From assembly GCA_964057225.1 (NCBI GenBank), contig OZ059898.1, positions 10,850,001 to 10,914,000 of the forward strand: a stretch of DNA of 64,000 nucleotides. The letters run 5' to 3'. The notes under the pieces were generated by a model. That model searched no databases. It saw only the letters and a program-made list of their open reading frames with translations, and was not told the origin of the DNA. This stretch comes from Auanema rhodensis. Taxonomy: Eukaryota > Animalia > Nematoda. The translations under genes were made by a program, and so were the position numbers. Numbering within the stretch: position 1 is the first letter of the stretch; every line of letters starts with the position of its first letter. Below, one piece after another: positions 1-64,000 of this stretch.

Positions 1-3000
1 AAGATTATGCAGATTGTGACGTTTTCACAAGTTTCTTCCATTAATGCTACAAGTAGTACGATCTGATGTTGCAAAATAAAGTAATTTCACAAATTCGCTG
101 GCTCAAATATTATTTAGGAAACTAATTATCAATTTAAACATCTTGAGAAATAATAATCATGAGAATTCATTCTTTTTTAATTATAAATTTTATTTAATGA
201 TATCAGAATTAATAAAAAGGGTTAAAAAAGTTGTTCCTTTGAAATGTTTGGTCAAAACAAAAAGTTGCCGTAAAATGAATTTTTTTTTGAGAAAGTTGTT
301 CCCAAGTTCATTCGGATATCTATTTTGGTTCATGAAAGCTTAACATTCTGGAATCGCTATGAAGAAGGATGCTATAAAGCTGTCAAATTTATGAGCAACA
401 TTTTTTGATAGAACAAGAATTTAAATAATTCTTTTTTTTTTGGGAAAAAAATGCGAAATGAATTGAAAAGAGAAGATGATGCTGTGTTGGGGAGAAAGTT
501 AAACTGTTCATGACAATTTAATAATTTAGTTTAAAGATTGTATAATTTATATAATATATTATCTTCAATATACTTTAAATGAATATATGACGTAGATAAA
601 AATATCTGTTTTAGACAGCATATTGAATGACTATGAATGAATGAATGAAAGATAAAATTATATATTGTTTTGGTTATTATGGATGTACATATCTTGTAAA
701 GAAATTATCAAATAAAGTTTTTTGTTTCTTATTTTGTAAATATTGAGTTTGAAATTAGAATCGTCCTCATCTGAATTATGTAGTCAGTTGCCAATGTTCG
801 GCTTTTCGTGAACTTGCAATATCGTAGGCTGGGTGAATGAATGCTTCACACAAATTTTGTATACGAACGTGTTGGTAAACATCAAACAAAGTAGCTGAGG
901 GAGACAAAAAAACTAAAATTTGTTGAAAAGTTGTAAAGATGCTCAGAATTTGATGTGGTTCATGTGTGTGTATACAATTAGATATTACGCTAAACAAGGA
1001 CAAGGTAGAATTTAATTTAAATTCTAAAATACGACCACAATACTACGTCTTCAGATGAAAATCTTCATTGACTGAATAGTTTGACGTGGAAGAACAGCTT
1101 TATTAAGATTGTGGATCAGGCAACACACTCCAGATTCTGATTAGCTGAAGAATCTCTGAAGTTGATGAGTAATAAGAGAGCAAGGATTGCAGGAAAGGAA
1201 GGGGGGAGGACAAAATAAGTGAAGGGGGTCTAAAAATGAATATAAACTGCAAAAAACATTGAAAGGTAGAAAGAAGTTTGAAATGTCAAAAGTCAAAATG
1301 TTGACCACAATGTAATTAAGATAAAAGATTCCTTTATTATTTTAATTATGAAAACAAGAGAACTGTTCAAATGAGTATATTAAACGTATAAATGTAAATT
1401 GTCAACTAGAAAAGTATTAGTTTCCCTAGTAAAAGGATATTGTAAGTTGAACAGGCACTTATAAGGTTCAGACATTGAATAGAAAAGTTTAATAACTTGA
1501 AGTAAGTTAAAAACTAAAATAGACATGAACAACAATCACAATTTGACTCGGTGAAAATTATAGGAAAGTATAATTAAAATTCTGAATAGCAGAATCTTTA
1601 TACTAAGTGCTGAAGTAAACATAAATTGGAATAATACGATGTGGGGCTGTAACTATGATGTGAAATTCTTGATTCTGATAAATATATTATTTTAAATAAG
1701 CTAGAATGAACAGCATAGGTGTGGAAAAATGACTGAATGAATATGATGCGAAGGTGAGTGGGATGTAAGGGTGGGGGGGCAGCATTGAACCAGCATGTCT
1801 ATGCTTCAGAACGACGTTATATGATCATGGTGAAGATAATGAAGACATTAGTGAAATCATTTACCGCTATTATGGGAATATTTAGAAAGTAATAGACCAA
1901 CAATACTTGTACATGACATGGAACTGAAAGATATCCTTTTATAGTCTCAGGCTTCTAAACACACCCACCATAAAGATTTCCCCGCCCATGAAAAAATGCA
2001 TGACGAGAAAGTGCTTGAAACTAAGAAAATGAAAGATGAGGAAAAGAAAAAAAGACGGAGGAGAAAGATGAAGATCTAGACAATTATGGAATAGCTGTGA
2101 TAATAGCGAAAGGGGTAGGTAGGCTACGAGAAAAGAAAAGAGAGAAAGAGAGAGAAAGATAGAGAAGTTACTGCTGAGTTAGTATGGTGAGCTCAACTTA
2201 TTATATGGCTACGCATATAGAAACCTTATTTCAGAATACAAATCTGGTGGCGATATCTAGAAAGTCGCTTTTCTATTCACAACGATAATTCGACTATAGA
2301 TTTGGTGGCCGACCAATTTCTTAGATGAAATACCATAGGCTTCAGATGGGAAACCATAGAAAGTATGATTTATAGAAAAAAGTAACGAGATTAAGTCTAA
2401 CACTAAGAAGCCAACAAAATGAAATACGCAATTTAGATACGAACGGTGGGTGGTTGATATTACGATACGAAATGAGAGGCTGGATAAGAGTGCAAAACAG
2501 CTCAGAATGAAGAGACATGTAGATCATAAGTGGAAAGAATAACAACGTATACAGAGCACCTAGAAACAACTTTCTGGATCAAATGAACACTTTCTTTCTG
2601 TGCAGATTTCAGATTGTTGATATCCATGGAATAATAACATGCGTAGGTGCCAATGGGAAGGAAATAGAATTCAAAATACTCGAAAAAAGTTATGAAATAG
2701 ACGAATATAGGGGATATCAGACAAGATCAGACTATGATGACCCTATCTTCAAAACTGAACAGACAAGCTATTCAGTTTTGAATGTGTAGGTATGAGGGTG
2801 TGCGTGTTTGCTTCTGCGTGAGGTTGTCTTCGAACAGGCAGATTCAGACGCTGGCAGTAGCCAACAGACACCGCGTGCTTCCATTCCATTTCTTCTAATT
2901 TTGGTCAAAGCATTGAGCCGAAAAATAAACAGAGCGAAAAAAAAGGAGATGAACGGATAGCAGTTCATATGACCAGTTGAATATGAGATGTTGACGCATA

Positions 3001-4391
3001 CATGTAACTCAGTCGCTGTGTTGAACGTAGTCGCCGAACGTCCAAAAGATCCAATAGCGAACAAGCATCTTCATCATGAATTGAAAATATCATATGTATT
3101 GTTGTGATTGGGTTCATCGTCATCAATCTCATAGATTAAACATAGACGATGCGCTAGCAGCTCCGATAAAAAGTAGACAAGTCAATTCAAAATTAGATGA
3201 AAAGAAGAAAAAGCTGCCCAAATTTGACGTCACCGTAGGAAATACATTCATATGAAAAAACTATTTCATACGAATGAAAATCTATATAAGGAAACAATGT
3301 ACTCAGTTATTATAAAATAAAAAAAATAAAAAAAAACCTTTAAAATATTTTATTAAATAAACAATCACATCACAGAATACAAATGAAATTAAAAATATAC
3401 CTAAAATAATGATTACATGTATACATCTGTTTATATTTAAATATATTGAAGTATATTTATTATATTATATATATATAAATATAAATATATATACATAAAT
3501 GACGTAACTGGGTTGATTACTTAATATTCACTGAATTTATTATCAAAATATATATTATTAAATAGCTGTAAACTATACATCCTTTTTATATATTAAAGTT
3601 CTTGTGTGTTAATCAACCAAAAATATTCACTGTGTCTGTCTGTCGATCAGCTAAAGAGCAGATGAACCAGCAAAATTCTGAAACATTTTTTAATGAAGGA
3701 CATCTCTTCTAAGCAGAATTGTTTCCATAAATAAGAAAAAATAAATGTTTGACCTCATAAGCCATATTTACATCAAGTTGTCATTGTCCATATCAGAATG
3801 TTTAAATGAAAAATATTTAAGAGCAGATTCTGTCGATATGGTAAATCATATATAATAATTTTAATTTTTTCTATTATTTAAAATATAATAAACTTCAAAA
3901 AAAAACTTTTTATTAGATCAATGACAATGAACATACATTTTGAATTTGAATTTCTATTACTGTAAAATAAAATGTCGCATTGAGAGAGTATTCTATGAGT
4001 ACTTTTCTGTCATACTGTTTTTTTCTTTTTATGGAAAATTATATAATCATTGATTAGAAAATTAAAAAAGAAAGAAAATTAATTTTTTTTAAAAATAAAA
4101 TTCGAACATTAAAGGTGGAATATGAAAATGATGCATCAAAAGATCATCTAAGGGTTGTATACAAGTTTATTAAAGTCTTAAAAACAATTGCAATAGAATA
4201 TTTTGAAAACATAGGACACATGGCTTACTTAAAATGCTTTACTTGTAGTTCTATAAAAATATGGGTGAAAAAAAGTGACTATATGCTGGTAACAATGCAA
4301 TAAATATTACAAACTAAAAAAAGAAATAGAAAAAGAGAGCACCATTTTGATATAAAATATTATTATAAACTGTATATTTCAAATTAAATTC

Positions 4392-7300
4392 TTAGATCAT
4401 AGCATTTTTCTCATTTAATATTTTCAGAATTTTATTTCTGGTCAATGGGGCATTATATTGGATGAATTTTTCAGATGCTGGACATGCTGCTTCAATAGCA
4501 TTAAGTAGACCTGAGTAGACGGCAATAGCTAGTAGTAGTGGAGGTTCACCAATTCCCTATAAGACAAAGTAATATTTATTATACATATATTAATAATAAA
4601 GAATCTTATGGATAAGTAAGAATATGAGGTTATATGTAATTACCTTTGAAGAATAGACACACTCAGGAAAAGTGGGACCATCTTTCATCAGCTTAATTCG
4701 AAACTGTTGGGGAACCATACATGGTGTTGGAGCACGATACTTGTATAATGAGTCTAATAATGGACGTCCATTTTGCTTATCATATGGCATAGATTCGCAA
4801 ACAAATTGTCCATACCCCTACAATAATTATTCGTCATAATTCTTAAAATTGTATTGGTTAAATTGATTAAAAAACATTTTGTATAATTTATAATTATAAA
4901 ATAAGAATCTTCAGATTAAGAATTTAGCTATAAAGCAATGTGAAATGAAAAAAAAACTTAAATACTTATTTAGCAATCCCGTCTCTCTCTTTCTTCATCT
5001 CATATATTTGTATAACTCAATATGTACTCTTTATTTTAAGATATTTGTATTCAGTTGACCAATTCATGCCAAAATAGTTATTTATAGCATCTTTTCAATC
5101 TGTTGTGTGCTGTGTGGCTTCTCAATACTAATCAACAAATTAAAATGAGAAGTCTTTCAAATGTATAAGAAGCTACCTATCATATAATTTAAATAGTTAA
5201 ATTGATATATAGTGTAATATAAAGTAATTACAATATTAATTTTTAAATATTATGTAAATAATAAAAAAAATTAAGATTCACGCGCTACGTGAAAGTGCTG
5301 GACATTTTTCATTTTCAGAACTATAGTATATGAGCACTGGTTGCATTTTTCTTTTCAAATATCTTTTCTTATTCAATCTATTTTTATAATGAAACTTGAT
5401 ATATAGACACTGACCTGTACAAATGCCCCTTCAATCTGACCAATATCAATAGCAGGATTAACACTTTTTCCGACATCCATAACAATATCAACAGTTTTTA
5501 ACTGAAAACAAAGTAATTTGTTTCAAAGTACTTAGTATAATCGAATTTCGAATAGCATATACTAACTATGTGGTCTCCAGTTCGACAATCTAATTCTACG
5601 ACAACGCAAGCAGCGCCAGTTGTAAAGTATGTTGAACGATTTTCTTCTATTCCATACTTTTTTCGGTCAATTCTATAATGAAGCATAGGTGAAGCAATAT
5701 TCTACATCATAAACTACGATATATTTTCCGTTGCTTGTAATGGAAGCTTTTTCTGATAAGCTTCTAATACAACTTCAGGCCATGATTTAGAATCACATCT
5801 GAGAGGATCAATTCCTTCACGTAAACGAAGACAGGCAGCCTATACATAATATGATACAATTCTTGTTTCAAATGTAAATATTGAAAGTACATAATTTCAC
5901 AACACTAAATATATCCCAAATTATAAAAACTAGCGTAATATCTCATAAATTTAAGTAAAAAAAGAATATATGGCGTCACACTAGATTGAAAACATGTTAA
6001 ATATGCATTTCGGGTGGTTTCACTCAAAATCAGCAAAAAGGAGCTTGCAGACGAAGCAACTCATAAATTTTATGATGTTCGCACTTTTAACCCCTCATTT
6101 ACTCACTCATTCACTCATTTTAATTTAATTTTTGTATAAATTATAAAAAAAGATAAATTGCGTAATGTTAATGAGACCTACCTACTATTAAATGAAAAAA
6201 GATGAAGAAGTAAAAGAAGAAAAAGAAAGAGGAATGACGCAAAGGCTCTATTTTATGGTAATATACTATTGCTATCCTAATATTCACACGAAATATTAAA
6301 AATGAAAGGAAATGAAAATACATGAATATACTGCGAGCTTTTCGTTTTTCAAAAAAAAAAGAAGAAGGAAGCTATTTCTCAAAAGTACCTGAACTGCTCG
6401 ACCATGTAAATCAGTTCCCTGACTACCTCCTGTTTCAGGTGCATTAGCTGTCTTATCAGTACTTCCACATAGAATATTGATGTGACTAATTGGAACCTGA
6501 AAACTCGAATATATGAATGTCACATAGTAGAACAGAAATGTATATTCTGTTGCTTACATCAAGAGCACGGCTTGCAACTTGCTGGATTTTAACTGATAAA
6601 CCTTGTCCCATTTCAATTCCTCCAATGGATACCGCAACACTTCCATCCAGAAAGATCTGAACTAAAGCTGCAGCCTGAAAATATATGTTCATTGAAATTG
6701 AGAAATATGTTGGAAAGATACCTGTTCCATATAACCACCATGTGTCATACCATATCTTACAGAAGACATCGAGATTCCTCGTTTTTTAAATTTATTATTA
6801 CTTAAAATAAATATTAAAAAAAATAATATTTTATTTGTAACAATACCTGTTGAAGATAGAGACATCTTTCTTCAATTTTTCATAATTGCTAAATTGCTTA
6901 GTTTCTCTCCATACATCATGCATTGAATCAGAATGAATTAAGTTGCCCATATTCGTTCGTAATCCAACTTTATTGAAATTGAGTTCTTTTATCTTAAATG
7001 ATATATCTTTTAAAGCAATATGTATAATAGTATGTTACTTCAACCAAATCTTTCTTAATTGTTACAGACAAATGTTTCAGCATGCATTCAATAGCATAGG
7101 TTGCTTGTGGATTACCAAAGCCTCTGTAAAATAGAAAAAAATTATATGATTATATATGACGTCATAATTATAATTTTATCGGTAAGTTATGAAAACGTTT
7201 ATACCTCATAGCTGTATGAGATGTTTTATTTGTTTTTACACCGTAACCTTCAACTCGCATATACGGAATATGGTAACATGCATCAGCGCCTATGCCTGCA

Positions 7301-10300
7301 CCGACAAATACAACCTGAATATGTCTACTTAATTTTATATTATAATATTATATATAATATAATGAATAAGATATCTACCCATTCTGAATGATCAATGAAA
7401 GCTCCCCCATCCAAATACAATTTATAATCCAAAGCGTGAAGGCGACCGTTACGGTCAGCTCCCAGCCTAAAAATTTCAATTTGGTATTTTAGAACACCTA
7501 GCTCGATCATTAAAAAAACGTTTCAATTATTAAGTAATAACCTGTATTTAATATATGCTGGATGTCTTCCTCCAGTAATCAAGAAATCTTCCTCACGGCT
7601 ATACACACAGCTTGCTGTCTTTTTCAACTTCAGAGAGGTTAGAGCAGCATAGCAAGATGGTTGAACACTTTGAGCACATTTTCCACCAAAAGCTCCTCCA
7701 ACTCGTTTTACCTTTAAGCAGAAACCATTGAAGAGGATTAATTAAATCATAGAGCACCTGAACAACAACTTTATTTGAAGGAAGACCTAGGAAACAAGCA
7801 GTCAAAAGGTGAACATTTGACATAGCTTGTGTGGAGGAATGAATAATTCTGAAATTTATGAAAAATTCTGTACTTTCATATGTAGTAGCGTTTTACATTT
7901 CGTCATGATCACCCGGTTTAGCAATAGCTGTTTGCGTTTCCAAGTAAATATGTTGTTGACCATCAATCTCTGTTTCTCCTAAATATTATTTTGAATTATT
8001 TTTGTATTCATATTATACGTTTTAGTATTGAATACATATTAATTAAGTGAAGCTATTCTCAGATGTATTCTGAAGCTAATCATAGATGTTTGATTCAATT
8101 TTGTAATTTTAAAAACTTTATTTGATATATTAGCTCATAGGAACGGGTAATATTTGAATTTGAAAACTGAAAACTAACCTTCGAGTATAACTTCACATTT
8201 TTTAATTTCAGCTTCTACTTCATCAACTTCTTTACCAAAAACTTTTCTTTCAAATAGCCAGCTTTCTTTTTCAAGCGCATCCTATAGAAAGAAAAAAAAA
8301 CATTTTTGAGTAAGTTATATTGCTTACTTTTAACTCAATAATAGCTTCTTCTTTTTCATAGGTAACATCAACTAGATTAACAGCACGTCTTGCTATTTCA
8401 ACATTTGTTGCAACCACAATTCCAATTGGTTGACCAACATATTCAACCTAATTAGTCATAATAGAATAAAATTATAATTTGCTCAAATATGTATTACCTG
8501 ACCATTTGCGAATACAGGTGTATCATCATACAAGGCGTTATATGGTTGTTTGGCACAGAAATTATTTCCATTAGCCGGAATATCCTAAAAGAACATTATA
8601 TTAAAAGAAAACATAAAATTTATAACTTTATAATCATAGAAAGCTATAACTCCATCAGTAGCTAATGCTTTAGAGGCGTCGATCGAAATAATTTTTCCTT
8701 TTGGAATAGTTGATAACACCATAGCAATATGTACCATATCTTAATGAAATATTCATTTTTATAATATGAATTTAAGTTTATGTGAAAATCTAAAGAGTAG
8801 AACCTCCAAATTTTAAATCTCCATGAAAAGTAGCTTCCCCTGTTGTGGCTATTTCACATGACATATGTGAGAGAGGTCTTCCGACTCCATCACCAGCTGG
8901 TTGATTATCATCTACTGCCTGACATAATAAACAAATACATATAGATGTTTTGATAATTATAGGATAACAAACAGTAAATATCTGAACTGAAGCAAGCTTC
9001 TCCTCAATATTCGTTAAACCATTCTTAGTAACATCATGATGAACTCCAAATGATTTACTGACTATTCCTCTGACAAGTTGCCATTGTGCAGTTCCGAAAG
9101 CATTTTCAATTTGATGTTGTGATGTTTCAAGCCAGTCAGCATGATTTGTGGCAAGATCTTCGAAAGTTCTAAAATAAAAAACAAATTCATTTTCACTTAT
9201 GTACATAAATCTATTAGATTTTTTGTTTAATTTATCATATAATAATAATCCAACACGTTAATATTGTTTATTCAGATTTAATCATAAAGCGTGGCATGAT
9301 GTTTAATACCTCAGGGTTGACAACATATTATTCCATTCCTGAGCTTATATTACAGTCATTTTTGAAAAATTACTTTAGTTGATTTACTGTTAATAGCTCG
9401 ATTTATTTTTTTTTAATACCAAAAATATATATTATGATAAAATTATAGTTAATTGAATAATGGTATCAAACCATCGCCATGCTGTACCTAATTCTGTGGC
9501 TGCTGCAAATCCCCGGGGCTCACGATGTATTTCTTTTTTTTGTCATACACTTTACGTGAATATAATTTCTTTTCAGTTTTCATAATTGCTCAAATACTTA
9601 GTTTTCTACTTTTAGCTTCAGGAATAGGATTATATGCTGTATGTTAAGTAGACAAACTTAATATAAGAATAATTTCATTTGTAGGGTGATGCTTATCGTA
9701 AATTTACAAATCCCAATCAGGCAAGTCAAGAAAATGCAGGAATTAGAGCAGTATTCACTGATTCGGCTAGAAATTCTGATAATAGTAAGTTTTCTCTAGT
9801 CAATTACGTACATAGTAGAGAATAAAATGTTTCAGTCTCAACAGAAATTGAAATTGAAAGAAGTTCAAAAGAATTTCAGGCAGATAAAACTGTCTCTCTT
9901 GTTCCCAATACCAATGCTAAAGTGGATCAAGCTGATATAACAGCCAAACCAAAAGCACAAACGCAGCAGTCTGAAGCTCATATCCTAATTAATCCTGACG
10001 TAGTAAAGGATATTATTGATAAATTACCAGTAACGCCTGTCCTTACGGAAAACTTTAAAGAGGAAAATATCGAATATTTAGGTCAAAATGAGGATAGTGA
10101 CGTCATTAATGAAATGAAACTTGAAGCTTCCGAAGTTGTAGAAGCCACTCCACAAGTGCAAATTCAAGACGTTCCTATACTTCCTACTCCAATTTATGAT
10201 CAACCTATAGCTGTTGATCCTATTTCATACACTATTGAAAACGTCCAGGAAAACAGCATAGTACATCCTGATGCTTCAAGCGCTTTTAACGACGCTGTGG

Positions 10301-13300
10301 CTGAAAATATCCAGCCTCTTATTCAAAATATACAACAACCAATCGAAAGTATTGCTCTCCAGACAGCGGAAGTTGAGCTGATACAGCAAGATATAACGCA
10401 CCAATTGAACCAAGAACCACAGATTTTGGATAATGAGCCAAAAATTCTCATCAAACAAACAAATGAGAATGGTCATCAGGACAACACGGCTTCTGAGCAT
10501 ATTTCTCAGATATTGACAGAATTGAGTCAAGTTAGTATAGATGAATCTCTTCAACCAATAATACAAGAACTCCAACTGGAACAACAGCAAAACAGACCAC
10601 AGCCAGATGTACAATCAGAAGAAAGCCAACCGGAAATCCATCCCCAGATATTACCCGACACTCCAATTGAAAATTTGCCAGAAGTTAAACAAGAAGTTCC
10701 ATCAGAAAGCCAGCTCATCATTCAATCGGAACTTCAACCTAGTTTCGAAAACAACCCAGAATCAGAACCGCAGATTGAGCCCGTCATTCAACCTGTTGTC
10801 CAGCCGGAAATTCAGTCTGGAGGTTTTCTTGATGCACATCAAATTCAACCCAACTTTCCAACAGAAGCTCAATCTGAAGTTCAACCAGAAGTTCAATCTG
10901 ATGTTCAATCTGAAGTTCAACCAGATGCTCAATCTGAAGTTCAACCAGATGCTCAACCTGAAGTTCAACCTGAAGTTCAACCAGATGCTCAACCTGAAGT
11001 TCAACCAGCTGCTCAACCTGATGCTCAACCTGAAGTGATACCGGAAAACGAAGCCGTCGTTGAACCTGAAATCTTACAAGAGATTCAGCCTGGAAACCTC
11101 AACAATGATGAAGAAGTAATTCAACCTGAACTTCCTTCAGTAACTCAGCTGGACATTCAAGTCCAATCTCAGCCGGATCCTCAAACTGTAATTGAACCCA
11201 CTCTACAATCTGAGATTCAACAAGAAATAATATCAGAATCTGTGCAAGAAGAAGCACAGCAAGTCAATTTAGAAATCACAGAGCAGTCTGTTATTTCGAA
11301 CATAAACAGCCAATCCGGAAATGTTCCTAACGCTGAAACTCAGATGCCAGAGTCGGGAGCAGTTCTTCCTCTAGAAGCTACTTTGATAGATGTAATATCT
11401 TCCAACCCAATAGTTAATTCACCAGAAGCAGTTCAAATACAAGTAGAGCAAGCCTAACTCAATAATCATTATGCTGAGTTCTACCACTTCAAGACAGATC
11501 AAGGAAACGCTCAAAACCATTTGAAAATATAATGTTATTATTAGGATGACATTGCTTTGCTTCAGTCATACTTCTCAAATTATAATTCAATTACATGTTT
11601 GTTCTTTTACTTATTTTATAAATTTTTGAAAATAAAATAAAATTCTATACGTACTTGTTCATAATCATTTTTTCAAATCCGTTTAGTTGAATAACAGTTT
11701 TCCGATCGCTGAATATCATACAGCTTTCAGAAATAGACTGTGATCCTCTTATCAACATAGCATAGTTTAGATATGTAGCATCTGGACCAGGACGATCACC
11801 GTACTTACCAGCGATAAACTTTCCATCCTGAACAAATTAAGAAACTGAATAATTATTTTCTACTAAATAGCTAACCAAATGCCGAGGAATATAAATTCTC
11901 TCAATGAAACATCCCTCTTTTACTAATTCTCTCAACTTCGTACCAGCTTCAACTTCAATTGTTTTCTGATTGCGATCACGTAACACAACTTTTGCTTTCA
12001 AAGCTCTTGATAAAACTTCAGTATCACTAATGTTTACACCAGATAATGCACCAGCCCATGACTAAAAAATATAGATTTATGCTTATAATATTAAGAAAAA
12101 CTGAAATTAATTGTTTTACTTACACTAGCATTAAATACTTGATGTGATGAGAAATTATTGTACATTGATATAAAGGCTTTTGAAATATTCGAATCACAGT
12201 GTTTTTTGATATATTCTGATAGCTCACGAATAGTTGATGCTGCTCCAACACTTAAGAAATCTTCAGTTATCTAAATGTATCCAATTCATTATTCTCTCTG
12301 TTCTCAATCACAATCTAACCTCAATTTTTTGAAATTCTGGTATAAAATTGATACAAATCCATTGTTCTTTTATTTCTGTTTGATAAAATGATTCTACAAT
12401 TTTGTTAGTTTATTAGATTTAAATATTAAAAATACCAAATCTTGTCAGAAGCCCGGAAGAAACAAATTTTATAGGAAAACCGGACGATCGACTGTTAAAC
12501 AAGTTCAAAACGTCATGAAATTCCGAGAGTGATATAGGAGCTGCGAGAGCAACTCGTTTTGACTCCAGGATTAAACCTGTTTTTGGTTTGTTTTCCTTTA
12601 ATTATATTTCAAAATAGAAATCATGACTTTCATATGAACTCACAATTAGCGAAGCAGGAAAAATTAAGTTTTGAGTTTCATGTAAAGGTGAAAAGTTGGC
12701 AGGAGTGCTTTGAATATCAACATCAGAATCATTCGTTTTACATGGGCAACCTTGTCCAGTTTTGCCTTTACAACATCCACTGTCAGCAAATGATTGGAAA
12801 GCTTCAATAATTGGACGATATCCAGTGCAACGACACAAGTTTCCTAGCAAATTTGCTGTTTTTCATGAGCTATTGTAAATTTTCTAAACCTTTAATAGCC
12901 TGATTAATTTCAGAAATGGTTGGTTTTCCGGCAGTTTCCATTAATAATGCATACATTGACATAACAAATCCAGGAGAACAGAATCCACCTAAGAGATTAT
13001 AATAATATTTTTGAATAAAATTCTTGTAAACAAACATTGAGTTCCATTGCCCAGGGCTAATCGTTTTTGCACTTCATGAATTTTTGATTTATTGCCGACA
13101 CCTTCAACGGTTATCACAAATTTGCCGTCAGCAAGCCAGAGAGGAAACAAACACGCATTAACAGCTTTATAGCTAAATAAAATAAATTGTTGTTGTTCAA
13201 AAGATTTTTGGCTTTTTTTGGATTATAATATTACTTCGGTCGCGGTTGAGCGTACTCAGCAACCACTACGGTACATGATCCACAACTTCCTTCTTCACAT

Positions 13301-13501
13301 GCGATTTTACAACCAGTTAAACCAACTAAATTGTAAGATATTGAGAAGAATTGAGAAGAATTGAGAAGAATATTGGAATTTTCATATAACAAAGAAAGAT
13401 ATACCTGTACGTCTGAGATAAAATGCCAACGATAGCTCCGGATCAGGATCATTGATTGAAAAATCTTGTCCATTAATATTAAGATGAATAATGTTTCTCA
13501 T
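4392..13501 (-). CDS. gad-3: Aldehyde oxidase / xanthine dehydrogenase family molybdo-flavoenzyme (C. elegans gad-3-like), 31 exons, about 1270 aa
   Basis: Hand-spliced continuous frame from ATG 13501 ([25 protein letters not shown]) to TAA 4392. 2Fe-2S motifs: [51 protein letters not shown]. Moco-domain motifs: [90 protein letters not shown]. All 30 introns are GT-AG. The family call is secure; the gad-3 symbol is only a best guess at orthology from the AOX-like residues. Confidence 0.95.
9460..11457 (+). CDS. Nested antisense gene: 616-aa signal-anchored acidic Gln/Glu/Pro-rich repeat protein of unknown family
   Basis: Exons 9460-9526, 9577-9638, 9685-9784 and 9836-11457 have compatible phases (1,0,1), 46-51 nt GT-AG introns and total 1851 nt. 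N-terminus [22 protein letters not shown], then hydrophobic [21 protein letters not shown], joined in frame to the 511-aa ORF in the track. It lies entirely inside the oxidase intron 9169-11654. Confidence 0.88.
10867..11036 (+). repeat. Coding tandem repeat of 12-bp units (24-bp higher order) encoding [12 protein letters not shown] tetrapeptides
   Basis: Repeated GCTCAA(T/C)CTGAA GTTCAACCAGAT units; translation [58 protein letters not shown]. Confidence 0.92.
11631..11641 (+). promoter_or_regulatory. Candidate polyadenylation signal (two overlapping AATAAA) of the nested gene
   Basis: AATAAAATAAA about 175 nt after the nested stop codon. AATAAA is common by chance in AT-rich DNA. Confidence 0.4.
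13341..13370. repeat. 10-bp tandem repeat (TTGAGAAGAA)x3 in intron 1 of the oxidase gene
   Basis: Three exact copies read directly from the sequence. Confidence 0.9.
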
Positions 13502-16222
13502 ATTTGGATTGTTGTAGTTTACTTTTCTAAGAATAAAATATAATTAATAAACTATAAATAAGCTGAAAAAATGCTGAATATACATAAATAGAGAGAAAAA
13601 CATGAAATGTTGATAATTCTTATCAATACTAATGAGACGTGTCATTGCTAACATGTACATACATATATAGAAAATCTTATATTACAACAGTTAGACGATT
13701 TCTTGTAACATTTTGACCGATAAACCCTTGAATAGATATTGATAATAGAAATCAATGATTGATTGAAATAATACAAAAAAAAACTTCAAAATTTGGGAAA
13801 TAAAAGTAATACATGCATACATATACAAAGAAATTTATATAGTCTCATCAATACATTTAATAAATATTTTTACAAAAAAAAAGTACAAATAATAGAAGAA
13901 AAACAAATTTGAAGAATATACTGTCATTTTCATTTTCAATTAAAATAATTTGTATTTTAATTTATAACTTATACTTATAATGTATATACAAACTAAAGAT
14001 CTTATAATATTAAATATAATATATGATTATATATATTATATTCAAATAAAAAGAAAACATAAATATAATTAAAATTAAAAAATAATACTGTTGAAATCAA
14101 AATGTTCATCTTGATAACTAATGCTGACCACTAATCATAGAAATATAAATTTTTATTTAGAAAAAACACGTGTAGAAAAGAAAAAGTATTATGTGATAAG
14201 AATAATGTGATTATATAAATATATGTATTTATATGATTGTAAAAACTTTTTATAATGATATTATGCTAACTATAACATAGAGAATATGATATAGTATAAG
14301 TAATAGTAACATCTAAAATTGATGAATTTTCATATTTTCATTTGCATCATTATATCTGTACTATATAAACTTGTCATAATTGTTTTTCAAATAAGTATAT
14401 TACTTTCCCAATATATTATTTTTATATTCTCGCACAAAGACTGTAAAATTATTTTTCATAGATTCCTCAGATTTATATGGGAAGTTTTGTCGCCGAATTC
14501 ATGAAGACGTCAATGTTGATGTAACAGCTAATGAAGCATGATGAACAAGATATAACCTATAGCTAATGCCGGAGATGCTAGCTATATTCGAATTAAGAAC
14601 GAATATTATACCATAATATATTCTTATATTTATATTAAATGATATGGCATAATATTAAAGATATAGTAATTATAATTAAAATTAGAATAATGATTATGAT
14701 AAGATGAATAAAAATTGATTATTTACTATAATATATAACGATTAATTAATTAAGCATCTAATTCGTCCTTAATTAACATTATCGATGATCAGTCATATAG
14801 TATGATTAATCCTGTTCCCTATTCAGTTACCGTCAAGTATCTAATTTAATTAAAATTTATTTTTTTAACAATTTTCACTAATATTTCAACCACCTTGTTG
14901 ACCACCTTTCTTTTCTATTTTTCTCTTTTTGTCCTTTTTTCATTACTTCATATTTTTATAATATTTATTCGTTTATGCTGTTTCATTTTCAAAAATTACA
15001 AGAAATTTGATATAATATACTTCAGGGAATATTATTTGAAATTTGATGTCTATTCGTCACTTTTTGGATATTTCATTTAAGCTAGAACTTCAATCGGATG
15101 TTATGACTAAATCTGTCGGTCCTTTTACATCTTGATCTAAAGCCACAATCCAGATTTGACGATTGTGGGCTGCTTGGTGACGGGTGATGGTGATGCGCTA
15201 CGTCATCCGGTTAATATGACTTCAAAAAATTTCAGTTGCGTAATTAGCCCTGAAGGAAATGTGAAAACGGGGTAAGAAGTTAGTTCGAAAGGGAAAACGG
15301 CGGAGAATGCAAGGTAGATAGAAAGATAGACGTACCAAAAGAGTAGTACAAGAGATAGAGAGATGAAGAGAAATAGAGAAAAATGAAAATGGTTTGTCGT
15401 CCATGCTATGACTCTGCTTTATTCAATGCGAAGTGTTTCCGCTTTTAGTGGATTCACTTGACTATCCCAATCCGTATAATACTTTGTTACCTATAAAACC
15501 TAAAAATCTAGCTAAGAACGTAAAAAACCCTTGAGAACTTTTGTTTTTCTTCCAATAAAAATCTACTTGGATGAGTAATTTGCTTGCAAGTATTACGTCC
15601 AGATATTACTGCTGGACGGATTACGAGTATACAGTCTTACACAATGCTACTTCGATTGAGGTAAACCGAAATGAAAAGAAAAATGGTAGATGTATGTTTT
15701 CATCAATATTTTGTTTATTTTTCATATAATATCTATATAATAATAAGTAATTTGAATTTACAATCTATTTCTATTTGTTAATGTCTGCTACATCTTACTT
15801 AATATTTCGTTACTCTTGTTCATTCAGTCAACTTACCAAAAAGCTTTGTATTATTGTACCAATTAGAGTGATTGCATTCTCGTTCTCTCTTGCACCTTTT
15901 CTTTCTCTCACTTATTTCTCTATGAGACTACTTGGGCATGTAATCTACATATAAGACAAGACTAGCATGGACTATGTCAATCTACCTGATTTTCCAGTTT
16001 TCCACTTGATGATGGTCATATAGCTCATCCCCCCCACAACCTTCGGCTATCAACACATTTCTAAAAATATTTTTATTGTGCTAAAACCACATATACGGAT
16101 ATTATCATCGTTTTAAGCAGACGAAGCTGTTTTATCTCTCTTTCAACTTCATTTCATAGAATTTACGTGTCCTTTTCTATATCATTCAAAATTGTGGCAA
16201 CACTTGTCATTATAATAATATT

Positions 16223-16397
<175 letters not shown>

Positions 16398-18277
16398 ATC
16401 AGTAAATGTTTTACTAAATATCGAAACGTAAATTTCTATTATTTCATATTTCATTACTTACTACTTGTACATCAACTGTTAAAGAAAATTTAGATAACCT
16501 ATATACTTTAGTGCTGTGTTGCTCATATCCAAAAACACGTTTTTCATGATCTTATTTTTTATCCATCCATGTCTATCGGCATAAACTCTATTCCTCCTTA
16601 TATCCTACGAAAAATTTTTTTTTCATGTCTACAATTTCAAACTTAAAACTTCGTTTATAAACTTGAACGTATTACGCAATTCATAGAGAATTCTTTGCTG
16701 CAAAATAGAAAAAAGTCTAAAGATACTTTGAATTGTTTAGCTTTCACTTTGTGTTATTGGCCGATTATTTACGATGAAGACAAAAAAGGATTAGAAATAC
16801 AGTGAGAAATTGAGGGAGAATCATGATCGATTATAGAGAAAGTTGTGCTATGTGGAATTGAGATAGAAAAAAAGAGAAGATTAAGACAGACAGAGAAAAA
16901 GAGAGATTAGTCATTTCGCGAAAATAAAAAGCAAGAAACAAGAGAAATGTTCCTTAACTTAATGAAGTTGGGTGGATGTTCAAGAGATATTATAGATGGT
17001 TTTGTATTGAATTATAAATAACACAATTTACATCTAATTCGTACGTTAACTATACGTTTTCAGATCTAATCATATTTTCGACTAGATCCCTCTTCTATCA
17101 CAATTCACATTTGTTTATACATGTTTGATTATAATGTTCTATTTGAAGGTTTTGAGCAAAAACAACATTGTATTTTTTCTCCCATAAAGTGCAAGATCTG
17201 AAACTCTGCTTAACTACTTTTTATGTAACTGAAACTCCCAAATTTGCATTTCATCCTGATTCCGGCAAGCGAATCTGACACATACGAGAGAAAATAACTA
17301 TCAGTCCAATTCATTAACCAACATCTAAATACACGAAAATAATCGACTTGTGTATATACATACATACATATATGGAAGAATAAAACGTGAAGATTCAAAT
17401 CACAACGTGAACAGCGTTTTACCGACTTGTTTTGTAGCTTTTTCCACTACTGTTTCTGCTATATCTTGCTTTCTTACTGCTGCTACTTCGGCGTCATGTT
17501 GTTGGGAGAGAGGGGGATGGGGAGAAGTACGGCGGTGATGGTAGTGGAAGAACAGAAATAGAGATTAAGCCACCAAATAATGAGTAGATGGAGAGACAGA
17601 AAACGAAAAGGATACGACAAGCTATGCTAGATATATCTGTGATGATGTTGAAGGAGGGGGGAACTCCATAGGCTTGACCAGGAAAAGAAGAGAAGAATAG
17701 ATCAGTTGCTGTTTCCATTCAAGTTCGGCCAATAATGCTTCCCGCCTGCCATTCAAATTATTCTGAAATATTTTCCTATAAACATCTTTCAGAAATTAAA
17801 AAAATTGAAAATATTTATTATATATTAATGTTTAATCAATTATTTTTAGAAATATTTATAATAATTAGTAATATTTATGAAGTGGTACAGTAAAATAATT
17901 ATGCCTTTGTTTTATAGTATAAGTTTTTTTTGTTTTTCTTTGATATTTTCTAAATTTTTTCTAAGATTTTCCACACTTTTCAAATATTTTTTAAGTTTCT
18001 TATTTTTGATAAATGTTATATAAACTTGAAGTAAACCTCAGAGGATTTGATTACGTAATATACTATCTGTCATCTTAGATATTTCATGTGGCTGTGAAAG
18101 CATTTATGACCATATCATTTGTTTCCATCTTGAACAAGCCATTCAATCATTGGAAAATTGCTTAGATCTAACTATCTTGATCACTTCGTCGTTCTCCAGC
18201 TAGTTTCGTTCTGGCAATGTTGAAGAATAAGAAACACGTAGCAATGACCACACTGAAAATTATCCAAAGAGAAGGAA

Positions 18278-18308
<31 letters not shown>

Positions 18309-18436
18309 AAGAGAGAAGGTTGATATCTATCTTATTTAGACTGAACTATTACTTTGTATGATTATATCGTTCTATATCTATATATCCATTTATTATATAA
18401 GTATATTTCTCATTTAATCTCACTCTTCTAGGGGGT

Positions 18437-21618
<3,182 letters not shown>

Positions 21619-24600
21619 TCTAGTAAGTGTGCTGCAGACACTGCCGACGGCACTTGCCTGACTACATCGTCAAATCTCTACACAACATGACTACTGTTGC
21701 TATTGCTGTTGCTGCAGGTTGAAAGTTCAAAAAGTATCAGAACCGTTTTTTTGTTGTTTCTTTTCCTATCAAAACGACATATGGTGTATGTATGTATGTA
21801 TGTGTAGTAGATTATACATATCTTTTCAAATTTTTTTTGTGTATATCAGCAGATTTATGCTGATAGAATATTTATTATTTTTTCAAACTATATGTTTATA
21901 TAATATATGTATTCTAGATTATGCATTTATAGTTTTTTTATAGTTCATAATATGTAGTCGAAACAAATGATGCTCAATTCTACGTTCTTTCTTTTCTTCA
22001 TTTTTTACAATTTTTTTATTTATTAAACAACCGTAAAATTTGTTTAAAAATTGAAACTCTTATCGATAAAACATATTTCAGTTATCATCTTGTCCGTTCA
22101 ATTACCCTTTTAACAAATGATTATTATATTCAGAGCAAATTGATTCAAATGTGGTTTTGTAAAAATACAAAAGTAAAAAATGAGAAAAAAAAACCGAACG
22201 ATTTACCCCAATAACTTGCATTTATGTAGTTTTCATCTAAGATTTCTCATTATTGCTTTTTCTTTTATATTATATACATATATATAGTATAATATATCCA
22301 TTCATAACGATAGTTTCTAGAAATGTAATTTATTCTTATTTCGTTTTAGATACGAACTTTAGAAATCAACAACTAATAGAAGTATAAGCATTTTAAATAT
22401 TTTTTTCTCTTACTTCTTTTGAGAAAGATGAAAAATTGGACACAAGTCTAAAGTTTATAATCTGACAATAGTATATATATATATACATTGAGAATATATT
22501 ATTATGAATATATTAATTATCGTAATAATAACAAAAAGCCAAAATTTGTGATCGACGAGACGAAAAAGTAGGATTTGTTCTACTTGTCGTTGTTAGTCAG
22601 CTTTTGTGTAAAATACACTATTCACTTTTGCAAATTTTTAAAATTTTTTGAATTTTCATAAACACATGTAGTATATATAATATTATTATCTTTATACATT
22701 GAGTAAGATTGAACATACAAATATTTTGAAACTTTTATCTTGAACTTATGGTACATGTGTTCAATGTTTTTTTTAAGTCATGTTTTTTTATCAAGAAAGT
22801 ATACATGATCACTGAACTGATGTAATAAATTGACGTAATATAAGCTTTAGACAAGAAAAGAAGAAGAGGATATAATACAGAAAAATAAAAATAAAGAACT
22901 AAGAGACAGGAAAAGAAAAAAAGAGAGAGGGGGAGGTGAATTGAGGCGACAGAATTGTGGACAAAGTAGCTTTATCGTATAGAGAAACAGCTAAGCTAGA
23001 AAAACATTGGAACAGCATTGATCATATAAACTACAACAACAAACGGAAATAGATTTAAACTAAGAAGGTTCGTTGCTTATGATCGCTTGAAGAGTTTCAT
23101 TTTCTTTTTCTCTCCTTTCTGTTCTCACTGCTCAAATTTACGTATTATTGTGGTTTCTTCTCTTGAGTATCTGTAATTGACACACAATCATAAAAAACTT
23201 TTTTTTGTCTGAAAATTTCTGACGTTCTTGCTCAAATTTAATTTTTTGAATTTGTTTTTCCTCAAATAGAAACTCTCTTTACCTTTCTCTGTTTCTCTTG
23301 ATTTCCTGCCTTTTGGAATATAAGTTGGAGAGCATGTAACATCTCAGATGACATTTTACGTAGCTTGACCCGAGATCATTCCTTCACATTTCGGAATCAC
23401 TGCTTTTGCCTATTTCATATTCTCTTTCAATTTGCCCACATTCTTCTTGAACCCGCCAATATATCTCTTTTCTCGTTTTTTTTCTTTTATATTCATAGAT
23501 ACAACTCTGTTTTAATGTTTGAGATTTTCTCATAGTATTCCGTATGAAGGATTAGTTTCAAATCAATGTTATGCGCTTATAAAATATTTTTTTGATTCAA
23601 GTTCTTATAAGGAAACGAGGAAAAAAACCAAAGTAATGATAGCTTTTTTATTAGGTGAGAAATAATCCAATTCGAGATCTTTTGGCTCTCCATGATATCT
23701 GAACTATTCTGCTTTTGCCATCCTAGACATTTCCGTTTACGACTTCCTATCCAACTCTCGAACAATTTCTAAACTTTAAACATCCATTTTTTTCACTTAT
23801 TTCTTCTATGTATTCGATGTCATCTTCATCTTCTTTATTATTGTTTTTTTGTTGTTCTGTAAAATACTTTCTGTTTAAACCTTTGATACTGTCTCATCAA
23901 GTAGTTACTTTGAAAAAAAGTTCACAGAAAATGAAAACATTTTATGTTAGAGTTTTTACTTTTTTCGAACTTTTTTGCTAACATAACTAACTTCAGTGCA
24001 AACTATGTATAAGTACCTTTCATTTCTTCTTTTTTCCAATTTCTCAGTTATATTGAATTTCCAAATAAGCTTATATGACCAAGTTTGATATGCAGTATGA
24101 TGGAGTAATTTTATAGTTAACGTTTTACCACATTTTAGTATATCTTAAACTTGTAAATTTATTATTTAATTATCGTAATATCTTATAAATTTCAACAAAA
24201 AAAATTAAAATCTTTTTTTGAGTATGAAATATTCTCTAAATTTCATATAAATTAATGAAAACAATATTTACAGTACAATTTATATACTTCATAACTCAAA
24301 AAATATTCGATAGGCATGTAGCTCATGATTGATAATTTCTTACGTGCATTACAATCTCAAGTATTTTCAAATAAGTTTATCAAATGTAAATGAAAAAAAA
24401 ATTTATTTTGTTATTTTTTTAATTTGTTATGAAAAAAAAATCATTTGTGTGCTCTTTAGTCTCACGTACAATCAGCAATAAAGTCTTATTTTTCTTATTT
24501 TTTTGTTTAAAACTAAAAAAACGGAAAATGAAAAAGGAAAAATAGTTTAGAGAATAGACAGAGAGAAATTATTAAAATGAAAATGAAATTTTTTTTCAAA

Positions 24601-27600
24601 AAATTGTAATTGTTTACTGAACATAAAACTTTTTATTTTCTAATATTTTCATAAAGCAAGACATATAGGTCATAAAAATATAAATTATCATGTTATTATC
24701 TGAATAAAATGAAATATCTCTCTCTCTATATATATATATGTATAAACTATATATATATATATAGTTTTTAATACTTACAGCAATTATTATTTATCACTAT
24801 GCTCATAATCTAGCTCTTAAATAGATTGCTCAAGTTTGTGCTCTGAAGATATTGGCTATATTCTTAGAATCTTGATTAATCACCCATGGCGACATTGAAT
24901 ATATTTTCTAGTTTTTGCTTTATAATAAAATAATGAAGTTTTTATATTTATTTAACATCAACTTCTTCATCTTTTACTATTTATCAAAAACTTCATCATC
25001 ATCTACTTGATTCGAATCATTTTCTACTCCTTGCCATACGGATTTCTCACTTGTTTGCGCCATCAATGTCCTCATAGAAGCTTAATAAAAACAGCTAAAC
25101 GCTTGTCAATTATAAAAGAATATTTGAAAAAAGGGAAGTAATGCTTTAATATTTAACCTGAAACAAACAACTTTTCAACCGCTTTTTGATTCTCAATAAT
25201 CATCATCGTCCTTGCTAATTTCTTAATATATTTTAATCTTAATCTGATCTAAACACTAAACATCTAAGAACCTTTCTGTACATATTTTACAAATAGAAAA
25301 CCTTAAACATATACTTTTATATTTAGGCTTTGAATAGGCATTCAAAGCTCTAGCTTGTCTGTACTCTCATAAAAAATACTTACACTATTTGTCCGCTCTT
25401 AATTGCACTTTTTGTTATTTTTCTATTCTTTTTAATCTCTCTCTCTCTCTTTTCAATTGGCTCTATATCAAAGAAGATGCGCTATAGAACATAATTTTAA
25501 TTTTTTTCATGTAAAACCGATTGTTTTTCAAATTTCCCTTGTTAATTTTTGTCTCTCATTACCTCTTCCTGCGTAAGTCTGCCTGCTCATTTCCCTCGTA
25601 AGCTGTGTATTATTCCTTTAATTTGCTGTTTGTATTACTTTTTCTTCCCTTTCTTGTTCTCTCTCTCTTTTTTTTACAAACCCTTTTATATAAATTACCT
25701 CTCACCCCATTCTTCTTCTTTCCTTTCTTTATTTTCTTTTTTTTTGTATCTTTAAACAGTCATTTGAGCAGATTGAATTGCATTCTTGCTTTGTAATTCA
25801 CACGAAATGTTCTAGTTTTTTAATCTGAATGCAAACGATAGGAAGAAACAACGAAAAATTAAGCAATTGCTAGTTATTTATAGAAATATACGTTACTTTG
25901 ATGCTACAAGCACTATGTAACTGATCACTTTACGTGTTTCCTTATGAGTGAAATTGGAAAAAAAAGGAAGAAATAAAGAAAGAAAAATAGAAAAGGGGGA
26001 GGAGAGAAACAGAAATTCATGAAAAGTCTGCTACTATTTTTTTACTTCTTCGACTCTTTTTCGTTTTTTTTTGTCATTTTTGCATCACTTTTAGCTTTTG
26101 CTTATATGGTTTTTCTTCAGTTAAAGAGTATCAAACGAAGCACTCTCTAATCGTTCTTCCCACACTTTTTCAATCCTCACCCTTCTCTCATCCAAGATGA
26201 AATGCAACTAAAAGAAATGAGTCAAGTATCTTACGTTTTCGATTCTGGACTAAACGTCGTCTTAATTAGCAATGGCATCACTTCAAGTTGTTTTGTGAAT
26301 ACTCTCATTTTAGCATTCTTAATTCTTTTGATGCTATGTCGATCACATATCCTACTCTTTCGATGTTACCTCCCTTACCCTTTTTTCTTCCGTCCTTATT
26401 CTGGACCTTTGAATTTACATAATTTTGTTTAAAGCCCCCTTGCCTTAAACATATTTAAATATGTTTATATATGTCTTTCCTGATCCCTCTCTCTCTCATT
26501 ATACCTTCTGCCCTTCACCCCTAACAATTGAATTTCTCTCTATCTCCCTCTTTATCCCTCTCTCCGTGTATCTTTTTCTATTTCTTTACGTTTATCAAAA
26601 CTCAACAATTCACTTTCATTAAAAGATCAAAAAAGACCAAATGGTCTTTTGGAACGTGCTATATTTCTAGACAAAGCTATAACCTTTAAAACAAAAAAAA
26701 ACCGAAAAAAAAAACTTTTGAAACATTCCTTTATTCTGCCTAAAAAAATTTAAAAGAAAAGTTGAATGCGAATCTGTAGAAGCATGAGTTAACTTTTTTC
26801 TACCAATTTTCTAGAAATAATTGAAATGCTGAATGTATGTGCTATTCTTCAAGTAAGCAATGCACAGACATAAACATCTATACGTATTTTTGTTTCTCTT
26901 TACCTTGTTTTGCCACATAAAACTCAAAACAAACATACTAGAAATTGTTTTTAATTTCCGTTCCAAGTTATAAAAGAATTTGATGAGAAGCATATTATCA
27001 GGAAAGATTTTTAAACGAATAAAATTTATAGTAAAGATCGTCGAGTATTAGGTTTTCAAATTTTTTTCTATTTTTCTCCTTTTCTCTTTCACTCTCTCAC
27101 TATTATTTTCTTTATCCTTTCGTCTAACTCTTCACATACTCTCATCAACATCTCACATCATTTAGGCATTCATCTTCGAAAGACATACGACTTCAAGTAC
27201 TTATTTTGAAATTTAAGTTGGCAAAAATCAAAACTCGATGACTTAGAGATTGCTTGAAACAATCTAATATCTTAAATCGTACAAAGAAAGCTAAAGAGTT
27301 TGAGGACAATTGTGGGTGTAAGAGGAAAGGGAAAGAGGAGGAGGAGTATAAGGAGGATGAGTTGATGAAGAGGCTTGTATGTACTACGTACACAATTCTC
27401 ATGATCATATCTAACAAAGAAAGCTTTCATATTTTTAATATTTATTCATTTATTTCTTATCTGAACAAATAAATATTAGAATAATATATTAATATTTTTC
27501 ATGTGAGTTTGATCTTGAGATTCCAGGCTGTCCCAGACGACAAGATATGTTGTTACTTATCCAATTCTCCAAACGTTTCCCTCCTCCCATCAGTTTCATC

Positions 27601-30600
27601 TTCTGTTGCTTGGTCTGTTGCTTTCTTCTATCATATCTACGTCCTTCTCAACAATATATTTTCATTACATTCCTCATTCAATTCAAATTTTAAATTTTTT
27701 TTTGCAGTTCATAGCCTTATTTTCTTTCAATTTTCTGCCAGCGCTGAAAGAAAATAACATGCATATCTATCTATCTGTGCTAAAGCTGTTAAGCATAGCG
27801 CACATCTCATACTAAATTAATGTTTTCTCTTTCAACAACTACAATCGTTTTCTCATCTGTTGCTTTTTCTTCTGCCTTTACGTCTTTAGCATTGCTACAA
27901 TAGGACCTGATGATGTTGTTAGTATCGATAATGATGTCGCTTTCCTATCGGTCCAACTGGTAAATAAAAATCATTTTGATCTTTGATATGCAGCTTGAAA
28001 TGAAACTTATTTATAAAATGTATGCATTTTTCTTCCCTTTTACTCAATTAGCATATGTAGATATAACCTACCACAAAGTGCTTCTAATGATATTTCCAAT
28101 TTTAGAAGCCCATTATTCAATGTTGCTTCTCCTCTTCATTATTCAGCCTGTAACCTTTCCAATTCGAACAGTGTACCCAACCATTTATCTTTCGCTAATT
28201 TTTTCGTTTTTTTTTTTTGCAGAAAATCGGCCTATCTTATTTTGTCTTTCTCTCTCTCTCTCACTTCTTTCTCTTTGTTGTATTTTGATTTATCTACCTC
28301 TGACGCTCAGTTTGCAAAATCCTCACTTTTGCTCTTTTCTGTACCACACTTGCTTGTTTGGACTTTTTTTGAAATGAGATTTCATCATTCTATTTTCCGC
28401 TTAATTTAAACATAAGCCTTCTTTGTTTCTTTACGATTGTCTTGTTCATTATTTCGATTAACTTCTTTCTCATCATACTCTTCAATCATCATCATCATCA
28501 CCCTCCCCATCATCATCATCATCCATAACTAGACTTTTCAGAACTACAATTAGTGATAGCCAATGTTTAGAATTCTAACATCTTCCAAATATATGCTTTT
28601 CTACGGATACAAACTTAACATCATATTAAGATCAGACATATGTATGTATTTGATCTGAGATTTATTAACTATATCTTTTAATTTTACTCCGTGATGAGCA
28701 TATATTTTTTTCACAACGAAAGATGTCTATTTTAAAATAATATTTTTATGACAAGTGACATCATCGAACAGATATACACAATAATCAAAACTTTTGAACA
28801 TTTTTTGAAATTATAAAGAAATTAGTTTCCTATTTTTATGCAACGATGTATTGAAATCTTCCTTTTATTGAAAGAAATTACAGAAAAATGTAAAAGTTTG
28901 AATAAAATTGATTATATAAGAAGTGAGATATATGACGAAAGCTTCATTCATATTTGAATAAAAAGAAAGAAAAGAGATGAGTAGATATGTAGGGATAGCT
29001 TGCTTTTGAAGATACTGAAAGATACATATAAGGAGAAAAAGAAAATGTAAACTAAAGAGGGCAGAAAACAATTAAGAGAACGATAGAGGGAATGTATGGA
29101 AAAGCTTCAGACATAAGAATGAATAACCATTCACTTTACTTTCTTCTTATATTTCTGCATAAACTCTGGGTATCTAACAAAGGAGTAAAGAGAGATGTTT
29201 TGAGTGAAATATTAGAATTGAATGTATTCCAATTATTATTTTTTCATATCTTGTTATATTAATATTTTACAATACTAACTATATGCATATAGTTTTAATT
29301 AACTATAATTTTTTAATTATATACATACATATATGAAAGACTGTTCTCAAAATAATTTAATTTAGTTTTTTCCTTTCAATATGCAATAATTGAAATATGA
29401 AATTAAGCGATATATTTCTTGTGAATCTTCATACATACATACACATATGCACATCATACTTATCAAAACTTTATTTTTATTTCTCATGTAATCTATATGT
29501 TATTATGAAAAATCAACAAATAAACAAATATGAATCTATTTAATCTGTATAAGAAAAGAAGAGAGTTAATGAAGAGGCTATTCGATTATTTTAATGTTAA
29601 TTATATGGAAATCAAAGCCTTAAATCAAGCATTCTGTACTTCTTAATTTCTTTTTTTATATTTTGATTTGATTGTTAGAAATAAAATTGAGACAACTACT
29701 GAAGAAAATTGAAATAAGCCCAAAAATCTCATGGTTTATAGCGAAGTTTGTATCAATACTACTAGATTTTAACCACAAATTATCAAAAACATCTTAGAAT
29801 AACATTCTGCAATACTTTTTTCTTCTACTTTAACAACAAATATCTTCACCTCCTTCTAAAGTTACCAAAGAGAATAGGTGGTCATATCTTTCATAGATCG
29901 ATTCTTAACTTCTTCACGTGTATCACGTCACACTTTACGTGAATGAAGATGAAGAGAAGCTGATTGATGATGCAGAAATTTGTGATTAAGATTCAGTACA
30001 GCTCGCTCAGGTCATTATAGTCAATATACAACGCTCATTCATATAATTCGGAAGTAATGTCTAATAAATTATCAAAAAATGAATAATGAAGAAGAACACG
30101 AAAAAAATGACACTGAAATATGAGCAGATATGGAAGATGTTGCTGCTGTTAGAATTTCCTGGTGCTTAGGATATTCATTTTTTTTTCTTTGTTGCATCTT
30201 TTTTTTTCATAAATTTGTTTAATTTATAAATATATATATACATTTACACATAAATCATTCAGTGAACTATAAGATATGCTTTTTAAATTTGTTTCCTTTT
30301 TCAGCTCATTTTTCTACACTCTTCATCACCCTCACATCTTCTTTCTCCTATTTGTAGTACTCAAATATAGGATTTTTTTCCTCTCATTTCTTTTTCTCTC
30401 TTTCTCTCCCCATTTTTTCTCCTTTCCCCTCTATATTTCTCCTTTTTTTGTCTATCTCTCATAGTAGCTTGTTTTGCAACCAATAGATGCACACATGCTT
30501 TCTTCTTTTTACTCTTTTCAACGTCATATTCTTTTCATTTCTTTTCACAGTTTTGATCAACTTGATCGGGTTGTCCTTTTAGATAGCTACGTCTCATTTG

Positions 30601-31960
30601 TCATTATATATGGGATTTAAATATACATATATCTTCGAAGCAGACATAGAAGATAGGTTACATCCTCAAGCACTGCTTCCTCTTCTTCCATCACTTTTCG
30701 ACATCTTCTCTAATTGGATCGTTTATTGCGAATTTCCCGAGAATGAAAGCACATTGCTAATTGCAACTGTTCTTGGGTTGACTCTTCCAAATTAAAAAAA
30801 AAGTGAACCTATGGTCAATATGTATGTACACGTACATGCATCTGTGTCGTCGTTCATCCATATGTCATCTTTCTGGTCTGAGCTTCAGTTGCTCAAACTT
30901 TATCTCTCTTGTTTCTTCTCTATCAAGCTTTTGTACACATCATTGAATCAATTATTTTTGAATATATTATTATTTTTTATTGTTTCTTTGTTGATTAATT
31001 CTAAAATATCCTGAAAAGCTATCAGATTCGTTTTTAAAGAACACACAGATTGAAAACATAACCAAAATCTGCAAGCATTGTGAAAGTGAAATTTAATTTT
31101 TTTGTTACTATTTGATTTATTTTTTTTTTTTGAAAACAAACACATTTTTGCTTCATCATAGAACAAAATTTCAAAATTATATTTTAGTTGTATGAAATAA
31201 TGAGAGATCAGTTAAGCTAAGTGCAATTGAAACGGTTGATCAATTAATCAAACGTAATAAAACCTCAAACGAATGAACATGAAAGTCTTTATATATAAAT
31301 GAATTTTCACATATTCTACTTCATCCATCATATTCTATCATATAATCTATACAAGATCAGAAAACGTTTAATATTTTTTAATAAATAAATGAATAGTTAA
31401 TTGGATTGCTCAATATACATCTTTCTTTAATATATTATTTGAATGGAAAACTTTTTTGAGCTACCTATCAGTCAAATCAATGATCATATTCAACTAAGCC
31501 GGTATTGAGAGTTTGTTCATTTGTGCTAAAGCCACGAAATTATTACTTGCATCATCTTGTTGTCATTTATTCTTTTTTTTTAACTTTTTACTCTTTATAT
31601 CATCATACAATTATTATTTTTTTGTGTGAAAACGAAAAAGCAAAACTGTTTGAAATAAGGGAAAATAATTATATCTCGTAGTTATAAATAGAGAGGTATG
31701 AAAAGAAGAAGTAGAGAAAGAAATAAATACAGAAAAAAAAGAATAACGAAGATATATTGAAAATCAAATAAAAAAAAAGGAATCATAATACCTAGACTGC
31801 ATGATTTGATTTTTTCGTTTTTTTTTCTAAATATTTTCTCATATTAACAAGTGATGTATTACATTTTGTATTCATATGTTTCTTTTTCTTTCTCTATCTT
31901 GTAAGCATATATATGTATTTATGTGTATAGCTAAATATTAGAATTTATTTATTTTTAGAA

Positions 31961-33612
31961 ATGGGACAGACTGGAAGTAAAACAGGTCCCACATTAGCTG
32001 AGAAACGATACAAAGTGGAGAAACCGCCAATGAAAAGAAAAAGTAACTTCACTATATAAATATATATTTTATATCAAAACAATATATGTATTTTGCTTAT
32101 TTATGTATTACAGTGTTCATTCAGGACACTAGGAAACCAAATTCTGAGTTTCATTTTGAGAAAACGATTTATATGTTTTAGGTAATGGATCAAATATAAG
32201 AAGTTGTGAAGCCGGATCAGACAAGCCTACCAAAGATATGTCAGCGAATCTTGAATGTCCCATCATCATTCAACCAAAGTAATAGTTTATTCATCACAAA
32301 AACGGTTTCATTTTATAGTTGTCACACATCATTTTTTCCTTTCTTCTACTTTTTTCTTGAGTTATTATTCATTTTTTGATATTATTTTAAATATTTATGT
32401 ATTACTTTATATATATTACTGTATGAATCTCTATTTTAGTTTGGAGCAAAAAGAAATATCTTCAAATACAACAAACAATACAAAACTTAATAATAGCTCA
32501 AAGCATTTTCTTAGTCGACGTGAACGTATACTTTTGGAACATTCGTGGAAGAAAACGCGCAAGGTATGTTCAGGAAAACTTTAATGATCTTATTCAGCTT
32601 TCACATCATCATTCAGTTTTTATATTTTCATGTATTTGGTTCATTAAAGTTTTTGCAGACTGGTTCTGAACATGTAGGCTCAAAAATATTCTTAATGGTT
32701 CTAACAGCTCAGCCAGATATTAAAGCTATATTTGGCTTAGAAAAAATTCCACAAGGACGTTTGAAGTACGATCCGCGTTTTCGTCAACACGCAACAGGTA
32801 TGAAACAATTTTCTGAAATTTTTCTCATAATTTTCTAACATCGTTTTCTAAAATTATAGTTTGAGAACAAAGTTAGAAAAATTCCAAAAAAAAAGAAAAG
32901 AAGAATTCAAAGAGACTGATGGACCAGAGAGAGAATAATATTTTATTCATTATGAATTTTTAGTTTTCACTCGGACCTTTGATTATGTTATCAAAAATAT
33001 TGATTATCCAGAAAAATTAGAAACACATTTTGAGGTCAGAATTACTAATTTTCATGAACAAAGTTAGCTTTATATTTTCAGTCATTGGGTCGACGTCATG
33101 TTGTTATGCAAGGCCGTGGGTTTGATCCGCTATATTGGGAAACTTTTGCTGAATGTATGACACAAGCTGCTGTGGAGTGGGAAGCCAATCGACAGCGGCC
33201 GACTTTGGGAGCATGGAGAACGCTGGTAACATATTCTTTAGTTTCAAGTTTTAGCAGACTTTTTTTTTTGTAAAAACATTAGGTCAAAATTAGTCCGAGC
33301 ACGTTGCTCTCAACTAAGTAATAGACTTGAATTGCATAATGTTAACAAAACGTATGAGTTTTAAGTGTTGAACGTTGAACTTAACAACAAAAAAAAAGTT
33401 TTTTTTTTTGAGTTCAAGTTTAAAATTCATTCACATAGAGAATTCATTTGGTGCTGTTCTAGGTATCCACTATAATCATGTACATGAGAAGAGGATTCGA
33501 TGAAGAAAACATGAAGAGACGTATAAATTCATTTACAGCTACTAAAACTCCACGAAGGTTAAGCTACAATCCTCCTACTCCACGAAGAAGTTTAACACCA
33601 ACTCCAAACTAA
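31961..33612 (+). CDS. glb-13: Nematode globin, GLB-13-like, 7 exons, 268 aa, with N-myristoylation motif
   Basis: Exons 31961-32042, 32182-32278, 32440-32563, 32659-32797, 32964-33034, 33082-33225 and 33463-33612 (807 nt). Globin fold: FLSRRERILLEHSWKKT (A helix), GSKIFLMVLTAQPDIKAIFG (B/C, CD1 Phe), DPRFRQHA (distal E7 His), LGRRHVVMQGRGF (proximal F8 His), YWETFAECM, GAWRTLVS. Starts MGQTGSK..LAEKRYKVE, matching my recollection of C. elegans GLB-13. Confidence 0.92.
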
Positions 33613-34610
33613 CTAAAATATTTGAATAATCTAATACATATCTTTGAATGTTATAAACCGTAAATTGACTTTTCAAAAAGCTTAATAAACAATAAAATCA
33701 ACTATAACATATCTTTATTAATATTATAATTGCTATTATTATTATTATTATTATAACTGTAAATGTATTTATATTCAAACAATATTACAACAACAAACTT
33801 AAAAGGAAAGTAAAATATTTCTCGTCAAACTATTAATTTCAAATGCTCTTCATAACACTTATATACATGACTTTTAAGGTTCAAATACAAAAATATTTGT
33901 GCAAATAGATTAACAAAGTAAATTATTTGCTTATTTCTGATTTAAAAAAAAGAAAACTATTGTTTCAATAAAGTTTCTAGTTTATATAACATAAGCTTAA
34001 ATAATTCGGTTTATTTGATGTTTTGTGATCACTTAAAGAGACATTTCTTATATTTTTTTTTGCCCTAAAAAGTATTTTAAATTGTTGTTGAGTGAAAATT
34101 TCAAGTTTACGTTATTAATTTAAAAACTTTATTGGAATATAATAATTATAATTGCAGATGTATCAAATTATTTATATTCGCTATATTGTTAGTAATTGCT
34201 GATTTGTTTTTTGAATTATAGGCAATCTGCTTCAAAAGAAAAAAAAATTATGATTAAATGTATATGTTTATTGTAAATATTATGTTTGTATAATTTGTTT
34301 TTGAAATAAGGTAAAATGAAACAAAAGTCTCTTTATCAGTAATACTATTCAAAGAATATAATAAATTATCAACGACAATTATGGCAACTTTTACTGTTAA
34401 ACTGTACCTACTGTTACAACTGGAAATATAGTACATAACATGGATAAACCATTCACATAGAAGAATAGTTTAAGAAAATTCAAAATGTATATCCCGTGTC
34501 GGTGTTAGTTAAGAAGACAAAGTCAAATTTCATCGTACGAAAATGTTTTGATAATATTATTTCAGTACAAATTTAATATATAGTTATCTATAATTAGGTA
34601 ATTTATATAG

Positions 34611-36546
34611 TTAAGTATATTGATCACATTGTGGAAAGCATAATCCGATATCAGGTAAACGTAAATGAGCAATATCTCGCGCAAGTTTGGGATAACTAGC
34701 TCCAGCTGATTTTTCAAAATTAGCCAATTCTTTTCTGTAAATAGAAATACTGACATTGAATATTGAGGTTTTCAAGTGTGGTGCAATTTGGATATGTTCT
34801 GCATCACTATTTTATAGAATTAAGCAAAGTGTGTTCTACTAACTTAATTATATCACATGTTGTTCTTTTTCCAGGTCGCCAATCCCATCCTACTTCTCCT
34901 TCTCCGCACATTTCCGGGTTCAAGTTTTTCTACAAATTTTTTAATTCAGTTTTCATGCCAACACATCTAACGCTATTACATTGAAAGGACTTTCCCATCC
35001 TTTATCTCCAACAACTTGTTGCTTCCATCCATGAAACATGAAATCAACTTCGCAGAATTTGTCGGTCGTCAAAAAACCATCTCTTACCCATCCATGAGCA
35101 CGACGATATAAACGAATTTTCCCAGGCCATACACGGTTAGAGCCTTTAAAATACTTTGAATCATTATATATATAATATGAAAAAGTTCTACAATCTTATT
35201 CAGTTAGTTAAGGTTAAAGGTTAATTATATGGTTATCTTAAAAACAAACCAAGAGCCAGCTTCACACATGTTACATAGTTCATGTAAGTATCATAATCTT
35301 TTCCTTCATGCCATATTGTCACACAGTTATCATATTCTTGTATAGCATCAGGAATTGCAGCTTGAAGCACCAAAATCTAAAAGAAATAGATTAAAGTAAT
35401 CCAATTAAGTTGGTCCGTACTTGAAGTACACCATTATCTGCTCCATTCCAGTTGTTGGGCTGATGAAACTCATAATCACTCCATTTTTTTAAAAAACTCC
35501 GAGAAAATTCACTATTCCTTATCTAAATTCAATTATAAAATGATTATATAACAATGAAAAATACGGCATTAAGAATTTTTGATCTAAACAGCCTTTGATT
35601 TTAATGTTTAAAACAAAACTATTCACCATTGGTACTTTTATATTAATTATTTAACTTACAATATAATTTCCACTAGCAATTTCATAATTGAATACTCTTT
35701 CATAGAACATGATATCAACACGATCATCAATCCATTCTTCTATACAATGATTGGGATTAGCAACCCCTACAAGTATATTTGAAATACCAACTTCAAGAAT
35801 TATTATGAAAATCTATCCTCACCTGTATCAGCGTCTAAGACAAATAACCAATCGGATTCTCTTAGGTAAACTTCAGCTGCACAATGTTTTCGGAAGAAAA
35901 CCTTGAAAAATTGTTTTATTTGCTATTAGACACGAGAACTTAGAACCTGCTTGTGATGATCACACGCGGCTATTACTTTAGGATCGGTCATAAGTTCTAC
36001 CATAGCAACAGTATAGTTAGTAGTTTTCAGATAACATTTTAAAGATTCTTGAGCCACCTTGTAATGTCTGAAAAACTATAATCATTAGTATTATATTAAA
36101 CTTTTTAGTTCTCATACGTTTCCATACTTGAAGCAATGTAAGCAACAAAAACAACAACTTTCCCAAATATTGGCTTACACGGTTCCATGTTTTCACGCCT
36201 GGGATATATTGTTCTTGGTCTCAATCTATAACAAAGAAGAATCTCCATTTTTTGGTCAATGAATTGACAAATTTATTTTAAAATTACTCACGGTTTATAC
36301 ATAATGTTTACATCATCCTGAGTTAAATTAAGTTTTTTATCAAATGAACTAAAATATTTATCTGATTTTTTGGCCAAATATGGTCGAGAATTCTGAAATG
36401 GGTAGAACATTATTAAAACATTTTTTAACATGTGCGATACTTACATGTAAAGGCTGTGTACCTAAGGGTTTTGGAAAATACGATATAACTGATATTAAAC
36501 ATAAAGTCATAAAAAGTGAAACAACATAAAACTTATTGACCCGCAT
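34611..36546 (-). CDS. DUF273-family nucleotide-diphospho-sugar transferase-like type II membrane protein, 11 exons, about 400 aa
   Basis: N-terminal anchor [24 protein letters not shown]. Family-typical motifs [80 protein letters not shown] and C-terminal CFPQC. A DxD motif (LDAD) is present. All phases are consistent to TAA at 34611. Confidence 0.92.
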
Positions 36547-37875
36547 TATCTAAAAAAAAAAGAATTTTTATTAAACTTTATATGTTTATTTTCAAGAAAG
36601 TTTTTAATATTATAAGAATATAAAGACAACAAATTATATTAGATATTCGAATAAGATTTCTTTAGAATAAAACATAGTACAAAATCCAAAAATTTGATAT
36701 TTATTTTAGACGATCGTATTGAATTACGCTAAAACGGAAAACAGACGTTTAAAAGTTGATAAAATGCATAAAAAAACTGTTGGCTCACTCTGAGTGACAA
36801 TTAAGTTTTATAAAAAAGTTGGATATAATGAGAAGTACAACCTCAACTATGAACTATTGACCAAATGGAAAGACAGAATATATTAATTGATACGTATGTT
36901 ATAATAATAATAAATATTAATTATATAAAATAAGAACTAATATAAGATTAGTAAAACCCAAATGCATGTTGTACAAATACAATAAAAGAGTTTCAATTGT
37001 TTTCTGAAATACTGGTAAAGACTATATGTTCCGGTTTTATTTGAAAATTTTGTTAGATGTAATGAGAAGTATTACTTCAACTAAGAAATATATAAATAGT
37101 TTTCCTAACACACGTTTTCACTCACATTTTGGTTTCAGACTCAAACAAGAGAATTGAAAAAATAAAAAATTCACTAATATATAATTAAAATTGAATATAT
37201 AATATTAGCATGTTATTTCACGATTTTACGGACCACTGTCTCACAGAGTTCTGCCTACTACTTCTATATCTTATCGTTGTTATCAAACTACTATGTTGTA
37301 TATTGTATCAACACTAAAGTTCGGGTTCTCTATTTTCAATTCGAATGCTAAAATGTGAAAAAATATTACCGTGCTCGATCGAAAATATAGAAAATACAGT
37401 GAGTACACGATGAAAAAACTGGATATTCATATACCTTGAAGATCTATAATATGAACTTGAAAACAGACAGCATCCTCCAATATATTTTAGAATTAACTGA
37501 TACAATTAGAAGCAATAATCAGAACAACTGCATCAGGAAGCCAATGAGAGCTTCAAGTTTCACGTTTTCGTTACGTCTTGATATATTTGTAGAACAATAA
37601 AGAAAATACGGATAAAGCTAAAACTATTTCGATTGCGGGGGCAGAAAAAAAAATTAAAAAACGATGTTAATAGACAATTACATATGATCTGTCCTCCCAA
37701 AATCACACAATCATTTCAAGTATATTTCTGATTCTCTCTCATAATTTCTCTTATTTACTATCTGTCTCTTGTATGGATATACACATACATCATTGCCTGC
37801 TGCCATCGTTAGCATGTGTGAAACTAGGAAAAACCGGCTGCTGCAACAGGCTTTTTCCCATAACATATCGTCAGC

Positions 37876-37877
<2 letters not shown>

Positions 37878-37910
<33 letters not shown>
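37878..37910. repeat. (TA)n microsatellite
   Basis: About 16 TA units. Confidence 0.9.
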
Positions 37911-37912
<2 letters not shown>

Positions 37913-39008
37913 CTTTATGAAATGCTTTGTGTCAAATCACGGTAACAACGAGCATACCCTAACAACTGAATACGGAAGAACACGAAAAAAGAAGAATTTC
38001 TTATTATATACATGTGTATAAGGAACATGATATTCGTTTGAAACTTAAAATCTAAATTCTTAAAAGTACAGGAGTTTTCTTCAAACATTCAAATGAAACT
38101 CTTGAATGAGCTGGGTGTGTATATGTGGATGTCGGTGAATAAGATGAGATTTTATGTCCACAAGATTGAATTTAGCAAGAAAAAGAAAAATAGTTTGAAG
38201 ATTATTGAAAAGAAAAAGTATAATTAAGAAATTAATTTTGTATTTGTATGTTTAAGATTGGCATATTTGGTGGGATTAAAAGAATTATCCTTTCAAGGCC
38301 TTGACCATATTCAACTTAATTGGAGGTCACTTTTTCTTATTCGGAATAGCTCAAATGTCTTTTCCATATTTTCATCGCAAGCAATTGATGTCAAGTGAGT
38401 ACATGAATGATTAATCGAACTTTTAAAATACTATTTGAACGTCTCAAATCAAAGTGAATATTCAAAGTTAAATAGTAAATTCATTTTAAAATTTAAAAAC
38501 TATCTTGTTATTTATAATAATGTATGAAAAACTAAAAATAAAATAATACAATATGAAAAGAAATAATTCTGGTTATGTCGAGAACGTCTGTAATAATCAG
38601 TTACAACTTCTTAATTCATTTATCTATGTGAACAATATTCTTTAACTTTTTTTTTAATTTTTAAAATTTTAATAAATCATTTATGTAATTCTATTATATT
38701 TATTTATAATTATGAATTGATTAAAGATATGTTATGTATTCATTTCAATATAAATATATCAATAACGCTCATTAAAGCTTTATTTCAGCGCAACAGTTAT
38801 AGACAAATTCAAATTAAAATATAGAGTATTTTGATGACGAATTTGATAATTTCAAAAACTAAGGCACAATGGTTAAAGCTGTTGAAAATAAACTCTTCAA
38901 ACATGATGAGCTCGAATCAATGTTCATGATGATCAAGTTTATTGAGTTCTTTCTTACAACAGCAAAAATGTTTTTTTGTTGAAGTCTTCAAAAGAGAGTG
39001 TGTGTATT

Positions 39009-39026
39009 AGAGGGAGAGAAAGAGAG

Positions 39027-39073
<47 letters not shown>

Positions 39074-39100
39074 GAGGAGGAGAGAGAGAGAAAGTGAGTG
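39009..39100. repeat. (GA)n-rich microsatellite
   Basis: Purine run with a pure (AG)n core at about 39033-39070. Confidence 0.9.
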
Positions 39101-40076
39101 AGAAAGAAAAAAAATGAATTTAATTATTAAATTTATGATTTAAATATCGTTTCATCAAATGATTTTCTGTTAAAAAAAGATAATATTCAAAGTATAATTA
39201 TGTTTCTTTTTTTGTTAAACATACATCTGTACATACATATTATATGTATATAGTTATGTAATTCTTTACAATTATCCATATAAACTATAAATAATTGTCA
39301 ATTTAAAATGATAGATAGTAAAAAATTGAAAGATCTTTTCTCTTTTTCTGAAGAATTTCTTTGGAAAATGTTGCGGGAAAAAATGAAAAATATAGTTTTC
39401 ATATGAAAACGATATGTCATATTTTCAGCTGGTGTAATCTTCAGTTCATAAAGCTACATATAACTTGAAAATTAATGTTTAATCAAATTTGTTATATGTA
39501 TTTTTAATAAAAATGATTAAAATAAACTAATTATATAATAAAAATAAAAACAATTTCCAGATGATTTCAAAGAATATAATTACCCGTTTCAGTAAAAAAT
39601 GGAAGTTGTGGAAGTATACGATATGAAGAGGGCGTGGGGGAGAGGACTTTTTGTGCTTCACCGAGAAAAGAAACAATTATTTTTAGATTTCAAGATAGAA
39701 CTTCATAAAATCATAAAAGAATAATAGGAGAAATATAGGAAGAGGGCGAAAGAGAAAAGTAGAAAGCTAGTATAGGAAAACTTGAATGTAGTTTAGTTAA
39801 ATACTGTGCAAGTAAGTAGAGAATAAGTAAAACTGAAGCTGAAGTTGAAAATGTTTTAGAGACAACTTGATAGAAATAGTGATAGATTATGAAAAAACAT
39901 TTTTGTAACTTATAACTCTTATAGATAATGTGATAATTTGTATTTTAAAATGAAATAAAGTTTTGTCAATGCGTCTTCTTTTTTTGTCTATGAAAGAGGG
40001 AATAGCAAGCACAATGCATTAGCTTCGAAGAAGATTCTATGAAGATCTGTAGTCAACACTTGTCAGTTAAATGTCC

Positions 40077-43000
40077 TTAAGTCTCAATGGAATCCTTAAC
40101 AAGTTGTGGCACTTTGCTCTTCTCATCGACCGGCGGATCCGTTGTGATGTGAGGAATCTGGTGCTTCACCTGCAAACGTCATTTGAAAATAATGAACAAA
40201 TGTTGTGAATATGTTTTTGCAATATATGATGAAATTCATCATTATCAGAGGATATTTTATGTTTTTTTTTTGAATAAATGCATGCTATTGTTACTATATT
40301 AATTACATTATAACACATAAAACAAAGATAAGACAAGCTGTATGATAATGAATCAGCGTGCAAGATCATTTATGTAAATAAAAATGAACAACATGATCAT
40401 TTTATATACTTATAGTTTGCTCCAATATATCAGAAAGGGGGATTTATCGAAGATTTACAAGAAAAAAAAACTTAAAAGTACATTTGAAAGACACTATCGA
40501 TGTTCTTACAGTTTTAAAGTTTATATAATAGGAACAAGCAATAATTACAGTAAGCACACAACAATGGATGCACAAGATTTTTGAGGTTTTTTGAATATAA
40601 ACCTTTATAGAGTTATATTAAATTGAAGACAGAGCTTCAAAACAAAGTATTATAACTAAAAAAAATCAAAAACTGATTTGTTTCTTCTTTTACAAACCAA
40701 TATCAAATCATAAACATAAAAGCTTAACATGCATGCAGAATCGAAACTGAAGATTTCATTGAAAAACGGAAAACCAACCAAATGGTTTAGTTTTGTTACC
40801 CAAACACATTTAAAGTTTACAAAATCACTTTACATGAACAAAAAAAACAAATAATTAGCTGCAAATCTATACTAAGTAATGCTTTTAACAATACAATACA
40901 TTCAATCATCAATGCTCCACTGGTGGAGCCAAGTAATTTTGTGAAGCACTTTTCATCAGCGTACACGGTTTAGTTGTCGTTGAAGTATTTTTATCATTAT
41001 TATTATTATTTGTATTATTATTATTGTTATTATTACATATTTTCTGAAAAAATCACAAGCATTACAAACATATTAAGCCATCATTCCATAACATATAACT
41101 ACACAGGATTCCTTAAGGTCACTTTGACAAGCATATTTTCACATATTTTTAATGTTCTGATTGAATAAATCAAAACAATTTTTATTTTAAAAAAGTAAAG
41201 AATTTTTTATATTGAAAAATAACAAACCTCCTGTGATGCCCCTCCCCTTCGCACTACTGCCCCGTCCTGTTCGGCCATCAGTCTCGTCTGTTGGTGGTTC
41301 ATCTGTCCGTGACGCATGAAGGACGGAACGGCGTTCGAGTGAGTTCTGCTATAATATTCCGTATTAGATGAAAATTAACCGCGAAAATAAATTCAGAATA
41401 TGGTAAGAAACACCATGTCATAGTCATGACGTTAGATTACACAAACTCTGAATTCAGAATCAAGCTGCTTATTAAACTAAAAACAAAAAATCAGAAAAAA
41501 AAAAAGAAAAAAAAAAGAAAAACTACTACAGATTCGATTCAAAGCTAATAACTCATAGCACACACATATTTAAATCTAATCTCTCTATTCTATGAATAGA
41601 TGTGTATAATATATACACATAGTAAACGGTTTTTGTTTCTCATAAATTATAATTATTGTCTTTGTCTTTGTCGTCAAAACTTTTGACAGAGAGAAAGGAA
41701 GAAATGGGTTAAATAATAAACTAAAAAATATTAATTATTAGAATACGCCACAAAAAAAATTAAAAAAATCTGAGAGACTCGTATGCTCATCATGCAATTC
41801 CAAATATAAAAAAAAATTAATAAAAATCGAAAAAAAAGAGCAAACAAAGCACAGAAAATAGTTGAAAAAACTCTGAGCTAGCGCAGCTTGAAAATAAAAT
41901 TTCTAAATTTGAAAAAAAAAAAAATTAGAAGAAAGAATCGGCATAATAATCGTCATTCTTCAATTTTTTTTCTGTTAATTTCAAACTAAATATTGATCTA
42001 AGATTGTGAGAAATGACGATGTTAGAAGGCAACCAAGTTAGTTATCTAACTTGCTCATATCATTTTCATTTGAATCAGAATAAAATCTTGAAGAAATCAA
42101 ATCGCAAAATTATAAAAAACTATGCTTTTGAATTGATAAAGTTTTATAAAAGAATATTACTGATTCCAATGAAAAAGAATGTAATTAGCTGTTGAATGTA
42201 AGAAAACATAAAACTAAGGCTGGTTAATTTAGTAAAATAAGTGATTATGAAAGAAAAATTTAAAGGGAAAGGTTTCTTCACCTTGGTTAGACGATGGGAT
42301 CTGCAAAAAAATACTGGTTGCTTTATAGAAATGATGTTAAATTATAAACAAATTAATATCATATTATTTTTATGAATATTTTTTTGAATACAGTTTCCAT
42401 TCTCTCTATTTCTATTTTTTGTTTGTTTTACATTTATTAACTTTGATCCCTCCAATTGTACAAAGCTATTCATGAAACCTAAGTATTAATCCATTGAGTG
42501 AGCTAATACATGAAATCTTGAAGGTATCTTAAAGGCATCTTTAGCTCTCAACAATCTTGCTAGCCTATTAGATCTTGGATTTAAGGACATGAAAACCCTT
42601 AAATAGACAACTTGAATTAAGCTAATTGCTCTAACGAGCATCTTAATTGTAATCTAATTGAATGTAATTTGTGTCTCTTTGTGTGATAGCATAGCCAAAA
42701 ATGATATTTGATCTATTTTTCCTAATCTTAAATGTTATGAGACAGTAGATAGTAGAAGAAGAATTAAATAAAAAATCTATTTATTTATTTCTTTATCTTT
42801 CTTTCTATCTATGATGATGTGTATGTATAATATAATTTTATTTATATTTATATATGGATATACATACATATAATTATCGAAGTTTAACTATAATACTTTA
42901 AAACATACTTTTAGACTAAGTAGCATTCCATGATGAACTATGGAACCTTATGCTCACACGATCAAAAACATTTTAAGATCTAACCCCTTTCAAAAGTTAT

Positions 43001-46000
43001 AATATTTCTTAAATACTAATGGATTAATAAATTAAAAAAAACCCTAGTTGACTATATAACTATTTAATTTTTTGAGAAAATTTATATATTAAAGGGAATA
43101 TGGTGATGGGGGTGATGATGATGAGGGGGGGGGGGTGAAAAAACTAAAGTTATTACTTTCTTTTCTGACTTAATTATAAAATAATTATTAATATATAATA
43201 TATTTAACGTTTATATTAGTTCAAATTATTTACCTTCTTCCATAGCCGATGTTCCCATCCCCTCGGACTGATGTCAATTCATCTGTATTAGTTTGAGTTG
43301 TATTATTGAAATCACGTGTTGATTCAAGCTAAAAAAACAGTTCATTAAACAACATCAACTTCATCAACATTCAAACAGCTTTTATATGAAAAAATAAAAT
43401 AATAAATTGATCTTGATGACATAAATTACTTTCACAAATTGCTTCAAGAATAATATTAATCATATTCATCACTTCTTTTAAAATTATAATAAATTCGAAA
43501 CATAAATTATATGTGAAATATGTTTTTTTGTTCTTTTCTCAATTGTTTTTCTTCAGCTTTTCTCTTTTTTTTCATATACATATGCTGATGACACTGACCA
43601 AGAAAATGAAGAAGGCAAAATCTTTCCTTTCGAAATTAAAAAAAAAGGGTTTTTCTTAGTTATAATAAATATGTTGGAATGTAAAGCAAGCTGACTAATA
43701 ATGCTGTATTACTATGACGATGAAAAACTTACTGGGTAATCCCAATTACGACGTCGTGGCTGATTCTGTCGATTACGTCTCATACACAATACAAATCCAT
43801 AGATTATTAATAGCACATAACCAGTTATAGTAATTGCAATAAAACATATTCTCATATCATTCAAATATTGAGCCACATCGTGTAAGTCGTCGGCCATTCG
43901 AATGAACTTGTATGACTCGCTGAAAAGAAACAAAATTGTCGTATGAAATTCAATTTTCACGTGAAATATTATTCTTATTGTCGTTGTTTAGGATGAATTT
44001 TTGCTTTTCATTCTTATATTTTTCAGCTTTCTGTTGAAGATTTCTTGAAACTTTACGTGATTTTGAATGATTATTGAAACTTAAAAGTTTAGCATGATGA
44101 ATTAAAATTTATTTTGCACTATCAATCTTTATCACTCTTTATCACCCTTTTTCTTACCAAGTTGCACAACATTGAAAATAATCTGAATTTTTTCATATAG
44201 TTAATAAACCTTTTTTCAATAACATCTGATAATATAGATAGCATTAAAGACTTTGTCCTCTCAATATCTTCATCCCTGTGTGGCATGACAGTATCCTTAT
44301 ATTACATAAAGAATATTTATAAATGATTGACTAATACTCCTGTGAAATAAAATAAAATAAAATAGATAGATAGATATAAGTATAATGTAATGGCAAGATA
44401 TCAAGGTTATACAGCTGGATGCTTTCAGAGGATACTATGAAGGAAATGAATGTGGTCGAAAATCATATCAGAAAATTTTCTAAATATATCCTGGTTTTCC
44501 GGTATATTTTTATAAAATAATCTTGAGCAAAACTAATGGAAGATTTTGATCCATAAGCATTTCTTCTTCAAGAAATAAAAACGAAAAAAATAAAGGAATT
44601 CATAATAGTTTTCGTTTTTGACTCGAAAAGTCCCGGTAAGAAGGTTTTATTGGTGTTTGACAACAGAAAAAAACTTTTATTCTAAATAAAAAAAGATGCT
44701 TCAAAAGTGAAGATAAAGGAAGAGCTGAAAGCCAAGGGTGTGTATGTTCCTGCTTGACAGCAAAACCCAAATGGATATGAAAGCCGGTACAACAAAGGAA
44801 TTCGGAAAACCCGAATTGCTGATGAGCACACGGCATGGTTAAGCATAGTATATACGAAGATCCATTGCAGTTGTATTGAAGGGGATTTTTGCTCTTATTC
44901 CTCTTTTTTTTTTTGAGAAAAGGTACACGGCGTGTATGCGCTTTAGAAACTTGAAAGAGCAAGCTTCATATTTTGGTGAAGAAATAGGAGATGCTTTCTA
45001 GAGAATCAGAAAGGTAACTCAGAGAAATAAAGAAAACGAAAAAGAGAAAAACAGAGAAGGATGAAGAAAGAGATAGAATAAGAAAAAGAATAGAAAGAGT
45101 AGTATAGAGAAAAAAAGAAGGCCGAGTTAGTGAAGCTAGACAAGAAGGGCGTGAAGGTTGTTAAGATAAAGCACTTTCTTGCACTTTGTCCCAAAGATGT
45201 CACCCAAGGCCCCCTTATCCACAAATTTCTCCAAAAGCATACTTCAATTTATCAGAAATTAAGAAAAGTTATGAACAAATCAAGAAAGTGTTCGACATTC
45301 ACTTCGTGAAGCTCAGCAAAAAGCCCGCTCGTTTATTTGCAAGCAAATTCACGAACACAGTTTTCGTTTTAAAAGGAACTTAAATTGCTCCCACGTTCGC
45401 AAAATTCAGTTAATAATTTTTCTTGGCGAACTTCCGATAGTTTTGAAGAAAAGAATAAGGTGTATCAATGCCCTTTTGAGTGAAGTAGATAACACAAGTA
45501 AAGATTTTGAAATAAATCATATAACAGGTTGAATTTTTGTAAAATTGAATTGATATACGAATTTGAAGAAATGTTCGTGCATTCTGTTCGAACTTTCATC
45601 TTAGCATGGGACGGATTAAGGAAGAGGTCTTCTTCCTCTAAGAAAAGCTAGTTCTAAAAAAGACGAAAACATAAAAAAAAGGCTTTTGGCCCACATGAAA
45701 GACCAAGCAGTTCGCGTCAAAAAAATGATCAGAAAATGAATAAGTTTTCACTGACTCGTTTATGTTTCACAAATCCCTTTTGCGAATGTAAACACAAATC
45801 AAAAAAAAAAACTTTTTAGCTGAGAAAAAGCGTTTCAGACGAGAAATTTTTGACACTTGAGACATACGGAAAAGTGAATGACAAAGAAATATTATTAATA
45901 CTGAGAGTAGTATTAATGATTAATATTTTAATTTTTTATAAAATTGAAGAATATTTATAGATCATGAGAATGAAAGCATATTTAAAAGAAAATTAAAAAA

Positions 46001-46291
46001 AAATCTTTTGTTTCAATTCATATACATACGTTCAACTTCGTTTTTAACATGTCTCAAATGACTTTCAAAAAAAGGTAAAAGAAAGCAAAATGATGTTTAA
46101 GAAAAAGAAAAGTACTTGATAGGACAAGATTCATGGAAAAATAAAAAAATATGCACGACATTAAGAGAAAGTATAAACTGCATGATCGGAAGACATCATG
46201 ACTCTACCGGATGACAATACGACTTACTGACTACTGCACAACTAGCATATACAGCAACAGAACAGATTGCTAGAACAGCAGCAGTAGCCAT
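40077..46291 (-). CDS. Small single-pass membrane protein of unknown family with micro-exons and alternative last exons (about 173-208 aa depending on isoform)
   Basis: Exons: 46291-46228 (MATAAVLAICSVAVYASCAVV, donor GTAAGT); 44182-44158 (25 nt, NYFQCCATC); 43919-43733 (..MADDLHDVAQYLNDMR ICFIAITITGYVLLIIYGFVLCM RRNR.., a TM helix with basic stop-transfer); 43328-43234; 42300-42282 (19 nt); 41348-41228; then 41043-40909 or 40169-40077. All have GT-AG sites. The TM exon and those downstream are well supported. The two 5' exons are less certain, and the start could instead be ATG 43897. Confidence 0.72.
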
Positions 46292-48688
46292 TGTAGTAGC
46301 CGAAATAGGCAGTATCCACAGTTTTCAAATGATATTATTGGTTAGCACGACGTATAGGAAGAGATGAGAAGATGAAGCAAACATCAAGAATGAACTTGGA
46401 TAAATTATAAAAGTTTTGCTGTGACAAAATAAATTTTTTTTTTTAAATTTATCAGATGAGCGTACATACATGTAAATATATGCAAGTATGTGGCTTTCTA
46501 GATGAATGTATTTGGGTTGTTCTTACTCCCTCTATCTTTCCTTTCTCGATCTTGTTCTCTCTTTCTCTCCTCCCTCTCTCTGTCACTGTCTTTTTCTCTC
46601 TATCTTTCTTTCAGTCGTCGTGTGCTTCAGACTCAGAGCATGTTAGCACTGCTCTAATCACATCCTGAATTATTCACACGTCTTCAAGCAGCCGATCGGA
46701 CTCGGATTGCTTCAAGCTTATACTCATTATATTTGACTCTTTTTCTCATTTTCTCTCTCCTCATTAACAATATAGTTAGTTCTTTCTCATGTTACCTAAT
46801 TATTTCAATGTGTCAAGTTCCCAAATCGACATATTTTACGTAGAATTTCGTGAATGAGGTACGTGAAAATCTGTTAGTTTTCAAGATAGACAGTTGACAG
46901 GTTAATTACTCGTTTTCTCTTCTTCACAAATCTTCGTGCAAATATATTGCTTCTTGAAATTTATAGCATTCAGCTCGAACTATTTATATCATTTAGCATG
47001 TAAGTCGAGATCTTTCTAAATTGCCCTATCTGATTTCTTATTAGACATCAGCAGTAATTCATAAGTTATTTCTTCTTAAATGCATGTGAACCACTTACAA
47101 AGCTCATATCTTTATAATTTATTATAAAGATTCCTTGTTTATGTATGTCAGTATGACATAGTAAAGTTTTTAATAATTTCAAATAAGAAGTGCATATATA
47201 CAATTGGCTTTATTTTTATATTTTTCTTCTTTTATTTTATTTTGTTGATGTTGTTAGTAATATTTAAAAGTTCTTTCACATAACTTAATCTTTAGAATAA
47301 TTTCTTTTTCTTTATAATTAAATTTTTTTACTTTTATTAATTTTTTATCTCTTAAATATTCTATAACATTCCATGATATAGTATATAATATTTAATATAT
47401 TCCTTAAACTTACCCATAATCCGGTGGGCGATGAGCGTAGAAGTCCATCTCTCATTTATACAGTTGATATTCTTAAGAAACAATTTCAAAAATTAATTTT
47501 AATTCGAAAAAAATAAACGGAACGGTTCAAAATGTCAAAGAAAATTGAAAGAAATATTACTTTTGTTTAAAAATAAATAAATAAAGTTGGTCTTTGTTAA
47601 GGACTAAGATAATTCTATGAAACTTTGTATGAATTCAGTTTAGAAAAACAATGTAAGAAGTAGTTGAAGAGCTTATAATTTTATTTTAAAAGTGCAGTTT
47701 TTAGAAATGTCTCATCTAAGCTATGTGGATGATGTTACCAACTAGTACTGAATGTAATTACCTCAACAAAAGTTATTTTTTAGGTAAAATAAAGTTGAAA
47801 ACTAAAAACGTTTGAAAACAATTCACACGCTGGTCTATTGAATCTGAAAAATCGGTAACAGAGCCGAAAAAACATAAGAAAAAAAAAGAAAAGAATGATG
47901 AAGAAGAAGAAGAATAAGAGCATGTATCACTTTTTTTTTCTTTTTTTTGGCTTCCTGAGGGACAGCATTTTGATAGAAGATGAATCTCAAAGAAGAGGAA
48001 TAGAAAAAAGACCTTAAAGTAAAAAGGAAATAAGAATGTGATAGACATTATAATGAGCAAAAGATTGTGTGAAAATAGTTTTTTTCAACTCAAATATTAG
48101 GTAATTCGTTTATTATTTAAAGAATATTTGAATTTATAAGTATTGAACATCAATTCATTATTACATTATTCAGCTATAACATGCTTGTTTATCGTTGTCA
48201 TTGATGCTGATATTGAAGATCATGAAACAACTAAAGCTGATTCAAAATCTTTGAATAAATTGATGAAGAAAAGAAAAATAGTTATCATGTTTTTTTATTA
48301 TACAATTGCTTTAATCTTTAACGTTATAAGATTAAATATAAAGGAAAAAAACAAAAAAAGTATTCAAATTTGGAAAAGTTCTGAATGGATCGAGAATATG
48401 ATGGTGGTGATGGATATGAGGCTTAACAGTTGAATAGTAAATTGGTGTGCACAAGTTTTGATAGACATGCGGTTTGCTCTTCGTCTTCTGTCATCAAGGA
48501 AGACAAGAAAATGATGATGCAACTTGACGTATCAACTCAGGCTGAAGTTGATTTGAAATAACGATACTTCAAATTGTTGGCAGTCATTGCATAAGTAATT
48601 CATGAATTCAAAATTTGGATTAATTTAATTTTTGTTGAAGTTTGAAGAAAACTTAATTTCTTGAACTTCGAAAGTTTATGATAGTTTA

Positions 48689-48734
48689 GTTGGTTGGTTG
48701 GTTGTTGTTGTTGTTGTTATTGTTGTTGTTGTTG
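48689..48734. repeat. (GGTT)n/(GTT)n simple repeat
   Basis: Read directly from the sequence. Confidence 0.85.
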
Positions 48735-50725
48735 CTCAAGAAGTAAAAACAAATGATTACAACATTTGAATGAACTTTAAGGGAAATTAACGTTAAACTT
48801 GAAACTATGTGACGAAAGAAAATATTTTTTTCTGAAATAATTCAGAAGATGTATTCTAAGCTTTCAGCTAATTTAACTTTTTGTGAAAATGTGCATATGG
48901 TTGATAAATATAAGATCAGAAGATCGCAAGGTTTGTAAAGGATCGAAAAAGATATCCAATTTTAATCGGAACACTACTACGGAGGGGAGAAGTTCAAATT
49001 CCGCATTCAGGATTATAAAAATGAAGAAAGCAAAAGCAAAATGTTTCAAGTAAAGGGAATGGCATATCGCAATGTAAAACTAAAGTGGCTGATGTTGAAT
49101 AACGAATAATAGAAAAGGAATAAGTGAAAAGTGGAAGAAGGAAAAGAAGAAGCGGAAGTCAATGATTTCACTCCTCACTTGCTTATCCTTTGCTATTCTT
49201 CTTCTACTTCATGTGCTTCTTATTTCGGTATATATTTAGAAAATGAAGTGATGAAATGAACAAAATGAGGAGAAGAAAAAAGAGAAGAAAGAATTAGTTA
49301 GAAGAAAGAACCTGAAGATGATGCAAAATATAAGATTGATCAACTTCAGAAATCAAATTGTGAGGATAATGAGAATGCAGAAGATTAATAGCTGTGAAGC
49401 TCAGATTTTCAATGAACAAGAGCTCATATACATCATCATCTGCAATAGCATCATCCTTTCATTGAAATGTTATGCAGACACCAGAAACAGGCGTGATGAA
49501 TAGGAAACATTTGAAATCATTCATAATGATAGACAGAAAAAGCAGGAATCCAACGTTGAGAGCGAACTCAAGAGACGTCTTCTGCTTATGAGTTCAGCAA
49601 TCAAGTTGTAACATTAGGAAGCCTCTGTTCTTGTGCCCAGCATTAGACATTGGGCCGTCTTATCATGCTTATTCTTCACAAATTATAAAATGAATGTCAG
49701 TTTAGAGAGAAGAAATAATATAAAACTAGAAGTATGAGGATGCAAATGACGAAGGGAAAAATGCCTGAGCACATGGACATCACCAAAAGCAAGGGTAAGC
49801 TTGTTGAACACCGTTTGTCAATGTTTTGTTTTTTTTCTGAAAGCGAGAGAAAACATTTTTGAAATCATGTTTTTTCTCTTTTACATTTTTAATCAAAAAA
49901 ATATTCAAGAAGTAAAAAAGAAAAATGATGCAAGAAAAGCATTCCTTGAAGTGGATTTTTGATAAAAAGGCGTTTTCTCGACTTCTAGTATGTCTTTGTA
50001 AGAATTTAATTTCATCAAGAACAAGACTAATAGATGTACAATAGTATTTTCAAATTTGTCTACTTTCTGATCTTGAATGGAAAGTTCGTTTTGATGAGAG
50101 AAAGGACATCAAAGTCGAAAATGCTATTGTTCGTAATTACTGTGTTGGAAAAGATAAAGAAGCCCAAAAGGATTAAATGAAATTTTAAAAAAAATGTTTT
50201 TTTTTCCTTTTTTTTTCAAATAAACATTGTTGCAGCAGGTAGCGAAAGTTGGAAGAAAGTAAGAAGAAGCACCATTTCCATGTTTTTGAGATAATTCATA
50301 GAAACAAGAGAAAAAACTTTCTTCTTCTTCTTTTCAACTGAATGAATGGACAAAATGAATGTTGTAGTAGTAAGCTGTGTAGTATGGTCTAAAGACCAGC
50401 TGAAGCTGAAGCTGAATCAGAAAGCACTGAAGCTATGACAAAGATTAAGAGGACGGAAGGAAGGGCATGTAGAAACGATGGAAAAGGCTCATTGACCAGA
50501 AAGTTGGAACTCTGAATTTTTCAAGCTTTTCATCTTATTCTCAGACTATATTATTTAAATGTTTAACTATTTAATAATGCTCATAAATATGAAAATCAAA
50601 AATAAGATTTAGGTTTAAATTCGAAAAAAGATAAAAAATATGTGTTTAAGAGTTTCTTAAGAGCTGCTTGATGGAGCTACCGACATGCATGGTTTATTTC
50701 TTTTCTTTATTAACTTTTATATTTT

Positions 50726-50754
50726 CTTTCTCTCTCTCTCTCTCTCTCTCTCTC
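50726..50754. repeat. (TC)n microsatellite
   Basis: Read directly from the sequence. Confidence 0.9.
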
Positions 50755-51496
50755 ACGATTTCCATAAGGGTTATATGTCTTCGTTCGCTCTGTGTTTCTA
50801 GTGCATCTACTTCTGCCATGTATTCCCTTTTTAGTTGTTCCCACTAAAGCTCAGAAGGTCATGAGACATCGTAAACATAGCTTTTGCTACTTATCAACTT
50901 TGACTCCAAAGTAATACAAATTGAGGACAAAAATGAAAAATAGTTAAATAGAACATTTCATCATACTTTGAATAAATCTCATAATAGATCACAGCTAAAA
51001 AAACATCCATATTTATGGGAATAAAGCTGAGAACACAAAAATTGATAAAATGATTGAGCAGTCTGTTAAGATAATAAGGAGGAGAATACACAAGGAGGAG
51101 AATGCAAATGACAGCAAAACTCAACTTATGATATGAACGAATGGAAAACGGTAATCGAATGTTGGTAATCTTCTACATTTTTTTATGTTTTATTGAAGAA
51201 TGATAATAGAAGAATATTCTATTTACGATAGTATATGCAAGAACAACTGTTGTATAGACAAATGGTGTCATCATAGTGGGAGATACAGACGTAAATCCTG
51301 CTCAGTACTGCAATCGCAGCTTCTGACAGCTGAAATTTGGTGCCGATTTGATTGTGCGTGTCTATCTGTCGTCATGGTCATTGTGATGTCGTTTCTCAAC
51401 TGACTGCTATCCAAATTATGTGTTTCTGGTCCACTAACCTCATTACAATCTATTGTTCTTTCTTTATATCTCCATGTTACTGAGGTTTGTTGAAAT

Positions 51497-51606
51497 CTTT
51501 CTCTCTCTTTCTCACTCTGTCTCTTTCTTTCTCTCTCTCTTTCTCACTCTCTCTCTCTTTCTTTCTCTCTCTTTCTCTCGCTCTCTCTTTCTCTCTCTCT
51601 CTTTCT
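51497..51606. repeat. Degenerate (TC)n pyrimidine tract
   Basis: About 110 bp of TC/TTTC with a recurring TTTCTCACTCT sub-unit. Confidence 0.85.
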
Positions 51607-54559
51607 GTTCAAAAATTCTTCTTTGGTTTTCTTCTCAAAAGCTCATTTACAGATTTTCTTTTCTATCTATCTCTCTCTTTCTAACTTACTCTTCCAGAAC
51701 ATCTCATTTCTTGCGCTTCTTCTACTGCATGTGTACATAGAAGGATCCCACGCAAACATGAGCATGTATATCTTAGGTAATCGACAAATCCGTGTAATTC
51801 ATCATTTTGAAAAGAATAAAACGGTTATGGTTCTGTGTCTAAGATTAGAGGGTATTGTCATGAAAAAGGGAAATAGAAGAAAAACTGATTTGTTCCGATT
51901 ATTCCACCATAAGACATTTTTTCTTTTATACAACATCTTACAATAACAGAGAATTAGAATAAATTAGGAAAAAACAATACTTATAATGAAGTAAATCAAA
52001 ATTCATGAAAAATATCAATATAATCCAAGAATAATATAGATAATCAATTCCAAAAAATTCTTTTATATTTTAAATCAAATATGATAAGGATTAATGGTTA
52101 CTAATAGTATTTATAAATTTAAATACGTTTCAATATATAAAATAATGTATGTAAAAAGAAAGTTTTGGATTAAAATAGAAGAAGTAGTCCTTGGGGGAAG
52201 AAGAAAGAGCAAGCAGCTCATTGAAAAGATGCTCGAGATTTTTGAAAAGAAAAATATAGAGAATATACATATAGTTAAAGAATTTTATAAAAGCTATGCG
52301 TGTAAAGAGTACTTGTATACATCTCATTCACATCCCTTATTGGTTTTCTTTCTTCCAACCATACTACCGTCCAGTCTCGCATTCCCCCCCTCCCCTCTTT
52401 CTCTATCTCACTTTATCCTCTCTTCTTTTCTATTTCCAATGTTGCTGTTATTCTCTCGAACATTTCTCAATAATGAATATAGAACCTCTTTGAATTGAAT
52501 AGTTAGAGGTATAGTATATACATATTCTTATTAAAGTATTCTTCTTTCTTTATATTGTTTCGATGAAGAGCAATTTAAAGAGAGAACTTCATTGAATTCA
52601 ATGATATTAGCCACATCATCAAAAACTTTATAATATTATAGAAATAGTACTTTTTTGAGATTTTGCTCATAATCTCTTTATTCACGTTATTGTTTAAAAA
52701 AAACATTTCTATAGAGTTTTAGCAACGAGAAGGCTTAATGCCCTTCAATACTTGTCATCTCTATTTCTCATTCTCTCTATCTCCATTTTTCTAGCTCTGC
52801 CGTTTTCATTTCAAATGAATAAAAAAACTCTTCTGTACTGCCTTTCATGAAAAATGTGAAATAGTGCATAGATATATATAATTATAAATATTATAATTAT
52901 TTTTCTAAGCCCATTATTGCCCATTTTTTTAAGGTTTAGATAGTAGAAAAAGGTTTTTTTAAATCTTCAGTATATTTCGAAAAAAAAAGTCTAAAGAAGA
53001 TACAATCATAAATGAAATATATATGTATGTATAACATATATCAAAACAAATAAATGATCTAAGATTTTTGCAGGAGTATGAGGAAAAAGAGAAAATGAGA
53101 AAAAAATTTAATGGATAACCATTTAGAAAATGAAATGAATAAAGCTGATAGATTAAAACTGAAACCGAAGAATTCTTAGACAAGCTTGAAACGTTCAGGA
53201 ACTCTTTGCTGAATTGGGCTGTGAACGAAGTCAGAATACTAGAATATCATATTACGGGAATACCAAAAAGAGAAACAAGAAGTATATGAGTGAATAGAGA
53301 ATGGAATATTTCTATATCTTTCTCACTTTCTGTTTTATTCTCTTGTCATCCAAGCTACATGTGCTCTTTTGAATTCTCATTTCACACTAGTTATAGAGAA
53401 GCAATAAAGCCATCTTAAAAGTTCTATATTGAAACATCACAAATTCATACATGTCCATAAAACGAAGGACGACTGGTACAAAATGTGTTACTGAAGAGCT
53501 GAGAGAAATGACGACTGAAGAATATGCTTGTCCGTCGTTTGGCCGAATGTTCATCAATGTTACTAATTTGAGACATCCAATTCTAGCTAGATGATGCAGA
53601 TCTTGAATTGAGTTGTGGTTTTCAATTTTCCGTCTTACAGCGATATGTAAGCGTATACATACATATCTGGAGGAGCTGGGAGGGGGGGAGGAGTGTAGAA
53701 AAAAGAGACATGAGAGTGCAATAAGATCGAAAGCAAAAAAATTCGTTTAAGCAAGAAAAGTGTTAATCCTGAATCTGTACGTTGTATTTCAAAAAAAGTA
53801 GAAAATAGTTGTTATAGTTGAAAATATGGCAAACAAATGATTTTCTGACTTTCTTGAAGATGTTCACGTAACAGATATATAAATAAATATATATACTATA
53901 TATATATATGTATATACATACATATATATATATGTATTTTGCAAAGAAAGCTAAAGAACGACTTGCGGTCAATTTCAAACCGTTTAAAGCTTCTACAGAG
54001 ATAGTTTCCATTGTGCTTTTCCTCTCGTCCGCCCTTTTCGTTTTCTCGTCTCCTTGTCTCTCTCTCTCTCTCTTTCTCCCGAGTAATTTTAGTTATTTAG
54101 AGACTACAACATATAATGAGAGTATGAGTAGACAATAAAGAAAAAGAAAATGACAGAACGAAAAAAGGAAGAGGTTGTGAACGAGATGGATGAATCAGCT
54201 GGATACTTGGTCATAGGCCAACATTAATGACATTGCAAAGCCTAATTTGAACAATGGCATCCATAACGAAGGCTCATAACTAAGCTGACAATTAATGGAC
54301 AAGACACGCTTGTTGTTTACGAATAAAAAAAAAGAAAAAAAAAGCTTAATTCGAACTTTGGGTCATAGAACTTATTTCAAAGTTCAGAGATCTATCTCAT
54401 TTTTTCATTTGTTCGTCATTTGTGTTTATGTTGTTATGGTTTTATAAATTAAGAAAAATTGAGACGAACACAAATGATTAATAAACTATATCGAATGATA
54501 AAGATTTTTAAATATTATGTAGTACTAAGATTTCGGATAAGATTAACTTAATGAAAGGA

Positions 54560-54563
<4 letters not shown>

Positions 54564-54598
<35 letters not shown>

Positions 54599-54600
54599 AG
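54564..54600. repeat. (GA)n microsatellite
   Basis: Read directly from the sequence. Confidence 0.9.
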
Positions 54601-57600
54601 AAAGCAGAACCTAGGTAATTACTATAAACGTATCTCGTTGTCAAGGAGAATATATCCAAATTTAAGATCAGTATTCAATCCATAACTTCATATCATTCAT
54701 CTCTAGTTTTGAGTTATTTTTCTCAAATCTTCATTTTCTAGTGAAGAGTTTTTCCAAATATTTTCCCATTTATTGTAAACTTACCTGAATTACATATACG
54801 AAAGCAATATCAATTGTATTAATTTTTATTCATTGAACTTACTCCCTAAAGATTAATGTGAAAGAACCTTTTAAATATTTTCAAATTTATATAATTATAT
54901 TCAACTAATTTCACCCTTTTTTATTTTTTTGAAAATATAGTTTAAAACAGATTTTGTTTTATGTGAAGCTTGATTAAGCTTATCTATTTAACGTACCCTT
55001 TTATTGGTCCTCCTTCGTGTTCAGGTAAATTCAGGACATAGACACTCATTCGTTCAACTAATCGACCAGAATAATCTTTAACATTAAGTTTGTTTGTATA
55101 TCAACAATCAATTGAAGAAAAATAATAAAAAAAATAATAAAACGTAAAAACTGGGAGAAATGGCTGTGAAGTCGATAGGAAAGAAAGTAGGAAACCGTGA
55201 GTTCAACTTGAAGGCACTTGACATAAGTTCCGGATAACGATGGAATGATGAGAAAAGGAAAACTGGAGTAGGAGAACAAGTAAGCTAGAAGGATGGCTTG
55301 TATAACTCCTTCTATTGAATATAAAACTTTGAGCTTTCAAGGTGAATAGTAAGCATATTTTGATTTTCAAATTGAAAATCCGCTGAACATTGTGAAAGAA
55401 TGCTTGAACTGGTTTGATCAAGGGGTTTTCAAGCTTAACATAGTATGAGTTACAGGTTGAAGCTGCTTGTGTTAAGTTCAGAATGATGAAAGTGAAGGGT
55501 AATTCATATCCATCAAATTGAAGTTATAATGATTTGAAAATTCATCGTGAAACTACATAACATTAGTAGAAGATAGTTTTCATGTGATTATTGAATGACA
55601 AGCAAGTACAATCAGTTGTACTGATCCATCAACCTATTTGAAATCGGACATGCATCTAATAACCAGATGACATAGAAGACATTTTCAAAGAGAAAAAGAG
55701 AGAAAAATAGTAAAAATAGAAGAGAAGAAGTAAAAAGGAAAAAAGACATAGAGAAAAAGAAGTCAAGTCAAAGGAAATAAGAATACAAAAGAAAGATATA
55801 TCTCGGAGGGAAATGTTGCAAAGGATACGTGTCAGCTGCTGTTAGTTATCTATGGTTCAGACTACAAAAATAGATTGAGCATATACGGAAATTGAAATCG
55901 AATATCTGACACAATTGAGTTAATAAATATAAATAATCAAAAACTTAAACTTCTAATACTCGTATTCATTAGTATAGAAATTATGAAAAAATTACTTAAA
56001 TTACAGAAAAAACGTGACTGATTGAAAAAATAAAAAGATGGAATATAGCTGTGACCTGCATCTCATACATATTGTATCGTTTTGAGATGTCGATTTATGA
56101 AATCGAAACGGACATCAAAGTAATATGAAGACGGTGAGAACGTTGCAAATGGGTGGCGAAGAACAAACATAGAATAAGATTCTACGATCATATCCAGATG
56201 GTATATATTCATTTTAAACACATCTTTCTTAGGAAAAATGAAATTTGTTTCAAGACATCAAGTAGAATATGACAAATTGTGACTCAGACGACACATAGTA
56301 TCACCACGAAGGGATCTTCTGAAGTACTTCCACTTCAAATATGCCATATCTTGACTGAGGGATTCATCTGTCCACATACAGTTTGTGGAAGAATAATAAG
56401 CTTCGACATGCTTCGAGCATGTTATTCACTAATTTGAGTAACGCAAGTATTGGGGTAGAGCTCAAAATGGTTTTTTTTCTTTGCAGAAATAAGGTTCTAA
56501 AGTAGATGTAGAGTGGATCTCAAGAAGTGAAAAAGAGAAGCCACAAAGAAAAACGGAAAACATGAAGAAAATCTTTTTATCGCTTTTTTTTTCTATTTGT
56601 TCATTATTGCTATGAAAGGAAGATGAAGTGAGAAACGGAAAAAGAGTAAGAAAAATGGAGTAATGAAGGAAAATTAGAAGCTAAGAAAGATAGAATTTGT
56701 TTTATTTTTTCAATGTTCACATATAATTTTAATTCAGTGAATGAAAGAAGTTCTTCGGAACAAAGGTGCATATATTTCAGACTTTAGAGATTGCTTCAAT
56801 AATGATGATCATAGTGATAGTGAGGATTACACAAAAAATTTGAGTTGACAGCTTCCAATCATATTAGACAACGAGGATGCGTGCTCTGACAACTTAGCGT
56901 GCAATTTCTTCGTAAATGTCAATCACTGATCATAAAATATCATTTTATTCATCAACATATTAATCTCATCTTATTCAGATAAATGAAAATATGACTTGTA
57001 ATTGAAGATATAACATAGAGAACAAAACGCGTATGCAACTGCTTCATAAAATTATTTCATGATGATAACTGGAAAGGGAGAGGATATAACGAAAATCTGA
57101 AACTTTTCTGATGTATTGTGAATATTTAATATATAAAATGTCACATATATCTTACATTTGTGTCTTTATGCCCCCCCCCTCTCTCTATCTTTTTTTTGTC
57201 AGGGAGGATCAACGTATAGACGTTCTTTCTTTCCCCTGAAGGTATTTTCATAAAATAAAAAAGTGGAAAAAAATGGAGAGAATAACAAAATAGCAACACC
57301 CCTTGACACCAGCTTTGTCGTTCATTGTCACAAAAATCAGTGTCACTTCAGAAGTTTCCTTTGAATGATTTGAAGATGAAAATGAGTGTCAGCTGATAGC
57401 ATAGTTAAGATTTTTTGTTGAAATAATCACTCAAATCAATCAATATAGAAATATTTACAGATAAAATGTGAGAAGAACAAAAACATTTGAATGTTTGAAT
57501 AAATTAAGTACATCATATAGCCAATAGAATAATTAAATCACTTTATAATTGAAGGGACAATATTTGAAGGAAGCATTCAAAACCCGCCTTAGGGCATTTA

Positions 57601-60600
57601 TACCCGTAGCTAGATATATATGTTTGAAACTAATTTTAATGAAATATTAGAAAAAATAGATATATGTTCATACATAGCAATATGTATGCAACTTCAAATT
57701 AAAAAAAAACGAGATTCTAATGTGGGAGTGACAGAACGGTTGACGCTTTAAGCACAAACAATATGTAAAAAAACTTGTGAGTTTCCTTCCTCTTCTTACT
57801 ATTTATGTGAGAAAAAAATTCTTTGTCTTCAGAAATCAACAGTGTAATTGACAATGCTAACATTCTAATGTGGGAGTATCAGCAAGCAAAAGAACAGGAG
57901 CTTCTTGATGAAAAGAAAAAGATGAGATGAAACAAAAAAAAAGCTACAGGCAGATCGTTTGATTACTATTTGGATCAGAAAAAAATTTTTGAATAAAAAA
58001 TAAAACAAAAGCATGATGCTGGTTGAGAAAGATAAATTCTTTATTATCTCAAACAGCAATGAAATTGTTGCGAACAAATTTTTTTTTGCTTTTGTGAATT
58101 ATACTCTCTGACTCCTCGCCTCCCAACGTCATTGAGTTGCTCCATCTCGTATTCTCATCCTATTTCTCTCTTAGTTAAGCAAATGATTTTTCAGGGTCAG
58201 AGATTGTGATGAGGTAACAGATTTGAGAGCCAAGCCTGTTAGTGATGATTATGAGAAGAAGGAAAATTTATGATCATATATGGAGGAACAATAACACAGG
58301 CGATTGTTTGCCAAAAGACGACAAATAGCTTGCTGATGACTTGGAAATGAGCTAATTTCAATTTTAAACTGCTAACATCTATGAAAAAATGGGCTTAAAG
58401 GCGAGAGTCTATGAGAGGTTTCAAATATAAGAGTGAGAGAGAGAAAAAGAGAATGATAGAGAGAGAAAGAGAGAGAGGGGGATTGAGAAAGAGAAAGTGA
58501 TAGAGAGAAAAATTTCTCAAAAAAAAAAACAAGCAAGGGATATGCAGTGATATGCTCATATACACACACTCACACATATGATCTCATATTAGAAGAAAGC
58601 AAGCTCATTGCTTTAAATTTAAGCACAAGACTTTCTGGTATTTAACTGAATTTCACAGGATGTCTATAAGTAGTCAGCTATTCAATTTTTTTCTCAAAAC
58701 TGGAATGAGACAACACCATCAGATCCGTCATCTTCTTCGTTATTACAGCATGAATGGCAATACGAAGACAACAAGTTGCCTCAGAACCATTAACCAAAAA
58801 AAAAGTTTCAAATTTACTTTTTTTGTATTTCTCTGCTAAACAAAAGGTTAGATACTTGTTCAAAAAGAATTGAAGACTAAACGAAGATCATAATTTTAGG
58901 AGCATAATATCTAATAGTAACTAACATATTGAATTGATATATATTAATATTTTATAATTATATACTAAACATTTATGGTATACATAGTATATAATGTTAG
59001 TTAATGTAAACAACAATGACATCAAGGCGGAATCATTTTTCTTTTAACAAAGTGCAGTCTAATCTGCATGTTTTTTGTTTTCATTGTAATTATTTTTTTT
59101 TAATTTTGATGAATTTCAAGATGATGCTTGTAGGTAAGAGCTCAAGCGAAATAAAAGATAAATTGAGAATATCATACTTACTTAGTAACCAAATAAATGG
59201 TTCAGGAAAAATGTTTAATGAAAATGGATGGCTAAAAGTGATCTACAACAATGAGAGGATGGCAGTGCAACCATTCAGTAGCAATCTAATTCAAAAAATT
59301 AACAAAAGTGTACGTGAAGACAATTTTCACGTAAAATAGAATAATTAAGATCATTTTGCAAATGACCATGCAAAATAGAAGAATACTATTTGATATAGTT
59401 AGTTTTCGTTACTCATTCAAATATTATATATTGTTATAGTTGAAGAATAACATCAATAGTAGATAAATGTTGATGTTTCTTCAAGCTAACCTAAACCTAT
59501 AAATTCCATATTTCAAGCCTCTGTCGTTTATAAACTGATGTTCATTGATGCTGACGTTGTTGATGATGATGAACAATATGAGCTGGATGACATACATAGC
59601 TAGAAATGCTTGATGAAGTTCGTTTTTTGCATTTTTTGTATAATGAAAGTAAATATTTTCATATTTCAACCAAGAGGGGAATATCGATGAGTTATTGCTA
59701 CAACTTTCAAAATTTTTGCAATAATTAGAACAGTACTAGTAGGGTAAATGAATTACAGCTCATATAAGTGAAAATGTGAAACATGAAGCCTTTAACCTGA
59801 TAGTCCGGTTACAAACAGGCTGTGAGGGAGTGAGCTGAGATAGAGCTAGCTCTAAAAAGAAAATAGAAGAAAAGAGGGAAACGGAGAAAATGGAATAAAA
59901 AGGAAATATAAAGAAAGAGATGGAGAGAAGAGGATAATAGACAGTCGCAAATAGGAAGAGAAAAGCAATCCACTATACTGAGAAGAACTAATCTCTAACC
60001 CATTGAAGAGGCTTAGGTTAGTGTGTGAACTAATTTGCATAACTGAAGTCTTCCAATATGAAATAGATAAAACATTAAAATGATTTCTGATTTACAAACG
60101 AAGAAAGCAATTTATGTGTGGAGAACTACATAATGCTAATAGATAATCAGCATTAAAGCTTCAGAAATGCTGCAACAAAATACCGCTAATCAAGTCAGTT
60201 CTGAAGTATTGTTCTTGAGATTATGGATGATAGGAGCAAAACGAGTCTGTCTCTGATACTTGAAAAACCGATTTGAGACAGCAATTTGATGTTCCATCTG
60301 CTATGAGTTTTGAGAAGAATTTTCTTTTTTCTTTTGGTAAAAATACAAATTCTTTAAGAGAAGCAGTTTTGGTATTTTACACTTTTAAAAGCTTTCAATC
60401 AACTATACAAGAACATTCTTGATATAGATATAATTGGATTAAATAAGCTGATATATGTGATTCTAAAAGTTTTTCCCAAAAAGTTTCATTTTTTAATCAT
60501 AATCGCAATAATGATATTTGAAGTTGTATATTCTAAAAACATCTGAACCATTTGAATGACAAAGGACTCTTCTTTTATATTTATTTATATAAATTTATAA

Positions 60601-60606
60601 AACTTT

Positions 60607-60619
60607 ATATATATATCTA

Positions 60620-60650
<31 letters not shown>

Positions 60651-60659
60651 GTGTGTGTG
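60607..60659. repeat. (TA)n microsatellite followed by a short (TG)n
   Basis: Read directly from the sequence. Confidence 0.85.
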
Positions 60660-63600
60660 AACAACATGACAATCGATACTAAGAATTTAGGGAAATATTT
60701 TCAAATATAAGCATATTTATAGAAAAATTATCATGTCAAAAAAATTGATTCTTATATTGTTTTGTGTATGTGACAACGTTTCTTATAATAAAAATTCAAG
60801 CACTTTCATCCATTATCTTTTGTGTTATTTCAACTAATTTAACTGAATATATGAGCGACAAGTACGAATAACTAATACAGAAAAAAGTAGTAAGAGGTAG
60901 AAACTGAAATGAGAGAATAAGAGGGCATAGTGAAAAGACAAGATTTAAGAGAAGAAAAAAGAGAGAATCGAAAAAATATTCTATAAATGCTTGTATAAAT
61001 GACTTTAAGATGAAAGTTGTCAGCAGATTGGCATATACATACATGCACTAACTGAGACAAGCAAGATCTGTCAAGACTTAAGAGTGAAGCAAAAACGTTG
61101 AAAGACAGACATAGAACGCAATAAGTGGAAAAGAGAAAATATATTCAGTTTGTATCAAAGAAATCATGAGATGTATGCTGTTGGATTTTAGATAGTTCAC
61201 TTAAGAACCTATTACTGACCATGATAAAGCTAATTTTTTGGGAAATGACAAGAATCGACAAGCCAAATGCCACGGATGTTGGGCTATTTGCTCGTTTGAT
61301 ATGTTGATGAACGGTTGCCGTTTGTAGTTTTATGTCATTTGTCCAAATATTTTTAATTTTTCCCTTTAATTTTTGTGTCCAAACATCAATTGCTTTAAAG
61401 ACAAGTAAAACTCAAAAAATAAGAAGAAAAGAGATAGATGGAAAAGTTGAATCATAAGCTTTAAGCTTTGAAATGAATCAATCATAAAAGCAAAAACTTC
61501 ATTAGTTCAATAACCGAACAGAAGTCAAGATGATTTGTCTGCAATAGAAAGAAAGTAGCAGTTGGTGTGGTCACTGAAGGTATGTTGAACGGATATTGTG
61601 GAATGATGTCATATTAGGTTTCAAACAGAATTATAGCTGATATGATTTATTTTCAAGAGAAAACATGAGTTATCAGGTTAAGCCTTCAAACAACTTCAAT
61701 TTCAAACGACAACAAACAAGCAAAAACAATAAGTATCAGTTGTTTAACAATTTTTTGTCAAAAAGGATGAACAAGACGGAGACGACGAACTAAAAAAAGT
61801 TTAAGGAAAAAAAACTTGAAGAAAAATGAGTATATAGCTATATGCAAAAGGGACAACGAAATGCTAAACCTCTTTTCAAGCATTTTTTTCTCTCTTGCTC
61901 CTGGCAGAAAATAAGTGGAAAGGCAGAGAAATGTAGAGAAAAACGAAAGATGGGGGTTGGAACTTCTGATATGAAAGAATAATTTCTTTTTGAGCAGTTT
62001 AATAAACATTCTAAACAACTTCGAATTTATAAATTTTTTCATATTTTTTAGAATTTGAAGAAGCAATGCTGAATAGATATCTAAGAAAAAAAGTTTTTTT
62101 TTGTATAATTGTAAAGTAAAGTCAATATAGTTTACAGTAACTTGTCAAAAGAATATAAACTTTGAGAATGAAAAACATTAAAGAAAGTGTATAATAAAAA
62201 TATAATTTTTGAGTTTCAAAAGAAAAAAAAATGAATTAAATGGAAAATAAAGAAAAAAAATATTTCTCATCATAAGTGAACCTTTTCGACATGCATACAT
62301 GGACATGTTAGTCCGGCTTTTGATACGTTGAATACCTGTATATACATATGTATATCTGCATATATGTCTGCATATATGTATGGAAAAATGTGTAGAGCGT
62401 AATACAAAGAAATATACGGATAATATTCGTCTTTCTATTTCTACTTCGTATTCTTGAGATATTTTATAAGAGAGATTCTGATGGAAAAATAAATTGCGTT
62501 AACGCAAGTGCTAAAGTACATGGATGAACAAGCAAGTGATGCTGAAAAACGTTAGTGAGCCTCAGATACATTCCATGTATCTATGTGGATGTATATATAC
62601 ACACGTATATGGGATAGAGTAGGGAGTATAGTTCTTGAACAGAGGAACCAAAGAAATAGAGAAAGAGATAAAGGGAAAAGAAGAGAAAAAGGAGAGATAA
62701 ACTAGGAAAAACTAGACACGAGATTGAGAAGAGTCGTCTCCTACAGGAGTAGCAAAACGAATAAGAAGCGAAAAAGAAAAAGAAGATGACGAAAAGCCAG
62801 CTTCATGGATGGAATAGTCAAAAAAGGGAATATGCGTACGTGGATGTATATATGTATAAGTGAGTGAGAAGGTTATTTCCTAATTGAAATCTTGAATCAA
62901 ATCTGAATATTCGTATTCCAAACCTCATGATTATCAAAAAAAGAAGAGAAGTTATTGTTGTTGTTGAATATATACATATATACATATATGTTTAAGTTCT
63001 ATATTTGTATAATATATAACAAACAAAATATATCTATAATTTCTTTTTCTTTTCGTTGAAAGAAAAAAACAGCTACAGATGAAGAAAAATAAAAAAAATC
63101 TTACATTACACTAGCTTTAGAATTATCATGCGTTAGGTCAGAAATCAACTGTATCATTAAACTTTCAAAAAACCATCGAAGCTAGTATGAGGCTTGACTT
63201 TGTTGTCATTTTGAATTAGGATGTTCTGACTGAAATTTTTCAAACAACTTTCAATTGTTTAACGACACAATTCAATCATATATCTGAGCGTTTATATAAT
63301 AAGACGAGATCTATATAACTTCCTCATTATAAGATTTCAGTTGTAAGGAAAAGTTCAAATTGAACATATATTACTGATTGATGACGTCGAACACTTAGCA
63401 GGAACATACGAAATCATAAAGATGTCTGAAAACGCCTACTGAGCTGTCTTTGCAATATGCTGCTGTTGATGAGGAGGATGATGATGATGAAACCATAGAA
63501 TTTAGCCAATTTCATATATTTTGAACCATTAGAACGTAGATATGTATGGCTATATGAGTAAAAGTCATATCACACAATAAGAAAGGAATACATTCATGAA

Positions 63601-64000
63601 CGAGTTGACCCGCAAATAAGATGAGGAAGTTTTTATAGCGATCAGAAGACAGTTTTTATTTTCAATTTGAAGAAAATAAAGTAGGATAATTCAAAAAAGA
63701 ATGAACACTTGAGCGTTGTGCATTTAAAAAGTAAAATTAACTGAAAAAACCGTGGAAAGATGAAATTATGGTCCAATGATGAAATAACAAGAACGATTTC
63801 TTGTTGGTGGTCGGAGAACACATTAGAATTTCGTTTAAGCAACTTAGGTCAATCGAAGATGAGTCTCATGGGATTACAAGCTCAAACCTATAGCAAACAG
63901 ATGACGATTTTGAAGAGCACTAAAATGGAATGAAGATGATTACTACTTTATTTGTAGTTAAGGTTTGTGAATGAATTCTTCCTCTTACTTCTTTTCTCTC

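What the first reader, a model, noticed from the sequence alone, without database searches (positions are those of the whole stretch)
40077..43328. Micro-exon frame switch: a 19-nt exon may select between two reading frames of a dual-coding, GC-rich exon in a membrane protein's cytoplasmic tail
Seen in sequence: exon 43328-43234 ends in phase 2. A 19-nt micro-exon (42300-42282, TTTTTTGCAG/...AAG/GTGAAG) has good splice sites. The next exon (41348-41228, 121 nt) is open in both resulting frames. With the micro-exon it reads ..GRRSHRLTKQNSLERRSVLHASRTDEPPTDETDGRTGRGSSAKGRGITG, and an LxKQxS kinase-site-like motif forms across the junction. Without it, it reads ..GRSRTHSNAVPSFMRHGQMNHQQTRLMAEQDGAVVRRGGASQE, which continues into long ORFs in both last exons. 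This exon is 72/121 = 60% GC, far above the other coding exons here by eye, as expected if two frames constrain every position. Inference: one splicing decision could swap the whole intracellular tail of a small single-pass protein, for example an auxiliary subunit or adaptor. Caveat: a second open frame in GC-rich sequence of this length is not rare on its own.
Basis: partly seen in the sequence, partly recalled or inferred. Interest (0 to 1): 0.8.

Follow-up and report, generated by a model that had tools for sequence, protein, structure and literature searches.

The report
Frame-switching micro-exon in membrane-protein gene
A 19-base exon in a small nematode membrane-protein gene shifts the reading frame so that the next two exons encode one of two different cytoplasmic tails; the same switch exists in the C. 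elegans gene T06F4.1, so this is a real, conserved example of a known kind of dual coding.

Summary
I could not get RNA reads from this species.

**What the gene is.** It lies on the minus strand, at least 55049-40077, and is the orthologue of C. elegans T06F4.1. This is an uncharacterised single-pass membrane protein family found across nematodes. The window comes from an Auanema species.

**Evidence that the micro-exon is real.**
- In the sibling species Auanema sp. JU1783, all four annotated isoforms include the same 19-nt exon.
- Between the two Auanema genomes the exon is an 87%-identical island in an otherwise unalignable intron.
- Both of its substitutions are silent in the included frame.

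**Evidence from C. elegans.**
- RefSeq carries both the skipped and the included isoforms. The C. elegans exon is 22 nt.
- A published RNA-seq table lists it as a PRP-40-dependent cassette exon.

**Evidence for dual coding.**
- Silent changes in the main frame are strongly depleted where the two frames overlap. C. elegans versus C. briggsae gives 2/45 against 60/108 codons. The window versus JU1783 gives 8/54 against 40/108.
- The depletion ends at the alternative-frame stop codon in both genera.

**What is not supported.** The kinase motif, the auxiliary-subunit role and the "tweety" database label.

**Novelty.** It is a new member of a known kind: non-triplet micro-exons that create dual-coding isoforms were described in C. 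elegans in 2026. The scan's earlier notes did not record this gene.

The parts
54996..55049 (-). Distal alternative first exon (MSVYVLNLPEHEGGPIKG)
   Evidence: tblastn gives 18/18 identity to the N-terminus of Auanema JU1783 isoform P0097. The same N-terminus occurs in C. elegans P0060 and P0099.
47413..47448 (-). Alternative first exon (MDFYAHRPPDYG)
   Evidence: tblastn gives 10/12 identity to the N-terminus of JU1783 isoform P0096.
44210..44286 (-). Proximal alternative first exon (MPHRDEDIERTKSLMLSILSDVIEK + 2 nt)
   Evidence: It is 82.5% identical at DNA level to the JU1783 first exon and 22/25 residues match P0078. The 77-nt length follows the JU1783 exon map.
43733..43919 (-). Common exon A: the conserved ESYKFIRMADDLHDVAQYLNDMR motif, the transmembrane helix and the basic RRNRQNQPRRRN stretch
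   Evidence: It hits nematode proteins at E 1e-25. The residues upstream of the ATG at 43897 are conserved, so the exon is internal. It is 89% identical to JU1783.
43234..43328 (-). Exon E1 (LESTRDFNNTTQ...GNIGYGR), ending in phase 2
   Evidence: Orthologous exons were found in Nippostrongylus, a filarial contig and Caenorhabditis.
42282..42300 (-). 19-nt non-triplet cassette micro-exon (reads RSHRLTK with the 2 nt carried over from E1)
   Evidence: It has the best acceptor and the best donor in the intron. It is an 87% conserved island against JU1783, and both substitutions are silent in this frame. It is annotated as an exon in JU1783, at L008 31705-31723. Counterparts exist in C. elegans and C. 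briggsae (22 nt) and C. auriculariae (19 nt).
41228..41348 (-). Dual-coding exon E3. A tandem acceptor allows a start at 41348 or 41345. The last 27 nt (41254-41228) are an Auanema-specific extension.
   Evidence: The skip frame is conserved across nematodes (FMRHG..QTTRL). The included frame is annotated in JU1783 and Caenorhabditis. Silent change is suppressed and wobble positions are GC-rich.
40909..41043 (-). T1: a candidate alternative stop-carrying exon, usable only in the skip frame (KICNNN...KSASQNYLAPPVEH*)
   Evidence: It has a strong acceptor. Its C-terminal end is conserved with JU1783 and most changes there are silent. A matching in-phase acceptor exists in JU1783. No transcript evidence was obtained.
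40123..40169 (-). Dual-coding part of last exon T2. The included frame reads GEAPDSSHHNGSAGR and ends at TGA 40125-40123.
   Evidence: It has 0 differences in 47 nt against JU1783. The JU1783 coding sequence ends at the same point.
40077..40122 (-). Single-coding remainder of T2 (skip frame only; ...EKSKVPQLVKDSIET, stop TAA 40079-40077)
   Evidence: It has 6 silent differences in 16 codons against JU1783, starting directly after the alternative-frame stop. The protein end is conserved across nematodes.

Best explanation
The locus is the 3' half of the Auanema orthologue of C. elegans T06F4.1. This gene encodes a roughly 170-200 residue single-pass membrane protein. It has several alternative first exons, one common exon with a conserved motif and the transmembrane helix, and a C-terminal tail that is probably cytoplasmic.

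A 19-nt cassette micro-exon lies between E1 and E3, and its length is not a multiple of three.

**When it is skipped,** E3 and T2 are read in the ancestral frame. This gives the tail conserved across nematodes (..PSFMRHG..NHQQTRLMAEQDG..VKHQIPHITTDPP..KVPQLVKDSIET).

**When it is included,** the frame shifts by +1. The same 165-168 nt are then read as a different, basic and glycine/serine-rich tail (RSHRLTK NSLERRSVLHASRTDEPP...GEAPDSSHHNGSAGR). That tail ends 46 nt before the main stop, inside the last exon.

One splicing choice therefore replaces the whole conserved tail with an overprinted one.

**Shown here:**
- The exon is conserved and is annotated in a sibling species.
- Both frames are open.
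- Both isoforms exist in C. elegans.
- Selection acts on silent sites exactly where the frames overlap.

**Inferred:**
- Both isoforms are made in this species.
- The alternative tail is translated and has a function of its own.
- The choice is regulated, probably by the micro-exon machinery, since the C. elegans exon depends on PRP-40.
For: **1. Orthology.** Exon A hits T06F4.1-family proteins across nematodes. The window's included isoform is 168/180 identical to Auanema sp. JU1783 protein P0078.

**2. The micro-exon in the sibling species.**
- All four JU1783 isoforms carry RSHRLTK plus the alternative-frame tail.
- The exon map gives exons of 95, 19, 118 and 47 nt.
- Only exons align between the two Auanema genomes, and the micro-exon region is one of the aligned islands, at 87%.
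- Its two substitutions, TCC>TCT and CGT>CGG, are silent in the included frame.

**3. Caenorhabditis.**
- C. elegans RefSeq has skip forms (NP_508693, NP_508694) and included forms (NP_001362122-4).
- A 1334-nt Logan contig carries the included open reading frame uninterrupted, with a 22-nt insert.
- C. briggsae has the same 22-nt exon with one substitution, which is silent.
- C. auriculariae has a 19-nt version.

**4. Published RNA-seq.** The C. elegans 22-nt cassette is in Table S1 of PMC8378409 with q = 4.4e-6 and a PSI change of -0.29 in prp-40 mutants. Events in that table needed at least 5 junction reads for each isoform.

**5. Dual-coding signature.** Counts are main-frame silent codon differences, overlap versus the rest.

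| Comparison | Overlap | Rest | p |
|---|---|---|---|
| C. elegans vs C. briggsae | 2/45 | 60/108 | 4e-10 |
| C. elegans vs C. auriculariae | 15/43 | 62/96 | 0.0016 |
| Window vs JU1783 | 8/54 | 40/108 | 0.0035 |

Within T2, the counts before and after the alternative stop are 1/14 against 10/15 (p = 0.0017) and 0/15 against 6/16 (p = 0.018).

**6. Composition.** Wobble GC in E3 is 0.65 against 0.26-0.32 elsewhere in the gene. Only 4.6% of silent recodings at the gene's own GC3 keep the alternative frame open this far.

**7. The skip frame is under strong purifying selection.**
- It is 70/70 identical between the two Auanema species, and all 14 substitutions are silent.
- Its motifs are invariant across 15 nematode proteins.
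Against: - No transcript of this species was examined.
- JU1783's annotation holds only included forms, so skipping in Auanema is inferred from conservation of the skip frame.
- The alternative tail is less constrained than the main one. It is 54/61 identical against 70/70 between the Auanema species, and 7 of 8 substitutions in E3 change the alternative-frame residue.
- Between Auanema and Caenorhabditis the alternative tails resemble each other little more than the shared nucleotides dictate.
- In trichostrongyles, a filarial contig and Mesorhabditis, the alternative frame meets a stop inside or just after E3.
- Suppressed silent change could also reflect splicing signals in the exon rather than translation of the second frame.
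- The splice-site matrix used for the chance estimate is approximate and comes from general knowledge.
Confidence: 0.8

Rival explanations
1. The micro-exon is real, but the included isoform mainly removes the conserved tail. It would be a regulated loss-of-tail or dose-control isoform. On this reading the alternative-frame peptide has no sequence-specific function, and the silent-site constraint in E3 and T2 comes from exonic splicing signals.
For: - The alternative tail changes faster than the main tail: 54/61 against 70/70 identical between Auanema species, and 7 of 8 E3 substitutions alter it.
- The alternative tails of Auanema and Caenorhabditis share little beyond what the common nucleotides force.
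- In trichostrongyles the alternative frame ends early, inside E3.
- Dual-coded second frames are often disordered (PMC13247117).
Against: - The depletion of silent change stops at the alternative-frame stop codon in two genera. A splicing signal has no reason to do that.
- The alternative frame is kept open for 45-54 codons in Caenorhabditis and Auanema. Only 2-5% of silent recodings would allow this.
- The alternative tails of C. elegans, C. briggsae and C. japonica are almost identical.
- E3 shows no unusual RNA folding, with z near 0.
Confidence: 0.12
2. In Auanema the micro-exon is constitutive. Only the included form is made, and the skip frame is a relic.
For: All four annotated JU1783 isoforms are included forms. 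No Auanema skip-form protein was found in the protein collection.
Against: - The skip frame shows no amino-acid change in 70 codons between the two Auanema species, while 14 silent changes accumulated. A relic frame would not be preserved like this.
- After the alternative stop, T2 still evolves as coding sequence in the skip frame.
- T1 is open only in the skip frame and is conserved at protein level.
- C. elegans makes both forms.
Confidence: 0.05
3. The 19-nt 'exon' is a chance AG...GT pair, and the second open frame of E3 is a by-product of GC-rich sequence. Only the skip form exists.
For: - A second open frame of 40 codons in 60% GC sequence has roughly a one-in-four chance.
- Good splice-site pairs arise by chance in about 4% of such introns, and a 64-kb window has many introns.
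Against: - The exon is a conserved island between two Auanema genomes, with only silent changes.
- It is annotated as an exon in JU1783.
- Non-triplet counterparts exist at the same intron in three Caenorhabditis species, with transcript support.
Confidence: 0.03

Closest known systems
C. elegans T06F4.1 (uncharacterised protein; RefSeq NP_508693/NP_508694 skip forms, NP_001362122-4 included forms)
   Same: It is the orthologous gene.
- It has the same motif-plus-transmembrane exon, the same E1, E3 and T2 layout, and alternative first exons.
- A non-triplet micro-exon sits in the same intron.
- It shifts into the same alternative frame, whose stop falls within one codon of the same position in T2.
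   Different: - The micro-exon is 22 nt rather than 19 nt and differs in sequence (RGRIRQEK against RSHRLTK).
- Auanema E3 carries a 27-nt extension.
- Auanema has a further candidate skip-frame exon, T1.
- Exon A is split by an extra intron in C. elegans and C. briggsae.
Non-triplet alternative splicing giving dual-coding isoforms in C. elegans (Athavudeen, Issac & Norris 2026, PMC13247117), e.g. the 28-nt micro-exon of tnt-3
   Same: - A micro-exon whose length is not a multiple of three decides in which frame the downstream exons are read.
- More than 60 nt are dual-coding.
- Wobble positions are unusually conserved.
- The C. elegans exon depends on PRP-40.
   Different: - T06F4.1 was not found in the text of that paper or in its held supplements.
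- In this gene the skipped form is the ancestral one, and the switch affects a short tail that is probably disordered, not a folded domain.
- No functional test exists.
Classical mammalian dual-coding loci reached by alternative splicing or processing (CDKN2A INK4a/ARF; XBP1 26-nt frame-switching splice). Recalled from general knowledge, not tested here.
   Same: Two proteins share nucleotides read in different frames, and an RNA-processing choice selects the frame.
   Different: - CDKN2A uses alternative first exons rather than a cassette micro-exon.
- XBP1 uses unconventional cytoplasmic splicing.
- Neither is related in sequence to this gene.

Membership tests
T06F4.1 family of nematode single-pass membrane proteins | Conserved ESYKFIRMADDLHDVA-YLNDMR motif, directly followed by one transmembrane helix and a basic RRNR..RRR stretch | tested here: met
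   Exon A matches family members at E 1e-25 to 1e-20. The motif residues are invariant in a 15-protein alignment.
T06F4.1 family of nematode single-pass membrane proteins | Skip-frame tail with the FMRH, QTxRL, VKH and PxI motifs and a KVPxL ending | tested here: met
   The window's skip translation carries all of them.
Dual-coding isoforms from non-triplet cassette exons (class of PMC13247117) | A cassette exon whose length is not a multiple of three | tested here: met
   The exon is 19 nt in the window and JU1783, 22 nt in C. elegans and C. briggsae, and 19 nt in C. auriculariae.
Dual-coding isoforms from non-triplet cassette exons (class of PMC13247117) | At least 60 nt translated in two frames, with both frames open | tested here: met
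   The overlap is 118-121 nt of E3 plus 47 nt of T2, and both frames are open. The 60-nt threshold is quoted.
Dual-coding isoforms from non-triplet cassette exons (class of PMC13247117) | Both isoforms present in mRNA and not mere NMD substrates | not testable with these tools
- For the C. elegans orthologue, both isoforms are in RefSeq, the collection records each ORF on a Logan contig (only the included-form contig was fetched), and a published cassette table lists the exon.
- The alternative stop lies in the last exon, so the exon-junction rule would not predict NMD. That last point is inference.
Dual-coding isoforms from non-triplet cassette exons (class of PMC13247117) | Raised conservation of wobble positions in the overlap | tested here: met
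   Fisher tests on three species pairs gave p = 4e-10, 0.0016 and 0.0035. The boundary falls at the alternative stop.
PRP-40-dependent micro-exons (PMC8378409) | Inclusion drops in prp-40 mutants (|PSI change| of at least 20 points, q < 0.01) | not testable with these tools
   The criterion is met by the C. elegans orthologous exon in the paper's Table S1, with a PSI change of -0.29 and q = 4.4e-6. There are no data for Auanema.
Tweety homologues (TTYH) | Tweety domain (Pfam PF04906), five transmembrane helices, about 450-550 residues | tested here: not met
   Neither the exons nor full-length relatives hit Pfam. The proteins are 150-250 residues long with one helix. The name appears only as a UniRef label on two trichostrongyle entries.
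TMIE (transmembrane inner ear protein, channel auxiliary subunit) | TMIE domain (Pfam PF16038) | tested here: not met
   Pfam gives no hit. The only link is a language-model feature similarity of 0.92 in the Atlas, which is a lead at most.

The most novel reading that the evidence does not exclude
The frame-switching micro-exon may be ancient. On this reading it was already present in the common ancestor of Caenorhabditis, Auanema and the strongylid parasites. The second tail was overprinted on a much older tail-coding sequence, so a nematode-wide membrane protein has been toggled between two cytoplasmic tails by regulated micro-exon splicing ever since.

Candidate 22-nt exons in Nippostrongylus and Heligmosomoides share a conserved downstream flank and would fit this reading. 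In those species, however, the alternative frame is cut short.
Probability: 0.4. Interest if true: 0.6.

Novelty: new member of a known kind. Interest (0 to 1): 0.5.

Why it matters
Dual coding in animal nuclear genes is usually hard to separate from annotation noise. Four things make this case clean:

- a tiny exon of non-triplet length is kept in at least two genera;
- both frames stay open;
- silent-site constraint switches off exactly at the second frame's stop codon;
- the C. elegans copy is already known to be alternatively spliced and to depend on PRP-40.

That makes T06F4.1 a ready genetic model. It can be used to ask what an overprinted tail does, and how an old, strongly conserved tail and a younger one share the same bases.

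The result also gives a first functional handle on a conserved nematode-wide membrane protein that has no name, no Pfam family and no literature. The family includes orthologues in filarial and strongylid parasites.

For annotation, it shows that gene models of this family differ between species only because pipelines chose one or the other isoform. It also shows that names such as 'tweety homolog' attached to family members are wrong.

Tried and rejected
**1. Direct RNA evidence.**
- Two run searches found eight runs of one study that hold the exons.
From then on, local scripts used only pieces beside them.
- The local splice-site scan did read the whole intron from the window file, inside the closed script machine.

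**2. My own first reading.** I first took the micro-exon for a chance AG..GT pair. I dropped this.

**3. 'Tweety homologue'.** I followed this for a while because of a UniRef name. I rejected it because the family is small and single-pass and has no Tweety domain.

**4. Family assignment.** Pfam scans of the exons and of full-length relatives gave nothing above threshold. The Atlas gives only generic small-membrane-protein neighbours and a TMIE lead.

**5. RNA structure as the cause of silent-site constraint.** E3 folds no better than shuffles in three species.

**6. Synteny.** Caenorhabditis has a Cys-loop receptor gene downstream. tblastx found nothing like it in the window or in JU1783.

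**7. Look-ups that failed.** Exact look-ups for P0061, P0009 and P0078 found no recorded gene. I used P0060, P0073 and P0095 instead.

**8. Other species.**
- Mesorhabditis belari has no convincing micro-exon.
- blastn-short of the Auanema micro-exon against the Nippostrongylus and filarial introns found nothing beyond chance.

**9. Literature.** 'T06F4.1' occurs in no searchable main text, nor in the held supplements of the 2026 dual-coding paper.

Full report
**The observation**

- E1 is 43328-43234, 95 nt, and ends in phase 2.
- The 19-nt exon is 42300-42282, between ttttttgcag and gtgaag.
- E3 is 41348-41228, 121 nt and 59.5% GC, in a window of 30% GC. It is open in two frames.

Without the micro-exon, the frame continues into open frames in two downstream exons, T1 (41043-40909) and T2 (40169-40077). 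With it, T1 stops after three codons and T2 after fifteen.

I scored splice sites with an approximate nematode matrix. The micro-exon's acceptor and donor are each the best site in the 1885-nt intron. A pair this good appeared in 4.3% of Markov-simulated introns.

**Transcript evidence from this species could not be obtained**

Eight runs of one study hold the exons. One local script had read the whole intron inside the closed script machine.

**What the gene is**

The exon with the apparent start codon at 43897 hits nematode proteins. The residues upstream of that ATG (SESYKFIR) are conserved, so this exon is internal (43919-43733).

The family consists of proteins of 150-250 residues. They have variable N-termini, a conserved ESYKFIRMADDLHDVA.YLNDMR motif, one transmembrane helix, a basic stretch and a tail. 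The C. elegans member is T06F4.1, which is uncharacterised.

No Pfam family matches. The UniRef label 'tweety homolog' on two trichostrongyle entries is not backed by any domain. The same holds for other names attached to members: HtpX, lilli, t-SNARE and glucosidase ORF2.

The window's closest relative is Auanema sp. JU1783. The window's predicted included isoform is 180 residues and matches JU1783 protein P0078 at 168 positions. The window therefore comes from another Auanema species.

Three of JU1783's four alternative first exons are found in the window, at 44286-44210, 47448-47413 and 55049-54996.

**The micro-exon is real**

- All four annotated JU1783 isoforms read ...GNIGYGR RSHRLTK NSLERRSVLHASRTDEP...GSEAPDSSHHNGSAGR. 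That is E1, the micro-exon, and E3 and T2 in the included frame.
- Mapping P0078 onto its locus gives exons of 95, 19, 118 and 47 nt.
- Between the window and JU1783 only exons align. The micro-exon with about 30 nt of downstream flank is an 87% island in an otherwise unalignable intron.
- Its two substitutions, TCC>TCT and CGT>CGG, are both silent in the included frame.
- JU1783 uses the second AG of a tagCAG tandem acceptor, so E3 may start at 41345. The two acceptors score alike.

**The same switch exists in Caenorhabditis**

- C. elegans RefSeq holds skip-form isoforms (NP_508693, NP_508694) and included-form isoforms (NP_001362122 to NP_001362124). The two sets differ in the whole tail.
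- A 1334-nt Logan contig carries the included open reading frame uninterrupted. Compared with a skip-form strongylid transcript contig, it has extra bases between E1 and E3. In C. elegans the insert is the 22-nt AGGACGGATTCGACAGGAAAAG.
- In C. briggsae the same 22-nt exon lies in the intron with proper splice sites. It has one substitution, CAG>CAA, which is silent in the included frame.
- C. auriculariae has a 19-nt version, and its alternative frame is open to the same region of T2.
- Table S1 of the PRP-40 micro-exon paper (PMC8378409) lists the C. elegans 22-nt cassette at X:4058811-4058833, with q = 4.4e-6 and a PSI change of -0.29. Events in that table needed at least five junction reads for each isoform. 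The same table lists four alternative first exons for the gene.

Both junction patterns are therefore documented in the orthologue.

**The dual-coding test**

I counted codons that keep the same main-frame amino acid but differ in sequence.

| Comparison | Overlap (E3 + T2 to the alternative stop) | Rest of the coding sequence | p |
|---|---|---|---|
| C. elegans vs C. briggsae | 2/45 | 60/108 | 4e-10 |
| C. elegans vs C. auriculariae | 15/43 | 62/96 | 0.0016 |
| Window vs JU1783 | 8/54 | 40/108 | 0.0035 |

- At DNA level, E3 is 99% identical between C. elegans and C. briggsae. The other exons are 72-82% identical.
- Within T2 the change is abrupt at the alternative-frame stop. Before and after it, the counts are 1/14 against 10/15 in Caenorhabditis (p = 0.0017) and 0/15 against 6/16 in Auanema (p = 0.018).
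- Main-frame wobble GC in E3 is 0.65 in the window, against 0.26-0.32 in the upstream exons. In C. elegans it is 0.81 against 0.26-0.35.
- If the E3 and T2 protein is recoded at random with the gene's own GC3, the alternative frame stays open that far in only 4.6% of trials for the window and 1.9-2.0% for Caenorhabditis.
- E3 shows no unusual RNA folding.

**The two frames are not equal**

The skip frame is the ancestral one.
- Its tail motifs (FMRH, QTxRL, VKH, PxI, KVPxL) are invariant or nearly so across clades III, IV and V.
- It shows no amino-acid change between the two Auanema species over 70 codons, and all 14 substitutions are silent.

The included-frame tail is less constrained.
- It is 54/61 identical between the Auanema species.
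- Seven of the eight E3 substitutions alter it, and six of those eight lie in the last 36 nt of E3. That stretch contains a 27-nt extension found only in Auanema.

Outside Caenorhabditis and Auanema, the alternative frame meets a stop inside or just after E3. This holds for Nippostrongylus, Heligmosomoides, a filarial contig and Mesorhabditis.

Nippostrongylus and Heligmosomoides do have 22-nt candidate exons at the right place. These share a 19-nt downstream flank (95%, E 1e-4), but I have no transcript evidence for them.

**Interpretation**

The best reading is a regulated, non-triplet cassette micro-exon. It replaces a deeply conserved cytoplasmic tail with an overprinted alternative tail that ends 46 nt earlier in the same last exon.

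Three steps are inferred rather than shown: that both forms are made in this Auanema species, that the alternative tail has a function of its own, and that the orientation is tail-inside. The orientation rests on the basic stretch after the helix.

The main rival is that inclusion serves chiefly to delete the conserved tail. The constraint boundary at the alternative stop argues against that.

The Atlas similarity to TMIE is only a lead.

**Comparison with what is known**

Dual-coding isoforms produced by non-triplet alternative splicing were described as a class in C. elegans in 2026. That study reported 54 events, raised wobble conservation, and the PRP-40-dependent 28-nt micro-exon of tnt-3 (PMC13247117).

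The present case meets the testable criteria of that class. Its C. elegans orthologue is already annotated with both isoforms. However, T06F4.1 appears in no searchable paper text, nor in that paper's held supplements.

I therefore file it as a new member of a known kind. Its conservation across genera and its clean constraint boundary make it a good experimental case.

**Seen in passing**

T1 is probably a real skip-frame exon.
- In both Auanema species, a strong in-phase acceptor opens an exon that ends in KSASQ[N/I]YLAPP[V/M]E[H/Y] followed by a stop.
- Most nucleotide changes in that end are silent.

Noticed in passing
window 41043-40909 (conserved part 40953-40894); L008 33005-33154: T1 is a second stop-carrying exon that is open only in the skip frame. 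Both Auanema species have a strong in-phase acceptor here and a conserved C-terminal end, KSASQ[N/I]YLAPP[V/M]E[H/Y]*, where most changes are silent. The asparagine-rich start of the exon is not conserved. It may give a third tail. Whether it is a terminal exon or a cassette is unknown.
   Followed up: partly
window 41348/41345: E3 has a tandem tagCAG acceptor. C. auriculariae also has a cagCAG acceptor at this exon. Using one or the other adds or removes one residue in either frame.
   Followed up: partly
window 41254-41228: Both Auanema species have 27 extra bases at the 3' end of E3 (VRRGGASQE in the skip frame) that no other nematode examined has. This looks like a shifted donor site. Six of the eight substitutions in E3 between the two species fall in the last 36 nt of the exon, which contain this extension.
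   Followed up: partly
window 55049-54996, 47448-47413, 44286-44210: Three alternative first exons of the gene lie upstream, so the gene spans at least 15 kb of the window. A fourth first exon known from JU1783 (MASWLL...) was not found up to position 64000.
   Followed up: partly
L001 13970-13991 and L011 10347-10368: Nippostrongylus and Heligmosomoides each have a 22-nt candidate micro-exon in the orthologous intron. The two share a conserved flank directly downstream (19 nt, 95% identical). Including it would give a short alternative tail that ends inside E3. No transcript evidence was obtained.
   Followed up: partly
proteins P0074, P0006, P0063, P0018, P0042, P0003, P0093: Annotation problems in relatives. 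One C. briggsae model (214 aa) reads through intron sequence to keep the micro-exon in the main frame. Family members also carry unrelated names: tweety homolog, protease HtpX, lilli, t-SNARE domain protein and glucosidase ORF2.
   Followed up: partly
window about 39000-39095: A (GA)n microsatellite explains the GC-skew peak downstream of the gene.
   Followed up: yes
L005-L007, about 1.2 kb downstream of the Caenorhabditis gene: A Cys-loop ligand-gated channel gene lies convergent to T06F4.1 in C. briggsae and a related species. tblastx found no counterpart downstream of the gene in the window or in JU1783.
   Followed up: yes
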